The position numbers were made by a program, and so were the translations under genes. A model generated the notes under the pieces. That model saw nothing but the letters and a program-made list of their open reading frames with translations. It was not told the origin of the DNA and searched no databases. Of a DNA stretch of 64,000 bases, positions 1-64,000 are shown piece after piece (position 1 is the first letter of the stretch; every line of letters begins with the position of its first letter). This DNA comes from Chloroflexota bacterium. GTDB lineage: Bacteria > Chloroflexota > Dehalococcoidia > Lucifugimonadales > UBA3495. The stretch lies in NCBI GenBank assembly GCA_027623675.1, contig JAQBVF010000007.1:45675-109674 (forward strand). The letters are read 5' to 3'.

Positions 1-329
1 AGCGTTTCGTAGTCCACGCCCAGCTTGGCGGCCACATCGGGGCGGAAGTTGACCAGGGCGATGTCCATCTCCGGGATGAGGCGTTTAATGATCTCGGCCG
101 CGCCCTCCTTGGTCAGGTCGAGGGGCAGGCTGCGCTTACCCCGGTTGTAGGTCATAAAGGTGCGGCTCTCGGTGGGTGTGAACCGCTGGGTTAGCCGCCA
201 AGGCTCGCCCCAGGGCGGCTCCACCTTGATCACGTCGGCGCCCAGGTCGGCCAGCAGCCGGCCGGCCAAAGGCCCAGCGATGATCTCGGTGAAATCGACG
301 ACTCTGACGCCGTCCAGGGGTCCGGGCAT
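1..329 (-). CDS. CoA-transferase family III (CaiB/BaiF), N-terminal part; gene runs off the window start
   Basis: Minus-strand translation from ATG at 329: MPGPLDGVRVVDFTEIIAGPLAGRLLADLGADVIKVEPPWGEPWR..YNRGKRSL, the typical family III N-terminus. Not in the ORF track because it is truncated. Confidence 0.9.
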   Translation of the reverse strand, partial: MPGPLDGVRVVDFTEIIAGPLAGRLLADLGADVIKVEPPWGEPWRLTQRFTPTESRTFMTYNRGKRSLPLDLTKEGAAEIIKRLIPEMDIALVNFRPDVAAKLGVDYET

Positions 330-445
330 GTGGGTTCTCCTGGATGCCGGCAATCAGCCGCCGGCCATCAGCTTTCGGATACCGGCATTATGCCCAAAGG
401 TGGGAACGCGCCGCAATGGGGTGTGTTGGGATGGCCGGCAAATAG

Positions 446-604
446 ATTATCGCTCAAACTCCGATTTCGCCGCCCACCTTGAGGTTCTCGGAGGACGCAC
501 ACCAGTCAAGTAACTGATCAACAAAAACTAGGGTCATCAACAGCGGTGGTTCGACGAGCTCACCATGAGCGGCCCTGCTCCTTAAGTTCCCTACGATGGA
601 AAGA
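446..604. repeat. Dispersed MITE/REP-like element, family B, copy 1
   Basis: Aligns colinearly with 56010-56170 (ATTATCGCTC...GAGG-TCTCG-AGGACGC-CACCAGTCA...CAGCGGTGGTTCGAC..GCTCACCATGAGCGG...ATGGAAAGA). Confidence 0.8.
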
Positions 605-817
605 GGCTGGAAATACACTGGAACCACCCCGGAAAATCCCTGAATGAATAGTGTTCGTGGTTTGCCGATGCATCGACGCTGCCGCCTCGAACAAGGTCGT
701 GAGTCTCGCTGATTGACCGGCGGACCTAACGCCGCCTCGTGGGTGGGCCAAACAACTCCTAGCTCTGGAGCGGGGCTTCTTCGGTAGCCCGCGCCTGTAC
801 CGCGCCTGGCCCGTGCG

Positions 818-826
818 TGTTATAAT
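818..826 (+). promoter_or_regulatory. Extended -10 promoter of tRNA-Pro
   Basis: TGtTATAAT ending 10 nt upstream of the tRNA. Confidence 0.65.
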
Positions 827-836
827 TACGGCGCGT

Positions 837-913
837 CGGGGTGTGGCCCAGTCCGGTAGGGCACCTGCATGGGGTGTAGGGGGTCGTCGGTTCGAATCCG
901 ACCACCCCGACCA
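837..913 (+). tRNA. tRNA-Pro(GGG)
   Basis: Acceptor stem CGGGGTG/CACCCCG, D-arm GCCC/GGGC, anticodon stem CCTGC/GTAGG with loop ATGGGGT, T-loop GGTTCGAATCC, encoded CCA. Confidence 0.97.
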
Positions 914-920
914 GAAAAAG

Positions 921-960
921 AAAAACGACCGTCCCGGATTGACCGGGACGGTCGTTTTTT
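921..960 (+). terminator. Intrinsic terminator, probably bidirectional
   Basis: AAAAACGACCGTCCCGG-attga-CCGGGACGGTCGTTTTTT. Confidence 0.9.
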
Positions 961-1191
961 GTGTGCCGTGGAGTTGGACCCTTTAGGAGCCTAACCCCCC
1001 AAGGTGAAGGTAAGATTCACGCCGCCGGCCGGGCAGACGGAGAGCTTCATCACAGAGGCATTTCCGGTGACTCCGGTCAGGCCCCCGGTGATTTCGCTCA
1101 GTTTGAGCTAGGCGCTCCAGGTTATGTCCACCCTGTTGGACCTCCAACCGACCACGAAGGTGCCCGGCGCTGAAGGCTCAGATAACGGCGG

Positions 1192-2376
1192 TTACGCCGC
1201 CTTTTCCACGTTGAACTTGGGCATTACCTCTTTGCCGAACCGCTCGAGCTGCTCGATCATTACGTCCAGCGGCGTGCCCTGGCGGCTGCAGCCCACGTGC
1301 ATGTACTCAAGTCCGGGGTACCGGTCCTGCAGCTCCATGATGCGCTCGGTGATGTGCTCGGCGGTGCCGCAGAGCCAGGCCCCGGCGGCCACGGTGTCTT
1401 CCATCGTCGGGAATCCATAGGTGGGAGCGCGCTTGGGGTCGCCCAGGGCCTCAATCATCTCCGGCGAGAAGCCCCGGAAGAACCCCAGCGGCGCGAACAT
1501 CTTCATGTCCTCCTCCAGGTATTTCCGTGACTGGTCGATAGCCTCTTTCTCGCTATCGGCGATGAACGTGGGCAGGCCAACCACCAATCTGCTGCCCAGT
1601 TGGGCGTCCTGGTGGCCGTGCTTGACCAGTGTCTCGGTCCAGCGTTTGATGACATCGTCGGACGGCCCTCCGGTGACGGCTCCGCCGCCGACGATAGCCT
1701 GGATCTGGTGTTTGGCCATGAAGTCCATGGCCCGCTGGCTGGCGCTGACCATGGGCTGCCAGGTCTCAACCGGCAGGTACTTGGGCCGGGGCACCAGGGT
1801 GATCTCTTTCAGGGTGTAGCCGCGGTAAGGCACCTCGGGCGGCAGGTCGTAGTGCTTGCCGTGGTGGGAGAACGACTTCTCGTTGAACGCCTTCATGATG
1901 ACTTCGACCTGTTCTTCGAATATCTCACGGTTGGCGTCGCTGTCGGTGTTGGTGCTGGGCACTCCAAAGGTGTCCACCTCGCGGGAGTGGTAGCCGCGGC
2001 CAACGCCGAAGATCACCCGGCCGTTGGTCAAGATGTCGGCGGTGGCGTAGTCCTCGGCCAGGCGCAGGGGGTGCCACATGGGGTTGACGTTGAATCCGCA
2101 GCCGAACTTCAGGTTCTTGGTCAGGTGGGCCAGGTGCACGTAGAGCAGCAACAGGTTGGGTATGGTCTCGTTGCCCTCGTGCTGGAAGTGATGTTCCGCA
2201 GCCCAGAAGCTGTGATAACCAAGGTCGTCCATCACCTTAACCATCTGCTCCACCCGGTTGAAGATGGTCGAGAGGTGCTCATTGTCGAAGCGTCTGTCAT
2301 TCAGGGCGGTGGCGCCCAGACCCAGGTCTCCCAGGTCGACATGTCCGGCGTATAGGTTGCCGAATTTAGTGATCAA
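1192..2376 (-). CDS. LLM-class flavin-dependent oxidoreductase (luciferase-like)
   Basis: FWAAEHHF, WHPLRLAEDYATADILTNGRVIFGVGRGY, and C-terminal LERFGKEVMP motifs. Confidence 0.92.
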   Translation of the reverse strand: MITKFGNLYAGHVDLGDLGLGATALNDRRFDNEHLSTIFNRVEQMVKVMDDLGYHSFWAAEHHFQHEGNETIPNLLLLYVHLAHLTKNLKFGCGFNVNPMWHPLRLAEDYATADILTNGRVIFGVGRGYHSREVDTFGVPSTNTDSDANREIFEEQVEVIMKAFNEKSFSHHGKHYDLPPEVPYRGYTLKEITLVPRPKYLPVETWQPMVSASQRAMDFMAKHQIQAIVGGGAVTGGPSDDVIKRWTETLVKHGHQDAQLGSRLVVGLPTFIADSEKEAIDQSRKYLEEDMKMFAPLGFFRGFSPEMIEALGDPKRAPTYGFPTMEDTVAAGAWLCGTAEHITERIMELQDRYPGLEYMHVGCSRQGTPLDVMIEQLERFGKEVMPKFNVEKAA

Positions 2377-2421
2377 TTTTTCAGTCCTTGATTCTGTATT
2401 AGGGTCGGAACGGTTCCTGAC

Positions 2422-2449
2422 ATTCTAAAGGCGCGGTCTTCATTGTCAA
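2422..2449 (-). promoter_or_regulatory. Sigma70-type promoter of the LLM gene
   Basis: Minus strand TTGACA-N16-TAGAAT, about 45 nt upstream of the start codon. Confidence 0.6.
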
Positions 2450-2507
2450 TCGCGGTCAATCGCGGTCAATCGCGGTCAATCGCGGTCAATCGCGGTCAAT
2501 CGCGGTC
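2445..2507. repeat. Tandem repeat (GTCAATCGCG)x6.3
   Basis: Perfect 10-bp units read directly from the sequence. Confidence 0.97.
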
Positions 2508-2680
2508 GGACGCTTGTTGGCGAGCGCCCTTCGTGCCCCAGCCACTGTTGACGCTGCGTGGGGCCGCCATTATCATCCTTGCTTAAGCCAAGGTCCGCCG
2601 GTCCACTGGATAAGCCCTTGATAATAAGGCCTCTGCCACGAGACGCATCACATCAAAGGAGAGCGAAAGGGAGAGCGAAA

Positions 2681-4231
2681 ATGAAGTACGACACGATCGT
2701 TGTCGGAGCCGGCTCGGCCGGTTCGATCATGGCTTCCCGGCTCAGCGAAGACCCACACCACTCCGTGTTGCTATTGGAAGCCGGGCCGGACTACCCCGAG
2801 TTCGAGCACCTGCCCGATGAGGTGAAGTTCGGTTACGCCACCGCCACCGACATCATGACCAGCGACCACAACTGGCAGTTCTGGGGCAAGGCTACCGAGA
2901 CTGCCCCGCCCATGATGGTCCCCCGCGGCAAGGTTACCGGCGGGTCCAGCGCCATCAACGGCCAGGTATTCCTACGGGGAGTGCCCGAGGACTACGACTC
3001 CTGGGCGGCCATGGGCAACGACGAGTGGGCCTTTCCCAATCTCCTGCAGTACTTCAGGAAGATCGAGACGGACACCGACTTTCCCGATGATGACTTCCAT
3101 AGCTCGGAGGGTCCGATCATAGCCCGCCGGTTCAAGCAGGACGAGTTGTTGCCCGACCAGTCGGCCTTCCAAGCCGCCTCCCGGGCCGCCGGATTCCCGG
3201 AGAGCCCCGACCACAACCATCCCGAGGCATCAGGCATCGGCCCGATCCCCTTCAACAACCCCAACGGCATCCGGTTCAGCACCGCCCTGGGCTACCTGAA
3301 CCCGGCCCGGCACCGGCTCAACCTGACCATCCGCCCCAACTGCGCCACCCGGCGGATAATCTTCGATGGCAAGCGGGCCGTGGGCGTGGAAGTTGAAAGC
3401 GGCGGCGAGCGATTCACCGCCCAAGCCGACCAGATCGTGCTCAGTTCCGGCGCCATCGGGTCGCCCCACCTCCTGCTGCTGTCGGGTGTCGGCCCGTCCG
3501 CCCACCTGCGGGAGATGGGCATACCGGTGGTGCACGATCTGCCCGGCGTGGGCCAGAACCTGCGCGACCACCCCATGATCTACGTTACTTTCAGGACCAA
3601 GGCCAGCTACCCATTGGACGGGTTGGCGCCCAGGGTCCAGATGGGCCTGCGGTGGACGGCCGATGGCTCGGAGTACCGCAACGACCTGATGATTCTGATG
3701 CAGTCCTACGCCACCGAGCGGGTGGACCGGGGCGGGGAACGCATGGAGCCGCTGGGCATCCGCATGCTGGGCGTGTTGGACCTGGCCATGGGCTCGGGAG
3801 AGTTGAAACTCACATCCGCGGACCCGGATGAGCAGCCATTCTTGGACTACCGTTATCTGCAGGACCCCTTTGACCGGCAGCGGATGCGGGAGATGGTGCG
3901 GACCTGCGTCAACCTGGGACAACATGAAAGCTTCAAAGACATAGTGGAGCACCGGATCGAGCCAACCGACGAGGAGTTGGCCTCCGACGACGCCCTGGAC
4001 GCTTTCTGCGCCCGCGACGTCACCACCGGTCAGCACATATCGGGCACGTGCAAGATGGGCCCCGCCTCCGACGGCATGGCGGTGGTCGACCAGCACGGCA
4101 GGGTGCACGGCCTGGATGGCCTGCGGATCGCCGACGCGTCGGTCATGCCCAATTGCATCCGCGCCAACACCAACGTCACCACCATGATGATCGGCGAGCA
4201 CATGGCCGACTTCATCAAGAATGGAGGCTAG
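2681..4231 (+). CDS. GMC family oxidoreductase (choline dehydrogenase/MftG-like)
   Basis: IVVGAGSAG FAD motif, PRGKVTGGSSAING, VGQNLRDHP, GTCKMG, ANTNVTTMMIGE. Start placed at ATG 2681 after a GGGAGAG RBS. Confidence 0.93.
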   Translation: MKYDTIVVGAGSAGSIMASRLSEDPHHSVLLLEAGPDYPEFEHLPDEVKFGYATATDIMTSDHNWQFWGKATETAPPMMVPRGKVTGGSSAINGQVFLRGVPEDYDSWAAMGNDEWAFPNLLQYFRKIETDTDFPDDDFHSSEGPIIARRFKQDELLPDQSAFQAASRAAGFPESPDHNHPEASGIGPIPFNNPNGIRFSTALGYLNPARHRLNLTIRPNCATRRIIFDGKRAVGVEVESGGERFTAQADQIVLSSGAIGSPHLLLLSGVGPSAHLREMGIPVVHDLPGVGQNLRDHPMIYVTFRTKASYPLDGLAPRVQMGLRWTADGSEYRNDLMILMQSYATERVDRGGERMEPLGIRMLGVLDLAMGSGELKLTSADPDEQPFLDYRYLQDPFDRQRMREMVRTCVNLGQHESFKDIVEHRIEPTDEELASDDALDAFCARDVTTGQHISGTCKMGPASDGMAVVDQHGRVHGLDGLRIADASVMPNCIRANTNVTTMMIGEHMADFIKNGG

Positions 4232-4367
4232 GCATCAGGGCAAAAAATCAGTCGGGGGTTCTTCTACAGGCTCGGGACGGCAAGATCGACTCTTGATTCT
4301 TGGGGACATTGCCCCAACGGTAACTGTGGGGAAGCGTCAAGGTATGATATTAAAGGCGCCCTTCAAA

Positions 4368-4456
4368 TGTCACGCTGAGTCCTTCGGGAGAAGGGCGAAG
4401 GGTCTGCCAAGTTGATGATTGGCAGGTTCTTCCTCGCTTCACTCGTCAGAATGACA
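4368..4456. repeat. REP-like hairpin element, related to the core of family A
   Basis: Ends TGTCACGCTGA...TCAGAATGACA with internal TCCTTC..GAGAAGG, resembling the core of the 19112 and 31060 elements. Confidence 0.55.
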
Positions 4457-4552
4457 TCATTGAGGCGATGCCCTCCCGAAGCGAAATTTTAGGTCTGCCG
4501 ATCCGTCGGTGAGACTCTCGGCATGGCCGAAGATCGGGCGCCTAGTCACCGT

Positions 4553-4604
4553 CCGCTCGTGGTGAGCCCGGTCAAAATCCGCTCGTGGTGAACCCTTCGA
4601 ACCA
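4553..4604. repeat. Two tandem REP-like half-sites of family B type
   Basis: CCGCTCGTGGTGA occurs twice; its reverse complement matches TCACCATGAGCGG at 560-572 and 56125-56137. Confidence 0.6.
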
Positions 4605-4689
4605 TCACTCCGCGTAAACCAATGAGATTCATTCGGGAGAACGCCCCACCAACTCCCAGATACCACAACCCGGACAAAGGTGCATAAAC

Positions 4690-6048
4690 ATGGCGACAAA
4701 CAACAGCGGAAACGGTTCCGGAGCGCTGGCCCAGGAGAGCCTGGACAGATTCAAACGTGAATTCGACGCCGACCAGACCAAGCGGCTGGTCCAGAACGTG
4801 GTGACCCAGCATGACGTTAACGACGTGGCGCTCAGCCGGTCCATCGTGACCGACTCGCCGCATTCGTTCTCCATCGTGCTGGACGACTGGGCGGTGACCA
4901 ACCAGGCCCGGACCGGACGCTGCTGGATGTTCGCCGGGCTGAACCTGTGCCGGGCCGACACCAGGAACGTGGTCAACGTCAAAGATTTTGAGTTCAGCCA
5001 GAACTACCTGATGTTCTGGGACAAGATGGAAAGGGCCAATTTCGTATTGGAAGCCATCATCGAGACGGGCGACCGGCCTTCCGACGACCGGACCGTCGCC
5101 TTCCTGCTGCGGAGCCCCCTGTCCGACGGCGGCCAGTGGGACATGTTCACCGCCCTGGTGGCGAAACACGGCGTCGTCCCCAAAACGTCCATGCCCGAGA
5201 CTGAAAGCTCCTCTAGCTCGGCCCGGATGAACTCCAGCCTGAACTACCAGATGCGGCAGGGCGCCAAGCGCATACGCGACGCCTATGCCGGGGAATCGGG
5301 ACTGGACGAATTGCGCCATATCAAGAACGGCGTGCTAAAGGTCATCTACGACATACTGTGCATCCACCTGGGCACGCCGCCGGCGGAAGTGGACTGGCAA
5401 TGGAAGGACAAGGACGGCGAGTTCAACCGCGCCGGCAAACTGACGCCCCTGGAATTCGCCGCCAACTACCTGAAGACCCCGATCCATGATTACGTCAGCC
5501 TGGTGCATGACCCCAGGGAAAGCAGCCCGGCCGGCGTAACCTTCACGGTGGAGTACCTCGGCAACGTGGTCGATGCGCCGCCGATCAAGTACCTGAACGT
5601 GGATATCCAACTCATGAAGGACATCGCCCTAAAGATGCTGCAGGACGGCAAGCCGGTATGGATGGGCTGCGACACCGGCAAGCAGATGCACCGGGACCTG
5701 GGCCTGTGGGACGCCGGCCTGTTCGACTACTCCAGCGTCTACGGGGCGGAATTCTCGTTGGACAAGGCCTCGCGGCTGGAATACCACCAGACGGCCATGA
5801 CCCACGCCATGATGTTCACCGGCGTCGACTTGGTGGATGGCGTGCCGCGCCGCTGGCGGGTGGAGAACAGTTGGGACGACAAGGTCGGCAACAAAGGATT
5901 CTTTTTGATGAACGACTCCTGGTTCGCCGAGTACATGTTCGAGATCGCCGTGCCCAAGCACTACCTGTCCCCCGAGTTGCAGCAGGCCCTGGAATTGGAG
6001 CCGATCGTGCTGCCGGCCTGGGACCCGATGGGTTCATTGGCGGGGTAA
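4690..6048 (+). CDS. pepC: Aminopeptidase C / bleomycin hydrolase (peptidase C1B)
   Basis: NQARTGRCW (catalytic Cys), DGGQWDM, MTHAM (His), VENSW (Asn), and C-terminal WDPMGSLA. Confidence 0.95.
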   Translation: MATNNSGNGSGALAQESLDRFKREFDADQTKRLVQNVVTQHDVNDVALSRSIVTDSPHSFSIVLDDWAVTNQARTGRCWMFAGLNLCRADTRNVVNVKDFEFSQNYLMFWDKMERANFVLEAIIETGDRPSDDRTVAFLLRSPLSDGGQWDMFTALVAKHGVVPKTSMPETESSSSSARMNSSLNYQMRQGAKRIRDAYAGESGLDELRHIKNGVLKVIYDILCIHLGTPPAEVDWQWKDKDGEFNRAGKLTPLEFAANYLKTPIHDYVSLVHDPRESSPAGVTFTVEYLGNVVDAPPIKYLNVDIQLMKDIALKMLQDGKPVWMGCDTGKQMHRDLGLWDAGLFDYSSVYGAEFSLDKASRLEYHQTAMTHAMMFTGVDLVDGVPRRWRVENSWDDKVGNKGFFLMNDSWFAEYMFEIAVPKHYLSPELQQALELEPIVLPAWDPMGSLAG

Positions 6049-6093
6049 GCCACCGCCTCAAGGCACTGATATTCGTAGACCTCGGAGGACCTG

Positions 6094-6612
6094 ATGCCCA
6101 GAGTCGCATTGGACCTGAACAACGGGGAAGACCGGAAAAAGGTAAAAGGGGAATGGCGGGTTGGCGAGGGTTTCGTGCCTGGAGAGCCCAACGAGGGGCT
6201 GACCGCCCGACTGCTGGCCGTCCCGGCCCGGACCGCCGATTTTGACGATTCTAGCTGGCCGGTGTGCCCCGACATCCGGCGGAGCCTGTCGGTGGGCTTC
6301 ACATTCGCCTGGTACCGCATCACGGTGGAACTACCCCAGGAAGCCAACGGGATGCCGGTGGCGGGCGCGCGGCTTTGGTTCGAGACCAACATCGATAACT
6401 ACGGCGAGATCTGGGTGAACGGACAGATCGACCGAAACGCCGGGGTGATCGTCGGCATCAACGCCCCGCAGCGTGTCGAGCTGGCCACCAGCGCCACACC
6501 CGGTGACAAGTATGTGATCGCCTGCCTGGTGGCCAACGGCCCTCTGGCCGAGCCCCGGGGAGGCATCTTCATGCGCTTTGCCACGCTGGCGCTGGAGACC
6601 ACCGACGATTAG
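6094..6612 (+). CDS. Hypothetical protein with a galactose-binding-like (GH2 N-terminal) jelly-roll domain
   Basis: DFDDSSW...FAWYRITVELP...LWFETNIDNYGEIWVNG pattern; preceded by a GGAGG RBS. Confidence 0.7.
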   Translation: MPRVALDLNNGEDRKKVKGEWRVGEGFVPGEPNEGLTARLLAVPARTADFDDSSWPVCPDIRRSLSVGFTFAWYRITVELPQEANGMPVAGARLWFETNIDNYGEIWVNGQIDRNAGVIVGINAPQRVELATSATPGDKYVIACLVANGPLAEPRGGIFMRFATLALETTDD

Positions 6613-6717
6613 GGGGCACAGCCCCTTTCATGCGCTTGGCGGGTCCGGCCCCTAAATCTTATTAGCGACCGGAACAATCTTCTTTAGCAACGGCCCCATC
6701 AAGGAGTGCCCATAGTT

Positions 6718-7392
6718 ATGGTTAGAAAGAAAGGTTCAGCATTGTTGCTGGTGTTCACCGACGTTGACGTCGAACACGACGCGGAATTCAATTCCTGGTA
6801 CAACGAGGAGCATCTGCCGGAGCGGCTCAGCGCACCGGGATTCTTGGACGGCGCCAGATACCAGGCGGTCAAGGGCGGGCCTCGTTACCTGGCGGTCTAC
6901 GAACTGGAGTCGGCGGAGGCCTTGCAATCCCCTGAGTACAAACATCAGTCCCAGAATCCCACTGAACGGACCAAACGCTTTTCCCCCAGCGCGATCGGCC
7001 GGGGAACGGTGCGCAGTGTTTGCACCCAGATATACCCCGCCGAGAGCGACCCCGGCACCGTAGGCCGGGGCATGGCTCCGGCGCTGCAGATCGGGCGGAT
7101 GGACGTGCCTTCGGACATAGAGGCCAGGTATAACGACTACTACGACAACACCCGCACCCCCGGCAACCTGAAAGTGCCCGGCTGCCTCTTCGTCCGCCGC
7201 TACCACGTGGTCGAAGGACAACCGGGGTACCTGACCATGTACGAATTCGAGCACGAGAAGGTTCCCGAGTCGCTGGCGTGGGAAGAACACCGGAAGCAGG
7301 ACACCATGCACGAATACATCGGGGGCAGTTACGGCCACGCCGCCGGGTCGCCGGGGGTGTACCGGCGCATAATGCCGCCCCGGCCTTTCTAG
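6718..7392 (+). CDS. Tandem EthD/DUF4286-like dimeric alpha-beta barrel protein
   Basis: Two repeats: EFNSWYNEEHLPERLSAPGF..RY..YLAVYE and RYNDYYDNTRTPGNLKVPG..RRY..YLTMYE. Confidence 0.75.
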   Translation: MVRKKGSALLLVFTDVDVEHDAEFNSWYNEEHLPERLSAPGFLDGARYQAVKGGPRYLAVYELESAEALQSPEYKHQSQNPTERTKRFSPSAIGRGTVRSVCTQIYPAESDPGTVGRGMAPALQIGRMDVPSDIEARYNDYYDNTRTPGNLKVPGCLFVRRYHVVEGQPGYLTMYEFEHEKVPESLAWEEHRKQDTMHEYIGGSYGHAAGSPGVYRRIMPPRPF

Positions 7393-8426
7393 TCTTTGAT
7401 CGCCGGCTGTAACTCCGAAAGCAGGGGCAGCCGGTAGGCCTTGGCGGCAGCGTCATGGAACAGGAGCGTCCGCTCGGCGGCGGTGAAGTCCTGAGTCATG
7501 ATCTTGAAGGAATTCCAGACCGCCGTATAAGAGTAGGAATTCTTGTCCACCGGAAAGTTGCTCTCAAACATGCAGCGTTCCGGACCGAACGCCTCGATGG
7601 TGTGCCGGTAATACGGCGCCGTGGCCTGGACAAGCTCAGCGGAGTCCGGCGGCTTGGGCTGGGTGTCCCATCCGAACCCGCTGATCCGGTTGCCCAGTCC
7701 TCCCACCTTGACCACCACGTTGGGGCATGCGGCCATCGCCGTCATATCCCGCTGCCACGCCTGAAATACCTCATCACGACGGCCGGCGTAGGGGCCTAGG
7801 CCCAAGGGACGCCCGATGTGGTTCAGGATGATGACCGCGCCGGGGAAGGCGTTGGCCAGGTCCACCAACTCCAGCAGTTGATGATGGTAGACCAGGGCGT
7901 CGAAGCCGTGGCCCCTGCGCTGTAGGACGTCGAATCCCTGCCTGAATTTGGGGTCGGACAACATGCCGGGGCCGGCCATCCGGGGGGAACGCAACTCGGG
8001 GTTCTCGTCCCAACTGCAGGTGTAGCGGATGCCGCGGAAACGCCCGCTGCTGGCCTGGTCCAGGGCCTCTAAAACCGGCTCGACCGCGGCGCCCAAGCCC
8101 AGGTCGGCATAGCCCACGATCCCGGCGGCGAGCCGGGTGGGGCCGTAAAGCCCGCTGTCGCCTTGGGCGGCGATGCCACGGACAAACTCCACCTCGCCGA
8201 CGGACCGCATCTCCTCCAGCCCCGATGCCCGGTACATCGAGTCGCACTCCACGAACACGGTCTGCACGACATTGTGTCCCGAGGCGAAGTCACCCGTAAC
8301 CTCGTCGATCATGTAACGGTCGGCGGGTTTATCCCACAGATGGTGGTGGGGGTCCAAGATCGGCAGTTCCGGCTCCAGGGCCTCTTCCTCGGTCAACTTA
8401 AGCCAGGCGTCACGTTCCGCTGTCAT
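7389..8426 (-). CDS. Amidohydrolase_2 family metallohydrolase (lactonase-like)
   Basis: DPHHHLWD, FRGIR, ILNHIG, FGPERCMFESNFPVD. Confidence 0.9.
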   Translation of the reverse strand: MTAERDAWLKLTEEEALEPELPILDPHHHLWDKPADRYMIDEVTGDFASGHNVVQTVFVECDSMYRASGLEEMRSVGEVEFVRGIAAQGDSGLYGPTRLAAGIVGYADLGLGAAVEPVLEALDQASSGRFRGIRYTCSWDENPELRSPRMAGPGMLSDPKFRQGFDVLQRRGHGFDALVYHHQLLELVDLANAFPGAVIILNHIGRPLGLGPYAGRRDEVFQAWQRDMTAMAACPNVVVKVGGLGNRISGFGWDTQPKPPDSAELVQATAPYYRHTIEAFGPERCMFESNFPVDKNSYSYTAVWNSFKIMTQDFTAAERTLLFHDAAAKAYRLPLLSELQPAIKD

Positions 8427-8622
8427 CTGCTCTCCTTAAGTCATTGCCGGTCCATCCGGCGCTTTGGGTCTGGCGATGATTCGAGTTCGGCGCCTCCGAA
8501 ATATACCGGGCGGCTACCGATTCCACACGGAATCCTAACGCTCGGATGTTCAAATCCATCCACAAGGCGTTTAACATAAGATTAGCTAAAAAAAGGATCA
8601 TCACCCTGGAGATGGAACTACA

Positions 8623-8910
8623 ATGACAATCAAAGCCTTTGCTCCGAAGCAAGCTGTTCATCCATTGATTGCCGCGCAGGAAGCCGTCAACCCAGCAGTA
8701 TTGGAGGTGGTCCAGGAATCAGATGTTTCGGCGAACGCGCTCTCAGCCGCCGAGGCCGCCCAGAAGTCGGCCGAAAGCGACCTGGCCGCCGTCCGGGAAT
8801 TGTGGACCGAGCTGGCCTCGATGCGCCCCGACCTCTTGGCCGAGTCCGATCCTGAACCGACGCCACATTCCTCCGACATCGAGGGACTGATATCGAAGGG
8901 CGCGGTCTAA
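8623..8910 (+). CDS. Small Ala/Glu-rich hypothetical protein
   Basis: GGAGATGGA RBS-like sequence and AT-rich upstream region; no family recognised. Confidence 0.55.
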   Translation: MTIKAFAPKQAVHPLIAAQEAVNPAVLEVVQESDVSANALSAAEAAQKSAESDLAAVRELWTELASMRPDLLAESDPEPTPHSSDIEGLISKGAV

Positions 8911-9001
8911 GCGCCGCCGTTAACCGGGCTCTTTTACTCCGGCGTCACGCCCGGCCGTAACCAACTTTCTAGCTACCCCCCGAGCAGACCAGCTAGCAAA
9001 C

Positions 9002-9802
9002 CTACAGGCCCACCAGCTCCCTGAAATTCTCGCCCAAGATGCGTTCTTTGGCGGCGTCGGGCACCGGCAAACTCTCGATGAACTCGGCGTCCTTCGCCAT
9101 ATCAGCCAGCGGGAAATCGGTGCCGAAACAGACCTTGTCCGGCCCGTGCTTGTTGATGATGGCCGTCAGGGTGTCCGTGCCAACCTCTTTCAGCTCCGGC
9201 GGCCAGGTGGTGTCGATCAGGATGTTGTCCCGGCCGATCAACTCCCGCTCCGACTCGTCCAGCATGTAGAACCCGCCCAGGTGGAGCGCGATCACCTTCA
9301 GTTTGGGGAACTGCCGCACCATGTTCATCACCCGGCCGGGCGGCGAGTAGACCGTGTCTCCCGGTTTGGTGTGTGCCCAGCGGCCCGAGTGTATCTCCAC
9401 CACCATGTCGTCGCCCAGTTCCTCGTATAGCGGGAACATCTTTGGGTCGTCCGGGAAGAACCGGTTCACCATGGGGTGCAGTTTCACGCCCTTGATGCCG
9501 GCGTCGCGCAGACGGCGTATCTCGCCGGGCAGGTCTTCCATATCGGGGTGGACCGCTCCGAAGGGCACCAGCATTTCGTCTTGGATGCTGATCAGCCAGT
9601 CGTTGGCCGGTTTCACGTGTTCCAGCCGCTCCACCACACCCAGCACCACCGATTTGTCCACTCCGGACGCGCGCATGTGGGCCTTGATGCCGTCGATCGT
9701 GTTGATACCCACGGCTGGATAGCCGAAGGTCTCGGTCATGTTCTCCAGCACCGGCGCGGCGATGCGGTCAGGGGAGATGTGGGTGTGGACGTCTATTCGC
9801 AT
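9002..9802 (-). CDS. Amidohydrolase_2 family protein
   Basis: True start MRIDVHTH at 9802; GIKGVKLHP, IALHLGG, FGTDFP. Confidence 0.9.
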   Translation of the reverse strand: MRIDVHTHISPDRIAAPVLENMTETFGYPAVGINTIDGIKAHMRASGVDKSVVLGVVERLEHVKPANDWLISIQDEMLVPFGAVHPDMEDLPGEIRRLRDAGIKGVKLHPMVNRFFPDDPKMFPLYEELGDDMVVEIHSGRWAHTKPGDTVYSPPGRVMNMVRQFPKLKVIALHLGGFYMLDESERELIGRDNILIDTTWPPELKEVGTDTLTAIINKHGPDKVCFGTDFPLADMAKDAEFIESLPVPDAAKERILGENFRELVGL

Positions 9803-9806
9803 CTGG

Positions 9807-10649
9807 CTACCCCAACATCTCCTCGGCCAGCTTCTCCAGGCCGGAAAGTCCTTCGCCGGGGGCGGTGGATGGCAGGCGGACGGTGGCCATGGTGGCGCCG
9901 GCCTCTTCCATCTGCTTGATCTCGTCGCGGCTGGACGCGCCGTAGACCATGATCTGGATGCTGTCGGGGTCGCGGCCCGCGGCGTCGGCCAGTTCGTCCA
10001 GCGACGCCCGGCCCGCCCGCACGCTGTCGGGGGTGGCGCGCACCGGCATCCAGCCGTCGCCGTAGGTGACAACGCGCTTGAACACATTGGAGGCCGCGCC
10101 GCCCAGGAACACCGGGGGATGTGGCTTCTGGGCCGGCTTGGGGAACACCCTGACCTTGGGGAAGTCGTAGTAATGGCCGTGGTACTCGGCCTCGTCCTTG
10201 GTCCACATCTCTTTCATCGCTTCGACGGCTTCCCGCGCCTGGGTCCAGCGGTGGTCGAAGTCGCCGCCCATGATCTCGGTTTCCTCGCGCAGCCAGCCGG
10301 TGCCGATCCCGAATATGAACCGGCCGCCGGAGTGGTAGTCCAGCGCCGCGATCTGCTTGGCCTGGACCAGCGGGTTGTGCTCGGGGATCAGGCAGATGCT
10401 GGTGCCAAGCATGATCTTGCTGGTGGTGGCGGAGGCGATGGCCAGGCTGATGAACGGGTCGGCCATATCGTTCATCGACTCGGGGATACTTCCGTCTGGC
10501 GTGCCCCCGTATTTGGAGGTGGTATGGACGGGGATTATGGGATGCTCGGCCATCCAGATGGACTCGAACCCCAGGTCTTCCGCCTTCTTGGCCAGTGCGC
10601 CGATGTCCATTGATCCGCTATTTACGGCCACGTTTACGCCGATTTTCAT
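9807..10649 (-). CDS. LLM-class, probably F420-dependent oxidoreductase (Rv2161c-like)
   Basis: GFESIWMAEH, DPFISLA, SGGRFIFGIGTGWLREE, PKPAQKPHPP, GDGWMP. Confidence 0.92.
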   Translation of the reverse strand: MKIGVNVAVNSGSMDIGALAKKAEDLGFESIWMAEHPIIPVHTTSKYGGTPDGSIPESMNDMADPFISLAIASATTSKIMLGTSICLIPEHNPLVQAKQIAALDYHSGGRFIFGIGTGWLREETEIMGGDFDHRWTQAREAVEAMKEMWTKDEAEYHGHYYDFPKVRVFPKPAQKPHPPVFLGGAASNVFKRVVTYGDGWMPVRATPDSVRAGRASLDELADAAGRDPDSIQIMVYGASSRDEIKQMEEAGATMATVRLPSTAPGEGLSGLEKLAEEMLG

Positions 10650-10808
10650 CGCATCTCCTCCGATCGTTCTGCCTGGTGATTAGCCCGGTGAAAAAGTGCC
10701 CCGATGGTACCACGCCTGGCTCGTATCAGTCGATTAATAATCAGACGGACTCAAAATACGGGGAAAGATAAGTTGGATTACAGCAATCGTATGATAAGAT
10801 ATTTCGGT

Positions 10809-11369
10809 ATGCAGCAGACACAGGAACAACCCCTCCACCGAGACGACCACCGGACCAAGCTGAATCTAACGATTATCTTCGCGTCGATCGTCGCCGTGAT
10901 TGGCATCTTCGGCCAACCGGTGCTGTTCGTGATGGGCGTCGGTGTGATGATTTACAGCTGGCTGACCAATCCGAAGCAGTACCTGATCTACCGCGACGCC
11001 TTGGTTATCATCTACGGCAAACCCAGGATCAAGGCCTTCCCCTTCCAAGAGATATCCCACCTGGAGACATTATCGCTGCCGATCGGCGAGCGGCTTCGGG
11101 TGCGCATGGTGAACGGCCGCCGTATCATGCTGATGACCAAGGACCCGGAGACGTTCCGGGCCAAGCTGGACGAAGCTCTGGAGGCATTCCACGGCGAACA
11201 GCAGGGAACGGACTACAACCGGCCCCAAGAAAACCGGTCAAACGGCGGTCAGCCCGAGTTGACCGATACCGGATACCAACAGGAAGCCCAAGCCGATGCA
11301 ACGCCGGAAGCGCCCCCTGAAGAGCATCGGGGCGAGAGTTCAACCGAGAACGACGACGTTCCCTACTAG
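10809..11369 (+). CDS. Membrane protein with two TM helices, a bacterial PH-like domain and an acidic tail
   Basis: Two hydrophobic segments, then YLIYRDALVIIYG..FPFQEI; disordered acidic C-terminus ending NDDVPY. Confidence 0.7.
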   Translation: MQQTQEQPLHRDDHRTKLNLTIIFASIVAVIGIFGQPVLFVMGVGVMIYSWLTNPKQYLIYRDALVIIYGKPRIKAFPFQEISHLETLSLPIGERLRVRMVNGRRIMLMTKDPETFRAKLDEALEAFHGEQQGTDYNRPQENRSNGGQPELTDTGYQQEAQADATPEAPPEEHRGESSTENDDVPY

Positions 11370-11401
11370 CGTCCGCCCGAGGGTTTTCAACCAGCAATAC
11401 T

Positions 11402-11432
11402 GCCCGGCCTCGACAAAATGGCCGGGCTTTTT
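11402..11432 (+). terminator. Intrinsic terminator
   Basis: GCCCGGCC-loop-GGCCGGGC-TTTTT between convergent genes. Confidence 0.75.
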
Positions 11433-11471
11433 GTTGCCTATCTTTGGGCGGACTGCCCGGCAAGAAGCCGG

Positions 11472-12524
11472 TTAAGGAAGCTGAATCTCTTTGGTGACTG
11501 CGGTGGTGTCGCCGAAGTTGCCGCAGTATAGGACGTGGTACGGCTCAGGCCCTCCGGAAACCGCCACGATTATGTCGTCGGCGGACCGGCAGGGGCACAC
11601 CAGGTCGCCGTCCATGGCGAAGCCGTCCTCGTAGGTGATTACCGAAGTCTCCTTGGGAAACCGGTCGATGGGCACCTTGCTGCGCTCGAATAGCTCCTGC
11701 TTGACCATCTGCTTGTTGTAGCCATTTTCCGCGAAGATACGGGAGTGACCGGGCGTAAGTATCACCAGCGGGTTGCCGGCGGCCAACAGGTAGTTGTTGT
11801 CGCTGATGTCGGCCATGGCGCTGGCGATCATGGTCAGGAAGCTCTCCGGCTCCTTATAGAAGGTGAGGCAGTTGCTGTAGCCCTGCGCTCCCACCACGGT
11901 GACCGTGCTCTGCTCCGGCGAGAAACCGCGCTCCACATGCAGCGGCTCCCAGACGTTGTCCTCTTCGTTCTCGCCCATGCAGGCGCTGAACTTGGCGGCG
12001 CTGCCGTGGACCGCCATGTCGGTGGACCAGGGTTTGGCCCCGCCCACGTTCAGCAGCAACAGGCGCAGCGCGCGTCCGATGGTGGCGTTGGCCCGGTAGC
12101 CCGGCCCCAATGTGCCTCGGCCGCTGTTCAACCCGATCCGGCCTCGCACCGGACCGTTCACGATCATGAGCGGCGACGCCGGGTTGGTGGTGGTCTGCAG
12201 GCCGTGGATGTTGAAGGCCGGTTCGGTTACCGCCTGCACGGCGGCGATGAGGACAGGCATGTATTCCGGGAGACAACCAGCCATCACGGCGTTCACCGCG
12301 ATCTTCTCAACCGTGGCGGCGCCGGCGTCGGGATTGATGTAACCCACCAACTCCGACGCATCCCGCCCCGCGTATTCCAGCATGGCCCGCACGCGGTCTG
12401 CGGTGGGCGGTATCACCGGCAGCCCGTCGGACCAGCCCTGGTCGATCATGAACTGGAATACGGCTTCGGGGGAGTCTTCGGACAATTCCATCTGAGACGA
12501 AGTGAGGCGCGGGTCTACTGCCAT
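11472..12524 (-). CDS. Conserved uncharacterised 'DGLPVxPPT' protein, UGSC-associated partner, paralog 1
   Basis: GWSDGLPVIPPT, ATVEKIAVNAVMAGC, GPGYRANATIGRALRL, GENEE; clear paralog of 36782-37840. Confidence 0.88.
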   Translation of the reverse strand: MAVDPRLTSSQMELSEDSPEAVFQFMIDQGWSDGLPVIPPTADRVRAMLEYAGRDASELVGYINPDAGAATVEKIAVNAVMAGCLPEYMPVLIAAVQAVTEPAFNIHGLQTTTNPASPLMIVNGPVRGRIGLNSGRGTLGPGYRANATIGRALRLLLLNVGGAKPWSTDMAVHGSAAKFSACMGENEEDNVWEPLHVERGFSPEQSTVTVVGAQGYSNCLTFYKEPESFLTMIASAMADISDNNYLLAAGNPLVILTPGHSRIFAENGYNKQMVKQELFERSKVPIDRFPKETSVITYEDGFAMDGDLVCPCRSADDIIVAVSGGPEPYHVLYCGNFGDTTAVTKEIQLP

Positions 12525-12686
12525 CCGTTACTCCTGTTTACAAACGTCTCAAAACAAAACCACTCCCTCCGATTCAATTGGAAGGAGCTGCGAGAATCCT
12601 AGCTGGATCCAGTTTTTATCGTTCCCTGGGAGATCCGTCGATCTCTTAAAGAGGCCCACGGCTCCCGCACGGGGCGAAAGCCAGGC

Positions 12687-12895
12687 CTACAGGCTCTTCG
12701 CCCTGTGGTCCAGGACGGCCCTCACTTGGGCGTCGGTCACCCCAGGGAACCATTCAAGAAACTGCGATGTCTGGGCCCCGTCCTCCAGATTCTCGAACAG
12801 CGCGGAAACCGGAACGCGGTTGCCACGAAATACCCAATCGCCGCTAACCCGCTGCAAAAAAGCACAACTGCTGCGCACGAAGACCAATCCAACAT
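12687..12895 (-). pseudogene. DUF433 antitoxin-like gene, frameshifted
   Basis: ATG 12895 gives MLDWSSCAAV; the continuation QRVSGDWVFRGNRVPVSALFENLEDGA..FLEWFPGV is in another frame, with the shift at the T-run near 12857-12862. Confidence 0.75.
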
Positions 12896-13012
12896 AGCCA
12901 AATTTTACCTGCCGTATATCCGCCGTTCAATTCGTCTAAATGCCTTCATCCCAACAACAAGTTTGTTGGGGGCCTCATCATCCGCAAACTCTGATCAATC
13001 TTTCCACACATA

Positions 13013-13232
13013 TCAGCGCCCTTGGAGAAACTCTTGGACGGTCATGTCTCTGGCGACCTGTCTGAGCAGTGGCGGGGCGATATCCCGGCCTTGATGAAAT
13101 GGGGACCGTGGTTGCGCGTCCATCGAGGTGTCCATTTCGCCGGTGCGATCCCCGTCTGCGAACCTCGACGAAACCAAAGCGAACCAGAATCGCGGCAACT
13201 TCGCGGGGGCGCAATACCGGGGAGTTACGCAT
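13013..13232 (-). pseudogene. hicA: HicA-family toxin, frameshifted
   Basis: PVLRPREVAAILVRFGFVEVRRRGSH..DGRATTVP in one frame; FHQGRDIAPPLLRQVARD in another frame from about 13100. Confidence 0.82.
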
Positions 13233-13237
13233 GCTGG

Positions 13238-13444
13238 CTACACTGTCACGCGTTGAGTGCCGACAAATTCTCCTTCCAGCTCAGGGTCCCCGTCCTCAAG
13301 CAGCATCGCGATGACCTCTTTCAAGTTTTCGTTTAATTCATCAAGGCTTGCCGCTTGGGAGTGGGCTCCTGGAAAACCAGGCACGTAACCGACATACAAT
13401 CCGGTCGCCGGATCCTTTTCGATAACCGCTGTGTATTCTTTCAT
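13238..13444 (-). CDS. hicB: HicB-family antitoxin, short form without a DNA-binding domain
   Basis: MKEYTAVIEKDPATGLYVGYVPGFPGAHSQAASLDELNENLKEVI; GAGGA RBS. Confidence 0.9.
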   Translation of the reverse strand: MKEYTAVIEKDPATGLYVGYVPGFPGAHSQAASLDELNENLKEVIAMLLEDGDPELEGEFVGTQRVTV

Positions 13445-13491
13445 GGTTGGTCCTCGGGCTAATGGAATCCACGGAACACAGGTGCCCACGA

Positions 13492-13521
13492 TACCGTTCT
13501 AACGGGCCCGTTAGAACGGTA
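13492..13521. repeat. Perfect 30-bp palindrome
   Basis: TACCGTTCTAACGGGCCCGTTAGAACGGTA equals its own reverse complement. Confidence 0.95.
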
Positions 13522-13541
13522 GTACCTTGGCTTTCTTGGGG

Positions 13542-14081
13542 CTATTCCGGCTCGCGTAGCTGGGCGATTATCAGTTCTACGGCCTCTTTGGCCACGGAGC
13601 GCACCACGTCGGGCTCGACGTACTCGGTGAGTTCGGTCTTGGGCAGGACGACCATGGGCGCGTCGGGCATGCCGTTGCCCCGCATGGAAGCCTTGGCCAG
13701 GGTGGTGAACCGCTCGGTTACCAAGACCACCGAGGGCATGCCGCTCTTGATCAGTTTAACGCTGTCGTGGACACTCCACGCGGTGCAGGAACCTCAATTT
13801 GCCAGGCCGACTATGGCCAGTTGGGCGCGCGCCTCCACCTCGTCGAAGGTCGCTTGGGGAGCCGCCGAGGCCAGGGGGATCAACCTCTCAAAGACTTCGG
13901 TCACACCGTACTGTTCCTTGAGGATGATGCCGATCTGCTCGGAGATGATGTTCATGCTGGTCCAGCGGTTGTTCAGTATGGCGACCGTGGCGCCTTGCAG
14001 ATCGTTTATGTGGGGGATGTGGCCGTCCATGGGACGCCACGCCTCCGCCGCCGGGCTGAGGATCGACATCTTGTTGACCAT
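13542..14081 (-). CDS. UGSC-family selenoprotein, paralog 1 (Sec at UGA 13794-13796)
   Basis: ORFs 13794-14105 and 13542-13739 are in the same frame and join through TGA: IVGLAN-U-GSCTAWSVHDSVKLIKSGMPSVVLVTERF. AAGGAG RBS lies 7 nt before ATG 14081. Confidence 0.88.
13766..13780 (-). promoter_or_regulatory. Putative bacterial SECIS element
   Basis: mRNA hairpin CGUGGA-GUG-UCCACG starts 13 nt after the UGA. Confidence 0.65.
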
Positions 14082-14119
14082 GGCCATGCTCCTTCGCCTC
14101 TCCAAAGGTGAATCCGGAC

Positions 14120-14746
14120 CTAGCGGTTGGCGGCCGCGCTCTTTGCCGGGTCATACACCGGGCGGACCATCTCGTAACGGTCGCTGGTGCGGCAGTACAT
14201 GTTGCCCGCCATGCGGCCGGTGGCCATGAGCTTCTCCTGGTCGATGCGGTGCCCGTTGATAATGTCGTCACGGACGTGCATCAAGACGATGGTGCCGATA
14301 ACCAGTCCATGCTCGTGGTCACCGGAGCCGATCTGCACCACCTGGTCCAGCTTACATTCGATGTTCACCGGAGATTCAAGCACCCTGGGGGCTTTGACGA
14401 TATCCGAGGGTGCATGGGTCAGCCCGGCAATCTCGAACTCATCCACGCCCTCGGGGAATTCGGCCGCGGTGGCATTCATCGCCTCAGCAATGGGATCTAC
14501 CACGATGTTCACCACGAACTCGCCGGTCTCTTCGATGTTCCGCAGGGTGTCCTTGCTCTTGTTACCAACGTGCCGGGAAGACGAGAAAACGACGGTGGTG
14601 TAGGACACGGCATTGAAGAATGAGTAAGGCGCCAGGTTGACCACGCCGTCGGGGGACACGGAAGATACGAACGCGATGGGCCTGGGAACGATCACTCCGG
14701 TGAGGACGCGGTTGAAACCTTCAAATGTATTTGGGTCGATCTTCAA
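14120..14746 (-). CDS. Flavin reductase-like protein (DIM6/NTAB, FMN-binding split barrel)
   Basis: VPRPIAFVSS, NLAPYSFFN, KDTLRNIEETGEFVVN, SPVNIECKL. Confidence 0.92.
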   Translation of the reverse strand: MKIDPNTFEGFNRVLTGVIVPRPIAFVSSVSPDGVVNLAPYSFFNAVSYTTVVFSSSRHVGNKSKDTLRNIEETGEFVVNIVVDPIAEAMNATAAEFPEGVDEFEIAGLTHAPSDIVKAPRVLESPVNIECKLDQVVQIGSGDHEHGLVIGTIVLMHVRDDIINGHRIDQEKLMATGRMAGNMYCRTSDRYEMVRPVYDPAKSAAANR

Positions 14747-14964
14747 GTAATTACCTCTACCGGGGGAGTCCCGGCTGCCTTATGATTTTATGTGGGTTGT
14801 TTCTGGGGGCTATCTCGTGGGAATTATATAGACCGCCAGGGGAGACGCCAAGTTTTGACAATCGAAAGTGCCACTGTTATGTTGGTAGCCGCTCACGCCT
14901 GGGGCCTCTCACGTGCTTTTCGGCCGGTCACCAGGGAGCTACTAGGGCCATTGGAGACAGATAC

Positions 14965-15471
14965 ATGAACTGGGCGGAAATGATAGTCAAAGCGCTCAAG
15001 GACTGGGATACGTCCTTGATTGCCTATGTGCCGGACATATCCATCCATCGGGTGACCAGCCTGATCGAGGCCGACCCCTACTTCAGATTGGTCGCGGCCA
15101 CCAGAGAGGAGGAGGCCATCGGCATCGCGGTCGGGTCTTACGCGGCGGGCCGCAACGCAGCCGTATTCATGCAATCCAGCGGGTTCGGCAATAGCGTAAA
15201 CGCCCTGGCCAGCCTGTGCATCCCATCCAGAACGCCCATCCCCATGTTCGTCAATCTGCGGGGCGGGCCCGGCGAGTTCAACATCGCCCAGGTGGCCATG
15301 GGACAAGCCGTCCGGCCTATCATGGACCAGTTGGGGCTGGTTCACTTCACACTGGACGACGACCGGAACATGGAAAAGTTGCTCGACGGCGCCATGAAGC
15401 TTTGCCACGCCAACCGGCAGCCCTTGGCGGTGTGCATGACCCAATTGCTGCACGGAGGCAAACTTGCGTAG
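14965..15471 (+). CDS. ThDP-dependent decarboxylase alpha subunit (ComD / phosphonopyruvate decarboxylase-like)
   Basis: YVPD, TREEEAIGIAVG, FMQSSGFGNSVNALASL, RG..GEFNIAQ. Confidence 0.85.
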   Translation: MNWAEMIVKALKDWDTSLIAYVPDISIHRVTSLIEADPYFRLVAATREEEAIGIAVGSYAAGRNAAVFMQSSGFGNSVNALASLCIPSRTPIPMFVNLRGGPGEFNIAQVAMGQAVRPIMDQLGLVHFTLDDDRNMEKLLDGAMKLCHANRQPLAVCMTQLLHGGKLA

Positions 15472-16036
15472 ATTCGAAGGCACACAAATGATTTTGCGTT
15501 TGGCGGGCGATGCGCCCATCGTCAGCAACCTTGGTCCCGGGTCTGACGACCTTTGGCACGCCGGACACCGCGACCGCAATTTCTACACCTACGGCAACAT
15601 GGGGCTTTGCTCGTCCCTGGCGCTGGGCATGGCCATGGCCACCGACGAACAGGTCATTTCCCTGGACGGCGACGGTTCGCTCCTGATGAACCTGGGAACG
15701 ATCGCATCCATCGGGCGGGAGCAGCCCAAGAACCTGACGGTGGTGGTATGGGACAACGAAAAGTGGGGCCAGACCGGCGGGCAGACCAGCCACACCGGCA
15801 TGGGGACCGACCTGGAGCAGGTAGCCCGAAGCTGCGGGATCGCCCGCACGAAGACCGTGTCGGACCTGGAAGACTTGGAAGCCGCAGTGTCCGAGGCGCT
15901 GGCGACTGACGGCCCCAATTTCATAGTAGCCAAGATCGATGAGGGCGAATATCTGCCGGTGGCCCCGGTGGAGCCCGAGTTCACCCTATACCGTTTCCGG
16001 AACACCTTCGTGGAACAGCGACAGCCCGGCCACTAG
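15464..16036 (+). CDS. ThDP-dependent decarboxylase beta subunit (ComE-like)
   Basis: NFY..GNMGLCSSLALG and the ThDP motif DGDGSLLMNLG...WDN...TGGQ; overlaps the alpha-subunit stop. Confidence 0.87.
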   Translation: MRRFEGTQMILRLAGDAPIVSNLGPGSDDLWHAGHRDRNFYTYGNMGLCSSLALGMAMATDEQVISLDGDGSLLMNLGTIASIGREQPKNLTVVVWDNEKWGQTGGQTSHTGMGTDLEQVARSCGIARTKTVSDLEDLEAAVSEALATDGPNFIVAKIDEGEYLPVAPVEPEFTLYRFRNTFVEQRQPGH

Positions 16037-16060
16037 CCCCCGATACCGTGGCGCAATCAC

Positions 16061-16096
16061 AAAAGGCCCGTTCATCAACCGACGAACGGGCCTTTT
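16061..16096. terminator. Bidirectional intrinsic terminator
   Basis: AAAAGGCCCGTTC...GAACGGGCCTTTT between convergent genes. Confidence 0.85.
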
Positions 16097-16121
16097 GTTG
16101 TCGTTGGCCGCTGAGAGACTT

Positions 16122-16862
16122 CTAACTGACTTTGGCCCCGGCCTGCATCTTTTGGATCGCGCCGTCCAGTTCTTCTAGGTCGAACAGGTGGGGGCCGGCG
16201 CCGCCGTGGTAAACGACTTTGCCGTCCTTGCCGATCAGGTACAGGCGCTCCGGGGCAGCCCCGTAAGCCTCGTCGATGGCGTTGTCCATCTCTTCAACCA
16301 AGGTTGGAAGTGAGATGTGCAGCCCGATGGTGCAGGACTGGGCGGCCTCTTCCCGTTCCTCGTAGCTTTGGTGTTGGCGCAGCAGGACACCTTCCTCGAC
16401 ATTGGAATCGGTCTGCCAGCCGTCGGTGGGGTGGGCCTCTTGAACGTAAACCACGAAGAACTCGATGTGGTCCTGGTACTGGCTGTAGAGTTGCTCCATG
16501 CGCTCAACCTGAGCGCGGAAGGGCGGTCAAGTGTAGCTGCCAAAGATCAGGGCCACGGGCCGTTTATCTTTGAAGCTGGACAGCCGGACCCGCTCCTCCG
16601 AGCCCGCCCGCTTTAGTTCGAAATCGGGGGGCACATCGCCAACGTGAGGGCCCATCTCGTCCCGGGCCACCACTGCTTCCATGGCCTCGCGCAGGATGGG
16701 GGTCAGGTTTCCGCCGATCGCCTCTAGCATCTCGCGGGCCGGCATCTGACCGACGGTCGTCCCCTCGCGTTTTGCCCGGTAGTCGTCCATGAACCGCCGG
16801 AACAGTTTCCGGTCATCGCCCTGAAGGTTCCCCAGTATCTGGTCTCGGTCTGCTTTCAGCAT
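16122..16862 (-). CDS. Iodothyronine deiodinase-like selenoprotein (Sec at UGA 16527-16529)
   Basis: ORFs 16527-16934 and 16122-16499 join in frame: RPVALIFGSYT-U-PPFRAQ...VYVQEAHPTDGW...YGAAPERLY, the deiodinase signature motifs. Start ATG 16862 follows AAGGGGAAGG. Confidence 0.92.
16500..16516 (-). promoter_or_regulatory. Putative bacterial SECIS element
   Basis: mRNA hairpin GCGCUCA-GGU-UGAGCGC starts 10 nt after the UGA. Confidence 0.7.
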
Positions 16863-17000
16863 ATCGGCCTTCCCCTTGAGCGCGGGCGCAGATTGATTCG
16901 GGGCTATTGTATTCGCCGTGCCTGGCGATAACAACCCGTCGGACCAGACCCCACCGCCAGTGGGGACGACCAGGACGGACCTCTCGTGTCACCCGGAGTA

Positions 17001-17036
17001 GAAAGACCCGGAGGACGCGGCTGCGTCCTCCGGGTC
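17001..17036 (-). terminator. Intrinsic terminator of the dienelactone hydrolase gene
   Basis: GACCCGGAGGACGC-loop-GCGTCCTCCGGGTC, followed by TTTC on the minus strand. Confidence 0.75.
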
Positions 17037-17074
17037 AATCATGTTCAAGCTAGGCCTGGACTGGGAACGTTGGG

Positions 17075-17842
17075 TTATTTGACGTATTTGTCGAACCAGC
17101 CTAGGGTGCGGGAGAAGGCGTCCTTGGCGGCCGCCTCGTTGTAGCTGCCCCGGTCGTCACAGTTGAAGCCGTGACCGGCGCCGGGGTAGGACTTGAAGTC
17201 GTAGGTCACGCCTGCTCCCTTAACTGTGGCCTCAATGGTTGCCACGTCGGCGGGTGACGGGTTCTCGTCCAACTCGCCGAAGTTGCCCATCACGGGAATC
17301 TTGATTTTGTTGGTGAGAACGATGGGAGCGGGACCGTCGCCGAACGGCACCAGGATGCGCCCGCCGTAGTAGACCGATGCGGCGCTCAGGCCCGGGCAGC
17401 TGGCGGCGGCCAGGTAGGCGATCCGTCCGCCCACGCAGTACCCGACGATACCGATCTTGTTGCCGGCGGTCCGTTGGTTCCGGTGTTGCAGATAATCAAT
17501 GGCAACGTTGATGTCTTCAACGATCTCGTCGTCGCGCAACGCTCCCATGTATTGCTGCACCGCGGGCATCTCGTCGTATCCCAGTTTGGGATTGGGATGC
17601 TGGCGGTGGTATAGGGCAGGGGCAATGGCTACGTAGCCATTGGCGGCGTACTGGTCGCAAACCTTTTCGATATGGCCGGTGACCCCAAAAGCCTCCATGA
17701 TAACGATAACAGCCGGGAAACTGTTTCCCTTGGAAGGTGAGGGACTGCTGACATAGGTCACCATGTCCTGCCCCTGCGCGCCGTGCAAGTCGTCCATTTC
17801 CCGCTCGCCGGGAAATCTTAGATTCTCCCAAAACGATGGCAT
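17075..17842 (-). CDS. Dienelactone hydrolase family protein
   Basis: EAFGV, GYCVGG (Cys nucleophile), FGELD, YPGAGHGF; AGGAGG RBS. Confidence 0.93.
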   Translation of the reverse strand: MPSFWENLRFPGEREMDDLHGAQGQDMVTYVSSPSPSKGNSFPAVIVIMEAFGVTGHIEKVCDQYAANGYVAIAPALYHRQHPNPKLGYDEMPAVQQYMGALRDDEIVEDINVAIDYLQHRNQRTAGNKIGIVGYCVGGRIAYLAAASCPGLSAASVYYGGRILVPFGDGPAPIVLTNKIKIPVMGNFGELDENPSPADVATIEATVKGAGVTYDFKSYPGAGHGFNCDDRGSYNEAAAKDAFSRTLGWFDKYVK

Positions 17843-18057
17843 ATAGATACCTCCTTAACCGTACCGATGTCACCCGCTATAATCCGTCTGCGTCCCGAAC
17901 TGCCGTCTGATTTGCCTGCAGCTCGTGAATCGCCCAAATTCTCAGACCAGCGAGGTTCGTGAAGATTCTAGCAGAGGGCATAGTCGCGCACAAGCGCGGA
18001 TTTTCCGTGACTGTATCGGGCATGTCTTGACCTCCAGCGGTCCGCCGGTGCTATATT

Positions 18058-18110
18058 GCAGAGTCCCGTCCACGAGATAACCCGCACCGGTTTCAGGATA
18101 AACCGGCCCT
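18058..18110 (+). promoter_or_regulatory. Candidate pan RNA motif / structured panB leader
   Basis: Follows an extended -10 (TGcTATATT, 18049-18057) and contains the hairpin CCGGTTT-CAGGAT-AAACCGG in the panB 5' UTR. Confidence 0.4.
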
Positions 18111-18193
18111 GGGAGCATGCTTTGGACCGGCCGCGGCGCATCGATGCGATTCGCAACGGTGTTTGGAAGCGGTCAAATCTTGAGGAGAGAGTA

Positions 18194-19033
18194 GTGCGAA
18201 AAACCAATATCAGAGTCTTGGCTGAGATGAAGGCCCGCGGCGAAAAGATCCCAATGATCACGGCATATGATTATACCTCGGCCCAATTGGCCAGCTTGGC
18301 CGGCATACCCCTGTTGTTGGTGGGGGACAGCCTGGGTATGGTCGTGCTTGGCTACGATTCGACCATCCCGGTGACCATGGAGGACATGCTGCATCACACC
18401 AAAGCTGTCGCCAGGGGCGCCAAGGAGTCGATGATCGTGGCCGACCTGCCATTCATGAGCTACCAGATCGACGCCAAACAAGCCATGACCAACGCCGCCA
18501 GGTTGGTGCAAGAGGGGGGCGCCCAGGCCGTCAAGCTTGAGGGTGGCGAGAAGATATCCCCAACCGTAGCCCGGATCGTGGACTCGGGTATCCCGGTCAT
18601 GGGCCACATCGGATTAACCCCCCAGTCGGTGCACACGCTGGGCGGCTACCGGGTCCAGGGACGGCAACGGAACGAGGCGGCGCGACTGCTCAAGGACGCC
18701 AAAGCACTAGAAGCGGCAGGGGCGTTCGCCCTGGTATTGGAGGTGGTGCCGGCTCCCCTGGCTGGTCTAATCACCCGGCAGTTAAGGATTCCCACCATCG
18801 GGATCGGCGCCGGCACCGGCTGCGATGGGCAGGTGCAGGTTTTGCATGACATGTTGGGGCTATATACCGATGTCGTGCCCAAGCATGCCAAGCGGTATGC
18901 CGAACTGGCCGAATCGATGCGGTCTGCCTTGGTCCAATATGCCCAGGAGGTTGAGGCGGGTTCGTTCCCGGCTGAGGAACATTCTTTCTCCATGAATGAG
19001 TCTCTGCTGGAAGGGTTGACGGACGCCCAGTAA
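18194..19033 (+). CDS. panB: 3-methyl-2-oxobutanoate hydroxymethyltransferase
   Basis: [51 protein letters not shown]; GTG start after GAGGAG. Confidence 0.97.
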
Positions 19034-19111
19034 CCCCGCCGCGGGCCATCCGGCCGTGCGGGAAGATTCAGACCTCCCGCAATATCACCAAAACATGAGT
19101 CATCCCGGGGT

Positions 19112-19367
19112 TTCATCATGGGTAGCACGCTACCGGTCAGATGCAGTCATTACGGCGAAAGGCGAAATGACGGTCGTTCAGAGCAACCACACTCGCCGCC
19201 TGTCATTCTAATCCTTCCCGAGAAGGAGAAGAATCTCTTTGCTTGACTTCAAAGTTGCTATCGTGCCGCGGGACCGGCAGTTGGTCTCCCATCAGCAACG
19301 AGATTCCTCTCTTCGATCGGAATGACAAAGGCCGCGGCATCCACCCACCAAACTCCGGGACGACTCA
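19112..19367. repeat. Dispersed ~255-bp MITE-like element, family A, copy 1
   Basis: Colinear with 31060-31315; core TGTCATTC..AGAAGGAGAAGAATCTCTTTGCTTGACTTCAA..ATTCCTCTCTTCG.TCGGAATGA. Confidence 0.9.
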
Positions 19368-19405
19368 TTTTGGGTTTCCCCGGACCTGTTCCTAAGGTTG
19401 CCAGG

Positions 19406-20395
19406 TTATAGGACGTGGAAGAGCAGTAGGTGGTCCCGGAGGACGTCCGCCGCGAAATCGTTCTCCACGTCACGCCAGACGGAGTGTATGTGGTTGGCGC
19501 CGTCTTGGCGGTTATCAAACTCAACCACGAAATCCCCGCCGTGGATCCGGTAATAGTGGGGCTCGTCCTTGGTGACCGGCCCGGCCCAGCCCAGGTGCAA
19601 GTGGTCCAGCCCAGTCTTTTTAAGCTCGGCCAATTTGTGCTCCGCAAGGTCGGTGTGCACCTGGTTGACGTACTCCGCTACCAACGCCAGCAGCAGTTCT
19701 TTCTGGGCGCCGTTCATCTTGGAGGCGGGCAGTCCCTCGTAGGCCATGAGCGAGGCCTTGGAGGAGTTGAAGGTTACGATGTCGGCGGGGGCCGCGTCGC
19801 AGATGATCGACTCGGCGACCTGTTCCTCGGTCAGGGACGCCATCAGGTCGAAGGCCATGTCTTCCCTGGCGCCCAAGATACGTAGTCCGTTCTTGGGGCC
19901 CTTTCGGACCTGGGCAGGATTGGCCCCAAAGAAGAAGGGCGTGGTGCTAATCACCTTATCGCCCATGATGCTGAAGTGGATGGAGATATGGTGCCCCTCA
20001 ACCCTCCAGCCCCAGGGTGCCTCTCCTCCGGGCTCGCCAAAAATGGTGAAATAATAGAGCTCGGTATCGCGGACAAAGGTCTTTATCCCTTGCTCTTTCT
20101 CCAGCGGACCAAGCACATCTTCGTGTTCCATGATCAGTTTGGCCTGTTCGTAGGACTCGGTCGTCAGGCCGCTGGCCATCACCGCCATCGCCAGATCACG
20201 CTGTGACGGGTCCATGTCCCTAAGGGGCAGGCCGTGTCGGTTCATCGGCGGGTAGTACCAAAAGATGCGCTCGCCGTCCAGATATTCAAATCTCGCCTTG
20301 CCTGCCTGCTGGTCGTTCAGACTGCTGACAAACGCTTTGGCGGCGTCCACCATTCGTGCAACCGCCTGTGGGGTGTCTGCCTGTTGGGTGGCCAT
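19406..20395 (-). CDS. DUF3500 domain protein
   Basis: YYFTIFGEP, WGWRVEGHHISIH, TPFFFGANP, YYRIHG, EFDNRQDGANHIHSVWRD..NDF. Confidence 0.9.
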   Translation of the reverse strand: MATQQADTPQAVARMVDAAKAFVSSLNDQQAGKARFEYLDGERIFWYYPPMNRHGLPLRDMDPSQRDLAMAVMASGLTTESYEQAKLIMEHEDVLGPLEKEQGIKTFVRDTELYYFTIFGEPGGEAPWGWRVEGHHISIHFSIMGDKVISTTPFFFGANPAQVRKGPKNGLRILGAREDMAFDLMASLTEEQVAESIICDAAPADIVTFNSSKASLMAYEGLPASKMNGAQKELLLALVAEYVNQVHTDLAEHKLAELKKTGLDHLHLGWAGPVTKDEPHYYRIHGGDFVVEFDNRQDGANHIHSVWRDVENDFAADVLRDHLLLFHVL

Positions 20396-20592
20396 TTTGA
20401 GGTTCTCCTTATGGTCGCAACCGTTTGGTTGTAACCTGTTGACCGTCAACTTCCGGTCTTGCCGTAGGCACCTCTGGAAGGACGGACCGTATTTGCCGCG
20501 AGTGTAATTAGGGGGAAGTTGGCTGTCAACCCTGCCGGCGGATCCCATCACCGGGACGCCGGCAGGGCTGCGAGATGATTACCGCAGGCCCC

Positions 20593-21543
20593 CTAGGTGT
20601 TGGGAAGCACCGGCAAGAGAGCGGCTTCCAATTCGTCCAGCGTGGCAAAACCTTCGAAGCGGTCGGTTATCCGGCCGTCGGCAGCCAGGATAAAGGTCCA
20701 ACTCTCGTTGAAGTAGTCCTCTATGGCCGTCAGGCCCCAGTCATCCACAACGCTGAAGATCTCCGCCCGGTTGAGGTCGCCTTGGATGTCGGCGGGGTTG
20801 TCGTAGATCTCCACGTGGATGTAATTCGCCACTCCGGGGTGCGCGTCCTTGAGTTCGGTCACCGTGTCCACCTGTGGGCCGCAGGTGGGGGTGGTGCAGA
20901 ACGCCGGGCTGGCGAAAACCACCACAGAAGGCAGTGGGCTCTCCACCGCCTCCTTGATGGTTAGCTGGTACAGGTCAGGGTCCGGGGTGTAATCGGTGGT
21001 TAGGTCTTCGATCCTGACTGGAGAGCCGTCACCACCCAGGGTCTTGGTGATACTTAGGAGAGCCGTGCGGCCCACCGCCGGGACCGGCGACTTGGCCAGC
21101 ACTTCCACCTCTATCTCGGTCTCGTCGTCCCCGTTCGGGTTGTCCACCTGTATATCCAGACGCCAACGGCCGGCCCGGTCGAAGTCGGCGTAGGCGCTGT
21201 ACGAGCCGCGCACGCCGTAGGGCCAAAGATTGAACACTGCTTCCAACGGTTCACCAGCCTCTCCGGCGGCTCCGGCGTCCAAGAACACCGGGGTTACCAG
21301 GGCGGTGGGCGCCTTGATCAGGCCCTTGGAAGTGGTCAACAAAAACGCCACCCGCTGCCGGCCCACCTCCAACACGGTGGTTGCCAGCACGGGGGTTATG
21401 GCCGTGGGGCCGGCTGGCGCGGAGGTCGGACCGGGTTCCGGAGTGGGCACGGCGGAGGAGCCACAGGCCGCCGCCAGGGCGATGGCGGCGGCCAAAACCG
21501 GGGCCAATAGCCGTTTATCTACGCGACGTAAAAACTTAATCAT
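20593..21543 (-). CDS. Lipoprotein with a thioredoxin-like domain (FASPAFCxxxxCGP)
   Basis: Lipobox LAAAC; VVFASPAFCTTPTCGP, HVEIY, ESWTFI..DG.I..RFEG. Confidence 0.8.
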   Translation of the reverse strand: MIKFLRRVDKRLLAPVLAAAIALAAACGSSAVPTPEPGPTSAPAGPTAITPVLATTVLEVGRQRVAFLLTTSKGLIKAPTALVTPVFLDAGAAGEAGEPLEAVFNLWPYGVRGSYSAYADFDRAGRWRLDIQVDNPNGDDETEIEVEVLAKSPVPAVGRTALLSITKTLGGDGSPVRIEDLTTDYTPDPDLYQLTIKEAVESPLPSVVVFASPAFCTTPTCGPQVDTVTELKDAHPGVANYIHVEIYDNPADIQGDLNRAEIFSVVDDWGLTAIEDYFNESWTFILAADGRITDRFEGFATLDELEAALLPVLPNT

Positions 21544-22667
21544 GGTCCTGTCTGGTATACGCCGAATGTGAAGGCGAAAATCCCGAAATCATCTGAGTTG
21601 GAACTCATGGTCAGCGCGTTGTCTTGGGAATAGGCCGGCGCCTCGACCACGTTGTACATCCGGGGTTCGTCCACCACCAGGAAGCTTGCGCCGTCAGGTC
21701 CGATGGTGATGTCCTCGCCTTTGTTGGCATCGGTCAGAAACTCGCCGTCCAGTTTCACCTGCACGGTGTACGGCTGGCCTGATTCAGAGGTCAGGACGGC
21801 GTTCACGCTGCGGGCCGAATAAACCACCGATAAAACATCTTCGTAACCGGTTGTATCACGGCCGTGGCGGGTGTTTTCGGGGCCGACTATCCAAGTGCCA
21901 TCGAAGTAAAGGACCCCTGACTTATGCTCGGCGGGCGACTTCAATTGGGTCACAGAGCCCGTGTTCTGGAAGAAGTCTTGCTGGCGCACGTACTCGCCCA
22001 GGCCCGCCATCGCCAGTCCGGCATACAACTCACGGGTCACGGTCCCGTTGCGCCTTTCGAGATAGGTCTGGTCCACCTGCTGGTCACCTGGGGGCTCAAA
22101 CGGGTTATCCAACAGGTCTGCCCCGGCCTCCTCAAGGAGATTCCGGATCCATTTCTCGGTCTCGTAGTAGAATCCTTCGCCAAAGTGGCTGTAGCGGACC
22201 TTCCCATCCTTGTCTACCAGGTACTTGGCCGGCCAAAAGGAATTGCCGTAGTTGCGCCAGGTCTCGAAATCGTTATCTTGGGCCACCGCCCAGGTGATGC
22301 CATTGTCCTGGGTGGCCTGGAGTACGTTTGAATAGTCCTTCTCAAACTCGAATTCTGGCGAATGGACACCGATGATAACCAGTCCGTCGTCGGCGTACTT
22401 GGCCTGCCACTGCTTGAGGTAGGGGAATGTCCGGATGCAATTGACGCAGGTGTAGGTCCAAAAATCGATTAACACGACCTTGCCGCGAAGCCCTTTGATG
22501 GTCATGGGTTCGCTGTTGATCCAGGCCTTGATGCCCTTGATCTCTGGCGCCGGAAAGCTGGCGCAAGCGACGGAGACAAACAAGGCAACCAGCACAATCA
22601 TCGCAAGCTTGACCGGGACCGCCGGTCTTCGCTTCACGTTGGTCGTATCGTCCAGGAACCGCGGCAC
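21540..22667 (-). CDS. DipZ-like thioredoxin lipoprotein, paralog 2
   Basis: Lipobox SVAC; WINS, DFWTYTCVNC, GVHSPEFEFEK, N.FWPAKYL, HFGEG, C-terminal FAFTFG. Confidence 0.88.
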   Translation of the reverse strand: MPRFLDDTTNVKRRPAVPVKLAMIVLVALFVSVACASFPAPEIKGIKAWINSEPMTIKGLRGKVVLIDFWTYTCVNCIRTFPYLKQWQAKYADDGLVIIGVHSPEFEFEKDYSNVLQATQDNGITWAVAQDNDFETWRNYGNSFWPAKYLVDKDGKVRYSHFGEGFYYETEKWIRNLLEEAGADLLDNPFEPPGDQQVDQTYLERRNGTVTRELYAGLAMAGLGEYVRQQDFFQNTGSVTQLKSPAEHKSGVLYFDGTWIVGPENTRHGRDTTGYEDVLSVVYSARSVNAVLTSESGQPYTVQVKLDGEFLTDANKGEDITIGPDGASFLVVDEPRMYNVVEAPAYSQDNALTMSSNSDDFGIFAFTFGVYQTGP

Positions 22668-23941
22668 TAGGACTCTTTTTCGTAAACGCCAAATGTAAAG
22701 GCGAAAAGGCCGAAATCAGGCGAGTTGGAAGCCATCTTGAGTGTCTCTCTCTGAACGTAACTGGGATTGCTGACTACATTGTATAGCGTGGGAGAGGTGA
22801 CCCACAGATAGCTCTCACCGTCGTCGCCGATCATGACATCGGACCCCCTGTTGTCCTCCGTTAGGTATTCGCCGCCCACCGTGACTCGCACTTTATACGG
22901 CTCACCCGAGTCTGACGTCAGAACCGCGTTCACTTCGGTGGCGGAGTACACCACGGCCAGGTAGTCCTCGTAAGACTCGGTCACGACGCCGTGGGTCGAG
23001 CTTTCCGGCCCGACATACCAGGAGCCCTGGAAGTAGAGATTGTGCGGCACAAGGTTGCCGGGAATGACGAACTCTGAAATCTTATTTTTGTTTTCAAAGT
23101 ACTCGGCCTGCTGAACATAGCCGCCCCTGCCGTACAGGAGGTCGCTTTCGCCACGTTTATAGCCGGCGTAAAGCTCGCGGGTTACTTCAGCATCCCGGGC
23201 GGCCAGGAAACCGGGGTCGAGGGCCTGGTCTTCCGGCAGGTCCAATTCTTCAGCCAAGAAATCCGGGTTGGCTTCGGCAAGCAGCTCGCGGATCACCGCT
23301 TCGGTCTCACTGTAGGCGCCTTCTCCGAAATGGGTGTAGCGGACCACTCCATCCTTATCGATCAGATATTTGGCGGGCCAGAACCGGTTGGAATAGCGGC
23401 GCCATGTGGTGAAATCGTTGTCCTGGGCCATCGTCCAGTCCAGAGCGTCGGTCTGGACGGCTTCCACCACGTTGTCGTACTCTTTCTCGAAATCGAATTC
23501 CGGACTGTGCACGCCCACGATCACCAGACCGTCGTCCTCATACCTGGAGTTCCACTGCTTGAGGAAGGGAAATGTTCGGATGCAGTTGATGCAGGTATAG
23601 GTCCAGAAGTCGATCAGCACCACCTTGCCCCTGAGCTCTTCCAGGGTCAGCGGACCGCCGTTGATCCAGGCGGCGATCCCGCCGAATTCAGGCGCAAGGT
23701 TGCCTACCTCACCTCCAACCCTGCGGTCGGCGTTGGCCGTGGCCGATCTGGTGGCCAACTGCCGCGGCTCAGCCTCTGAAGCCGGTTCTTGTGCGGCCGG
23801 CACGCCATTGGCCGGGGCAGCATCCGAGCCTCCGCAGGCCGCCACCAACAGTACCAAGCCCATAAGAACCGCCACCAACCCCGGGAGGTGGGAGGTGCGG
23901 CGGGATAGCCGAAATTCCGTGAGCGCCGTCAATATATTCAT
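22667..23941 (-). CDS. DipZ-like thioredoxin lipoprotein, paralog 1
   Basis: Lipobox VAAC; DFWTYTCINC, GVHSPEFDFEK, HFGEG, FAFTFG. Confidence 0.88.
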   Translation of the reverse strand: MNILTALTEFRLSRRTSHLPGLVAVLMGLVLLVAACGGSDAAPANGVPAAQEPASEAEPRQLATRSATANADRRVGGEVGNLAPEFGGIAAWINGGPLTLEELRGKVVLIDFWTYTCINCIRTFPFLKQWNSRYEDDGLVIVGVHSPEFDFEKEYDNVVEAVQTDALDWTMAQDNDFTTWRRYSNRFWPAKYLIDKDGVVRYTHFGEGAYSETEAVIRELLAEANPDFLAEELDLPEDQALDPGFLAARDAEVTRELYAGYKRGESDLLYGRGGYVQQAEYFENKNKISEFVIPGNLVPHNLYFQGSWYVGPESSTHGVVTESYEDYLAVVYSATEVNAVLTSDSGEPYKVRVTVGGEYLTEDNRGSDVMIGDDGESYLWVTSPTLYNVVSNPSYVQRETLKMASNSPDFGLFAFTFGVYEKES

Positions 23942-24257
23942 CTGCTGTCCATCCCATGCTTCCGTTATTTTCCGGGCCGCGATACACGATGGATTCCCCG
24001 ATGCCAGGCCAGATTTTCGCCTGTATGCGAGACGCCGCCAACCGCATCAACGCGAGGGGTCTGTTAGTAAGATTTACGCGGCGCCTTGTGCTGCGGATTC
24101 AAGTGGACCGAACCACCGCCCCGCCATTTTCGTATCTTATCAACCCTACAAACGACCACATCTGGTCGATAGGTCGAGCCTGACTAGCGTCGGGAGATCA
24201 TCCGGGGCCGGCCCACAATCTGCTGTGATAAACTTTCGCTACCAGCTAAGGTCCAGT

Positions 24258-24325
24258 CATGGACCGGCTCGCTTCGATCATGGTCCGGTCAAGCATGGTC
24301 CGGTCAAGGACCAACTCGCTTCGAT
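24258..24325. repeat. Compound short direct repeats upstream of moxR
   Basis: CATGGTCCGGTCAAG x2 (24279-24308), flanked by two GGACC..CTCGCTTCGAT copies. Confidence 0.8.
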
Positions 24326-24340
24326 GGATTGGAGTTGCAG

Positions 24341-25294
24341 GTGAACGAAACCCAATCAGCCACCGCCGTCGCCCGGAAGATAATCGACAACGTTGCCAAG
24401 GTGATTATCGGCAAGGAGCCGGTGATTAAACAGGCGTTGGCAGCGATGATTGCAGAGGGCCACATCCTCATTGAAGACGTGCCTGGGGTCGGCAAAACCA
24501 TGCTGGCCAAGAGCATCTCGGCGTCGATCGGTTGCTCCTTCAAACGCATCCAATTCACGCCCGATCTGCTGCCCAGCGACATCGTCGGGGTCTCCATATA
24601 CAACCAGAGCACCGGGGAGTTCCAGTTCCGGCCCGGCCCGGTGATGGCCCAGATCGTGTTGGTCGACGAGATCAACCGAGCCACGCCCAAGACCCAGTCC
24701 GCGCTGCTTGAGGCCATGGAAGAGTTGCAGGTGTCCGTGGACGGCGCCACCCGACCGCTGGACCGGCCATTCATAGTCATTGCCACGCAGAACCCCATCG
24801 AATATGAGGGAACTTTCCCCCTGCCCGAGGCCCAGCTCGACCGCTTCTTGATGCGCATCAGCCTGGGATATCCCAGTTTCGCCGAGGAGTTGTCGGTGAT
24901 CGAGCGGCAAGAGCAGAGCCATCCCATCGACAAGTTAAGCGCGGTGGCGACCCCGGAGGACGTTCTCGGCCTGCAGAACGCCGCCAAGAATGTGTATGTC
25001 GACGGCGCGGTCCGCGAGTATATCGTCGGGCTGATCGAAGCGACCCGAATGCATGAGGACGTTACCCTGGGCGCCTCGCCGCGGGCGTCGCTGGGCATGT
25101 TCCGGGCCGTCCGCGCCAAGGCCCTGTTGGAGGACCGGGATTACGTGATTCCCGACGACGTTAAAGACCTGGCCCATGCCGTGTTGGCCCACCGGATGAT
25201 TTTGGCCCCGTCGGCCCGCATGCGCGGCTTGCACACGGGACAGGTCATCGAAGGTCTGCTCGAATCAGTGGCGGTGCCAGGCGCCACCCGTTAA
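24341..25294 (+). CDS. moxR: MoxR-family AAA+ ATPase
   Basis: IEDVPGVGKT, RIQFTPDLLPSD, DEINRATPKTQSALLEAM, ATQNPIE, LPEAQLDRF, GASPR. Confidence 0.95.
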   Translation: MNETQSATAVARKIIDNVAKVIIGKEPVIKQALAAMIAEGHILIEDVPGVGKTMLAKSISASIGCSFKRIQFTPDLLPSDIVGVSIYNQSTGEFQFRPGPVMAQIVLVDEINRATPKTQSALLEAMEELQVSVDGATRPLDRPFIVIATQNPIEYEGTFPLPEAQLDRFLMRISLGYPSFAEELSVIERQEQSHPIDKLSAVATPEDVLGLQNAAKNVYVDGAVREYIVGLIEATRMHEDVTLGASPRASLGMFRAVRAKALLEDRDYVIPDDVKDLAHAVLAHRMILAPSARMRGLHTGQVIEGLLESVAVPGATR

Positions 25295-25367
25295 TCATTC
25301 TCGAAGTGGTCTATCGTGAGTTCCCCGCAAACCCAATGGCCCGGGGTTCCGCATGCGGAGTTCGGCC

Positions 25368-26630
25368 ATGAATAGGCGTACCATCGGCATGTTTGTGCTG
25401 CTGCTGGTGGTGGCTTTCTACGCCCTGGGCACCGGCTTCGACTTCTTCTTTAGATTTCTCTACATCCTGCTTCTGCTCACGGTGATCGGATTCTCGTGGG
25501 CCTGGCTGAATCTCCGCGGCATCGACCTGAAAGTGACCAGAGACGCCAACCGCGGGCAGGTAGGAGGCTACCTGGCGGGCCAGGTTTCAATCGTCAACCA
25601 TACCCGAATGCCCAAGTCCTGGCTCGAGGTGGCGGAGGCCACGGGGCCGTCGGCCGGCAACAGCGGCCGGGGGCTAGCTCTGGTGCGCGAGCAGGTGCGA
25701 AGCTGGCGGATCCGCACCTATCTGGCCAAGCGAGGCGTTTACCGGTCGGGCAAGGTGATGCTGATTAGCCAGGACCCCTTCGGGTTGTTTCACCTGCGCC
25801 GTGAGTTTGTGGACCCTCAGGCCTACATCGTCTTTCCAGCGGTTGAGCCTCTACCCGACCTGAACGCCCGATTCGCCGGCCTGCCCAGCGACAGCAGGAC
25901 GACCCGGCATTGGGAGCAGATCACCACCGACGTTGCGTCCATCCGGTCCTACGTGGAGGGAGACAGCCTGCGCCGCATCCACTGGCCCTATACCGCACGC
26001 ATGAACCAGTTGATGGTCAAAGAATTCGACATTGGGCTATCGGCTGAGTCTTGGGTGCTGTTGGACATGCACCGCGACTCCCATTTCGGGGCGGACCAAG
26101 ACGAGGTGAACAATACTGAGGAGCTGTCGGTCACGGTGGCCTCATCCATCATCAGCCGCCTGATCGACCAGTCGATGCCGGTGGGACTGGCGGCGAACGG
26201 CGACGAGAACCATGTTCACCGGCCCGACAGCAGCCCGGAGCAGCGAGGCCGGCTGATGGAAATTCTGGCCGAGGTGCGGGCCCACGGGGAGCGTCCCCTC
26301 CACCAGTTCATCTACGACGTCAACACCCACCTGAGCCAGTTCAACGCCCTGACCGTGGTGACATCGTCAGTGGACACACGGTGGGTGGCGTCGCTCACCG
26401 ACCTGCGCCGCCGGGGCGTGGAGATCGCGGTGGTGTTGGTGGACCGGAGCAGCTTCGGCTCGCTGGAGAACATGGACGTTCCACTGGCAGCGCTCACCTC
26501 CAATCTGATACCCACCTATATGGTGCGTCGCGGCGACGCCCTGAATGACGCCCTCAGGGCCCCGGTCCGGGAGATTCTCCGGGGTTGGTCGACGGGAGCG
26601 GCAGCAGCGACGTTTGGAGCCGGGGCATGA
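25368..26630 (+). CDS. DUF58 domain protein
   Basis: RGVY, DPFGLF, RSYVEGDSLRRIHW, LMVKEF; follows moxR. Confidence 0.92.
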   Translation: MNRRTIGMFVLLLVVAFYALGTGFDFFFRFLYILLLLTVIGFSWAWLNLRGIDLKVTRDANRGQVGGYLAGQVSIVNHTRMPKSWLEVAEATGPSAGNSGRGLALVREQVRSWRIRTYLAKRGVYRSGKVMLISQDPFGLFHLRREFVDPQAYIVFPAVEPLPDLNARFAGLPSDSRTTRHWEQITTDVASIRSYVEGDSLRRIHWPYTARMNQLMVKEFDIGLSAESWVLLDMHRDSHFGADQDEVNNTEELSVTVASSIISRLIDQSMPVGLAANGDENHVHRPDSSPEQRGRLMEILAEVRAHGERPLHQFIYDVNTHLSQFNALTVVTSSVDTRWVASLTDLRRRGVEIAVVLVDRSSFGSLENMDVPLAALTSNLIPTYMVRRGDALNDALRAPVREILRGWSTGAAAATFGAGA

Positions 26631-26670
26631 CCACCGGAACGCCATACACCGTGGACCTGAGTACCCGGCC

Positions 26671-29193
26671 ATGACATCCGAGGTTATGTCGGACGGGATG
26701 ACTGCCCGGGAGCGGATAAGCGCCGAAGGGGCATGGGAAGTCGCCGCCTTCGTGGAACGCGCCTTACGTCCCACGGAGGGCTGGCTGGCGGCGGCGCTTC
26801 TGGCGCTGAACCTGGTGGTGGTCGTCATGTCGGTGGAGCAGGCCGATTGGACGCCTTCCCCGAACCTGATCAACGTGCTATTCCTGGCCATGCTCACCGG
26901 CCTGTTACTCTGCAGGATTCCCGTCTGGACCGCCGTTCTTCTGCCGGCGGGCGTGGCGGTGGGCTTCGGCATCATCCTCTGGCAGCTCTCCACCTTCAGC
27001 ATCGAAGGGGTCAGCGTGGGCGGAACGGGGCAGGTGCTGGAACGGTTGAGCCTTTGGCTGGAGGCGGCGCGTTCTGGCTCGATAAACATCGACCGTCTGC
27101 CATTTGCCTTCGCATTGATGTCGGCGACTTGGCTAACCGGGTTTCTTGGCGCCTGGTTGTTCCTGCGCTACCGAAACTTCTGGGGAGTTTTCGTCCTCGG
27201 CGGTATCGGGCTGCTTTCCAACCTGACGTTTCTGCCACCAAACGCCGCATTTCACCTTGGGTTCTACCTTTTCACGGCCCTGATGGTGGTGGGCCGGGTC
27301 CAATCGGTCCGGCGCAAGCATGAATGGGAACGGCGCTCCATGAGGGTGGATGAGCACCTTGGCATGCTGTCATTCTCGGACAGTTTCACCCTGGCGGTAC
27401 TGGTCATCTTGGTGGGGTTCCTGTTGCCTATCGCCCCCAAATGGGGCGTGGCAAACAACGCCTACGAGTCGATGCGCAGCCCCCTGGCCTCCATGGAGGA
27501 CGACTTCAACCGATTGTTCGCCGGACTGCCCGCTCGCAGGCCCCTGGGGTTTCGCATCTGGGACGACGTGATGGCCCTGCAGGGAAGCATCTACCCCACG
27601 ACCACCCAGGTTTTATGGGTGGACTCGCCGGCGGAGTTGTATTGGAAGGCCCGCACCTATAACACCTACACCGGGAAGGGCTGGTTCTCGGAACATACGA
27701 TCACCGAGCCGTTGGGATACGCCCCCGCGTTCACCTCGGGAAATATGGACCGCATGCGGTCCGAAGTCACCTATACCGTGAGTCCCTTGTACGAATCCAA
27801 GAAGCTGTTCACCGGGGACCAAGTTTCAGATGTGGACCGGGATGTCTTGATCGAGACCCAGGCGCCGCCAGTCTTTTATATCGACGTGACCCGGCTGCGG
27901 AACGGGGAACCCCTTCCCGATTATCTGGACCAGTTGGGCGATGCGATTCTGCAGGCCGTGGAGAACGGTGGGACCGCACTGAGCGACGGCGAATTGGCCC
28001 AGGCGCTGCCGCCCCAATTCCGGCTGGAATCCGTGGAGCGGGAGGCGGGTAGAGTGCTCCTGGTGCAGGTCATGGAGGCGCTGCCGCCGGTGGCCGAGGT
28101 CCTGGCGGTAAGCGCCCCCGAGGGCAAGATCAAGGTCGGAGAAGCCTATGCGGTTACATCGGCGATCCCATTGGCCACTCCGGAACAACTGCGGCAGGCG
28201 GGCACGGAATACCCGGCTTGGGTTTCAGAGCGCTACCTCCAACTGCCGCCTACGTTGCCCCAGCGGGTGCGTGACCTGGCTTCCCAAGTTGCCGACGATG
28301 AATCCACGCCCTACGGCAAAGCCGCCGCGGTGGAAGAATACCTGCAGATAACCTATCCGTACAACCTCCGGGTGAAACCGCCGCCCTTCAACGCCGACAG
28401 TGTGGACCACTTTCTCTTCACGCTGCAAGAGGGTTACAGCGAATATTTCGGTTCCGCCATGACGATTATGCTGCGCACGTTGGGGGTGCCGGCCAGATTG
28501 GCGGTCGGTTACACCACCGGGGACCGGGTTGAGGGAAAAACCATCTTCGCCGTAACCGATAGCCACAGCCACGCCTGGGTGGAGGTCTATTTCCCCGGGT
28601 TCGGTTGGTTCCCCTTCGAGCCGACGCCCGGCGAAGCGCTGCCCGACGCCTATAAGCCGAAGTCCGAACACCAGCAATCCGGAATTGCAGGGCAGGTCGA
28701 TTTCGATCCATTCGACGAAGGCTGTTTCGACGATCTGGAATCTGAGTTCTGCGACGAGGAGGCCCAATCACTGACGGCATTTGAAGCCAGCGCCGACGGT
28801 GGCTGGAGCAGCCCAATCATCGGTCTCTGGCCTTGGATGCTGGGGGCCGCCGGGGGGCTGCTCTTGGTCTCCGGGTCCATCCTCTGGCTCTGGAGACGGT
28901 TACTGGCAGTGCCGAACAACCCCAGATTAGCCTTCCAACGCATGACCACCCTGGCATCTCTCGCGGCGGCGGGGCCGGCCGATTTCCAAACGCCCTACCA
29001 GTTTGGACGCCAACTGCAAGGGGTGCTGCCGGCGCAGCAAGTCCCAGTCTCGATAATAGTGTCTGCCTACGTCCGCAGCCGCTTCGGCAACAAAACCCAG
29101 ACGGCCAGCGAGCGGCGTTTGCAGGCGGTGGCGTGGCGGAGGCTGCGACTGCATCTGCTTTGGGCAGTCATCAGCCGTAGGGTCCGCGGTTAA
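26671..29193 (+). CDS. Membrane-anchored transglutaminase-like protein (TgpA type)
   Basis: Multiple N-terminal TM helices, YWKART Y..YTG.GW, VDHFLF..QEGYSEYF, GVPARLAVGY, HAWVEVYFPG.GW.PFEPTP. Start uncertain. Confidence 0.9.
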   Translation: MTSEVMSDGMTARERISAEGAWEVAAFVERALRPTEGWLAAALLALNLVVVVMSVEQADWTPSPNLINVLFLAMLTGLLLCRIPVWTAVLLPAGVAVGFGIILWQLSTFSIEGVSVGGTGQVLERLSLWLEAARSGSINIDRLPFAFALMSATWLTGFLGAWLFLRYRNFWGVFVLGGIGLLSNLTFLPPNAAFHLGFYLFTALMVVGRVQSVRRKHEWERRSMRVDEHLGMLSFSDSFTLAVLVILVGFLLPIAPKWGVANNAYESMRSPLASMEDDFNRLFAGLPARRPLGFRIWDDVMALQGSIYPTTTQVLWVDSPAELYWKARTYNTYTGKGWFSEHTITEPLGYAPAFTSGNMDRMRSEVTYTVSPLYESKKLFTGDQVSDVDRDVLIETQAPPVFYIDVTRLRNGEPLPDYLDQLGDAILQAVENGGTALSDGELAQALPPQFRLESVEREAGRVLLVQVMEALPPVAEVLAVSAPEGKIKVGEAYAVTSAIPLATPEQLRQAGTEYPAWVSERYLQLPPTLPQRVRDLASQVADDESTPYGKAAAVEEYLQITYPYNLRVKPPPFNADSVDHFLFTLQEGYSEYFGSAMTIMLRTLGVPARLAVGYTTGDRVEGKTIFAVTDSHSHAWVEVYFPGFGWFPFEPTPGEALPDAYKPKSEHQQSGIAGQVDFDPFDEGCFDDLESEFCDEEAQSLTAFEASADGGWSSPIIGLWPWMLGAAGGLLLVSGSILWLWRRLLAVPNNPRLAFQRMTTLASLAAAGPADFQTPYQFGRQLQGVLPAQQVPVSIIVSAYVRSRFGNKTQTASERRLQAVAWRRLRLHLLWAVISRRVRG

Positions 29194-29241
29194 GATAGAC
29201 GAACAGACTTCTTAAGATTTCCGACATGAAATAAGGAGAGC

Positions 29242-29754
29242 ATGGTGAAGGGCGACAAATACCACCTGGAAGAATTGCCCTTGGGTTGGATGGCGCTCTT
29301 AGCCGGGGCTGACGGCCTCAAGCGGGCGTCGCTCAAGCCAACACCCCAAGAAGCCCTGGAGGACTTGGGAACCGGCCTAGATGACGCAGAAGACGACCCA
29401 GAGGCGTTTACCCAGACGATCGAATGCCTGCACCGCTACGCCGATGGGGATATGACGGCGCTGGACCAGCTGGAATTGGACCTGTCTCGGGTCACCCCTT
29501 TCTTCAGGGCGGCCTGGAACGCCTGCCGCAGCATACCGCCAGGGGAGACCCGCAGCTATGCGTGGTTGGCCGCCGAAGCAGGCAGCCCACTGGCCATGCG
29601 GGCGGCCGGACAGGCCATGGCACGAAACAGGTTTTCGCTGATCGTACCCTGCCACCGGGTCATCGCCAGCGACGGCGGACTGGGCGGATACGGTGGCGGC
29701 GGATTGGGCGTTAAGGCCCGGCTGCTCCAGATGGAACTGGCGCGGCTGGAATGA
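29242..29754 (+). CDS. ogt: Methylated-DNA-protein-cysteine methyltransferase
   Basis: IPPGETRSY, RAAGQAMARN, VPCHRVI active-site motif; AAGGAG RBS. Confidence 0.93.
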   Translation: MVKGDKYHLEELPLGWMALLAGADGLKRASLKPTPQEALEDLGTGLDDAEDDPEAFTQTIECLHRYADGDMTALDQLELDLSRVTPFFRAAWNACRSIPPGETRSYAWLAAEAGSPLAMRAAGQAMARNRFSLIVPCHRVIASDGGLGGYGGGGLGVKARLLQMELARLE

Positions 29755-29823
29755 TTCCGTCAGCATAAACAATCAAACCGTTCCAGGAGCGCAGCGGCCT
29801 GATTTTTTACTCGCCTTAGGTCT

Positions 29824-30057
29824 CTAATCTAACCCGGTGTCCTTGGCGTTCTTTGGTTCTGATTCGACGCAGATCGGACAGAGCTGCCAGCAATTGAACA
29901 GACTGGCGACGCCCGGATACCCGCGCAAGGCAACGGACAGAAGCGTCGACACTCCAAGTGCAATCAGGACGATTGGCCAGACAGAAACGTCCGCTAGCGC
30001 CGCTATCCCGACTGCTGTTAGTACAAGTCCCCAAATAATCATTTGGCGCACTCCCAC
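29824..30057 (-). CDS. Small membrane hypothetical protein
   Basis: Two hydrophobic helices (IIWGLVLTAVGIAALA; VWPIVLIALGVSTLLSV). Confidence 0.5.
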   Translation of the reverse strand: MGVRQMIIWGLVLTAVGIAALADVSVWPIVLIALGVSTLLSVALRGYPGVASLFNCWQLCPICVESEPKNAKDTGLD

Positions 30058-30166
30058 ATCAGGCTTGTCAACCGTATTCTACCAGAAACGGCCTTCGCGC
30101 TTCCGAGGCATTCCCGCCATCGCTATACTAATGAGCGGCAATAATTCGGTCCCAAGGAGTAGACCA

Positions 30167-31042
30167 GTGGACGGCCACCAAAACGGAGCCCCGCCCAGCG
30201 AGCATTGGGCTGAGATAGGTGAACTGCAGGTCCGGTACCTGGATTGGGGCGGTGACGGCGCGCCCCTGTTGGCCCTGCACGGCCTGGCATCCACGGCCCA
30301 TTGGTACGACATCGTGGCTCCCCTGCTACGGGACCGCTACCGGACGATTGCCCCGGACCAACGGGGGCACGGCCAGACGACCGCGGCGCCCAGCGGCTAC
30401 GATTGGCGGACGCTGTCTGACGACCTGGCCCGGCTGCTCGACCACGTTGGACTGGACAAGGTCTCGGTGATGGGCCATTCCTGGGGCGGCAACGTGGCGA
30501 CCAACTTCGCCGCCAACCATCCCAGCCGGGTGGAGCGCCTGATCATGATTGACGGCGGGTTCTTGGACTGGACGCTGTTCCCCGACGCAACCTGGGAGTC
30601 TTTTTCCCACCGGGTGCGGCCCAGAGACGTGACCGGAAACCGGAACGAATTCCTAGATCGTCTGCGCAACCAGATGGGAGTGATTTGGAACAGTGAGATA
30701 GAGCGCATCGTCCAGACGATGGTTTACGAAGATGACAAAGGCCAGATCCAGGATATCTTGCGTGCCGAGAACCATACGCAGGTGATCCGAGCCATGTGGG
30801 ACGAACCGGCATCCACCACGCTGCCCAGGATTGAATGCCCCACTTTGGTGGTGCCTGCCGGTCCAACGCCCGAGCGCGCCGGCACTGATTTCGCTGAAGC
30901 GCGCCGCCGGATGGTCGAAGCCGCTGCATCAAGCCTCAAGAATGGCCGGGTATATTGGGTGCCGGAAACGATCCACGACATCGGCTACCACAAGCCCCAA
31001 GAATTGGCGCAGGTCATTGGCGACTTCTTATCGGAAGGGTAG
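30167..31042 (+). CDS. Alpha/beta fold hydrolase
   Basis: LHGL, DQRGHG, GHSWGG nucleophile elbow, His near the C-terminus; GTG after AAGGAG. Confidence 0.92.
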   Translation: MDGHQNGAPPSEHWAEIGELQVRYLDWGGDGAPLLALHGLASTAHWYDIVAPLLRDRYRTIAPDQRGHGQTTAAPSGYDWRTLSDDLARLLDHVGLDKVSVMGHSWGGNVATNFAANHPSRVERLIMIDGGFLDWTLFPDATWESFSHRVRPRDVTGNRNEFLDRLRNQMGVIWNSEIERIVQTMVYEDDKGQIQDILRAENHTQVIRAMWDEPASTTLPRIECPTLVVPAGPTPERAGTDFAEARRRMVEAAASSLKNGRVYWVPETIHDIGYHKPQELAQVIGDFLSEG

Positions 31043-31059
31043 AGGGTTCATTCCAAAGG

Positions 31060-31315
31060 TTCATCATGAGCAACACGGTAGAGGGCGGATGCCGTCATTT
31101 CAGGGGAAGTCGAAATGGCGGTCGTGCCGAGCAACCACACTCGCGAGTTGTCATTCTGATCCTTCCGCAGAAGGAGAAGAATCTCTTTGCTTGACTTCAA
31201 GGTTGCTATCGAACCGCGGGACCGGAGGTTGGCTGCCCATCAGGGACGTAATTCCTCTCTTCGTTCGGAATGATGAAGGCAGCGGCATCCACCCAGCAGA
31301 CTCCGGAATGACTCA
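31060..31315. repeat. Dispersed ~255-bp MITE-like element, family A, copy 2
   Basis: Colinear with 19112-19367. Confidence 0.9.
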
Positions 31316-31498
31316 GGTACTTTTGCCAGGCGAACAGGCCCCAGCCAAGCCCCTGGTTGTCGACCGCTTTAGCAGTCTCCATGGAGATATTGGTCAACTC
31401 GGCATAGGGCTCCGCTTCCGCGCCGGCGTCTTTGGGTGTCCGGGCGGTCAGTGTGGCAGGGTCCAAGGATCGGCTTGGGTATGCCGTCAGACCAGTGA

Positions 31499-34400
31499 TT
31501 AAAAAGGAGGCTCGTCGGCAGCCGATTCCGCACCGACCGGCACGGATATCTTTGCTTCCTCTTCCATGCCCAACCCAGCCGGAGCCTCTGCCATTGCCGC
31601 TGGAGCTGCCTGGGGCGAATCTATGGATTCTGTAAGCCCGGGAGTATTTACCGGTTCCATTTCCGCTGAGACATCAGCCTGAATCGGCGCTTCTGCGGCA
31701 GATTTGTCGGGGGCCGGCGCTGCAGTAGCCTGTGGTGCGGGTTCAAGAGGCATGGTCACCGGGACTTCCTCCGGCGGCTCCATCCCCAAGCCCAACTCCT
31801 GATGGACCGTCACCGTATCGGGGCCCAACAGGTCTTCCAGGCGGGTTTGCAGAGCGTCACAATAGCCCGTGCTAACTACCGGCAGGTCCATACGGACCCG
31901 TTTCTCTCCGGTGCGGATGTCCAGGTTCACCCGGTCGCGGCCAGGATATTCCAGCAATACTCCGATAACCTCCCGCAACAGGTAGGCGTCGTGGCTAGCA
32001 TCGTCGGACTCGGTTACCGCAAGCCGCACCACCTTTTGGGGCGTGGCTGGAATGATATTGCCTGTGGTCATCTGCGCCTTCTTTTCACTTATGTTAGTTC
32101 TGTTGGAACCGTTTGAGCCCCCGGCATTGTTTATCCCGTTGCCGTTCTTCTGGCCATTACCGTTGTTGTAGCCGTTGCCGTTCTGGCCGTTCCCGTTCTT
32201 ATAGCCGTTATAGGGTTTTCCCGCCGCCGGGGTTGCCAGCGGGTTCTCTGGGTCAAACTCAAGAGCGCCGTCGCAGGCGAGAGACATCTGGTCCCCGCGC
32301 AAACGCAGCCGGCCGGCCACCCGCACCAGGCGGCCATCCTCCCAGACATCCGAGGTACGGACCAGGGTGTCGGGCCAGACCATGACCTCCAAAAAACCGC
32401 CCAGGACCTCAAGGTTCACGATGTAGAATCGCTTCCCTTCCTTGGTGCTGCGTTCCGTGATAGACGAGATATAGCCAACCATGTCGATCGACTGCCCGGA
32501 CATCTCATCGGTCAACTGGTCCAGAGAGTTGAGGGCCCCGCCAGTGTCCATTGAACTCAGCGCGCTGAGCGGGTTGTGGGAAAGTGTCATGCCCAGCAAT
32601 TCCCGCTCCCAGGCCGCTTTCTCCTGGTCGGAAACGTCGGGGGCGTTGAGAGTGATCCCGCTCATACCGCCGCTGGTGCTCACCTCTTCATTGCCGTCGA
32701 ACATGCTGCTCTGGCCGGAATCGCGGGTGCGGGCCTCCCGTTGAGCGGTAGCGGCGATCTGGTCCAGGGCTCCCATCACCGCGCCCCTGCTGGCCAGACT
32801 GTCGAATGTTCCGGCCTTGGCCATGCTCTCCAGGATGCGCCGGTTCAGCCCGGAAGCTCCGGCCCGGCGGCAGAAATCATCGATGGACCGGAACGGCCCG
32901 TTGGTCTTTCGTTCTTCGACCACCGGCCGGATAGCGCCCTCGCCCACCGTCTTTATCGCGGCCAAACCGATCCTCAGACCTGGACCGCTGAATGCGGTCC
33001 CGTCGCCAGATTGGGAATCGCCGGTTTGGGTGTCTATCGAGAAGAACTCCTCGGACCGGTTGATATCCGGCAGCAATATGGGGATATTCAACCGGAAGCA
33101 CTCGTTCATGGATGTGAGGGTCTTCTCCGGGTTGTCCAGCCGCGAGTTGAGCACCGCCGCCATGTATTCGACCGGGTAATGCTGCTTGAAGTAGCCCGTC
33201 CAGTACGAGATCAGGGCGTAGCTGACGCTATGGGCCTTGTTGAAGGCGTATCCGGCGAACGGCTCAATGAGATCGAATATCTCGATCGCCACGTCTTCGC
33301 CGAAGCCCTTGGCGCTCGCGCCCGCCACGAAGTTGACCCGCTCTTCGGCCATCATCGAGGCGATCTTCTTGCCCATGGCTTTGCGCACGATGTCGGCCGA
33401 CCCCAGGGTGTAACCGGCGAACTGCTGCAAAATCAACAAAACCTGGTCCTGGTAGACGATGACGCCGTAGGTCTCATCCAGCAGCTCTTTGAAGCTGGGA
33501 TGCGGGTAGGAGATGGGCTTGCGGCCGTGCTTGGCATCGATGAACGTTTCGATGTTTTCCATGGGACCGGGGCGGTAAAGGGCGATCATGGCCGCGATGT
33601 CGCCCAGGTTGGACGGCTTCAGCTCTCGGATATAACGCTGCATCCCCGCGCTTTCAAGCTGGAACAGGTCGGTGGTGTTCCCGGATGAAAGCAATTCGTA
33701 GGTGGGGGCATCGTCTAGAGGCAGTTTTTGCAGGTCTATCTGGACTCCCTGGTTCTTCTCCACCAGCTTGACGGCCCGGTCGAGGATGGTCAGGTTGGTC
33801 AGCCCCAGGAAGTCCATCTTCAGCAGGCCCAGGTGAGCCACCGGGTCCATCGAGTACTGAGTCATCAGCACCGGGCTGCTCTCGTCGCCCCGGGCGGGTC
33901 TTTGCAGAGGCACCGTCTCGGTCAGTGGCTCATCGGCGATCAATACGCCAGCGGCATGGGTGCTTACGTGGTGGACGATACCCTCCAGCCCTTGGGCATT
34001 GATAACCAGCTTGGCGACGTCGGGTTCCTGCTCGTAGGCCGTCTTCAACTCAGCGCTAACGCGCAGGGCGTCGTCCAAGGTGCGGGCCTTCAGGGGGACC
34101 ATGCGGGCGATTCGGTCTACTTCGCTATAACCCATGCCCAACGCCCGGCCCACGTCCCGGAGCGCCGCCTTGGCGCCCAACGTGCCAAAGGTGATTATCT
34201 GGGCCACGCGGTCATTGCCGTAGCGGTTGATCACGTAATGCAGGACTTCGTCGCGGCGGTCATCCTGGAAGTCCAGGTCGATATCCGGCATCTCTTTGCG
34301 TTCCATGTTGAGGAAACGCTCGAAAACCAGACGGTACTCCATGGGGTCGACTTCGGTGATGCCCAAGCAATACAGGGCCACGCTGGCGGCGGCGCTGCCG

Positions 34401-35461
34401 CGCACACCGTACATGATGTTGTTCTTACGGACGAAGTCGATGATGTCCCACACCACCAGGAAGTAGTTGGCGAATTGGGTGTGGCGTATGACGTCGAGCT
34501 CGTAGCTGAGCCGGTCCCGGTCTTCAGCCCTGGGATGTGGGTAGAGGCGCCGAAAGCCCTCTTCGCACAACTGGGCCAGGTACTCGTCGGCGTCCATGCC
34601 GTTGGGCGTTGGGTATTTGGGCAGGTGGGTCTGGCCGAAGTCCAACTCCACGTTGCACATATCGGCCACGAGCTGAGTGTTTTCCAGGGCCGGTATAAAA
34701 TCGGGGAAGAGTTGGGCCATCTCCCCCGGACTCTTGATGTAGTAGGAGTTATCCTCCATTCGGAGGCGTTTCTCGTCGTGGATCGTGGTGCTTGTCTGGA
34801 TGCAGATGTAGATGTCCTGCAACGGGGAGTCGGCCTGATTGACGTAATGGGCGTCGTTGGTGACGATCAGCGGCAGGTCCAGCTTCTTGCCCATGGTGAT
34901 CAGTCCCTCGTTGATCCGGGGCAATTGGGGGACGTGCTCGTGGCGCTGGATCTCCAGGAAGTAGCCGTCTCCGAAGCGCTCTTTGTACCAACCGGCAGCC
35001 TTGGCGGCAGCTTCGTCGTTGCCGTCGGCGATCAGGCGCGGGACCTCGGCCGATGGGCAGGCGGAGAGGACGGCCAAGCCCTGGCCAAATTCCTCGAGAA
35101 GACCCTTGTCGATACGGGGGCGGTAGTGGAATCCGTCAACGTGGGCCTTGGTGACCAACTGCATCAGGTTGCGGTAGCCGGTGTTGTCCCGGGCCAGCAG
35201 GACCAGATGGTTGGGGCTGCGCTCTGAGGGGTCTTTGTCGAAGCGGCTGTTGTGGGCAACGTATACTTCACAGCCGATGATCGGCTTGATGCCCACGTCT
35301 TTACACGCCGAGTAGAAGTCGACCACGCCGTAAAAAGTGCCATGATCGGTGATGGCCAGGGCATCCATCCCCAGTTCCTTGGTGCGCGCCACCAGGTTGG
35401 GAATCCGGCTGATGCCGTCCAGCATGCTGTATTCGGTGTGAACGTGAAGGTGCGTGAACAC
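31499..35461 (-). CDS. dnaE: DNA polymerase III alpha subunit
   Basis: FTHLHVHTEYSMLDG (PHP domain), RGSAAAS, FERFLN.ER..PDIDLD, STHAAG, KMDFLGL, YAFNKAHS, OB fold; GTG start after GAGGGG. Confidence 0.98.
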   Translation of the reverse strand: MFTHLHVHTEYSMLDGISRIPNLVARTKELGMDALAITDHGTFYGVVDFYSACKDVGIKPIIGCEVYVAHNSRFDKDPSERSPNHLVLLARDNTGYRNLMQLVTKAHVDGFHYRPRIDKGLLEEFGQGLAVLSACPSAEVPRLIADGNDEAAAKAAGWYKERFGDGYFLEIQRHEHVPQLPRINEGLITMGKKLDLPLIVTNDAHYVNQADSPLQDIYICIQTSTTIHDEKRLRMEDNSYYIKSPGEMAQLFPDFIPALENTQLVADMCNVELDFGQTHLPKYPTPNGMDADEYLAQLCEEGFRRLYPHPRAEDRDRLSYELDVIRHTQFANYFLVVWDIIDFVRKNNIMYGVRGSAAASVALYCLGITEVDPMEYRLVFERFLNMERKEMPDIDLDFQDDRRDEVLHYVINRYGNDRVAQIITFGTLGAKAALRDVGRALGMGYSEVDRIARMVPLKARTLDDALRVSAELKTAYEQEPDVAKLVINAQGLEGIVHHVSTHAAGVLIADEPLTETVPLQRPARGDESSPVLMTQYSMDPVAHLGLLKMDFLGLTNLTILDRAVKLVEKNQGVQIDLQKLPLDDAPTYELLSSGNTTDLFQLESAGMQRYIRELKPSNLGDIAAMIALYRPGPMENIETFIDAKHGRKPISYPHPSFKELLDETYGVIVYQDQVLLILQQFAGYTLGSADIVRKAMGKKIASMMAEERVNFVAGASAKGFGEDVAIEIFDLIEPFAGYAFNKAHSVSYALISYWTGYFKQHYPVEYMAAVLNSRLDNPEKTLTSMNECFRLNIPILLPDINRSEEFFSIDTQTGDSQSGDGTAFSGPGLRIGLAAIKTVGEGAIRPVVEERKTNGPFRSIDDFCRRAGASGLNRRILESMAKAGTFDSLASRGAVMGALDQIAATAQREARTRDSGQSSMFDGNEEVSTSGGMSGITLNAPDVSDQEKAAWERELLGMTLSHNPLSALSSMDTGGALNSLDQLTDEMSGQSIDMVGYISSITERSTKEGKRFYIVNLEVLGGFLEVMVWPDTLVRTSDVWEDGRLVRVAGRLRLRGDQMSLACDGALEFDPENPLATPAAGKPYNGYKNGNGQNGNGYNNGNGQKNGNGINNAGGSNGSNRTNISEKKAQMTTGNIIPATPQKVVRLAVTESDDASHDAYLLREVIGVLLEYPGRDRVNLDIRTGEKRVRMDLPVVSTGYCDALQTRLEDLLGPDTVTVHQELGLGMEPPEEVPVTMPLEPAPQATAAPAPDKSAAEAPIQADVSAEMEPVNTPGLTESIDSPQAAPAAMAEAPAGLGMEEEAKISVPVGAESAADEPPF

Positions 35462-35711
35462 TGATCCCCTCGGCCTCCCCACAAGATGCGCCGGTCCGGT
35501 GCTCATCACACTCCGGTGCGCATAACGCCAAGACAGGGCAACAGATCCAGCCGTTCCCCGTTCCGTGGCATTGGCTATTATAACCCCTGTTCATCGGGAA
35601 CGAGCCGCCGAATCCGCAGTTTATCCCCAGATTTCCGGTTGACTTATCGACTCCCTGCGACGCCCCTGTGTTTGGTGAAACCAGGTTTGTGCCCAGACCG
35701 CAAGTTCCCAC

Positions 35712-35759
35712 AAAAAGCTATCGGCCGACCCCTACCAATGTGGAGGGACCGGCCGATAG
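35712..35759 (-). terminator. Intrinsic terminator of the small Zn-ribbon gene
   Basis: CTATCGGCCG...CGGCCGATAG, followed by CTTTTT on the minus strand. Confidence 0.75.
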
Positions 35760-35798
35760 AGCCATCTATAAGTTCCAGAGTGCGGTTGTGGTCGCCGC

Positions 35799-36122
35799 TT
35801 AGGCCACAGACTCCATGCCGGCGTCGTCATCACCGGGGGCCGCGCCATCGTCTTCCCCATCATTGCCCGCTATCTCATCGTCATCCGAGGTCGACTCGGC
35901 GGTGGCGGAAGCCCCACTGGCCTTGCTGGCGCGGCTGTCGCCCCAAGTTGCGGACTCGACGTAGTTCTTGAATTCGCGCGTCTCGCCGCAGACCTGACAT
36001 GAGCCGTTGCTGACCGGACCGTCGGCGGGTTGGATAACCCAGTGGTGCCGGCACACGGCGACGGCCGCAGCGTCGGTGGTTTGTTCTTCAGTTTTGGGTG
36101 CTAGGGTGGTTTGTTGAGCCAT
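35799..36122 (-). CDS. Small Zn-ribbon-like protein with an acidic tail
   Basis: CRHHWVI...CQVCGETREFKN; GAGG RBS, with its own promoter and terminator. Confidence 0.82.
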   Translation of the reverse strand: MAQQTTLAPKTEEQTTDAAAVAVCRHHWVIQPADGPVSNGSCQVCGETREFKNYVESATWGDSRASKASGASATAESTSDDDEIAGNDGEDDGAAPGDDDAGMESVA

Positions 36123-36153
36123 AATTATTTCGCCTCAAATTGATGTTATCTAT

Positions 36154-36181
36154 ATTATACCCAAGTGGCCGATTTCGTCAA
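36154..36181 (-). promoter_or_regulatory. Near-consensus sigma70 promoter with AT-rich upstream region
   Basis: Minus strand TTGACG-N16-TATAAT; AT-rich tract at 36182-36270. Confidence 0.75.
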
Positions 36182-36781
36182 TGTTGTTTTGTTTCGTTAC
36201 TGTATTTGTTGCGTGAGATAATCGTGTTACTTAATAAAATAAAGATATTTTTACTGAATTCGTTAATTCTTGAGGTGTTCCACGCCCTTCGGCGTTGGGT
36301 TTGTTCCCCTATGATTGTTCTTACGTGTATCAACCGCATTCGGACTTACGAATCGTCCTTTGGCATGGAGGCCGGGTCCGGGGTGGTCACGATCGTTTCA
36401 GCTTCCGATAACCATTCTGATCACTATGATGCGGGCGTCGCGATTCCGGTCCGGGGCACCGATCTGAATGCCGCTGCCACCAGATCAAGCGAGCGAGGCA
36501 ACCAAGACTACAACCAGGGCTTGATGAATGGAGAAGTCCAAAATGCGGCTGAATCAATTCTCTGACAGGGCACAATCAGGGTCAAGCCGACGTTGTCATG
36601 CCAATTTACTGGATTCCATGAACGTCATTCGTCACCATATGCGGTCCGAATTGGCGTCAAACAGGAGGTCTTCGACCGGGGAGTGTCAGACGATGGGGAA
36701 TTAAACCGAGGATGTGCGGCTATTTAAGATCGTGATGAAGACCGGGCCGCGCCAGTCTGGAGACTGGCGCGGCAGAGGGCG

Positions 36782-37840
36782 TTAAGCGTGTTTGACGATC
36801 TCTTCCGTGGCCATCCGAGTGACGCCCCACCCGGCCAACCAAGCAGAATGACGGCCATCGCCTCCGGCAACAATGGGCACGATGTCGCTTGAAGAGCGCA
36901 CGATGGGCACCAGGGTCTCGGGGTTGGTCTCATCCACCCAACTGGGCCAGTTGCGGTTTCCATAGTGCGCTCGTCCCACCAACACCTTCATCGGCATTCG
37001 TGCGTTCTGGTAGACGTATTCCTGGATATCGGACTTGGACAGTCCTGAGGCGGCAATCTCTTCGGCATGCTCTGGGCAGATGACCAACACGATCTGGGCG
37101 CCGGTACCTATCTGGTAGTAATTCGAGATTCCAGTTGCCTTCATATTGCCAACGATCGTCTGCAATACCTCCAGTCCGGTGGACACGGTTGTCTCCATGA
37201 TGGTGTATACGCCCCGAACCGCCACCACGGTCACCGTGCTGGAGCCTGCGGGATAACCAAGCTGGATGTTTCTGGCCTCCCAGGGACTGCGCTCCTCGTT
37301 CTCGGCGAAGCAGAAGCTGTAGCGTCCGGGCGTGGCCAGCGTGGCCTTGTCCATGACCCCGGGTATCAGCCCACCCACATTGCGGATGACCAACCGCAGC
37401 GCCCTGCCGATGGCTGCATTCGCCCTGGAGCCCGGCCCGAAGCAGGCGGCATCACCGTTTATGCCCAGCTCCTTGGCTATGGGGCCGTTGACGATCACCA
37501 CCTGGGCTGCTCCACCGGTGGTTGCGGCGTTACCCCCCAAGTTGAAGTCCTTGTCCAGGGCCGCTTTCACCGCAGCGACCACCACTGGGAAATACTCCGG
37601 CTTACAACCGGCCATGACCGAGTTGATCGCTATCTTCTCCAGCGTCGCCTGGGAGTTCCGAGGCTGCATCGTGCCCAGGGAGAACGACGGGGCTCCGCCG
37701 TACCCGGCCAGCATCGCGCGCACTAGCGGTTCCGTGGGCGGCACCACCGGCAACCCGTCCGTCCATCCCTGGTCCCAGCAGTAGTCCTGGATGTCCTGGA
37801 AGGAATCGGATACCTCTACGCGCCTAGCATTTAGAGTCAC
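36782..37840 (-). CDS. Conserved uncharacterised 'DGLPVxPPT' protein, UGSC-associated partner, paralog 2
   Basis: GWTDGLPVVPPT, ATLEKIAINSVMAGC, GPGSRANAAIGRALRL, AENEE. Confidence 0.88.
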   Translation of the reverse strand: MTLNARRVEVSDSFQDIQDYCWDQGWTDGLPVVPPTEPLVRAMLAGYGGAPSFSLGTMQPRNSQATLEKIAINSVMAGCKPEYFPVVVAAVKAALDKDFNLGGNAATTGGAAQVVIVNGPIAKELGINGDAACFGPGSRANAAIGRALRLVIRNVGGLIPGVMDKATLATPGRYSFCFAENEERSPWEARNIQLGYPAGSSTVTVVAVRGVYTIMETTVSTGLEVLQTIVGNMKATGISNYYQIGTGAQIVLVICPEHAEEIAASGLSKSDIQEYVYQNARMPMKVLVGRAHYGNRNWPSWVDETNPETLVPIVRSSSDIVPIVAGGDGRHSAWLAGWGVTRMATEEIVKHA

Positions 37841-37950
37841 GGGCTTGACCTCGTCAGTTGATTTCGGGGATGCAAGTTCAGGTGAAGATTCTCCGGCGGA
37901 ACGGCCGGCAAGTCAAGACGGCCGCGCCGTTTAGATCAGACCGGCAAATC

Positions 37951-37979
37951 AAAAGAGGGGCCGGTCTGGCCCCTCTTTT
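37951..37979. terminator. Intrinsic terminator
   Basis: AAAAGAGGGGCC-ggtct-GGCCCCTCTTTT. Confidence 0.8.
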
Positions 37980-38010
37980 GTTCTCGTATCGGGTATGCCT
38001 AGGGAGAGCG

Positions 38011-38553
38011 TTACTTCCCCGTGAGCAGTCCTACGATCTCCGGTGCGAAATCGCGGGCCATCTGCTGGACCTCGGGGATGGTCCTGGGAGCCAGCGGACT
38101 GGGCAGCACCACGATGCGGGCGCCCGGCATGCCCAGAGCAGTCGCCCTGGCGTGGGCTGCCCTGGTAAAGGTGCTGGTTATCACGCTGACGGAAGGCTTT
38201 CCCTTGGATTCTGTGATCACTGTGTCGTGGAGACCCCACGCTGTGCAGGACCCTCAATCCGCGATGGCGTGTATCACCACATCGCATTCGTCGACCAGCG
38301 ACTGAATCGTGTCGTCGGCACAGGGGGCGCTGTAGGTGAACTTGGTGGCGTAGACCACTTTTGCGGCGCCGTAGTCCTTGAGTAGCACCTCTTTCAGCTC
38401 GCCCAAGAAGGCGTCGGCGTGGTACTTGCGGTTCTCCAGCAGACCCACCACTTTGCCCTGCAGATCGGGCAGTGCGTCGCTCAGGCCCAACTCCTCGGGA
38501 ACATCCTCCGCGGTGGGATCCAGTATCTCAATCATTCGTGTTGCTTGCGCCAT
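38011..38553 (-). CDS. UGSC-family selenoprotein, paralog 2 (Sec at UGA 38254-38256)
   Basis: ORFs 38254-38553 and 38011-38220 join in frame: VIHAIAD-U-GSCTAWGLHDTVITESKGKPSVSVITSTF. Confidence 0.9.
38226..38240 (-). promoter_or_regulatory. Putative bacterial SECIS element
   Basis: mRNA hairpin CGUGG-GGUCU-CCACG starts 13 nt after the UGA, the same position as in paralog 1. Confidence 0.65.
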
Positions 38554-38621
38554 GGTCTCCCCCTGATAGATGTTTGCTCGGAAGTTTGCTTGGAGTTTGC
38601 TACCACCGCTCTAATGGGCAG

Positions 38622-39758
38622 CTAGCCGCCCATCTGGAAGAATTTGCCCTCTGTTTTGATGGAAGGGGCGATGACCATCTCGGCTTTGTGCAGGTCCCGG
38701 ATGGTGTAGGCGCCGCACATGCCCATGGCAACCCTAAGGGCGCCGATGAAGTTTTGCGTGCCGTCGGTGCGGGAGGTAGGACCGTACAATATCTGTTTCA
38801 GCGTGCCCTTGGTCCCAACGGAGATGCGGGTGCCTCTGGGCAGTTCGGGGTGAGGGTTGGCCATGCCCCAGTTGTAGCCGTGGCCGGGGGCCTCTTCCGC
38901 CTGGGCGAAGGGTGTTCCCAGCATCACGCCGTCCGCGCCGCTGACCATGGCTTTGCAGATATCACCGCCGGTCCGGAAACCGCCGTCGGTTATGACACTG
39001 ACGTAGCGGCCGGTGCGCCTGAAGTAATCTTCCCTGGCCGCCGCGCATTGGAGCGTCGCGGTTACCTGGGGAACGCCAACTCCCACCACCTCGCGGGTGG
39101 TGCAGGCGGCACCGGGACCAACGCCGACCAATAATCCGTCGATGCCGGTTTCCATCAGTTCCGAAGCCACTTCATAGGTGACGCAGTTGCCAACGACAAC
39201 CGGCACTTTCAGAGCCTCGATAAGCTCCGAGAAGACCAGTCCGCGGTAGCTGTTGGACATGTGCCGGGCGGTGGTGACGGTGGACTGGACAACCACCATG
39301 TCGGCCCCGGCCTCAACGGCGGCGGGTGACATGCGTTTGGTGTTCTGGGGGGTGAAAGAAACGGCGCACGTGGCGCCGGTGCTCTTGATCTCGCGGACCC
39401 GCTTGCCGATCAGCTCGTCGCGGATGGGTTCAGAGTATACCTTTTGAAGGAATTCGGTGACTGATTCCTGGGGGCAGGAGATTATCTCTTCAAGGACTGC
39501 ATAGGGGTCGTCGTATCTGGTATATAGGCCCTCGGCGTTCAGGACGCCCAGACCGCCCATCTCATGCATGTACGAAGCGAATCCCGGCGACACAGTCCCG
39601 TCCATCGCCGAAGCCATGACGGGAATCTCAAACTCCAAGTCGCCGATGGTCATCTTGGTGGAGGTCAATTCGGGGTTGATCGTGACTTGCCCAGGCACGA
39701 TTGCCACTTCATCGAAGCCGTACGAGCGTTCTAGTTCTTTAAAGAGCCTTCTCCCCAT
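38622..39758 (-). CDS. guaB: IMP dehydrogenase-related protein (GuaB3 type, no CBS domains)
   Basis: [16 protein letters not shown] (catalytic Cys), ITDGG, VMLGTP, WGMA. Confidence 0.92.
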
Positions 39759-39997
39759 CCCTGCGCACCTCTTCCATAACCGATTCTTTAAGCGATTTAA
39801 TCAGTTAATCCGGCCAAAAGTCAACCAAGAAGCAAGGCTGGAGCACCCTGGTAAGATTCTGGCGGATACCGATGCTGAGATCCCCGCCTGGATTCCAGAG
39901 TGAACTCCCGGATAAACCCTCGGTCGTGCCCTGCGGCTGAAACCCGAATGAGAACCGGACGGAGGACCTTTGACCTAGCTTTAATGAAGCGATACGA

Positions 39998-40031
39998 GCA
40001 TCCGGGCAGGCATCCGGGCAGGCATCCGGGC
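39998..40031. repeat. Tandem repeat (GCATCCGGGCAG)x2.8
   Basis: Read directly; lies between the divergent guaB and 5S rRNA genes. Confidence 0.9.
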
Positions 40032-40129
40032 CGGCGAGCAAGATTGATCAGGGTGTTGACCCGTGTGGCCCGGCGGCGCACCGGCCAAGATTGGCGGAAT
40101 TTTGGTGCCAGATTTTACCAAATTCCCTC

Positions 40130-40158
40130 TTGCGGGGTTGTGAAAAATGGTGCATACT
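40130..40158 (+). promoter_or_regulatory. Putative promoter of the 5S rRNA gene
   Basis: TTGCGG-N17-CATACT, ending about 17 nt before the 5S 5' end. Confidence 0.5.
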
Positions 40159-40175
40159 GTCGTAGCTGATGTATC

Positions 40176-40293
40176 TCCTGGTGGTTCTAGCGAGGTGGCC
40201 CCACCCGTTTCCATCCCGAACACGGTAGTGAAACGCCTCAGCGCCTACGATACTGCTCTGGCGACGGAGTGGGAAAATAGGTCATCGCCAGGA
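40176..40293 (+). rRNA. rrf: 5S ribosomal RNA
   Basis: TCCTGGTG...CACCCGTTTCCATCCCGAACACGGTAGTGAAACGCCTCAGCGCC..GATACT..GGGAAAATAGGTCATCGCCAGGA; terminal helix TCCTGG/CCAGGA. Confidence 0.97.
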
Positions 40294-40567
40294 GGTATAC
40301 CATCTTTTCGAATGCCTCCCCCCTTGTTGCACTTTCCCAGTCGACGGCCCCGGTGAATCCAGCCCAAGAGACCCTCTTTCCTATCACTCCGTTTCTTCTC
40401 CCTAGTGTAAGTGCCGGCCGTGCATCCACGGCGTCATCTACAACACGGTGACAACGCAGAGATAGGTGCCCCGCTCCGGCTTGATTGTCTTAGGGTAGTC
40501 TTTCGGTCCGGCGGTTATTGGTCAGGTTGGATACGTGCTTCCGGCAGCTTAACTGCATCCTTGTGCC

Positions 40568-40596
40568 TTTACACTGAGTTAGGCCTCTAATATAAT
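40568..40596 (+). promoter_or_regulatory. Sigma70 promoter of clpC
   Basis: TTTACA-N17-TATAAT. Confidence 0.75.
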
Positions 40597-40800
40597 TGGT
40601 TGCACGAGGGCCACGAGGGTGAACTCCCCGGCGGGGCCCCGTCTCCACCACAGAACGGCCCAGCCCACAGGACTCTCCCTCCGCTACCGGGTGTTAAAAG
40701 CACCAAGGCGGCAGACGTTCTTTAGAGTGGCAAGCCTCTCCAACAGGCGCCCATCGACCGGCGGGTGCCTCACCTTACTCCCATGCAGGAGCGTAATCAA

Positions 40801-43329
40801 ATGGGCAGTAGATTCGAGAAGTTCTCCGAACGCGCACGGCGGGTGCTGTCGCTGGCACAAGAAGAAGCCCAGCGGTTCAACCACAACTACATCGGCACCG
40901 AGCATATCTTGCTAGGCCTGGTCCGGGAGACGGAAGGCGTGGCAGCCCGAGTGCTTTCCAGTTTGTCCGTGGACCTAAGCAAGGTCCGGTCCGCTGTTGA
41001 ATTCATCATCGGACGCGGCGAAAAGCCGGCCCAGGGCGAGATTGGTCTCACCCCCCGCGCCAAGAAGGTGGTGGAACTGGCCGTGGATGAAGCCCGGCGG
41101 ATGAACCACACCTATATAGGAACCGAACATCTGCTCATCGGCCTGCTTCGCGAAGGCGAAGGCGTGGCCGCAGGCGTGTTGGAAAGTTTGGGAGTCACCC
41201 TGGACAAGGTCCGGGCCGAGACTCACCGCATCCTCAACCACACATCCGGCACCGGCGCTCAGGCCGGTCGGACAACCTCCAAGACCCCCACCCTGGACCA
41301 GCTGGGCATCGACCTAACCGTCGCCGCCAAGTCCGAGAAGCTTGACCCGGTCATCGGCCGGGAGAAAGAGATCGAACGGATGATCCAGATCCTCAGCCGC
41401 CGAACCAAGAACAACCCGGTCCTGGTTGGCGAGCCTGGCGTGGGTAAGACCGCCATCGTAGAAGCCCTGGCCCAGCAGATCGGCAGGGGCGACGTTCCCG
41501 ACACACTGCAAGGAAAGCGCTTGGTCACGCTGGACATGGGCGCTCTGGTCGCGGGCACCAAGTACCGCGGCGAGTTTGAAGAGCGGCTGAAGAAAGTTAT
41601 TGAAGAGATCAAGACCGCGGGTAACTGCGTCCTGTTCATCGACGAGATTCACACGATAGTTGGGGCTGGCGCCGCGGAAGGCGCGGTTGACGCCTCCAAC
41701 ATCCTGAAGCCCTCCCTGGCGCGCGGCGAGATTCAATGCATCGGCGCCACCACTCTGGACGACTACCGGAAGTACGTCGAGCGCGACCCCGCTCTGGAGC
41801 GCCGCCTACAGCCCGTTCGGGTTGAAGAGCCCTCCGACGACGACACGGTGGCCATCTTGATGGGGATCAGAAGCAAATACGAGGACCACCACAAGGTTGA
41901 CATCACGGATGAAGCCATCCGCAGCGCAGCCGTCTTGGCCCAGCGCTACATCTCCGACCGCTTCCTGCCCGACAAAGCCATCGACCTGATCGACGAGGCC
42001 GGCTCCAGAGTCAGGCTGCGCGGCAGCGTCACCCCGGCGTCGGTCAAAGACGCCATGCAGGTGCTGGAGCAGGTCCGCAAAGACAAGGACGAAGCCATCG
42101 CGTCGCAGCAATACGAGGCGGCGGCGGAGCTTCGCGACCAGGAACTGCGGCAGAACGAAGACCTGGACACGCTCGAGAAGGAATGGCAGGAAGGCCAGAA
42201 TAAAGAGCGCCGGGTCGTCACCGAGGACGATATCGCCGAGGTCGTCAGCATGTGGACCGGCATTCCGGTTTCCCGGCTGGCGGAAGAGGAGACCGAGCGC
42301 CTCCTCCAGATGGAAGCGGAACTGCACAAGCGGATCATCGGACAGGACGAGGCTATCATCAGCGTCTCCAAATCCGTGCGCCGCGCCCGGTCCGGCCTCA
42401 AGGACGCCCGCCGACCCATCGGCGTGTTCATGTTCCTTGGCCCCACCGGTGTGGGCAAGACCGAATTGGTCCGCGCCCTAGCCGAGTTCATGTTCGGCGA
42501 TGAAGACAACATGATTCGCCTGGACATGTCCGAGTTCCAAGAACGGCACACGGTCGCCCGGCTGATCGGCGCTCCTCCCGGATACGTCGGCTATGACGAA
42601 GGCGGGCAATTGACCGAGGCCGTCCGGCGCAAGAATTACTGTGCCGTGCTGTTGGACGAGATTGAAAAGGCTCACCCAGAGGTTTTCAACATCCTCTTGC
42701 AGATATTCGATGCCGGCCAACTGACGGATGCCCGGGGCCGGAAGGTGGACTTCCGGAACTCCATCCTGATCATGACCAGCAACCTGGGGTCCGACCTGAT
42801 CAAGCGGGAGACCTCGTTGGGTTTCTCGGCCATGACGACCGACTCCCAGACCGATGCGAGCGCCTACGCCCGGATGAAAGAAAAGGTGTTGGAAGAGGTC
42901 AAGCGCTTCTTCCGGCCTGAGTTCCTCAACCGGATCGACTCAACTGTGGTGTTCCATCAACTCACCCAGCCGGAGATTCTGGAGATCGTTGACTTGATGA
43001 TGAATCAGGTCCGCGGCGAACTTGCTGAGAAAGATATCGAACTGGAGATCACCGAAGCAGCCAAGATACACCTGGGAGAGAAGGGTTTCGACCCGGTCTT
43101 GGGTGCCCGGCCGCTGCGGAGACTGATTCAGGACGAGATCGAAGATAGCCTGTCCGATGAGGTCCTCAGCCGACGGCTAGTGGCCGGTGATGTGGCCTAC
43201 ATCGACATGGACGGAGACGCCGTCAAGATCACGTCCAAGAAGGCCAAAGCCAAGCCCAAGGGCAAAGCCAAAGCTGAATCTTCCGCTGAATCTTCGGAGG
43301 AAGCTGAACCTGCGGCTTCGGGTGACTAA
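40801..43329 (+). CDS. clpC: ATP-dependent Clp protease ATP-binding subunit ClpC
   Basis: Two Clp-N repeats ([16 protein letters not shown]), [11 protein letters not shown] coiled coil, [11 protein letters not shown] ClpP-docking loop, GARPLRR. Confidence 0.97.
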
Positions 43330-43375
43330 CGGCGGGGAAACCCATCGATAGTCCGGTAAAGATTCGGAACCACTG

Positions 43376-43407
43376 ACAGAAGGCCCCACGATTGTGGGGC
43401 CTTCTGT
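43376..43407 (+). terminator. Intrinsic terminator of clpC
   Basis: ACAGAAGGCCCCAC-gatt-GTGGGGCCTTCTGT; immediately followed by TGtTATAAT, a possible radA promoter. Confidence 0.8.
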
Positions 43408-43470
43408 TGTTATAATGGCCAGGTTCCCGGCTGGCCAGCCGGAATATTCCTGAGCTGTGGGGGTGTGGGC

Positions 43471-44913
43471 GTGGCTAAGGCGAAAGAGGGCAGGCGGAGC
43501 ATCTTCATGTGCCCGTCCTGCGGGAATGAATCTCCCAAGTGGATGGGGTTTTGCCCAGCCCAAGGTTGCGGCTCCCAGAGTCCTCTGGTCGAAGCAGCGA
43601 TGGCTACCCCTGCGCCCAAGGGGCGTTCCGCCAGATGGCTCCCCGCCCAGCCCACCGAAGCCGTCGAACTGTCCTCCATATCATCCGACACCCAACCCCG
43701 CGGCCCGTTGCCCTCCGGCGAACTGAACCGCGTCTTGGGCGGCGGGGTGGTCCCGGGGTCGGTAGTCCTGCTGGCCGGCGAACCGGGCGTCGGCAAATCA
43801 ACCCTGTTGCTCCAGTTGGCCCAGTACGCCGCCGCCAAGGGAGAGCAGGTCCTCTATGTCAGCGGCGAAGAATCCCCCCAACAGATCAAACTGCGCTCTG
43901 ACCGTTTGGGGATCTCCGGAAAGGGCGTGCTCATGCTGCCCGAGACCGACCTGGAAGCAGTGATCGAAAAACTGGACTCGATCAAACCAAGCATGGCCAT
44001 CGTCGATTCCATCCAGACGCTGTACAGCGCCACCGAATCCTCCGGACCTGGCAGCGTGGGCCAGGTCCGGGAGGCGGGCCTGCTGTTGCTGCGGTGGGCG
44101 AAGGCCAGCGGCATCCCCGTGTTCGTCTCGGGCCACATGACCAAGGACGGCTCTTTGGCCGGACCCAGAGTCTTGGAACACATGGTCGACGTGGTCCTGT
44201 ACCTGGAATCCCAGGAGGACGGCGCCTACCGGGTATTGCGGGCCGGCAAGAACCGGTTTGGAGCAACCACCGAAGTCGGCGTTTTCGACATGACCGAACG
44301 AGGACTTGTTGACGTGTCCGACCCATCCAAAGCCCTTTTGGCCCAGCGTGCCGGGGGCTCCATCGGAGGGGCGTTGGTTCCCATCGTTGAAGGCAGCCGG
44401 GCGTTGTTATTGGAGGTCCAGGCCCTGACATCACCCTCTCAACTACCAACCCCGCGCCGGGTCGCCAACGGCTTTGACTACAACCGGTTGCTCATGCTGG
44501 CGGCGGTGTCCTCCCGCAGGGCCGGACTGGAGCTTTCTAATCAGGACATCATCGTCAACGTGGCGGGCGGGTTCAAGATCAGTGAACCGGCGGCAGACCT
44601 GGCTCTGGTGCTGGCAATGGCGTCGAGCCTCTACAACTCGCCGCTGGACCCCGAGATGTGCGCCTTTGGCGAGGTGGGGTTGAGCGCGGAGGTTAGGACG
44701 GTCTCCCAGGCGCAACGAAGGGTCAATGAAGCCGCCCGATTGGGATTGAAGAAGTGCATCCTGCCTGAAGCGTGTCTGGACAGCCTGACAGTGCCCCAGA
44801 ACATGAAGGTCACCGGAGTGAGGACCTTGCGGCAAGCGGTCAACGCCGTGCTGGCCCAAGACCGGACCGAATCCTGGGCTGCCGAGCGCGAATCGGCGTT
44901 GGAACCCGGCTAG
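43471..44913 (+). CDS. radA: DNA repair protein RadA/Sms
   Basis: N-terminal C4 zinc finger, GEPGVGKSTLLLQ, DSIQT, GPRVLEHMVD, KNRFG. Confidence 0.97.
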   Translation: MAKAKEGRRSIFMCPSCGNESPKWMGFCPAQGCGSQSPLVEAAMATPAPKGRSARWLPAQPTEAVELSSISSDTQPRGPLPSGELNRVLGGGVVPGSVVLLAGEPGVGKSTLLLQLAQYAAAKGEQVLYVSGEESPQQIKLRSDRLGISGKGVLMLPETDLEAVIEKLDSIKPSMAIVDSIQTLYSATESSGPGSVGQVREAGLLLLRWAKASGIPVFVSGHMTKDGSLAGPRVLEHMVDVVLYLESQEDGAYRVLRAGKNRFGATTEVGVFDMTERGLVDVSDPSKALLAQRAGGSIGGALVPIVEGSRALLLEVQALTSPSQLPTPRRVANGFDYNRLLMLAAVSSRRAGLELSNQDIIVNVAGGFKISEPAADLALVLAMASSLYNSPLDPEMCAFGEVGLSAEVRTVSQAQRRVNEAARLGLKKCILPEACLDSLTVPQNMKVTGVRTLRQAVNAVLAQDRTESWAAERESALEPG

Positions 44914-44919
44914 AGTTAC

Positions 44920-45396
44920 CTAGTGGGTGTGGCTTTCGGCTGCCGACTGGCCCAAGTCTTGGCCCGAATCTTGATGCGAGAATTCGTGGTCTTCGCAGGC
45001 AACCCAGCGTGAGCCGTCCTCGTAGACCTCTTTCTTCCAGATCGGGACCACCTCTTTGATACGGTCCACGGCTTGGTGGCAGGCGGCAAATCCATCTTTG
45101 CGGTGGGGCGACCCGACGGCCACCACCAGGCTGATCTCGCCGATGCCCACGGTCCCGATGCGGTGGCTGATGGCCACCTGCTCCAGACCAAACTCGGCCA
45201 TCAACTCCTGACGGACCTCTTCAAGTTTCTTGAGGGCCATCTCGTCGAAGGCCTCGTACTCCAGTGTCAGGACTTTCTTGCCCTCAAAGTTGTCCCTGGT
45301 GGTTCCCAAGAAAGTCACCACCGAGCCGTTGGTGTCGCGGCGAACGGAGGCAGTTACCTTCTCCGGATCAAGGGTGTCGGTTGTCAGTTCTATCAT
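44920..45396 (-). CDS. moaE: Molybdopterin synthase catalytic subunit
   Basis: VTFLGTTRD, LEYEA, HRIG, SPHR, VPIWKKE. Confidence 0.95.
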   Translation of the reverse strand: MIELTTDTLDPEKVTASVRRDTNGSVVTFLGTTRDNFEGKKVLTLEYEAFDEMALKKLEEVRQELMAEFGLEQVAISHRIGTVGIGEISLVVAVGSPHRKDGFAACHQAVDRIKEVVPIWKKEVYEDGSRWVACEDHEFSHQDSGQDLGQSAAESHTH

Positions 45397-45423
45397 TCGC
45401 TAGGCCTTTACTCGGAATCTCAA

Positions 45424-45669
45424 TCAGCCACCGCTAACGGGCGGGATCAGGCAAACGTCGTCGCCGGGTTGGAGCACAACACTGGCATCGGCATAGTCGG
45501 TGTTCACCGCCACGACGATGTTAACTTCGGGCGGCGCCAGGTTGGGGAATCGACGGCGCATCTCGTCCGTAAGGTCCGCGACCGTCGCTCCGTCAGGAAC
45601 GACCACCGGCACGATGCTTCGGCCAGCCCGCTCCCGGTATAGGGCAAATAACCTCACGTTGAGTTCCAT
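45424..45669 (-). CDS. moaD: Molybdopterin synthase sulfur carrier
   Basis: LFALYRERAG...AVN..GDDVCLIPPVSGG with C-terminal GG. Confidence 0.95.
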   Translation of the reverse strand: MELNVRLFALYRERAGRSIVPVVVPDGATVADLTDEMRRRFPNLAPPEVNIVVAVNTDYADASVVLQPGDDVCLIPPVSGG

Positions 45670-45801
45670 GTTTCCGGGTAAGCTCCAGCGGCCGAGCCGC
45701 CTAATAAAAAAGCCCGGGCCACAGGCTGCCGGGCCGTCATTTTGGTTTATGAACCATTATCCCATAGCGGTCCATGCCGCGCCAGTCTTGCCTAGCTTGC
45801 T

Positions 45802-47046
45802 TCACCAGGTCACCAGATTCCACCCACCACTCAACGGGACGAGCCGACCGTTCAAGAGCGCGGATTGGGGACGGTCCACCAGCAGCCAATAGATATTTCC
45901 GGGCACCATGGACTTGACGGTGTTGATGCTGGCGAATGCCGGGCGGGGATCAAAGAAATTCCAGTTCTGGGTGTCGTTATCGTAGGCCCACACCCGGACC
46001 AGGTTGTCGTTCTGGACCAGATCTATCAGGTCCAGAGATGCCCCCACCGCAGGCTGGGGGGTTGGAAGCGGTTGCTGTACCACGGGCCCCTCCAGCACGG
46101 TGAAGCTCCTGACCGCGGTAACTTTCCCCACCGTCGCCGATACGGTGTGAATTCCAGGTGCAAACACGGGCACGGCAAAGAACGATTGGAACCGGCCATT
46201 TCCATCCGTGGCCGGCTCGGACGAACCCGATACCGTTGTATTGCCAGCCCGGAGACTGGAGACATCGGTATAGGCCGGGAACCTTTCGCCGGTAACCGTG
46301 ACCACACTGCCTGGTAGTCCTTCCATCGGAGAAAGCGTGACCAACGCCCCTGGGACTGCGTGGGTGTAGATGCCGAACTGGTCGAAGCCCACCACGGTGG
46401 CCCGGACCTTATTTTCGGATGGAATACCAGCCGAATTTGGGACCTTTAACGTTGTACTGATCTGCCCCCTGGTATCGGGGGTAACCTCGCCCACTTTGAC
46501 GTCACCATAGGTGATCGCCACGCGGACGGTGGTGGCAACGGCCTGGTTCGATGCCGGAAACCCATCCCCGGTTAGGGAGAAACTGGAGCCGCGCACCCCT
46601 TCTTTCGGGTCCAGAGTGATGTTGGGTGTACGGATGGTGATCTGGGTCGTCACGGACAGACCCTGGTCATCGACCGCCGATATCAAGACCACCCCCCCGG
46701 CGATGACCCTGTCGGTGACTGGGATGGTGATGTAAGTGGCCCAGCCGCCCGTGGCGTCGAAATTGATGGGGTAGGTGACGTTGGGCGAGGTGAGTTGGGT
46801 GCCGCCGACGGTGATGACGCTGGTTCCGGCGCCGGTGATTTGATGCGCCCCTGATTCCTGAGCGCCGCCCGAGGTGGACGCTGGCGTGAACCCGGCTCCC
46901 CTCAGGACCACTGTCTCATTGGGGACCGCGCCCTGTGGCGTAACCGTGAGGACGGCGTCGCTTTGGGCGGCTGCGGGACCGGCCCCGAAGGACGCGAAGA
47001 GGACTGCCAAAACCATGAGGAAGACGAGTTTCGGCCTTGGGTACAC
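45802..47046 (-). CDS. Secreted/surface protein with Ig-like repeats
   Basis: Signal peptide (AAAQ); three beta-rich 'L.P..G..G..VT..G.GF' repeats; C-terminal RVWAYDN..W.FFDPRP..GWNLVTW domain. Start uncertain. Confidence 0.75.
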   Translation of the reverse strand: MYPRPKLVFLMVLAVLFASFGAGPAAAQSDAVLTVTPQGAVPNETVVLRGAGFTPASTSGGAQESGAHQITGAGTSVITVGGTQLTSPNVTYPINFDATGGWATYITIPVTDRVIAGGVVLISAVDDQGLSVTTQITIRTPNITLDPKEGVRGSSFSLTGDGFPASNQAVATTVRVAITYGDVKVGEVTPDTRGQISTTLKVPNSAGIPSENKVRATVVGFDQFGIYTHAVPGALVTLSPMEGLPGSVVTVTGERFPAYTDVSSLRAGNTTVSGSSEPATDGNGRFQSFFAVPVFAPGIHTVSATVGKVTAVRSFTVLEGPVVQQPLPTPQPAVGASLDLIDLVQNDNLVRVWAYDNDTQNWNFFDPRPAFASINTVKSMVPGNIYWLLVDRPQSALLNGRLVPLSGGWNLVTW

Positions 47047-47140
47047 CGCCACCCCTCCCAAACAAATCGTTTCACCATGATACCAGGCGGCGGACGGCGG
47101 TCCATCCTGTTACGCTAACGGTTTGGCGTGAATGCATCGC

Positions 47141-47923
47141 CTAGTGCATCACCAGTCCGCCGTCCACGTTAAAGGCTTGCCCGGTGATGTTCCTGCCGCC
47201 CGGGCCAGCCAGAAATTCAGCCATCGCCGCGATGTCTTCCGGCTCGTTGGGCCGTCCGATGGGGATACGGGCGTCCCGGTTGGCCTCCATCTCCTGCAGG
47301 GACTGTCCGGTGACCTGAGCGCGTCCGGCCATGGTCTCCGCCGCCATGGCAGTGAGGGTCGATCCGGGGCAGATGGCGTTGACGTTGATGTCGTACTTGC
47401 CCAGTTGCAGCGCCGCGATGTGGGTCATGGATATCACCGCGCCCTTACTGGCGGCATAGGCGGCATTGGACGTGCCGGCATACCCCTTTCCGGCGATGGA
47501 GGCGATGTTGATGATCCGGCCTCCGTGACCCTGGTCGATCAACTCTCGGGCCGCCCGCTGCATGCAGAAGAAGACTCCCTTGGCGTTAACCCTGTGTATC
47601 ATGTCCCAGTCGCTTTCCTGCACGTCCATGATGTCCAGATATTTGGTGATTCCGGCGTTGTTCACCACGATATCGATGCGGCCAAATGTGTCTTTGGCCT
47701 GGCGCACCATGCGGTCGATATCGTCCAGGTTGCCCATGTCGGCAGGCAGGGCGATACTCTCCCGGCCCAGTTGTTTCACGGCCACGGTGGTGTCTTCGGC
47801 GTTGGCGGCGTCGATGTCCGACACGGCGACGTTGGCGCCCGCCTCGGCCAACCGGAGGGATATCGCCCGCCCCATGCCCCTGCCGGCGCCGGTTACCAGG
47901 GCTATCTTGTCTTGCAATTGCAT
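47141..47923 (-). CDS. SDR family NAD(P)-dependent oxidoreductase
   Basis: TGAGRGMG, NNAG, YAASK, NVDGG. Confidence 0.95.
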   Translation of the reverse strand: MQLQDKIALVTGAGRGMGRAISLRLAEAGANVAVSDIDAANAEDTTVAVKQLGRESIALPADMGNLDDIDRMVRQAKDTFGRIDIVVNNAGITKYLDIMDVQESDWDMIHRVNAKGVFFCMQRAARELIDQGHGGRIINIASIAGKGYAGTSNAAYAASKGAVISMTHIAALQLGKYDINVNAICPGSTLTAMAAETMAGRAQVTGQSLQEMEANRDARIPIGRPNEPEDIAAMAEFLAGPGGRNITGQAFNVDGGLVMH

Positions 47924-48098
47924 ATAGAACCTCTAGATACGACCGGGTGGATACGGTTGGGGCGAGTGTAGTCGCGCCTAATATGCCTGTCAACGACACA
48001 CGACAGTCTCTTCGTTGACAGGCGATCTGGCCCAGACTAAACTCCCGGCAACTTCCAAGCAGGCTCCTATCAGGCTCATATTCCGAGGGAGGAACGAT

Positions 48099-49517
48099 AT
48101 GGCGAACGCAAGGGTCGATACGATCGTGAGAGGCGGCAAAGTGGTGACCTCGTCTCAGGTGATGGACGCGGCGGTGGCCATTCAGGGAGAGAAGATCGCG
48201 GCGGTCGGGCCGGAAAACCTGATGCCAGAAGCCGACAGGTACATCGACGCGGAAGGCAAGTTCGTGCTGCCGGGGCTGATCGATTCCCACGTGCATCTGG
48301 ACGGACACGACGACTATGCCTTGGGCGCATTGGCGGCGGCCCACGCCGGTTTGACGACCTTGGTCCCCTTCGGAAATTACGCTTTGGAGGGTGACGAGAC
48401 CCTGGAGCAGGCGATACGCCGCGTCCAAGATGAGGTCGGCACGGCGGCGTTGGTGGACTTTGGCTTCCACTTCATCCTGCAGAACCGGCCCAGCATCCTG
48501 GCTTCACTTCCCCGGGCCATGGAACTGGGTGTGAAGTCGTTCAAGATGTTCATGACGTACAAGAAACGGCCCGGCCGGATGTGCGATGACGACTATATCT
48601 GCAACGCCATGGACCTGGTCGCCAAGGGCGGCGGTGTGCTGCAGCTCCACTGCGAGAGCGGCAACATCATTGAATACCTGGAGAACAAGTTGATCGCCGA
48701 GGGGCACACTCATCCCGAGGACTTTCCCACGGCCTGCCCCGATTGGGCCGAAGAAGAGGCGATCAACCGGGCTATCAAGATGGGCGCCGCCACCGGGTGC
48801 CCCACCTACGTGGTGCACCTCAGCACGCAACTAGGTCTGGAACGGATCAAACTGGCGCAGGCCCAGGGTCAGAAGATCTGGACCGAGACCTGCCCTCAAT
48901 ACCTGCTGCTATCCGACGCCGAGATGGCCAAGTTCGGCCCGCTGGCGAAGATTGGCCCTCCATTGCGGCCCGAAGACGGACCGGACCGGGACGCGCTGTG
49001 GAACGGTCTCCGGCAGGGACAGATATCCTTGGTGGGCAGCGACCATTCGCCCCACCCCGAGGAGTTGAAGAAGCCAGGCTGGGACAACATATTCGTGACG
49101 CCCGACGGCGCATCGGTCCCGTTTGGCTCGCCGGGCATCGAAACCGTGGCCCCGTTGATGTACAGCGAAGGAGTGGTCAAGCGGGGCTTCCCCATCTGGT
49201 GGCTGGCTCGGGTGATGGCGGAGAACCCGGCCCGAATCTTTGGGCTATATCCGAGAAAGGGCGTGATCCAAGCAGGCTCCGACGCCGACCTGCTGATCCT
49301 GGACCCGGGAGTCGACCGGGTGGTGACGGCCAAGGACCACCACAGCAACGCCGGGTACACCCTGTTCGAGGGCTGGAAGGTGAGCGGCAGGCCCTGGATG
49401 ACCCTGCTCCGAGGACAGGTGCTTCTGAACCAGGGAACATTGGAGCAGAAACCCGGCTACGGCAAGTTTCTGGCCTGCGAGGGTCCAACCACGCCCCTGG
49501 GCGGACCGGTGGACTAA
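48099..49517 (+). CDS. Dihydropyrimidinase/allantoinase-like cyclic amidohydrolase
   Basis: PGLIDSHVH, SFKMFM (carboxylated Lys), HCE, VVHLS, ETCPQYL, GSDH, NPARIFGL, GSDADL. Confidence 0.93.
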   Translation: MANARVDTIVRGGKVVTSSQVMDAAVAIQGEKIAAVGPENLMPEADRYIDAEGKFVLPGLIDSHVHLDGHDDYALGALAAAHAGLTTLVPFGNYALEGDETLEQAIRRVQDEVGTAALVDFGFHFILQNRPSILASLPRAMELGVKSFKMFMTYKKRPGRMCDDDYICNAMDLVAKGGGVLQLHCESGNIIEYLENKLIAEGHTHPEDFPTACPDWAEEEAINRAIKMGAATGCPTYVVHLSTQLGLERIKLAQAQGQKIWTETCPQYLLLSDAEMAKFGPLAKIGPPLRPEDGPDRDALWNGLRQGQISLVGSDHSPHPEELKKPGWDNIFVTPDGASVPFGSPGIETVAPLMYSEGVVKRGFPIWWLARVMAENPARIFGLYPRKGVIQAGSDADLLILDPGVDRVVTAKDHHSNAGYTLFEGWKVSGRPWMTLLRGQVLLNQGTLEQKPGYGKFLACEGPTTPLGGPVD

Positions 49518-49623
49518 ACTTCCAGTATCGGCGGCCGGTTCGGTCCGGGCACCACGAAAGGACACAAAGCCACGCGCTGGGCGGGTTTGAGATTCGCCGC
49601 GAAACATCTGCGTTCCGGGCAGC

Positions 49624-51714
49624 CTAACGACCGACTTCCGCCGCCATCCAAGCCAGGAATACTTCCACCGCCTCGGGGTCTTCCAATTGGTAGTCGGCCG
49701 AGGACAGCAGCTCCGGCGGCGCCATGCGGCGTCTGCCCATGACGGCAACGTTGCACCCGGTTAATCCCTCGGATTCACGAAGCAGGTCCAACATCTTGAA
49801 TCCATCAACGTCGGTGATATCGTCGCCGAGCATTATCGCTGACTTGATCTTGTGTTCCTCAACGATTGACCTTAGCGCAGTCCCCTTTGTTATCTCAGTG
49901 GAGACTTGCATCTCGATCACCATGCTCCCCTCGTATCGGGTCAAACCCGCTGAATAGGGGCTCGTCTCGAAAAAACTCGATACGGCCTCGCGTGCCCCGG
50001 CACGGTCGATGGCCTGCCGATAGTGGACCGCAACTGAAAACGGTTTTTCTTCAATCACGATTCCAGAGATGCCGTTCAATGCGGATTTGGCCGCCCTGGC
50101 CAACCGGCGAAGGTCCCGGCTGGCAGCCGGAACATCGGTTGCGAAGGTAGTGGTTCCTTTTTCCCATACTTCGAGGCCGTGGCTTGCCTCGTAAATCACG
50201 GAAGGCAGACCCACCAATGACCTCGCGCTTGCGACATCCCGCTCGGTAAGTATCACTACTGTGATGCGGTTGGCCAGCACTGATAGAGCCTGACGCACCG
50301 CCGGAGAGATCCTGGCAAACCGGGGCGCCAAAGCGATGGGCGCCAGCGTGCCGTCGATTGAAGTGAACAGGGCTATCGGAGAACGCTTCAACATCTTTCT
50401 GATCTCACCCAGATTCTCCATCAGCGGCGCTGGCACCCGCACCCCGCCGCCTTCAGCCTCCTCGGCTTCTCGAATCAGAGTTTCCATCTCGAGGGCCCAT
50501 GGATCAGCCGGCAGGATGATATCTTCGCCCGGGTCCGGTAACGTGGGCGCCGGCTGATCGACCGACGCTCCCGCCGTCTCCGTTTGGGCCGTAGGTTGAT
50601 TTCCCCAATAGATCGTCCGATGGGGAAATGGAATCTCGATGCCCTCCCGGTCGAACTCTCGCTTGATCCGCCGCCGCAACTCCCCAGTTACCTCCCATTG
50701 CCGGATGGGTTTGGTTACACCGGTGACCTTTATGGCGATCCCGGAATCGTCGAAGCTGTCCACCCTCAGGACCCGCAGCGGTTCGACAACAAGTTCGGAA
50801 AAATATGCGGCCGAGGAGAGGTCGACGCACACCCTATCGAGCACCCGGATGACGTGGTCTAGGTCCTCTTTGTAAGCGACGGAAACATTGAGGTTCACCC
50901 GAGAGAAAGTCTTGGTATAGTTGCTCGCCGTGGTGATCTCTCCGTTGGGAATCATGTGCACGATGCCGTCCAGGTCGCGCAGGACCGTCCGACGTAGACT
51001 GACAGCCTCGACCATGCCCGTTTTCCCCCCAACCGAAGCCACGTCACCCACCCGGTAATGGTCTTCCAAAAGGACAAAGGCCCCGGCGATCATGTCCCTA
51101 ACCAAGTGCTGGGCACCGAAGCCGAGCGCGATGCCGACGATTCCGACACCGGCAAGCAGGGGAGCGAGATTGAAGCCAAACTCCGCCAGCAACATGACCG
51201 TGGCGATCAGAATTACCACGGCGTTTACGGCATAAAGACTGAATTGGGCCAGAGAGTCGGCTCTTTTTAATGCTTCATCAAGCTCTATACCCGTCTTCCC
51301 TCTGGAAACACTCGTCCGAAACAATGGGGGCAGGACTCGGAAATTCACCCGGGTGATGAATATCACCACGATAACGATCAGCACCGAACGGACGAGGTGG
51401 GTGCCCATCCAGATCGCGGTATCCAGCCCGATCTCCTTCAGGCGGCTTTTCGCGATTGCCACGTCCGCGCCCAACTCAGCGGCGATGGCCAGCCCAACCG
51501 CTGCCGCGATGACCGACCCCACCAGGAGCGCCGTCCACTTTCCGGCCGATTCCTCTTGGTCAATGAGCATTTCGACTAATCGGTCGCCACCAATACCCCG
51601 GGCAACCCTAGGCAAAAAACTCCGTATGCTGAGGTACAGCACCGCGAATCCAAGGATCCCGCCCACTACGGCGACGGTGATCCACAAGCCAGTGTCAAAA
51701 AACCAATCGTTCAT
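49624..51714 (-). CDS. MscS-family mechanosensitive channel fused to a trehalose-6-phosphate phosphatase-like (HAD IIB) domain
   Basis: GIALGFGAQ, YRVGD, GMVE, IPNG, FDREGIEIPFP (MscS); then SIDGTLAPI, SHGLE, EEK..VHYR, KG.A, GDDITD (OtsB-like). Confidence 0.88.
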   Translation of the reverse strand: MNDWFFDTGLWITVAVVGGILGFAVLYLSIRSFLPRVARGIGGDRLVEMLIDQEESAGKWTALLVGSVIAAAVGLAIAAELGADVAIAKSRLKEIGLDTAIWMGTHLVRSVLIVIVVIFITRVNFRVLPPLFRTSVSRGKTGIELDEALKRADSLAQFSLYAVNAVVILIATVMLLAEFGFNLAPLLAGVGIVGIALGFGAQHLVRDMIAGAFVLLEDHYRVGDVASVGGKTGMVEAVSLRRTVLRDLDGIVHMIPNGEITTASNYTKTFSRVNLNVSVAYKEDLDHVIRVLDRVCVDLSSAAYFSELVVEPLRVLRVDSFDDSGIAIKVTGVTKPIRQWEVTGELRRRIKREFDREGIEIPFPHRTIYWGNQPTAQTETAGASVDQPAPTLPDPGEDIILPADPWALEMETLIREAEEAEGGGVRVPAPLMENLGEIRKMLKRSPIALFTSIDGTLAPIALAPRFARISPAVRQALSVLANRITVVILTERDVASARSLVGLPSVIYEASHGLEVWEKGTTTFATDVPAASRDLRRLARAAKSALNGISGIVIEEKPFSVAVHYRQAIDRAGAREAVSSFFETSPYSAGLTRYEGSMVIEMQVSTEITKGTALRSIVEEHKIKSAIMLGDDITDVDGFKMLDLLRESEGLTGCNVAVMGRRRMAPPELLSSADYQLEDPEAVEVFLAWMAAEVGR

Positions 51715-51904
51715 ATATCGATGCTAAGGGCGCGGCAGAAGTACGGATGGTGAATAGGAAAACCGGGACGCCCACTCAATCTTATCAGGAATGGCGGCGT
51801 AGTAGATTCGGAGTAATCCACCACCTAATAAGCTTTCCAGGCAAGGCCCGTAGGGGATGATGGCAGGCTTCCGACGCAACAAAGCAGCCGAAAACGGCGA
51901 AGCC

Positions 51905-51943
51905 AAAAAAGGGGCATCTCGGTGGAATCGGGATGCCCCTTTT
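51905..51943. terminator. Bidirectional intrinsic terminator
   Basis: AAAAAAGGGGCATCTCG...CGGGATGCCCCTTTT. Confidence 0.8.
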
Positions 51944-52106
51944 GTTTCGCCCTGGTGTTTGTTGACCCCTGGAACCTGCCAGGCCCCATGGGAAAACCGT
52001 GCCCCTTTTAACATTGGTAACCGCCACGGTATGCCTAACGCGTTTGCAGGCGCGTTCGAACTCCACCGCCACGATCACAAGGCACGACAGACCGCCGATG
52101 CGCCGG

Positions 52107-53189
52107 TTACCCTACCCGCACGTTCTGGAACTCGGGCATCACGTCTTTGGCGAAGAGTTCGATCGACCGGATGACCTTCTCGTGGGGCAGGCCGGGGAAC
52201 CCGAAGTTGCCGAACACGTGGTTGATCCCGGCGGCTTGGGTCGCCTTCAGGCGCTCGATAACCACCTCAGGCGTTCCCACCAGCGGCGGCAGTCCGGCGT
52301 GGCCAGGGTCGTCGCGGCGTTCCCGGTCTGCCTGGCGGTTGGACCAGTGTTCGTAACCGGGCGGTACGTTGCCATTCTTGTCGATGGGGGAGCCGATGGC
52401 GCCGTTGTGGCCCTCGGACCGCAGGATCCGCGAGGAGAAGTTCTGCAGCTCGGCAGCGTCTCGTTCGGCCTCTTCCTGGGTCGGAGCAACGTAGATGCCC
52501 TTGGACATGGGCGGGTCCAGGTGCTCGTGGGGATAACCGTACTCTTCCATCTTGGCCCGCCAGGCCCTAACCACTTGGGGCGCCTGGCCCAGGATGTCGG
52601 TGGGGCCGCCGGCGATGACCTGGATCTGGTTCTTGGCCGCGAAGTCGATGCTGGCCGGAGAGGTGCTCACCGCCTGGAACAGCGGCGGATGGGGCTGCTG
52701 AATCGGCTTGGGCAGGACCCATAGGTCCTCCACATCGGTGAACTTACCTTTATAGGTTAGCGTTTCCTCGGTCCAGGCCTTCTTGATGACATCCACGGCT
52801 TCATAGAACCTTTCGCGGCTGGTGTTGATGTCGATGCCCAGTCCGTCGAATTCCTGCCGCTGGTAGCCGGAGCCGATGCCCAGGTTGAGGCGGCCACCAC
52901 TGATGACGTCGACCATCGCGGCTTCTTCCGCCACCAGGATGGGATTGTGCAGGGGCAGCACCACCACGGCGGTGCCGATGCGGATGTTCTTGGTGCGGCC
53001 GGCCACCATGCCGGCGAAGGACCAGATGCCCGACAGCAGGCCGTGGCGGGAGAAGCGGTGCTCCCCGAGCCAGACCTCGTCGATGCCAAGCTGGTCGGCC
53101 AGTTCTATCTGGGCCATGGCTTCATCGAGGGACTGCTGCTGCCCCTTGCTCTCGTGCCAAGGGACGATCGTGAAGATTCCAAACTTCAT
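52107..53189 (-). CDS. LLM-class flavin-dependent oxidoreductase
   Basis: WLGEHRF, IGTAVVVLPLHNP..VAEEAA.VD..SGGRL.LGIG.GY, PKPIQQPHPP, IELFAKDVMP. Confidence 0.93.
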   Translation of the reverse strand: MKFGIFTIVPWHESKGQQQSLDEAMAQIELADQLGIDEVWLGEHRFSRHGLLSGIWSFAGMVAGRTKNIRIGTAVVVLPLHNPILVAEEAAMVDVISGGRLNLGIGSGYQRQEFDGLGIDINTSRERFYEAVDVIKKAWTEETLTYKGKFTDVEDLWVLPKPIQQPHPPLFQAVSTSPASIDFAAKNQIQVIAGGPTDILGQAPQVVRAWRAKMEEYGYPHEHLDPPMSKGIYVAPTQEEAERDAAELQNFSSRILRSEGHNGAIGSPIDKNGNVPPGYEHWSNRQADRERRDDPGHAGLPPLVGTPEVVIERLKATQAAGINHVFGNFGFPGLPHEKVIRSIELFAKDVMPEFQNVRVG

Positions 53190-53422
53190 CTGCTTGTCTC
53201 CTTTGATTTAGGTGCCTCGTGATATGGGCGCCGTGGTATGTGTGCTCTGACGTGCCCGCGAATGTCCGGGTGCTTCTCGCATTCAGGCGCGTCTAGCCGG
53301 ACTGGGTGGCGGGAACACAAAACGTTGGAGCAAGGATACACCGAGGCTGGTACGGGGGACAAGAATCGCTCGCCCTGGCCGGGATGAGCATGGAACTGCC
53401 GCGGATGGCGGGAAGCTTCAGT

Positions 53423-54364
53423 TTAGGCGGTTCCCGGCAAGGCCTCGCTGCTCAGGGGGACCTCGGCTTCCGAGGACCAGCCAAGCAGGCCGGCTACGAA
53501 GTGAAATATGGCGTAAGTTTCAAGCCCGAACGGCGGGTAGCCCAGGTATCCCAGCAGAGGCATCTCGAAGATCCGGGCGAAATCCAGGTAGCCGATGTTG
53601 TATTCCCAGGCGACCGAGGCGTCCCTGTTCCACATCTCCCAGAAGAACCCGCAGACCAGCGCGCCCAGGCCGAACGCAACGATCATCCGGTAGTCGCCCT
53701 TCTTAACCTGGGAGATGATGCTGGGCCTGCCGGCCATATGGTTGATGGGGTCGAAGAAGAGGAAGAGGCTCACCCAGGTGAGAGGGAAGAGATAGGTAGG
53801 CCATACGAGCATGGCGGCCATGGATAGCACGCCGAGAACCGCCGTAAAAATGACCTGCCGCCGGCTGAGGACCAGGGCGCGCATCCGCTCGAACCGCTTG
53901 ATAAAGCTGAATGAGCCGACAAGCTCTGACATTTCGAACACCACGGGAATCACCGTGGAGTAGGAAAGAGACGATTCAATGAGGTCAACTATGCCCCGGC
54001 CATTCTCCGTGGAGACATATATCCAATTCTGAGTGATCTCGTTGATGCCTTCAAATACCCACCAATAGGGCAGCAGGAACATCACCGCCACGATCCTGGG
54101 GCTGCGGACTATCAGCGACGTAGCCGTGCGGCGCAGCACCAGCCCATCGATAAACAGGATGAACCCCAGCCACAAAGGGAAAAACACGTTCTGACTGGTC
54201 TGCTGGGACAGCGGCCACGTGATGGCGATCAGAAGCAGGCCAACAAGGCCGCGGTACGGCAGGAAGTAGCGCTGCAACGGTTTTTCCCGCAAGGGGATGC
54301 GCCGGACCGGAAGACGGCTGTCCTCGAAGCGCACTAGTCCTTTCATATCCAGCTTACTCAGCAC
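53423..54364 (-). CDS. Conserved polytopic membrane protein of unknown function
   Basis: About 8 hydrophobic helices; WWVFE..N..QNW.Y and GFFWEMWN..W.Y..FEMPLLGYLGYPPF internal repeats. Confidence 0.8.
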   Translation of the reverse strand: MLSKLDMKGLVRFEDSRLPVRRIPLREKPLQRYFLPYRGLVGLLLIAITWPLSQQTSQNVFFPLWLGFILFIDGLVLRRTATSLIVRSPRIVAVMFLLPYWWVFEGINEITQNWIYVSTENGRGIVDLIESSLSYSTVIPVVFEMSELVGSFSFIKRFERMRALVLSRRQVIFTAVLGVLSMAAMLVWPTYLFPLTWVSLFLFFDPINHMAGRPSIISQVKKGDYRMIVAFGLGALVCGFFWEMWNRDASVAWEYNIGYLDFARIFEMPLLGYLGYPPFGLETYAIFHFVAGLLGWSSEAEVPLSSEALPGTA

Positions 54365-54472
54365 CTACTAAATCTCTCATAACCTTAATAAAAGGGCAAT
54401 CGGAAGTTGGGCCGAATTACATGCCATTCGGCCCTCGTGCCCACCAGATGGAATCGGACCGGCGGGGCCGAT

Positions 54473-55882
54473 CTACCGGTCGAAGCCGGGTGGCCGCCGG
54501 GAATGCCACTCGGTGCCCTGCTCGTAGGCGTGCCCAGCCCGGAACACTGTGCCTTCGTCGAAGGGCCGTCCCGCGATCTGAAGGCCGATGGGCAGTCCAG
54601 TGGCGGTGAAGCCGCAGGGCACGCTCATGGCCGGCACGTTGGCCAGGCTGAACGTGGTGGCCAACAGCCACGGTATGCGGCTGCTCGCCGCTTTGCTGTC
54701 GATGGCCGGGTCCGGGCCCAGCGGTTGCGCCGCCACGCCCGTGGACGGAGATAGCAGCAGGTCCACACTATCCAGGGCGGCGATCACCTGGTCGCGGACC
54801 ATCGCCCGCAGCCGCAGGCCCTTGTAGTAGTAGGGCGAGGGCATGATGCTGCTGGCCAGGTAGGCGATGCGGTTGTCGTGGGCGATATCCTGGGGGCGGT
54901 CGCGCAGCAGGTCTTGGTAGGTTACGGGGGCTTCCACCCTGATCGCGCCGTTGATGGCCCCGGCATTGGCGGCCAACGGGATCGACAGTTCCTCCACCCG
55001 AGCGCCCATGGCCCGCAGGGTGTCAGCAGCGTCCAGGATAGACCGGCGTATCTCCTCTTCAACCAGGCCGGTGTACAGCAGTTCGCGGACGATGCCGAAC
55101 CTCAAACCCTTGATATCTCCAGTGAGGGCTTGCCGGTAATCGGGGACCGGCACAGAACTGCTCATCCTGTCTTTGGGGTCGTGGCCCGCGATCGCCGCCA
55201 GGGTGATGGCGCAGTCTTCCACGGTGCGTCCCAGAGGACCGATGGTGTCCATGGAACGGACTCCGGGCATGACCCCATAGCGGCTAACCCTGCCCCAGGT
55301 GGGACGGATGCCGGCCAGTCCGCACCAGGCCGCCGGAAAGCGCACCGAGCCGCCGGTGTCTTCGCCCAGCGACGAGGCGCACAGGAAAGCGGCGGTGGCG
55401 GCCCCCGAACCGCTGCTGGAACCACCGGTGGAACGTTCCAGGTCCCAGGGGTTCCGGGGCGGGTCGAACTGGTGGGAAAGGCCAGAGGTGGCGAACTCGG
55501 TCATATTCAACTTGCCCAGCACCACGGACCCCGCTTCTTTCAGTTTGACGATCACCGTTGCGTCTTCCGTCGGGTAGAAGTTGTTGAACACCGGCGACCC
55601 TCCGGTGGTCAGGATGCCCTTGGTGTAGATCTGGTCCTTCACGGCAACGGGTAGGCCGTGCATGGGGCCACGGTGGTTCCCGGATGCGATCTCTTGCTCC
55701 GCGGTCTTGGCGGCTTGGATGGCGTCATCGGCGGTAACCGTCACGAAGGCCCGAAGCACACCGTCATGCGATTCGATGCGTTCCAGATATGCCTCCGTGG
55801 CCTCGACAGGAGAGACCTCTTTCACGGCGATCAAGCGGGATAATTCCGCTGCCGAGAGAAAGGGCAGGTCGGTTTTATTCAT
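54473..55882 (-). CDS. Amidase-signature family protein (GatA/AtzE-like)
   Basis: AVKD, GKLNMTEFA, GGSSSGS, GEDTGGSVR, GLPIGLQI. Confidence 0.93.
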   Translation of the reverse strand: MNKTDLPFLSAAELSRLIAVKEVSPVEATEAYLERIESHDGVLRAFVTVTADDAIQAAKTAEQEIASGNHRGPMHGLPVAVKDQIYTKGILTTGGSPVFNNFYPTEDATVIVKLKEAGSVVLGKLNMTEFATSGLSHQFDPPRNPWDLERSTGGSSSGSGAATAAFLCASSLGEDTGGSVRFPAAWCGLAGIRPTWGRVSRYGVMPGVRSMDTIGPLGRTVEDCAITLAAIAGHDPKDRMSSSVPVPDYRQALTGDIKGLRFGIVRELLYTGLVEEEIRRSILDAADTLRAMGARVEELSIPLAANAGAINGAIRVEAPVTYQDLLRDRPQDIAHDNRIAYLASSIMPSPYYYKGLRLRAMVRDQVIAALDSVDLLLSPSTGVAAQPLGPDPAIDSKAASSRIPWLLATTFSLANVPAMSVPCGFTATGLPIGLQIAGRPFDEGTVFRAGHAYEQGTEWHSRRPPGFDR

Positions 55883-55898
55883 GCTATAAACCTACTTT

Positions 55899-55946
55899 AG
55901 AACTAGCCTGAGAACTAGCCTGAGAACTAGCCTGAGAACTAGCCTG
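55899..55946. repeat. Tandem repeat (AGAACTAGCCTG)x4
   Basis: Four perfect 12-bp units, 16 nt upstream of the amidase start codon. Confidence 0.97.
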
Positions 55947-56009
55947 GCGATGGAATCACCGCATGATAGGTCGGCGGTGTTGGCCGGTCAACCGGCTTCC
56001 GGGGTTTCC

Positions 56010-56170
56010 ATTATCGCTCTAGCGTTGATCTCGCCGCTCGTCCTGAGGCTCTCGAAGGACGCGCACCAGTCAGGTTCCTGGTCAAGAATAACTGGGTCCA
56101 TCCACAGCGGTGGTTCGACGGGGCTCACCATGAGCGGTCCTCCTCTTTAATTTCCTCGACAATGGAAAGA
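56010..56170. repeat. Dispersed MITE/REP-like element, family B, copy 2
   Basis: Colinear with 446-604; internal inverted repeat CCGCTCGT..TGAG...CTCA..ATGAGCGG (56034-56137). Confidence 0.8.
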
Positions 56171-56285
56171 CCCCGTCAACCGGCCTCCGAAGTTCCTCAG
56201 GTTGTTCCGCGGGTTATAATGGGCCAACTTTCCGGGCCGACGGGGCGAACCCCGGGCAGGGCGATTCAGGGAAAGCAGGCCAGAT

Positions 56286-57665
56286 ATGCCAGAATCCACG
56301 ACCAAGATAGAACACGCCCGTTACATAGTTACCATGGACCCGGAGCGCCGCATCATCTCCGACGGCAGTGTGGTTGTCCAGGGAGACCGAATCTTGCAGG
56401 TCGGTAAGGCCGGCGAATCGGCCGGAATGGCGGCGGACCGGGTGATAGACGGCCGCGACATGGTCTTGGTGCCGGGGTTCGTCAACGGGCACATGCACAT
56501 CAGCTACGCCCACGCCACCAGGGGAATCTTCCCCGACGACCTGGGGTCGGCCTACCTGCCCAACGTGTTCAAACTCCAGGCGGTGATGACCGCGGAGGAG
56601 GAGTTCCACACCAGCCTGCTGGCAATCACCGAACTCCTCAAGTACGGCACCACCACCTTCTTGGACCCCGGCAGCACCAAGAATCTCGGCCGGTGCCTGG
56701 ACGCCTACCGGCAGGCAGGGTGCCGAATCATCGTGGGCGCCCACGTGACCGACCGGCCCAACCCGTTGAACCTGCCGGTCTCGTCCACCGCCGACGCCAT
56801 CAGCACAGTTGAAGCGACGCTCCAAGAGTTCGACGGACAGCTGGATGGCCGGGTCCGCGCCTGGGCCATGCCCTTCGCGCCCAATCTCTGCTCCGATGAA
56901 TTGCTCATCGCCTGCAAACGGCTGGCCGACCAGTACGGTACAGGGCTGACCCTGCATTACAATAACGGCGACAATTACGTGCAAACCAGCCTCAAAGAAA
57001 CGGGGCTCCGGCCCACCCAGTATCTGGAGAAGCTGGGCATCCTGGGCGGAAACGTTACGCTGTCCCACATGCTTGGCGTGGACGAAAGCGAAGTTGAGAC
57101 GCTGGCCCGCACCGGGACCAGGGCGGTGGTGGTGCCCACGGCGGCGGTCAAGGGCGGCGCGGGCATGACCCGATCCGGACTGCTCCCCGAAATGTTGGAC
57201 GCGGGCATGACCGTGGGCATCGGCACCGACGCCGGCAACAACTCCAACATCCTGGAGACCAACCGGTCCATGTACCTGATCGCTGTGCTGTATAAGGACG
57301 CACGGCAGGACTCCCGCGTCATCCCCGCCGAGACGGCCCTGGAGATGGCGACCATCCAGGGGGCCAAGGCTCTAGGTCTGGACCACGAGATCGGCTCGGT
57401 TGAGCCTGGCAAGAAGGCGGACCTGGTGCTCTACGACACCCGTAGCGCCGAATGGCAGACGCTGTTTAATCCGGTGAACAGCTTGGTCTACAATGCCGAT
57501 GGCCGGAGCGTCCACACGGTGATGGTGGACGGCAAGGTCGTCGTGGAGGACCACAAGCCGCTGTTCGTTGACGAATGGGAGTTGGCCCAGAAGGTTCAGG
57601 GCATCGGCGAGGATATGCTAGCCCGGACCGGCCTTTCGTTCCCTTCCCGTTGGCCGATCATTTAA
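56286..57665 (+). CDS. Amidohydrolase family deaminase/chlorohydrolase (MtaD/AtzA-like)
   Basis: PGFVNGHMH, GTTTF, LH, SH, GIGTD, ATIQGAKALG, GSVEPGKKADL. Confidence 0.92.
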   Translation: MPESTTKIEHARYIVTMDPERRIISDGSVVVQGDRILQVGKAGESAGMAADRVIDGRDMVLVPGFVNGHMHISYAHATRGIFPDDLGSAYLPNVFKLQAVMTAEEEFHTSLLAITELLKYGTTTFLDPGSTKNLGRCLDAYRQAGCRIIVGAHVTDRPNPLNLPVSSTADAISTVEATLQEFDGQLDGRVRAWAMPFAPNLCSDELLIACKRLADQYGTGLTLHYNNGDNYVQTSLKETGLRPTQYLEKLGILGGNVTLSHMLGVDESEVETLARTGTRAVVVPTAAVKGGAGMTRSGLLPEMLDAGMTVGIGTDAGNNSNILETNRSMYLIAVLYKDARQDSRVIPAETALEMATIQGAKALGLDHEIGSVEPGKKADLVLYDTRSAEWQTLFNPVNSLVYNADGRSVHTVMVDGKVVVEDHKPLFVDEWELAQKVQGIGEDMLARTGLSFPSRWPII

Positions 57666-57687
57666 CCAAGATATAGGGAGACATAAG

Positions 57688-58401
57688 ATGTCCCAATTAG
57701 TTCTGATCCACGGGCCCGGCGCCGGCGGATGCGCCGCCGGTTTTCAATATCAATTGCAGCGCTTTCCAGGCAGCATCGCGCCCGAGTTGCCGGGGCACCT
57801 GGATGGTGGAGAGTCGCTGTCCACCGTGGCCGAGTACACCGAGTGGCTGCACGTCTGGCTCCACGAGCGCGGCCACAACAAGGGCCTGGTCCTATCAGGG
57901 TTCACCCTGGGGGCCTGTATCGGGCTGCAATACGCCCTAGACTACCCGGACGAGGTGGCCGGGTTGGTGCTAATGACCATCGCCATGCGTCCCAAACAGA
58001 GAGCGCCCGGCGGATTGGAATTCCGCCTCAACGCCGCCAAGGACGAGAAGGTACACAAGGAGTGGCTGGACGCCATGCGCCACACCCAGATGTTCATCGA
58101 CCCTAAATTGAGCGACCGGATGATCGAGTGTCACCGAAAGGTGGGGCCGCGGTCCCAATACAACGACCTGGTGACCATCGACAACTTCGATGTCCGGGAC
58201 CGTATCGGCGAGTTGAAGGCCCCGCTGACATTGATCAGGGGCGTGGACGACCCCGGCAAGCCTGCTGAATACGAGTTGGAGATACACCAAGCGGTGCCCG
58301 GCTCCAAGTACATCAAGCTGGAGCAGGCCGGCCATTTCCCCATGGCGGAACGGCCCGATGACGTGAATGCAGCCATAGAAGAGATGATGGCCCGGGCGTA
58401 G
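57688..58401 (+). CDS. Alpha/beta hydrolase-fold protein with an atypical GFTLG elbow
   Basis: LIHG, LPGH, SGFTLGACI, G.DD, AGHFP..E.P. Confidence 0.85.
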   Translation: MSQLVLIHGPGAGGCAAGFQYQLQRFPGSIAPELPGHLDGGESLSTVAEYTEWLHVWLHERGHNKGLVLSGFTLGACIGLQYALDYPDEVAGLVLMTIAMRPKQRAPGGLEFRLNAAKDEKVHKEWLDAMRHTQMFIDPKLSDRMIECHRKVGPRSQYNDLVTIDNFDVRDRIGELKAPLTLIRGVDDPGKPAEYELEIHQAVPGSKYIKLEQAGHFPMAERPDDVNAAIEEMMARA

Positions 58402-58528
58402 TAGTCATCCTCCGGCCTCGGGAGAGATTCTGACGATGAAGATTGTTGTTTCGAGAACCGGAGCGGGGACCGGCACTTTAAAGCACCTTCGGTCGACAAA
58501 CGGACTGACAAAGTTGGCGCGGCCGAAC

Positions 58529-59458
58529 TTAGACGTAGATTCCGGCGCCCGAAGAAGGAGAGTCGGAACTCTTGGCGGGGAGGTATTTCTGGTACCAGTC
58601 TAGGGTCTCTTTCATCACCTGACTGAAGGCCGGTTCTTTGTAGACCTCGTAGTGGCCGACCCCTTTCAGCATGACCAGCTTCTTGGGCTCGCCGGCGTGG
58701 GCGTATAGCTGCTCCGACTCCTCCGGCGGGACCAGCCGGTCGTCGTCGCTGGTGATGAACAAGATGGGCCGGGGGGAGATCTGGCCCACGATCCACTCCG
58801 GGTTGAAGCCGATGGTGTCGTCCACGTACTCCACGGGGATGGTTCCCACGGCGGCGGGGTTATTCCTCCGGGCGGCGGCGGCCAGTTCCGCCGACTGGCG
58901 GTCGGGCAGCAGTATGTCGGAGCGTTCCACCATCTCGGACCGGCCGGTCAGGGCCCGTTGCACGCGGTCCGACTTGGAATGTTCCAGCAGGTCGAACCAC
59001 TCGTCCATGCGCCGCACCCGGCTCATCCACCGGGCGCCGTGACCGATGCCCACCACGCTGACGATGCACTTGGCCCGCTTATCTACGGCCCCCACCCATG
59101 ACACTGTGGCGCCACCGTAGCTGGTGCCGTAGATACCGATGGCTTCTTCGTTGACCTCGGGCTGCACGCCCAGGAAGGTCATGGCAGCCTGAACGTCGGC
59201 CACCCGGCTGTAGGGCGCCAGACGGTTGGGGCTCTTTCCTTCGCTGTCGCCCCAACCCTTGTAGTCGAAGGTCATCACCACGTACCCGGCCTCATTCAGC
59301 ACGCGGGCGTTGTCGGGCAGGTACAGGTCTTTAACGCCGGTGTAGCCGTGGCACAGGAGCACCGCCGAGCGTGCCTCTCCGGCGGCCAGGCCCTCTGGGG
59401 TGTAGACATCGCCGCAAAGTTTGAATCCCTCGCTGTAAAACTCAACCGCGCGTTTCAT
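58529..59458 (-). CDS. Alpha/beta hydrolase (S15/AidA-like)
   Basis: CHGY, FDYKGWGDSEG, GTSYGG, DD.LVP, GH. Confidence 0.9.
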   Translation of the reverse strand: MKRAVEFYSEGFKLCGDVYTPEGLAAGEARSAVLLCHGYTGVKDLYLPDNARVLNEAGYVVMTFDYKGWGDSEGKSPNRLAPYSRVADVQAAMTFLGVQPEVNEEAIGIYGTSYGGATVSWVGAVDKRAKCIVSVVGIGHGARWMSRVRRMDEWFDLLEHSKSDRVQRALTGRSEMVERSDILLPDRQSAELAAAARRNNPAAVGTIPVEYVDDTIGFNPEWIVGQISPRPILFITSDDDRLVPPEESEQLYAHAGEPKKLVMLKGVGHYEVYKEPAFSQVMKETLDWYQKYLPAKSSDSPSSGAGIYV

Positions 59459-59502
59459 GTGATCGGCTCCTTTATGTTCCTTGCTGAGGGCTATTCGCCG
59501 GG

Positions 59503-60696
59503 CTATTCGTCCACATCTAGGCCTGCGGTTTGGAAATCGGCCTGGTCCAACCCGGCGAATCGTGAAGGCAGGAATGGTTCCATGGCGGTTGGGACCGTCT
59601 TGCAGCCACCCCGGATGTATTCGGTAACGACCTTGCCGGTGATGGGGCCAAGATGGATGCCCTTGGTGGTATGGCCGGTGGCCAGGACGACGCCCTGCTT
59701 GCCAGGCACCGGGCCGATGATCGGCACCCGGTCGGGACTGAGGGGCCGGGAGCCTGCCAATTGCTCCACCAAAGACGCGTTCTCCAGGTCTGGGAACACG
59801 TCTATGGCGCGCTGCATGATCTCCACTCGGGCCATCTCGGTGGGGACGCGGTCCATGTCCTCGCCCTGGTACAGTTGGTCATTGTCGTAGTCCCGGCCGC
59901 CGGTGCTGCCGACGCTGAGGAAGCCGTCCAGACGGCTGATCATGTGGCCCCGTTTGGGAGAACTGATCAGCACTTGCAGCGGGTCGCCATCGTACTTGAG
60001 CAGCAGGCGTTCGCCCTTCAGCGCGCCCACGGGGACAGGGAAACCCAGGTCGCGCTGGAACGGCGGGCTCCACAACCCGGCGGCTATCACCACCGTGCCG
60101 CAGGATAGGTCGCCGCTCTCGGTGCGCACGCCGGTGATCCGGTCGCCCTCGGAAAGCAGGCCGGTAACCTTGCGGAAGATGGTTTCGCCGCCCAGCTTCT
60201 CGGCCCCGGTGGCCAGGCTCAGGTTCAGGCGGTAGCTGTCCAACTGAGCGGACTCGTCTTCGTAGACCGCCCCGATGAGCGATGGCGTTAGCCTTGGCTC
60301 TATCTCGTGCACCTCGTCGGCGCTGATCCAGCGCATGGCCACATGCTCTTTCTGCCAGGTCATCAGTTCCTTTATCAGGTCTTCCTCGCTCTGTTCCAGG
60401 GCCAGACGCAGCGAGGGACGCCGCTGGTACAGCAGGTCCATACCCGTCGCCGATTCCAGTTCTTGGACCAGCGAGGGGAACTCCCGGTAACTGTCCAGGC
60501 CGAATTGAAAGGACGGCCCTGGGGTGAATTCCGTGCCCAGCAGGCTGATGAACCCGGTGGCGTGAGTGGATGAACCGCTGCCGATGGACTCGCGCTCCAG
60601 CAGGCCGACCTTGATGCCTTCCTTGGCTAGGTAGTAGGCCACCGAGCAGCCGACAACGCCAGCGCCGACCACCACTACGTCATAGTTCTCTGCCAT
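59503..60696 (-). CDS. FAD-dependent glycine/D-amino acid oxidase family (ThiO/DadA-like)
   Basis: VVGAGVVG, IAAGLWS, KGE, AGSRP.SPD..PIIG, ATGH..GI.LGP.TG. Confidence 0.92.
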   Translation of the reverse strand: MAENYDVVVVGAGVVGCSVAYYLAKEGIKVGLLERESIGSGSSTHATGFISLLGTEFTPGPSFQFGLDSYREFPSLVQELESATGMDLLYQRRPSLRLALEQSEEDLIKELMTWQKEHVAMRWISADEVHEIEPRLTPSLIGAVYEDESAQLDSYRLNLSLATGAEKLGGETIFRKVTGLLSEGDRITGVRTESGDLSCGTVVIAAGLWSPPFQRDLGFPVPVGALKGERLLLKYDGDPLQVLISSPKRGHMISRLDGFLSVGSTGGRDYDNDQLYQGEDMDRVPTEMARVEIMQRAIDVFPDLENASLVEQLAGSRPLSPDRVPIIGPVPGKQGVVLATGHTTKGIHLGPITGKVVTEYIRGGCKTVPTAMEPFLPSRFAGLDQADFQTAGLDVDE

Positions 60697-60787
60697 CTGA
60701 GGTGTAGCTCCAAAAGGGGGATTTCAGCGATTATGCGAGGGCCCATTGTAGCTGTCAACCATGCCTGCGCGGTGGGTTGAGAGGGAG

Positions 60788-61672
60788 CTACAGGCGGGGA
60801 GTATACGGTTCGGTGCCGGTTAGCCGGGCGCTTAGGTCCCACAGGGCGGCGGCTTGGGTTTCGTCGTAGCTGCGTTTGGACGAAGCAGCCTGCCGCTTCT
60901 TAACCAGGTACTTGCCTGAAACGCCTTCCATCTCCGGCGAAGATGCCACGTAGACCTGGGTCGCCGCGCCGTCATTGACATCGATGCCCTTGAAGCCAAG
61001 CAGGAAGTTGAGCACGCGGCCAAGGACCCCATTGTTCGCCAGGAAATTGGTGGCCACCAGGCCGGGATGGAGGGTGTTGGCGGTTACGCCGGTGCCCTCC
61101 AAGCGGCGGGCCAACTCGTAGGTGAAGAGAACGTTGCACAGCTTGGAATGTGAGTAGGCGCGGAATCCCCCATACCGTTTGGGAGAATGGATATCGCTCA
61201 GGTCGATCTTGGCCTTCATATGGGCCGAGGAAGCCACGTTGACCACCCTGGCCGGGGACGAAGCCTTCAACACGTCCAGCAGTAGGTCCGTCAGCAGGAA
61301 GGATGAGAGATGGTTCACGGCAAAGGTCATCTCGATGCCATCGACGGTGGTCTGCCGGGAGAGATTGATCGCGCCGGCGTTGTTGATCAGAACGTCCAGC
61401 CGACCGTAGCTATCCTGGAATTCGCTGGCCAGGCGGCGCACCTCGTCCTGGGAAGACAGGTCGGCAACCAGATAGCCGATCTTGGAATTGCGGCTTTCTT
61501 CCTGAACATACACGGTGGTGGCGACGCACTTGGCCCGGTCGCGCCCGGTCAAGACGACGTTGGCGCCCATCCGGGCCAGTTCCAATGCCGTCACCCGCCC
61601 GATTCCGGCGGTGGCGCCGGTAACCAAGCAAGTCTTGCCTGCCATCAGACCGGACTTAACGGATTCTTCCAT
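60788..61672 (-). CDS. SDR family oxidoreductase (retinol dehydrogenase-like)
   Basis: TGATAGIG, LINNAG, FAVNHL, YSHSKL, LHPG.V.T. Confidence 0.94.
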   Translation of the reverse strand: MEESVKSGLMAGKTCLVTGATAGIGRVTALELARMGANVVLTGRDRAKCVATTVYVQEESRNSKIGYLVADLSSQDEVRRLASEFQDSYGRLDVLINNAGAINLSRQTTVDGIEMTFAVNHLSSFLLTDLLLDVLKASSPARVVNVASSAHMKAKIDLSDIHSPKRYGGFRAYSHSKLCNVLFTYELARRLEGTGVTANTLHPGLVATNFLANNGVLGRVLNFLLGFKGIDVNDGAATQVYVASSPEMEGVSGKYLVKKRQAASSKRSYDETQAAALWDLSARLTGTEPYTPRL

Positions 61673-61856
61673 CAATGTTCAACCTTTCCAGTTGCTTTCC
61701 GGAACGTCCCGGCTTGAGAATCGTATCCTACTATCGATCCGGTTATTTAGTGTGCGGCAAATTGATTCCGGCACTATCAGGGAGTAACCTGTCATTCGGT
61801 ATTGTGGCCGTCAGCCCAAGCCTTCGGCGGAATTCCGGGTTTGAAAGGGTTCTCAG

Positions 61857-63104
61857 ATGCGTTTCGACTTACAACCGGTAACCGGGCCAGGCAGGCAGAT
61901 GGTGGAGTTGGCTGAGAAGCATGCCGCCGACTTCGCCACCAGGGCCGCCGAGCACGACCGCGACGGTACATTCGCCACCGAGAACATCACGGCCATGAAA
62001 CAGAGCGGGTTCGCGGCCGCGGCGGTGCCCAAGGAATTCGGCGGCATGGGAGTCACCTCGATCCATGACTGCATCGTGGCCATCAACCGGTTGGGCCGGG
62101 CCGAAGGGGCCACTCCGCTGGCTTTCACCATGCACCTGTTCCGCACGCTGAGTACGGTGCGAGCATTGCGCAACGCCATCGCCTCCGGGAACCGGATGCG
62201 CCAGCAGCGGTCTGAAGACATGCTGAAGAAGATCGGGGCTGGAGGTCTGTTCATCACGGTGGCCAACTCGGAGCGCGGCGCCAACATCCGTACCTCCAAG
62301 ACTCTGGCCACCAAGGTTGACGGCGGCTGGCTCTTCAACGGCGTGAAGACTTTTGCCACCGGTTCGCCTTCCGCCGACCTGCTGGCCGTGCGCGCCCGCT
62401 ACCGGAACGAGGCCGGGGAGGAGCGCATGGGGGCCGCCATTGTTCCAGTGGACCGACCGGGAGTCCAGATCATGGACAACTGGGACGGACTTGGCATGCG
62501 GGGCTCTGGCAGCCACGATGTTGTCTTCACCGATTATCCGGTCAAAGACGATGAGTTCGACGATATCGGCGAGTATGGGAAGTTCAACGCCCCGTTCCTG
62601 GCGGTGGCCTCCGGGTCGTCGCTGGGGCTGTCCTCCATCTTCCTGGGCATCGCCGAGACCGCCCACGATATAGCGGTGACCGCAATGAAGAACCGCGAAG
62701 AAGCAGCCTCGTATCCCATGAACCAAGCCACCGCCGCCGAGAGCGAAACCGGCCTGGCTGCCATGCGGGGCATCCTGGGCCGCGCCGCCCTTTCGTACGA
62801 CGACTTCTTCAACACCGCGGCGGGCGTCCATGACCCCAACCCGCTTCCGGTTCTCTCTGATATGGAAGCCTATGAGCTGATCAAGAACGCCGCCATGGCC
62901 AAGAAGTTTGTGATGGACACGGCCTGCGTCGTGGTCGATCAGGCGCTCACACTCTACGGAGGCGGCGGCTTTGTCGCCAACAGCACATTGGCCCGGCTCT
63001 ACCGGGATGTTCGGGCGGGCCCGTTCATGCAGCCCTGGGCGCGCAATCAGGCCATCGAACTCATCGGTAAGGTATCTTTGGGAGTCGACCCCAACGACGA
63101 GTAA
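61857..63104 (+). CDS. Acyl-CoA dehydrogenase family protein (possibly DszC/SfnB-type monooxygenase)
   Basis: RAAEHDR, VPKEFGG, NGVKTFATG, WDGLGMRGSGSHDV, GGGGF..LARLYRDVRAG. Confidence 0.9.
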   Translation: MRFDLQPVTGPGRQMVELAEKHAADFATRAAEHDRDGTFATENITAMKQSGFAAAAVPKEFGGMGVTSIHDCIVAINRLGRAEGATPLAFTMHLFRTLSTVRALRNAIASGNRMRQQRSEDMLKKIGAGGLFITVANSERGANIRTSKTLATKVDGGWLFNGVKTFATGSPSADLLAVRARYRNEAGEERMGAAIVPVDRPGVQIMDNWDGLGMRGSGSHDVVFTDYPVKDDEFDDIGEYGKFNAPFLAVASGSSLGLSSIFLGIAETAHDIAVTAMKNREEAASYPMNQATAAESETGLAAMRGILGRAALSYDDFFNTAAGVHDPNPLPVLSDMEAYELIKNAAMAKKFVMDTACVVVDQALTLYGGGGFVANSTLARLYRDVRAGPFMQPWARNQAIELIGKVSLGVDPNDE

Positions 63105-63156
63105 ACTAGCCATTTACTAAAGACAAAATTGCCGCGGCAAATTTCCCGGAGGAGCA

Positions 63157-64000
63157 ATGGCCGGACCGAAGATCACATTTGGCGTTAACCTCTCGGTGGA
63201 CGATTACTGGGACGTGCCCGAATTCGCCCGCCGGGCCGAGGGCTTGGGCTACGGCCGGGTGACCATGGGCGAGCACATCATGGACGGCAACCCGCCCCGC
63301 CCCACCCTGCTCAACCTGCCGGCGATGGCCGCCGCCGCTGGAGCCACCCGGAACCTGCGGGTTATGACCGGCATCGTCATCGCCCCCCTGTACCACCCGG
63401 TAACCCTGGCCAAGATGGTGGCCAGCGTCGACCAGGTCTCCGGAGGCCGGCTGGACTTCGGCATCGGCATCAGCGGACAGCGTGGCACCAAGATCGAGTT
63501 CGACGCGGTGGGCGTGGATGTCCACACCCGGGGCAAGCGCACCGACGAGATGCTGCGGGTGATGCAGCGGCTCTGGACCGAGGAGCATGTCGATCACCAC
63601 GGCAGGTTCTTCGATTTTGAAGACGTTACCCTGCTGCCCCAACCGGCGCAGAAGCCCTATCCGCCCATCTGGGTGTCGGGGCGCAGCGACGCGGCCATGC
63701 GGCGGGCGGCGCTGTTGGGTGACGGCTGGTATCCCTACCTGTTCACCGTGCGCCGCATTAAGGCCAGCAACGAGATGGTGCGCCAGATCGCCGCGGAAGC
63801 CGGCCGCGACCTGACCGGATTCAGATGGGGCTTGAACCAGCCCACCGCAATCTCCGCCGACGCCTCGGAGGCCAAGGCGCTGGCGGTCTCCAACGTGGGC
63901 GAACGCTACGTAACCGCCGAACGGAGCGCCGAGGACCTGGCCCAAGCGCTGTGCATCGCCGGCAACGCCGAAGACTGCATCAAAGCCGTGGAGGACCGCA
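63157..64000 (+). CDS. LLM-class oxidoreductase, truncated at the window end
   Basis: ATG 63157 after GGAGGAG: MAGPKITFGVNL..ARRAEGLGY...GEH..HPVTLAKMVASVDQVSGGRLDFGIG..PQPAQKPYPPIWVSG..GDGWYP. Absent from the ORF track. Confidence 0.92.
   Translation, partial: MAGPKITFGVNLSVDDYWDVPEFARRAEGLGYGRVTMGEHIMDGNPPRPTLLNLPAMAAAAGATRNLRVMTGIVIAPLYHPVTLAKMVASVDQVSGGRLDFGIGISGQRGTKIEFDAVGVDVHTRGKRTDEMLRVMQRLWTEEHVDHHGRFFDFEDVTLLPQPAQKPYPPIWVSGRSDAAMRRAALLGDGWYPYLFTVRRIKASNEMVRQIAAEAGRDLTGFRWGLNQPTAISADASEAKALAVSNVGERYVTAERSAEDLAQALCIAGNAEDCIKAVEDR

Follow-up and report, generated by a model that had tools for sequence, protein, structure and literature searches.

A putative UGSC-family selenoprotein gene of a divergent subclade and its candidate partner protein U1 in a Dehalococcoidia genome

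The window, the 64-kb stretch of DNA analysed here, carries on its minus strand a frame that runs from the ATG at 14081 to the TAG at 13544..13542 and has a single internal stop, the TGA at 13796..13794. When this stop is read through, the gene (13542..14081) comprises 179 codons plus the TAG, and the TGA is codon 96. Around it the minus strand reads GCC ATA GTC GGC CTG GCA AAT TGA GGT TCC TGC ACC GCG TGG AGT GTC CAC GAC, with AAT (Asn) before the TGA and GGT TCC TGC (Gly-Ser-Cys) after it, giving the motif N-U-G-S-C. The first-pass annotation had placed a TGA at 13794-13796, followed by Gly-Ser-Cys and by a frame open to 13542, and these coordinates were all verified in the sequence. It had also stated that standard gene callers would split the gene, and ORF calling with translation table 11 indeed cuts it into exactly two ORFs (13794..14105 and 13542..13739), as happens to its relatives. 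As judged from the sequence, ATG 14081 is the best start of the gene: a Shine-Dalgarno-like AAGGAG, read from the minus strand at 14089..14094, is located 7 nt before it, and the Met is conserved in relatives such as the close relative P0002.

Directly upstream on the same strand lies a flavin-reductase-like gene (14120..14746; PF01613, 85.5 bits), which ends 38 nt before ATG 14081, the distance given in the first-pass annotation. A promoter-like site is present upstream of the flavin-reductase gene (14851-14823, minus strand), and no terminator-like site was detected on the minus strand between the two genes. Their order is kept in four of six orthologous loci (L030-L033). From these features of the sequence it is plausible that both genes are co-transcribed. 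The operon order in the subclade of the window is flavin reductase, the selenoprotein gene (termed UGSC here after its protein family, see below) and a gene for a 350-residue protein that we call U1 (11472..12524, minus strand); this operon adjoins a divergent sulfopyruvate-decarboxylase-like TPP pair.

In the window itself, U1 is found about 1 kb from UGSC, and a HicA/HicB toxin-antitoxin pair (12978..13489, minus strand; PF07927, PF15919) is located between them. The two genes of this pair are encoded at 13238-13489 and 12978-13232, and a further ORF of 66 residues follows at 12687-12887, all on the minus strand. Since HicAB and the 66-residue ORF are absent from the UGSC-U1 interval in the orthologous loci, it is probable that the toxin-antitoxin pair was inserted locally and does not belong to the UGSC-U1 system. 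A perfect 13-bp hairpin is present at 13492-13521 (minus strand), between the UGSC stop, which it follows at approximately 20 nt, and the adjoining start of hicB; the 81-nt stretch with this hairpin folds with -32.2 kcal/mol (z = -3.47). The hairpin could act as a terminator lacking a U tract or as the hicAB operator, or it could mark the edge of the HicAB insertion.

The read-through translation (187 residues) scores 108.4 bits for PF24696, the UGSC family, whose gathering score is 25, and the match covers residues 27-183 and thus continues across the UGA. A search of 5.8 billion protein sequences returned 12 matches to UGSC, seven of which are full-length (178-196 residues, listed at about 50% identity). 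All seven carry CGSC at the position aligned to UGSC and align across the codon, so that homologs with Cys in place of the UGA, a check proposed in the first-pass annotation, do exist. Four of the remaining five matches are pieces of closer UGSC relatives: P0002 and P0010 stop at ...VGLAN, and P0013 begins at an internal Met past the UGA, which indicates that gene callers split close relatives of the gene. In an alignment of 21 sequences, U/C96, G97, C99 and D106 are invariant and H105 is nearly so.

The genome to which the window belongs (3.07 Mb in 48 contigs, 61% G+C) encodes the components required for selenocysteine incorporation, for which the first-pass annotation had advised a search. 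We identified selD (380 bits), selA (555 bits) and selB (348 bits), each above its family cut-off, and a tRNA-Sec with 70 bits and the anticodon tca (ARAGORN). The selD gene itself contains one in-frame TGA. The window gene is also not an isolated case: eight PF24696 matches were found in the genome, each with exactly one in-frame TGA. The motif is D-U-GSC in six of these paralogs, N-U-GSC in the window gene and H-U-GGC in one copy that is fused to U1. A TGA at the same codon is present in all six orthologous loci, five of them in Dehalococcoidia MAGs and the sixth in a MAG of the Comamonadaceae. UGSC was detected in 34 of the 41 related genomes searched, in all 19 genomes of the genus with 5-12 copies each, and in all 24 other genomes of the family. 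Stop codon usage was counted in 921 open frames of at least 400 codons, a crude count that includes non-coding frames: TAG ends 423, TAA 271 and TGA 227 of them, making TGA the rarest stop in spite of the 61% G+C. TGA also terminates the UGSC paralog on C12 and otherwise functions as an ordinary stop in this genome.

Taken as a whole, the sequence, the read-through translation, the conservation of the TGA and the Cys in homologs point to the in-frame UGA at 13794..13796 (minus strand) as the codon of Sec96. These comparisons strongly support the insertion of selenocysteine at this codon by the SelA, SelB, SelD and tRNA-Sec that the genome encodes, and we consider it highly probable that the product of 14081..13542 (minus strand) is a single UGSC-family selenoprotein of 179 residues. 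The UxxC redox motif of a selenoprotein, as the first-pass annotation had read it, is thus backed by the PF24696 match that spans the UGA, by the CGSC homologs and by the Sec machinery. Of the two observations that would have refuted it according to the first-pass annotation, a lack of Sec machinery and homologs failing to align over the UGA, neither was made when both were looked for. Read-through would yield a selenol/thiol redox pair, U-G-S-C.

Were the UGA a true stop, the locus would be a pseudogene or would encode an N-terminal protein of 95 residues, perhaps together with a second, separate product of 65 residues that begins at ATG 13739. Table-11 calling returns just these two ORFs, the databases contain such pieces for relatives, and the hairpin downstream of the UGA is not significant on its own (see below); yet the Pfam domain and the Cys homologs continue uninterrupted over the codon, the TGA is held at one position in 6/6 orthologs and 8/8 paralogs, a pattern unexpected under decay, and the genome has a complete Sec machinery, which leaves termination at this codon very improbable. 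Still less credit is due to a reading of UGA as one of the standard residues Trp, Gly or Cys by another genetic code or general suppression, for which nothing specific speaks except that TGA is the least used stop in long open frames, whereas many long frames still end at TGA, among them the C12 UGSC paralog and hicA of the window, the in-frame TGAs observed are single and at known Sec positions (in the UGSC, SelD, deiodinase-like and PrdB-like genes), and a dedicated tRNA-Sec exists.

In bacterial SECIS elements, the G/U of the apical loop lies about 16-37 nt from the UGA. A hairpin of this pattern had been reported 13 nt downstream of the UGA in the first-pass annotation, and the SECIS-like element CGUGGA-GUG-UCCACG (13766..13780, minus strand) is indeed present there, with the G/U of its loop about 20 nt from the UGA. 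Taken by itself it folds no better than expected by chance (z = +0.83; 160 of 200 shuffled sequences fold at least as well), and its weight therefore rests on the comparison between genes. All 14 related genes compared (eight paralogs and six orthologs) have this stem, at an unchanged offset. Its six core pairs are formed nearly throughout, and two flanking pairs are formed in seven and five of the 14 genes, respectively. Compensatory changes are seen at pair 24:30, which is G-C in ten genes and C-G in four; here a change between Trp and Cys codons is matched by a synonymous change in a Val codon. The covariation of the hairpin is 0.18 compared to 0.061 in shuffled alignments (0 of 500 reach 0.18) and at most 0.056 for slid partners. 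Part of this conservation is protein-driven, since the hairpin is located within conserved coding sequence. Like the bacterial SECIS of the fdhF type, the hairpin lies inside the coding sequence soon after the UGA and exposes G/U in a small apical loop; it differs in its core stem, which is very short at 6 bp (some paralogs reach 8 bp), and in its 3-nt loop. No Rfam family was found for the hairpin in the region 13700-13830 at E values up to 10. The comparison between genes strongly supports a role of this short hairpin 13 nt past the UGA in decoding the Sec codon.

The UGSC family is already published, and the window gene is therefore a correct rediscovery of a member of an established family and not a new selenoprotein family. 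Recognition of the family dates back to the surveys of the Sargasso Sea and of GOS. Among the selenoprotein families of the GOS ocean metagenomes it is one of the major and most abundant, with 255 Sec sequences versus 21 Cys homologs (PMC2398784), and a later survey attributes 8.2% of selenoprotein genes to it (PMC9402790). It has been described as "a selenoprotein of unknown function" (PMC1976440) and is named in two reviews (PMC9312934, PMC13188914), the latter of which, from 2026, states that the functions of such selenoprotein families are still largely uncharacterized (PMC13188914). Dehalococcoidia MAGs have been counted among the bacteria richest in selenoproteins (PMC13326102). The passages on UGSC selenoproteins consulted in the literature describe no partner beyond a fusion to an unknown domain.

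As far as the family is portrayed in these sources and in its models (PF24696, NF041046), the window protein resembles it in domain, length, motif column, the existence of Cys forms and the fusion to an unknown domain. It departs from the typical UGSC protein as a member of a divergent N-U-GSC subclade with the sequence AIVGLAN-U-GSC. Its score for the equivalog model NF041046, "UGSC family (seleno)protein", is 86.5 bits and does not reach the cut-off of 125, which places it in a divergent subclade of the Pfam family; the cut-off is passed by five of the eight paralogs of the genome, and three, including the window protein, remain below. The gene call by itself is of modest importance. Genomes of this kind have more selenoproteins than are counted, because gene callers cut the gene and its relatives in two and the subclade escapes the NCBIfam model.

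The AlphaFold2 model of UGSC (pLDDT 87.8, pTM 0.83) consists of five parallel beta-alpha units. U96 is placed between the strand 88-94 and the helix 97-112, and the UxxC motif follows strand 3. The predicted domain is of a flavodoxin-like alpha/beta type, and the redox pair would lie at the N-terminus of its third helix. Structural matches of the model are generic flavodoxin-, receiver- or Rossmann-like folds with Foldseek TM values of at most 0.50, and a VIA search gave a top Z of 11.4 and 378 chains with Z of at least 8. No thioredoxin-fold chain is among the top structural matches listed for the model. In thioredoxin-fold oxidoreductases, the fold suggested in print for UGSC, the UxxC/CxxC motif follows strand 1, whereas it comes after strand 3 in the predicted UGSC structure.

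The Sec region of UGSC appears to resemble that of GrdB and PrdB, the selenoprotein B subunits of glycine/sarcosine/betaine reductase and of D-proline reductase (TIGR01917, TIGR01918, PF07355). With hmmscan, the paralog L022 matches TIGR01917 over the Sec region (E 2.1e-6), and hhalign of UGSC versus 24 GrdB/PrdB-like sequences gave a probability of 65.7% and an E value of 5.7e-5 over about 84 columns, with Sec aligned on Sec. Significance was not reached when only three GrdB-like sequences were used (probability 0.7%, E 0.082). The window protein had no GrdB match at an E value of 0.01 or better, and the best UGSC paralog scored 24.6 bits for TIGR01918, below the cut-off of 65.45. Both groups appear to share a hydrophobic strand, U-x-x-C/S, a helix, G-I/L-P and a further strand. 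UGSC lacks the approximately 340-residue N-terminal GRDB domain, however. By sequence profile, UGSC, U1 and GrdB-like proteins are all without a meaningful match in the PDB. A distant relationship between UGSC and GrdB/PrdB that is limited to the Sec-loop unit is probable from these alignments. In the same genome, three PrdB/GrdB-like selenoprotein genes with the motif T-P-x-U-P-x-C were observed (C18:39342-40124, C5:31238-32401 and C10:78607-79740), and some related genomes contain full-length GrdB-like genes with the motif ST-U-GTST.

GrdB and PrdB function together with a second, substrate-binding subunit. The candidate partner of UGSC, U1, shows no similarity to their pyruvoyl proprotein partner GrdE/PrdA, and seven U1 paralogs are without a Pfam match at E values up to 10. 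PF09338 (GrdE/PrdA) was not found in the genome, with a search that gave no match in any control genome either. For the window U1 (11472..12524), too, no relative was detected in Pfam, NCBIfam or the PDB.

U1 is tightly associated with UGSC. In the genome, all eight UGSC genes have a U1 gene beside them on the same strand, one pair being fused, and tblastn detects nine U1 copies. Five near-complete relatives have equal copy numbers of UGSC and U1 (8/8, 3/3, 5/5, 4/4 and 3/3), and for 20 of their 23 UGSC genes a U1 on the same strand is located no more than 1 kb away, two of these pairs being fused; for the other three, U1 is found at 1.7 kb on the opposite strand, at 6.4 kb or not at all. In the orthologous loci L031, L033 and L035, U1 follows directly after UGSC with 8-104 nt between the matched stretches, and in L032 the distance is about 0.9 kb. 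In the fused copy of the genome (C46:13477-15186, locus L029/L041), one open frame spans both proteins; it contains one TGA, and its motif is H-U-GGC. Long UGSC-U1-like frames are also present in the relatives G020 and G035. The ninth U1 (C26:103059-104144) follows a 674-residue ORF, and no UGSC gene is present within the 6 kb examined. The genes next to the other seven UGSC/U1 pairs encode luciferase-like monooxygenases (four genes at three loci), NHL propellers (two), DUF1326, SDR, acyl-CoA dehydrogenase, TPP enzymes and others; a third gene common to all UGSC/U1 pairs of the genome was not found.

U1 belongs to a large family: among 8,000 candidates that were scored, 7,990 reach an E value of at most 0.001, and those with a name in their source are called hypothetical. 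Alignment of U1 proteins shows the invariant motifs DGxPxxPP and AVMAGC (containing Cys84) as well as invariant Cys182, Glu185 and Trp192. The U1 structure was modelled with a pLDDT of 89.9 and a pTM of 0.90. Neither structural search was strong enough to name its fold: the best Foldseek match, a class I fumarate hydratase, has a TM of 0.29, and with VIA the best Z is 4.5, with none of 48,161 chains at Z 5. In the protein atlas, U1 falls into unnamed clusters, clusters automatically named "thioredoxin family" and one 417-residue cluster in which 16% of the members carry PF24696; these are leads only.

Complex formation was predicted for the window U1 and the Cys-form UGSC protein P0003, which served as a stand-in and is about 43-51% identical to the window protein. 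The pair passed with ipSAE values of 0.68, 0.70 and 0.74 (median 0.70), whereas the best of three controls scored 0.00. At least 95% of the contacts agree between the runs, and the pLDDT of the partner is 84 or higher. In the calibration of the tool, 58 of 80 solved complexes and 2 of 110 mismatched pairs attained the mark, counts that apply here only roughly since self-made alignments were supplied. As neither UGSC nor U1 has a solved relative, the result is not the recall of a known complex. On the side of P0003, the predicted interface consists of the N-terminal 11 residues, residues 93-99 (C-G-S-C-T-A-W) and His102; on the side of U1, it comprises the PPT motif (39-42), residues 77-81 adjoining Cys84, and residues 105-114 and 155-162. 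The predicted complex supports binding of UGSC to U1.

We infer that UGSC is probably the small, Sec-bearing subunit and U1 the large subunit of a two-subunit enzyme. The UGSC motif would dock on conserved surfaces of U1 near the AVMAGC segment that holds Cys84; Sec would attack or reduce a substrate bound to U1 and then form a Se-S bond with Cys99. The Sec/Cys99 pair would subsequently be re-reduced, at this locus possibly via the co-operonic flavin reductase.

In the literature, UGSC is assumed to be a free-standing, thioredoxin-like thiol/selenol oxidoreductase. U1 would then be a frequent neighbour or one of several clients. UxxC is typical of thiol oxidoreductases, and three of the 23 UGSC genes in the relatives are without a tightly linked U1. 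We nevertheless regard a free-standing enzyme as unlikely: the predicted topology of five parallel beta-alpha units is not that of thioredoxin, none of the listed top structural matches has a thioredoxin fold, the copy numbers of UGSC and U1 are one-to-one with recurrent fusions, and the predicted complex, which passed, has the redox motif in its interface.

The two-subunit enzyme composed of UGSC and U1 can be specified further. There is a somewhat better than even chance that both proteins form a two-subunit selenoenzyme family not described in the literature searched, in which the substrate, a small molecule, would differ from pair to pair. We lean slightly towards the combined assignment of UGSC as the small flavodoxin-like subunit, with a Sec loop distantly akin to that of GrdB/PrdB, and of U1 as the catalytic subunit. 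The UGSC-U1 pairing, the passed complex prediction and the link of the Sec loop to GrdB/PrdB turn the question of function into concrete experiments. If true, the two-subunit reading would give a function and an assay handle to one of the ocean's most abundant selenoprotein families, and the UGSC-U1 pair would have been multiplied to eight copies in a marine-type Dehalococcoidia genome, beside flavin reductases, luciferase-like monooxygenases and other oxidoreductases.

The window contains several further features. At gathering thresholds, Rfam reports nothing in the whole window besides a 5S rRNA and a tRNA; no 16S or 23S rRNA match is found within the 64 kb, and the 5S rRNA gene (40177-40293, plus strand) stands alone. 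A second UGSC gene is encoded at 38011-38553 (minus strand), with its TGA at 38254-38256 and the motif D-U-GSC. It is preceded by an IMPDH/FMN-dehydrogenase-like gene (38622-39758, minus strand), and a U1 paralog is located directly downstream (36782-37840, minus strand). A deiodinase-like selenoprotein gene extends from 16122 to about 16862 (minus strand) and is likewise split by ORF calling at a TGA (16527-16529); when read through, it has the motif FGSYT-U-PPF, and its C-terminal piece matches PF00837 and NF038285.

Follow-up and report, generated by a model that had tools for sequence, protein, structure and literature searches.

The UGSC gene and its family

The window, that is, the whole stretch of 64,000 nucleotides analyzed here, belongs to a SAR202 draft genome of 3.07 Mb in 48 contigs, with a completeness of 91.4% and a contamination of 5.71%. 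Two genes of the UGSC family, each interrupted by an in-frame TGA, lie on its minus strand, and the one at 38553-38011 is the main subject of this report:

38011..38553, minus strand: predicted UGSC-family selenoprotein gene, 180 codons plus a TAA stop, start codon ATG at 38553-38551
38254..38256, minus strand: UGA codon 100, the U of U-G-S-C (plus-strand letters 'tca')
38557..38563, minus strand: Shine-Dalgarno-like GGGGGAG, found within 20 nt upstream of the ATG
13542..14087, minus strand: paralog 1, the second predicted UGSC selenoprotein gene of the window, with its TGA at 13796-13794

Reading through the gene from 38553 to 38011 gives 180 residues and a single in-frame TGA, which is codon 100 and is embedded in the motif A-I-A-D-U-G-S-C-T-A-W-G-L-H-D, where D-U-G-S-C represents residues 99-103. 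Under translation table 11 the same locus is split into a 99-aa ORF and a 69-aa ORF, the latter beginning at GTG 38220, and the 120 best public matches listed are, without exception, annotated as 99-aa hypothetical proteins. A purine-rich GGAG-like run is present upstream of the start codon in all eight UGSC paralogues of the genome. The read-through protein scores 133.3 bits on NF041046 'UGSC family (seleno)protein' (cut-off 125) and 162 bits on PF24696 'UGSC' (cut-off 25), the latter model covering residues 9-178 in one stretch, and the U, G and C of U-G-S-C are invariant across 25 aligned family sequences. The minus-strand segment 38553-38011 is one UGSC-family gene that was shortened by gene callers at its in-frame UGA, and it is an ordinary member of an already described family, from which it differs in nothing essential.

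Zhang and Gladyshev described this family under the name 'UGSC-containing protein' (PMC1976440, 2007; PMC2398784, 2008). It was named as a selenoprotein with unknown function in the earlier paper, and was among the commonest selenoprotein families in the Global Ocean Sampling (GOS) data in the later one, which lists 255 Sec versus 21 Cys forms in its Table 2 and describes a 'UGSC/Unknown_1' fusion. Two reviews (PMC9312934, 2022; PMC13188914, 2026) also include UGSC, and the more recent one places it among families whose 'biological functions remain largely uncharacterized'. The gene of the window resembles the published UGSC proteins in its U-G-S-C motif, its length of approximately 180 aa and its passing of both curated models, as well as in its origin from an aquatic uncultured bacterium, in having no assigned function, and in adjoining a large unnamed domain, which recalls the 'UGSC/Unknown_1' fusion (PMC2398784). 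The first-pass annotation had called the gene a 'hidden' selenoprotein, which is apt for the database annotation (the 99-aa entries) but not for the family, described since 2007-2008. The main gain is therefore a correction of annotation, in that an orthologue group filed as 99-aa hypothetical proteins very probably consists of 180-aa selenoproteins. Nothing here would surprise a specialist in selenoproteins. More broadly, few selenoprotein families are as common in aquatic metagenomes as UGSC (255 genes in the GOS data; PMC2398784), a family to which no function has been assigned.

Altogether, eight sequences in the genome match the UGSC family model, each with exactly one in-frame TGA, and the paralogues are 25-34% identical to the 38553-38011 protein. 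Paralog 1 (30% identity) contains the motif U-G-S-C-T-A-W-S-V-H-D and reaches 79.2 bits on NF041046, which is below the cut-off and indicates a divergent copy. That the TGA codons of these two genes occupy the same aligned position had already been noticed in the first-pass annotation, and in the protein alignment all eight genomic copies have their TGA in that one column.

Conservation of the UGA codon and evolution of the downstream segment

A scan with the single window protein, in which each species was represented by one genome, revealed 80 orthologous loci with 69-93% identity, all from assemblies labelled Dehalococcoidia, SAR202 or Chloroflexota except for one labelled Planctomycetaceae and one labelled 'uncultured bacterium'. 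TGA is found at codon 100 in every one of them (80/80), a count that, like the 8/8 among paralogues, overstates independence because these sequences are related. The codon preceding the UGA is GAT in all 80 as well. A wider sampling of the phylum, with 301 genomes, yielded UGSC matches in 33 of them, and 57 of the 61 match rows carried one TGA (54/58 after removal of three rows from the unpublished genomes G038 and G227). The four rows without TGA comprise two fragments that fall short of the site, one sequence in which the motif is lost and one Cys form (H-C-S-T-C). The last belongs to a fused UGSC relative and represents a Cys homologue at the UGA column.

When the window gene was compared with 79 of the orthologues (one was dropped for an N), the median dN/dS was 0.107 for codons 101-178 versus 0.177 for codons 26-99, with dS of approximately 1. 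The segment 3' of the UGA is under purifying selection and evolves as a coding sequence. This bears directly on the alternative in which the TGA is a true stop, only a 99-residue protein is made and the downstream 80 codons are the decaying remnant of a pseudogene. Such a reading agrees with the 99-aa annotation of all 120 best public relatives listed and with the fact that TGA terminates other genes of this genome in the usual way (198 of 809 long ORFs), but the 99-aa entries are what gene callers produce at an unrecognized UGA and are not independent evidence for a stop, while the dN/dS value after the TGA is even lower than that before it, both the Pfam domain and the domain modelled by AlphaFold2 span the TGA, and the codon is retained by 80/80 orthologues and 8/8 paralogues. 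We regard a true stop as extremely unlikely. Recoding rather than nonsense mutation, the preference expressed in the first-pass annotation, is borne out by the two curated models, by this retention of TGA and by the coding evolution that follows it.

An error of sequencing or assembly, or a genome-wide reassignment of TGA, would have some appeal in a draft genome (48 contigs, with the completeness and contamination given above). Nevertheless, the same TGA recurs in 80 other assemblies, and 24% of the long ORFs in the genome end in TGA (198 of 809, with 400 aa as the minimum length), which implies that it has not been reassigned genome-wide; the probability that we attach to either event is negligible.

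A SECIS-type hairpin downstream of the UGA

In bacteria, the SECIS element read by SelB (e.g., that of Escherichia coli fdhF) is a hairpin within the gene itself that follows the UGA at a short distance and has G as the first base of its small apical loop. A candidate of this kind is present in the window gene:

38226..38240, minus strand: SECIS-type apical hairpin, marked by covariation and frozen synonymous sites; 5' arm CGUGG at 38240-38236, loop GGUCU at 38235-38231, 3' arm CCACG at 38230-38226
38224..38240, minus strand: substitution-free block of 17 nt, synonymous sites included, +17 to +33 from the U of UGA

The stem is separated from the UGA by 13 nt, and begins at the 14th base after it, and the loop by 18 nt. 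In paralog 1, CGTGG...CCACG recurs at an identical distance from the TGA, so that the +14 position of the stem reported for both genes in the first-pass annotation is confirmed, in proteins only 30% identical. The folding energy of the single gene is ordinary (-13.5 kcal/mol, z = 0.19; 118 of 200 shuffled sequences fold as well), and the support for the hairpin is therefore comparative and not energetic.

Comparative support comes from two sources, one of which is constraint at synonymous sites. The 17-nt block, which includes both arms, the loop and two bases beyond, is invariant in 75 distinct orthologue sequences, and codons 105-110 (GCG TGG GGT CTC CAC GAC) are each represented by one codon in 80/80 orthologues, with codon 105 counted where the residue is Ala (63/63 identical). 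By comparison, the conserved codons flanking them have 1-1.9 bits of synonymous entropy, and the normalized synonymous entropy is 0.397 for 12 codons within 101-116 versus 0.693 for 68 other conserved codons (Mann-Whitney p = 0.003). Codon bias does not explain this pattern, since Gly-107 is GGT in 80/80 orthologues, whereas Gly-101 and Gly-118 vary freely among three or four codons. With synonymous sites frozen across the arms and the loop, the RNA is constrained beyond the protein. It had been cautioned at first that the stem overlaps conserved A-W and H-D codons, so that protein constraint might account for part of its conservation; the frozen synonymous sites in the 80 orthologues resolve that concern.

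The other source is covariation, which was examined in 27 of the 28 motif-bearing family loci (26 distinct sequences; the unpublished L038 was left out). Across the 26 distinct sequences, 93.4% of the cells of a 7-pair stem are paired, compared to at most 59.3% when the partner was shifted by 1-3 columns. Three pairs are changed on both sides: one is UA in 20 sequences, GC in four, AU in one and GU in one; another is GC in 21, CG in four and GU in one; and the third is CG in 20 and GC in six. Doubly changed cells number 16 versus 3.4 +/- 1.5 in shuffles, a value reached in 0 of 500 shuffles, although the kinship of the sequences makes such a test look more independent than it is. Some of these changes shift residues jointly, such as C...H to A...A through UGC/GCA to GCC/GGC. 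In all eight paralogues of the genome, the Trp/Cys codon and the codon preceding His pair through their third bases, as G-C in four and C-G in the other four. Synonymous-site conservation and covariation in the hairpin, both named as points to check in the first-pass annotation, came out in its favor, with codons 105-110 frozen and doubly changed cells well above the number in shuffles.

A further comparison is offered by the fused H-U-S-T-C subfamily, in which the hairpin has a folding energy of -16.5 to -23.8 kcal/mol in six Sec genes, whereas the single Cys gene, which encodes nearly identical residues with other codons, reaches only -6.1 kcal/mol; this contrast involves one Cys gene and a subfamily other than that of the window gene. 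The hairpin is similar to the SECIS of the E. coli fdhF type in lying inside the gene, shortly after the UGA, and in being closed by a small loop that begins with G. It differs in that the support extends to an apical stem of 5-7 bp and not to a long lower stem: in the orthologues the lower stem amounts to three weakly supported pairs, one of which is broken in six of the 75 distinct sequences, while single-sequence folds of the paralogues do draw an extended one. No Rfam family matches the hairpin site at E values up to 10, apart from one chance match to a snoRNA.

Sec machinery and the decoding of UGA-100

The absence of selABC from the genome had been named in the first-pass annotation as evidence against recoding; selA, selB, selD and tRNA-Sec (TCA) were all found. 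The scores are 554.8 bits for selA (cut-off 267.9), 347.7 bits for selB (cut-off 242.25), 380.3 bits for selD (cut-off 125) and, with the Rfam model and its gathering score of 47, 70.4 bits for tRNA-Sec. ARAGORN also identified a tRNA-SeC with the anticodon TCA. The selB gene is on contig C45 and the tRNA-Sec gene on C23. The Sec machinery is complete in this genome. The selD gene itself carries an in-frame TGA.

UGA is known to be leaky in bacteria. Read-through without Sec could therefore be imagined, in which a near-cognate tRNA places Cys or Trp at the UGA, or in which the two halves are made separately, the second from GTG 38220, and then assembled. The 69-aa ORF that begins at this GTG would suit such a scheme. 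On the other hand, the residues encoded between the UGA and the GTG (G-S-C-T-A-W-G-L-H-D) rank with the most strongly conserved positions of UGSC proteins, which implies that they are translated. A covarying and synonymously frozen structure occupies the place where a bacterial SECIS is expected, the full Sec machinery is available, and the aligned residue of GrdB-type proteins (see below) is likewise encoded by TGA. Homologues with Cys at the UGA column also exist (21 Cys versus 255 Sec forms; PMC2398784, Table 2). Taken together, we consider read-through without Sec to be very unlikely.

It is, in contrast, highly probable that the gene encodes a 180-residue UGSC selenoprotein in which UGA-100 is read as Sec, and that this protein is probably a redox subunit acting with a 352-aa partner encoded next to it. 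According to this model, UGA-100 would be decoded as selenocysteine during translation of 38553-38011, with Sec-tRNA(Sec) carried by SelB and brought to the ribosome by the hairpin within the gene (CGUGG/CCACG with loop GGUCU). Insertion of Sec at this codon is what the comparative features of the gene point to.

Protein fold and relationship to the Sec domain of GrdB

The AlphaFold2 model, built from an alignment of 25 sequences, shows a single domain (pLDDT 93.9, pTM 0.86) of the alpha/beta type with five strand-helix units, in which U100 directly precedes helix 101-116, the third long helix. A thioredoxin fold was suggested for UGSC in PMC2398784; the order of strands and helices in the model appears flavodoxin-like rather than thioredoxin-like. 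The matches obtained in fold searches are generic ones that resemble flavodoxin, CheY and periplasmic-binding proteins, with no clear leader and Z of at most 11, and thioredoxin was absent among the matches listed, a statement that does not extend to unlisted families. A profile search of solved structures for UGSC gave nothing credible. The product would be a single alpha/beta domain whose third long helix begins with U100-x-x-C103, and U100 and C103 may form a selenenylsulfide redox pair.

A relationship emerged from comparison with selenoprotein B of the glycine, sarcosine, betaine and D-proline reductases (GrdB/GrdF/GrdH/PrdB). Profile-profile alignments (hhalign) were made between 25 UGSC sequences and GRDB segments from the phylum sample, with two unpublished loci left out:

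UGSC versus 27 GRDB-superfamily segments: probability 96.5%, E 8.4e-10, 95 columns
UGSC versus 11 full-length GrdB-type segments: probability 97.3%, E 1.9e-11, 97 columns
UGSC versus 16 short GRDB-like segments: probability 78.6%, E 1.7e-5, 53 columns
UGSC versus three GrdB-like sequences of the genome: probability approximately 1%, E 0.056, 81 columns, not significant
Control, reversed alignment: probability 4.0%, E 0.01, 18 columns
Control, five column shuffles: probability 0.1-0.2%, E 0.31-0.58, 12-38 columns

Significance was obtained only with the 27 or 11 GrdB-type sequences. The GrdB segments had been cut by hand around the Sec before alignment, so that the alignments, which are local and have clean controls, were made against a selected rather than an unselected profile library. 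In the alignment with the 11 full-length segments, UGSC residues 75-178 are covered and U falls on U, and the spacing after Sec is alike in the two groups (E at +15, G at +18, P at +20 and T at +26, followed by H-P-x-G). The three GRDB-like genes of the genome also contain a TGA, within the motif ...L-L-T-P-x-U-P-x-C.... The Pfam model PF07355 (GRDB) matched neither the window protein nor any of the 25 UGSC sequences at E values up to 10; since this model ends at the Sec, with all matches stopping at model positions 343-347, its silence is uninformative about the shared part.

UGSC residues 75-178 are, on this alignment evidence, homologous to the Sec domain of GrdB, but UGSC itself stands outside the GrdB family. 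Its likeness to GrdB/GrdF/GrdH/PrdB consists in the alignment of residues 75-178 to their C-terminal Sec domain and in a Cys shortly after the Sec. Unlike GrdB, UGSC does not have the N-terminal part of approximately 250 residues, and its gene partner is not a proprotein of the GrdE/PrdA type.

The partner gene

The UGSC gene is followed on the same strand by a gene for a protein of 352 aa, and a related gene accompanies paralog 1:

36782..37840, minus strand: partner gene, 352 aa, the next gene downstream of UGSC
11472..12524, minus strand: partner of paralog 1, 350 aa, with 38% identity to 36782-37840
37951..37979, minus strand: terminator-like hairpin that separates the UGSC stop from the partner gene, 12-bp stem AAAAGAGGGGCC/GGCCCCTCTTTT, loop of 5
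37916-37888, minus strand: promoter-like site between the UGSC gene and the partner, obtained by a scan

The terminator-like hairpin was read directly from the sequence and is missing from the scan that gave the promoter-like site. Given these two elements between the genes, co-transcription may fail at this locus.

The partner protein matches no Pfam or NCBIfam family at E values up to 10. At least 7,979 relatives are present in public data, a figure based on scoring only the 8,000 candidates with the most shared words; the 120 relatives listed all bear the source name 'hypothetical protein'. Within the genome, the partner family has nine copies, eight of which adjoin (seven) or are fused to (one, on contig C46) the eight UGSC genes, and the alignment of the 352-aa partner with this fusion falls on the C-terminal part of the latter (E 2e-51). 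Many UGSC matches of the phylum sample likewise lie in open frames of 550-670 aa, and all eight of the long frames that were read are UGSC-partner fusions. The pairing or fusion of each genomic UGSC gene with a partner is therefore strict. It may be inferred that the partner family corresponds to the 'Unknown_1' domain, as that fusion is described in PMC2398784, and fusion and adjacency suggest that the UGSC and partner proteins bind each other.

The structural model of the partner (14 sequences) has a pLDDT of 87.3 and a pTM of 0.90, and all 14 aligned sequences retain Cys79 and Cys177. Fold searches revealed no convincing solved relative (Foldseek TM approximately 0.3; best VIA-align Z 6.3), and these VIA-align matches were treated as noise, as were those of Foldseek, which point to class I fumarate hydratase, 'Toblerone' hydrolases and PrpD-like proteins. 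The names 'thioredoxin (fragment)' and 'thiol-disulfide oxidoreductase' given to partner relatives in Atlas clusters are automatic and have no Pfam family behind them, and were not relied on. A divergent GrdE/PrdA was rejected as well, since hhalign of 14 partners versus 12 PF09338 proteins gave an E value of 0.52 and a probability of 0.1%. As the matches of UGSC are those of a generic three-layer alpha/beta protein and those of the partner are weak, function is not readable from structure.

Possible function and genomic distribution of the UGSC-partner modules

Most probably, UGSC would contribute the selenol/thiol redox activity to an enzyme of two subunits, with the 352-aa protein encoded next to it as the second. 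Our best guess is that the pair is a selenol/thiol-dependent reductase composed of a GrdB-type Sec domain and a different catalytic partner. A more ambitious proposal, which we put forward tentatively and believe to be rather improbable as it stands, is that the minimal GrdB-type Sec domain and the protein of approximately 350 aa constitute an undescribed class of selenol-dependent reductases, distinct from the Stickland enzymes Grd and Prd, that was multiplied in SAR202 for different substrates. The strict pairing with the partner, the homology to the Sec domain of GrdB and the eight-fold multiplication in a SAR202 genome provide handles for a first biochemical test.

The eight UGSC-partner modules of the genome lie in varied catabolic neighborhoods. 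Among the flanks of the five modules that were checked, no third gene is constant, and the genes found include NHL propellers (two), luciferase-like monooxygenases (two), AhpD/CMD-like and NuoE/NuoF-like proteins (the latter pair beside the module of contig C17), a TPP enzyme and a solute-binding protein. The ninth copy of the partner family, on contig C26 (71% identity), stands alone, between two ORFs that by eye resemble helicase and dodecin genes.

UGSC-partner modules in the source genome

Eight UGSC selenoprotein genes are present in the source genome (G000), on contigs C13, C17, C35 (two genes), C20 (two genes, both of which fall inside the window), C12 and C46, and each is accompanied by one copy of the unnamed 350-aa partner, which is adjacent in seven cases and fused in the remaining one. 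A ninth copy of the partner (C26:103059-104144) occurs without a UGSC gene. For a draft genome of 3.07 Mb, this set is a sizeable paralogue expansion.

The flanks were checked at five modules, and only that of C17 has the following neighbours:

C17:91481-93677 (9482-11678 of locus L062), directly after the module: two proteins, one NuoE-like with [2Fe-2S] and one NuoF-like with FMN/4Fe-4S
About 700 nt upstream of the module: an AhpD/CMD-like gene

The NuoE/NuoF-like pair could provide a route of electron input.

A fused subfamily carries the motif G-H-U-S-T-C-A-P-A-V-A-V-H and a hairpin that is longer and different. Its members include six Sec forms (L051-L055 and L057) and a single Cys form (L149, from the phylum-sample genome G292), in which the residues are retained and the hairpin has been lost.

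Other probable selenoprotein genes

Three GrdB/PrdB-like genes of the same genome are cut at TGA when translated with table 11:

Contig C10: locus L148
Contig C5: locus L147
Contig C18: locus L146

Read through the TGA, all three show the motif ...L-L-T-P-x-U-P-x-C..., and the in-frame continuation beyond Sec ranges from 117 residues (L146) to 238 residues (L148); judged by sequence, they are probable further selenoproteins of this organism. Every match to Pfam PF07355 (GRDB) stops at position 343-347 of the 347-position model, just short of Sec. The model seems to cover GrdB only up to the UGA and would therefore be blind to the Sec domain that is common to GrdB and UGSC. In addition, because the selD match (380.3 bits; C3:53424-54344, locus L018) contains one in-frame TGA, selenophosphate synthetase is itself probably a selenoprotein.

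Codon context and intergenic spacers

The Asp codon directly before the UGA of the UGSC gene under study (codon 99, window 38257-38259) is GAT in all 80 orthologues, whereas for the Asp at position 91 GAC is the commoner codon in the same set (62 of 80). The constant GAT may reflect a context effect on Sec insertion.

The spacers between the two UGSC genes of the window and their partners contain the following features:

37951-37979: perfect 12-bp hairpin, between the UGSC gene under study and its partner
12687-13489, on the minus strand: three short ORFs of 83, 84 and 66 aa, between paralog 1 and its partner

The hairpin, which was not among the hits of the pattern scan, is flanked by T runs on both strands and looks like a two-way terminator. 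Judged by eye, the short ORFs may encode an antitoxin-toxin pair of the HicB/HicA type and a protein similar to DUF433.

Follow-up and report, generated by a model that had tools for sequence, protein, structure and literature searches.

The window, by which we mean the whole 64,000-nt stretch of DNA that was analyzed, from a marine Chloroflexi (SAR202) bacterium, carries on its reverse (-) strand, at positions 49624..51714, a gene joining a predicted five-transmembrane (TM) MscS-family mechanosensitive channel to a domain of the trehalose-6-phosphate phosphatase (T6PP) family that lacks its catalytic nucleophile. Our best explanation, to which we give a probability of roughly 40%, is that this domain binds trehalose 6-phosphate (T6P) or trehalose and reports the state of solute synthesis to the channel.

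The gene is a single open reading frame of 696 aa with no internal stop (stop codon 49624-49626) and uniform GC of 0.56-0.59. The N-terminal pattern MxDWFFxTGLWI, common to six of six orthologues, supports placing its start at 51714; the database gene call (P0002) is shorter, beginning at M49 and yielding 648 aa. Five hydrophobic segments were found by hydropathy (residues 5-34, 59-88, 99-132, 154-178 and 179-205), two more than the three TM segments of E. coli MscS. The first two are extra N-terminal helices within residues 1-98 (51421..51714, -), a region that AF2 models as helix over 2-80 and that Foldseek aligns, over about 380 columns, with five-TM YnaI structures. Residues 99-205 (51100..51420, -) hold the MscS-type TM1-TM3, as placed by hydropathy and by Pfam MS_channel_1st (163-202), and include the pore-lining helix (LAPLLAGVGIVGIALGFGAQ); positions 183-200 are invariant in the window's clade of six nucleophile-less proteins. 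Residues 206-370 (50605..51099, -) make up the cytoplasmic beta and alpha-beta domains of the vestibule, matched by MS_channel_2nd (204-267), MS_channel_3rd (273-361) and, in Foldseek, MscS, YbiO and T. tengcongensis MscS.

Pfam cut-offs were passed for PF21088 (33.5 bits, cut-off 23.1), PF00924 (52.7, 20.2) and PF21082 (38.7, 21). The AF2 model of the fusion has a mean pLDDT of 89, with residues 100-360 mostly at 84-98, and retrieves MscS folds in Foldseek (3t9n, 7a46, 7onl and 2oau, E 1e-13 to 1e-17). No NCBIfam MscS equivalog cut-off was reached (NF047601 scored 178 against 500), so the protein belongs to the MscS family rather than being an orthologue of a named channel; as judged from sequence and model, its membrane part is a five-TM MscS-family mechanosensitive channel. 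YnaI, YbiO and MscK likewise extend the MscS core by further TM helices at the N-terminus (Foldseek alignments of 200-440 columns), but among the Foldseek matches the alignment is confined to the MscS part, and for none of these channels is a cytoplasmic domain of an enzyme family described beyond the vestibule. The available text of a review of MscS-like channels (PMC13591265) makes no mention of such an enzyme-domain fusion.

Between channel and enzyme-like domain lies an Ala/Pro/Glu-rich linker of 59 residues (371-429; 50428..50604, -; A9, P8, E8, G6), with disorder predicted over 369-399 and a helix over 405-420. It includes the motif LPDPGExIILPADPWALE (392-409; 50488..50541, -), which keeps 13 of its 18 residues unchanged across all six clade proteins and whose DPW/DPF core is found again in 9 of the 11 fusions that keep the nucleophile (D-type).

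Residues 430-696 (49627..50427, -) form the T6PP-family HAD-IIB domain, with core and C2B cap. Pfam Trehalose_PPase PF02358 covers 451-643 (86.2 bits, cut-off 27; E 2.4e-24), NCBIfam TIGR00685 scores 126.6 bits against a cut-off of 68.05, and Foldseek recovers 1u02 (TM 0.83), 6upb (TM 0.79) and 5gvx (E 6.8e-20), these TM values being normalized to the target. In the PDB-sequence search, HMMER pairs 'ftsidgtl' of the window protein with 'ffdfdgtl' of M. tuberculosis OtsB2 (5gvx; E 1.6e-24), aligning Ser452 with the first Asp of HAD motif I, the nucleophile position. The alignment with the clade and 5gvx gives motif I as F450-T-S-I-D-G-T-L457 (50344..50367, -). The Ser452 codon, TCA, lies at 50359..50361 (-), exactly where the initial annotation had reported a Ser codon in place of the Asp, and is CCC (Pro) in the orthologue L008. 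A register shift making D454 the nucleophile was considered and rejected; the alignments show no indel against either the 29 D-type relatives or the PDB sequences, and one orthologue has Pro at position 452.

The overall layout that the annotation had described, an uninterrupted frame with extra N-terminal helices, an MscS core, a Pro/Glu-rich linker and a complete HAD domain, is borne out by the ORF, Pfam, NCBIfam and hydropathy. The other motifs that it had listed as remaining are all there: H512-G-L-E515, E555-E-K557, H564-Y-R566, K610-G611 (motif III; 49882..49887, -) and G630-D-D-I-T-D635 (motif IV; 49810..49827, -). It overstated the deviation at motif II (T490-E491-R492; 50239..50247, -), which it had read as TER instead of SGR; Thr is the norm there in this SAR202 T6PP clade, so that only E491 is unusual, position 491 being Gly in 29 of 29 D-type relatives compared and E, A or G in the window's clade. 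Residues invariant in the clade are D454, T490, R492, H512, E515, E555, K557, Y565, R566, K610, D631, D632, T634 and D635. Forty positions of the domain are at least 85% conserved in the 29 D-type relatives, and in the clade 31 of these are unchanged, four mostly unchanged and five changed. Variation is seen at T456 (A in 1/6), G491 (E or A in 3/6), H564 (Y in 1/6), G510 (A in the window protein) and K/R597 (mostly S or N), each 93-100% conserved among D-type relatives; since active-site positions vary inside the clade, the phosphate site may be eroding.

Replacing either motif I Asp (D213 or D215) of the Brugia T6PP left no detectable activity, according to the available text of PMC4081830, and T6P phosphatase activity is therefore expected to be absent from the window domain. 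The domain is best filed under the T6PP family and not under the T6P phosphatases as enzymes. Precedent for binding without the nucleophile comes from the D24N form of C. neoformans Tps2PD, crystallized with T6P (PDB 5DX9; available text of PMC11997177). Bacterial OtsB proteins (M. tuberculosis OtsB2 5gvx, Salmonella 6upb and T. acidophilum 1u02) share the PF02358/TIGR00685 family and fold with the window domain, and like it retain motifs II, III and IV and the cap residues; unlike them it has Ser/Pro for the motif I Asp and forms one polypeptide with a membrane channel. With the canonical OtsB of its own genome it shares only 29% identity.

An architecture search, which the initial annotation had proposed, found the fusion conserved. 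MscS and PF02358 occur together in 15 proteins among 69 matches with E <= 1e-20 (8000 candidates scored), and further fusions, P0091 and P0094, came from a search of 1.84 billion cluster representatives. Distinct full-length fusions number 17, drawn from ENA, JGI, NCBI and Logan, with identical domain order; all those with a named source are from SAR202/Chloroflexota, SAR202 being abundant dark-ocean bacteria. The singleton or misassembly that had been raised as a danger is thus not what was found. A genome-contig scan gave two loci, of which only L008 is a fusion; the other, L009 (Paraburkholderia), was rejected as a fusion relative, being a plain MscS match at 28% identity. A metagenome-contig scan matched 599 pattern stretches, none coding for a relative (P0003-P0006 are from ENA and would not be expected there). 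The whole stretch is bridged, with 0 differences, by a pair of Logan contigs that come from two runs, though these may be the source samples. A groundwater run (X3) shares 0.10 of words, in short pieces only. No RNA run is among those listed as sharing the sequence.

The nucleophile position is Ser or Pro in all six members of the window's clade (five Ser, and Pro in P0007/L008), whereas DxDG[T/S] is kept in 11/11 other fusions, in 4/4 fragments and in the 23 closest standalone relatives (16/16 genome-derived and 7/7 best near-length database matches). The idea that the D-to-S change is conserved therefore holds as loss of the Asp within this clade, and fails for the 11 other fusions. The domain tree places the S/P clade (support 100) within an 18-row fusion clade (support 97), with the D-type P0090 as its sister; this nesting among D-type fusions makes the fusion older and the nucleophile loss derived. 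Going by sequence, the ancestral protein was a channel bearing a T6PP that looks competent, and the fusion probably began as an active enzyme. Most members of the family keep every HAD catalytic motif. The pseudo-enzyme reading of the window HAD domain is well supported by the clade-wide absence of the nucleophile, and does not describe how the fusion arose. In P0091, a second fused lineage, the motif III Lys is gone along with several cap residues, yet the protein is still open over 672 aa; the HAD domain of P0094 clusters with standalone f45 sequences (support 97), a hint of independent fusion, both proteins being on long branches where tree placement is unsure.

Purifying selection acts on the nucleophile-less domain just as strongly as on intact T6PPs, and the domain is not decaying. 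For the window and L008, both nucleophile-less and the only S/P pair with DNA, HAD dN/dS is 0.114, an approximate figure because dS (~1.5) is near saturation; the range over six close pairs of standalone T6PPs with an intact DxD is 0.14-0.29. The random decay of the HAD domain that the annotation had allowed for does not fit this omega of 0.11. The cytoplasmic MscS part evolves slowest (omega 0.04; identity 87-92%, and 95-100% among P0005-P0007). For clade pairs other than the near-identical P0005-P0007, identity is 73-82% in the HAD domain and 58-75% in the N-terminus, while the linker is the most variable part (44-66% for most clade pairs). The ratio of HAD to MscS divergence is 1.6-2.6 in the S/P clade versus 0.9-2.1 in close D-type pairs.

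Trehalose genes were compared in five genomes, which are mutually related. Both genomes with S/P fusions, G000 and G201, have a separate intact otsA-otsB operon whose OtsB motif is DYDGT; in each S/P genome examined, then, nucleophile loss is accompanied by such an operon. In G046, with a D-type fusion, the sole other T6PP-like gene is broken by an in-frame TAA inside motif I, and no second PF02358 match was found in G166 (D-type fusion) or G042 (D-type remnant). In G166, rated 96% complete, no PF00982 synthase was found either, which is a poor fit to a simple pathway from OtsA to fused OtsB. A second trehalose-phosphate synthase (TPS) in G000 (C5) is 57% identical to the TPS adjoining the fusion remnant in G042. 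In the window the fusion gene is flanked by genes for an amidohydrolase, an SDR, a luciferase-like monooxygenase and an amidase, among which no trehalose link was seen, and there is no conserved synteny with D-type loci. An Rfam scan of 49000-53000 (E <= 0.1) gave no matches and thus turned up no riboswitch or leader in the 390-bp upstream gap, and a promoter/terminator scan gave counts at shuffle level.

The sensor reading combines these observations as follows. By homology with heptameric MscS, the C-terminus would exit the bottom of the cytoplasmic vestibule into the flexible linker, so that seven HAD domains would hang beneath the vestibule. The window domain would have lost T6P hydrolysis and kept binding of T6P (or trehalose), making it a natural counterpart of a nucleophile-mutant 'substrate trap'. 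From there the HAD domains could let the channel respond to the state of compatible-solute synthesis, with possible effects on its gating threshold, inactivation or portal access; that the domain acts as a sensor modulating the channel is what we infer. Because the linker is long, disordered over 369-399 and poorly conserved save for one motif, loose tethering fits better than tight allosteric coupling. A complex prediction with two copies of MscS 205-372 and the linker helix-HAD part (400-696) scored 0.00 in a run whose controls were not folded, and so speaks neither way on binding. With this architecture, D-type relatives probably have an active T6PP sitting at the channel.

Selection does not by itself favor sensing, since a purely structural role would equally be expected to keep the domain under purifying selection despite the absent nucleophile. 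The domain could thus be a non-catalytic scaffold without ligand sensing, stabilizing or spacing the heptamer, limiting access to the vestibule or docking a partner, for which the candidate is the second TPS of G000; we consider this possible, if on balance unlikely. That TPS has been retained even though the fused T6PP of G000 is dead, its counterpart lies next to the G042 remnant, and P0091 has stayed open despite its lost residues. Foldseek also matches the window domain to 5hus, the C-terminal domain of a C. albicans trehalose synthase regulatory protein (E 6.3e-10). The fungal regulatory subunits Tps3/Tsl1 have a T6PP-fold domain that lacks phosphatase activity and regulates trehalose metabolism, resembling this scaffold, and plant class II TPS proteins likewise have non-catalytic TPP-like domains; in both, however, the domain is fused to TPS-like domains in soluble complexes rather than to an ion channel, and unlike Tps3/Tsl1 the window domain has active-looking bacterial T6PPs as its closest relatives. 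A scaffold would need neither the phosphate/Mg residues (T490, K610, D631, D635) nor the cap residues (E555, K557, Y565, R566), yet all are invariant in the clade, and no partner is linked to the fusion gene within the window.

A recent relic is improbable: in that case the fused T6PP, redundant beside canonical otsA-otsB, would be drifting to loss while the channel carries the function. The intact OtsB in both S/P genomes, the variation at 456, 491, 510, 564 and 597, a HAD/MscS divergence ratio somewhat above that of close D-type pairs, and the G042 remnant as evidence of large deletions in the fusion family all agree with such drift. Yet the domain is uninterrupted in all six proteins at up to 27% HAD residue difference, its omega is far from 1 and not above that of active T6PPs, 31 of 40 family-conserved positions are unchanged, and position 452 went on changing from Ser to Pro while the rest held. 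Continued catalysis, phosphatase or phosphotransfer, through another nucleophile (water or D454) or on another substrate, would account for the retention of D454, T490, K610, D631 and D635, but is very unlikely: Pro in P0007/L008 shows that Ser is not a conserved substitute nucleophile, the Brugia replacements argue against activity, and positions 456 and 491 are relaxed. A lost stop codon, chimeric assembly or sequencing error as the origin of the fusion or the Ser codon is hinted at solely by the shorter gene call and has a negligible probability, given the many fusions of one domain order from several sources, the clade-wide S/P, the two bridging contigs and the even GC.

The closest known analogue of the architecture is the bCNG group (bacterial cyclic-nucleotide-gated MscS-like channels), which join an MscS-like core to a C-terminal soluble domain that binds a small molecule. 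The fusion differs from bCNG in having a T6PP-type HAD fold in place of a cNMP-binding domain, in that the appended domain looks like a working enzyme in most family members, and in its presumed ligand, which would be no second messenger but a metabolic intermediate in the making of an osmolyte. No cNMP-binding family was among the Pfam matches of the window protein at E <= 0.1, and on sequence grounds bCNG is an architectural analogue only. The initial annotation knew of no described example, and our literature search, its matches screened by title and abstract, likewise found no description of an MscS-T6PP fusion, supplementary gene tables of SAR202 papers aside. In the available text of two SAR202 papers (PMC11994032, PMC9088039) OtsA is discussed as a stress or storage trait and the word 'mechanosensitive' is absent, supplements aside.

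Public records label these fusions 'trehalose-phosphatase', a name that is probably wrong as an enzyme assignment for the nucleophile-less clade. The family bears on how bacteria coordinate osmolyte synthesis with release through mechanosensitive channels, and a 2026 review, in its available text, describes the roles of MscS-like channels beyond downshock protection as poorly explored (PMC13591265). With the last enzyme of trehalose synthesis physically attached to a channel, synthesis and release are directly connected in a way that can be tested, and the conservation of the dead domain suggests a tie between the channel and osmolyte synthesis in the same cell. Live and dead versions of one fusion, the dead version occurring where a separate OtsB exists, amount to a natural experiment in which what the domain contributes by catalysis can be told apart from what it contributes without it, by binding or structure. 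More tentatively, and with considerable doubt, the family as a whole may tie membrane tension directly to the trehalose pathway, the D-type being a mechanosensitive enzyme, in which a channel that senses tension would carry and perhaps regulate the final trehalose-making enzyme, and the window's clade a pure T6P receptor, through which the precursor of the cell's compatible solute gates or desensitizes an osmolyte valve; if true, it would be the first case of an MscS channel that is gated by a metabolite and tied to osmolyte synthesis.

An uninterrupted ORF at window positions 49624..51714 (minus strand) encodes a 696-aa protein in which Pfam places three MscS modules (residues 163-202, 204-267 and 273-361) and a Trehalose_PPase domain (residues 451-643; E 2.4e-24), each above its cut-off. 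The NCBIfam equivalog for trehalose-6-phosphate phosphatase (T6PP), TIGR00685, scored 126.6 bits (cut-off 68), and none of the NCBIfam MscS equivalogs reached its cut-off. By hydropathy the protein has five hydrophobic segments: the MscS-type three, preceded by two more towards the N-terminus. An AF2 model from a 72-row alignment (mean pLDDT 89) was matched by Foldseek both to T6PPs (5gvx, E 6.8e-20; 1u02, TM 0.83) and to MscS-family structures (3t9n, YbiO, MscS, YnaI). Motif I reads FTSIDGTL and was aligned by HMMER to 'ffdfdgtl' of M. tuberculosis OtsB2, so that Ser452 falls on the nucleophile Asp. The initial annotation had placed the Ser codon at 50359-50361, where we read TCA, and every remaining motif that it named was found in the protein. 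This establishes the gene product as a member of the MscS channel family whose C-terminus carries a T6PP-family domain without the HAD nucleophile.

The linker (residues 371-429) is high in Ala, Pro and Glu; the model is disordered at 369-399 and helical at 405-420. It contains the motif LPDPGExIILPADPWALE (residues 392-409; window 50488-50541, minus strand), invariant at 13 of 18 positions among six proteins, namely the window protein and five orthologues with Ser or Pro at position 452 (the S/P clade). Its DPW/DPF core recurs in most D-type fusions, which keep the Asp, and the motif could be a docking element. The public gene call, P0002, begins at Met49 and is 648 aa long, losing the first hydrophobic helix (residues 1-48; window 51570-51714, minus strand). 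The 696-aa start is preferable because the N-terminus MxDWFFxTGLWI is kept in all six orthologues.

Among proteins of about the same full length, a search with the HAD segment returned the window's own record and five more fusions (694-696 aa, 73-76% identity). A HAD-domain profile run against longer proteins gave 69 matches, 15 of them carrying both MscS and PF02358 domains. Scanning 1.84 billion cluster representatives brought in two more, P0091 and P0094, along with the fragments P0092, P0093, P0113 and P0151. Distinct full-length fusions total 17; three loci correspond to database proteins (L013 to P0240, L008 to P0007, L011 to P0090). Long fused frames were present in three of 201 sampled genomes of the order (G000, the window's genome; G046; G166), with a remnant in G042, and sampling 401 genomes of the class revealed no additional fusion. 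The whole gene is spanned with 0 differences by Logan contigs from two runs, which may be the source samples. An artefact such as a singleton made by a lost stop codon or misassembly, the concern raised in the initial annotation, is excluded by the 17 fusions and the bridging contigs as the origin of either the fusion or the Ser codon.

The nucleophile Asp is missing in 6/6 S/P proteins (Ser in five; Pro, codon CCC, in P0007 at L008), a small set in which P0005 is nearly identical to P0006 and the P0007 HAD domain is 91-92% identical to both. DxDG[T/S] is retained in the 11 other fusions and all four fragments, in the 16 closest standalone T6PPs from SAR202 genomes, and in the seven best near-length database matches. 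In a tree of 37 HAD domains, built by a quick method and with the long-branched P0091 and P0094 unsurely placed, the S/P clade (support 100) is part of a larger clade (support 97) whose 18 rows are fusions and fragments, and the D-type P0090 is sister to the S/P clade. Since the S/P clade is nested among D-type fusions, the fusion is older than the nucleophile loss. Among the sequences compared, that loss is restricted to the window's clade and is derived, and in the ancestral fusion the T6PP attached to the channel appears to have been competent.

Between the window gene and L008, both without the nucleophile and the only clade members represented by DNA, dN/dS was lowest in the MscS core (0.03-0.04), followed by the HAD domain (0.114-0.116), and reached 0.17 in the linker and 0.16-0.20 in the N-terminus, at a dS (~1.5) near saturation. 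Six close pairs of DxD-intact standalone T6PPs gave 0.14-0.29, and by this comparison the domain as a whole is not relaxed. Conservation of 85% or more among 29 D-type relatives defines 40 positions; in the clade, 31 of these are unchanged and invariant, four mostly unchanged and five changed. D452 is the only drastic change at a position conserved in 29/29. Against this, the clade shows variation at active-site positions that are nearly fixed in D-type proteins: T456 is Ala in one protein, G491 is E/A in three, H564 is Tyr in one, G510 is Ala in the window protein and K/R597 is S/N in five. The HAD/MscS divergence ratio in the clade, 1.6-2.6, is slightly above that of close D-type pairs (0.9-2.1). 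Random decay of the HAD domain, proposed earlier as a possible refutation, is contradicted for the domain as a whole; several active-site positions are loosened. On our reading, catalysis has probably gone and its exact geometry is no longer held in place, with the fold and the greater part of the pocket preserved.

G000 has a canonical otsA-otsB pair on a contig other than the fusion's, and its OtsB (LLLFDYDGTL) is only 29% identical to the fused domain. In G201, from which the Pro variant comes, the pair is arranged likewise and OtsB is intact. In G046 (D-type fusion P0090) the only other T6PP-like gene is standalone (L034:2108-3043, contig C79) and reads GIVVD*DGTISRI, an in-frame TAA at the motif I x position in a domain otherwise intact, which is either a fresh pseudogene or a sequencing error. 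No second PF02358 match was found in G166 (D-type fusion) or G042. In G042 and genome G184, a T6PP of the fusion's HAD clade adjoins or sits near a trehalose-6-phosphate synthase (TPS) gene and is therefore probably the working OtsB. No more than one intact-looking T6PP occurs in each of five genomes, which are mutually related and hence non-independent, and those with a canonical OtsB are precisely those whose fusion is dead. G000 also has two divergent TPS genes, L004 (contig C5) and L003 (contig C47), 31% identical to each other; the former shares 57% identity with the TPS next to the G042 remnant, and the latter, in the canonical pair, only 31%. Both copies occur in G201.

Our main reading, at a probability of about 0.4, is that the HAD domain would act as a non-catalytic module binding trehalose-6-phosphate (T6P) or trehalose, tethered under the vestibule in one copy per subunit, through which the channel may be tuned to the state of compatible-solute synthesis. 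The fungal T6PP nucleophile mutant D24N is reported still to bind T6P in crystal structure 5DX9 (PMC11997177). The long, partly disordered and variable linker counts against tight coupling; its conserved motif is kept nonetheless. A ligand-independent structural or scaffold role is unlikely. That the domain is a slowly decaying relic agrees with the loosened active-site positions and is contradicted by the dN/dS of the whole domain; we consider it less probable still. Residual enzymatic activity is highly improbable: replacing either motif I Asp of Brugia T6PP is reported to leave no detectable activity (PMC4081830).

Several relatives and neighbours were also recorded. P0151 (L012:970-2340; L033:6130-7473 on G042 contig C10) is a deletion derivative without the MscS core, in which an N-terminal hydrophobic helix runs straight onto the final strand of MscS (FDDEGIEIPFPQRT) and the linker and an intact T6PP come next; its gene is convergent with the TPS gene and adjoins alaS. 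The G166 fusion likewise adjoins alaS, in a genome rated 96% complete in which no PF00982 (TPS) gene was found. P0091, a fusion of 672 aa found in the representative library, has a very long branch (1.74); it keeps DLDGT and has Leu for the motif III Lys, with further changes at K557 (R), H564 (S), G596 (R) and T634 (L). Judged by these residues, the catalytic site of a fused protein has here eroded a second time, independently. G000 has two further MscS-family genes, at L005 (contig C29) and L007 (contig C2); one encodes a 428-aa channel whose tail is rich in Pro, Arg and Asp, the other a short form of 200 aa, and neither is closely paralogous to the fused channel. Two window genes gave no Pfam match at E <= 1e-5. 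Their products are a multi-pass membrane protein of 313 aa (53423-54364, minus strand) and a protein of 419 aa (45802-47061, minus strand) whose N-terminus is signal-like and in which 'TV.G.GF' segments are repeated.

In architecture the closest parallel is bCNG, in which an MscS-like channel ends in a cNMP-binding domain; a 2026 review presents a C-terminal nucleotide-binding domain as unique to bCNG channels (PMC13591265), and a term search of that review returned neither 'trehalose' nor 'phosphatase'. For the domain itself the closest parallels are inactive TPP-like domains with a regulatory role in fungal trehalose synthase complexes; one such domain (5hus) was among the Foldseek matches. 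A search of full-text literature, main texts only, found no paper on an MscS-T6PP fusion, and in public databases the fusions carry automatic names only, where given 'trehalose-phosphatase [SAR202 cluster bacterium]', '[Chloroflexota bacterium]' or 'moderate conductance mechanosensitive channel'. MscS-like channels with this enzyme-derived appendage are rare and lineage-restricted, and they occur in live and dead forms.
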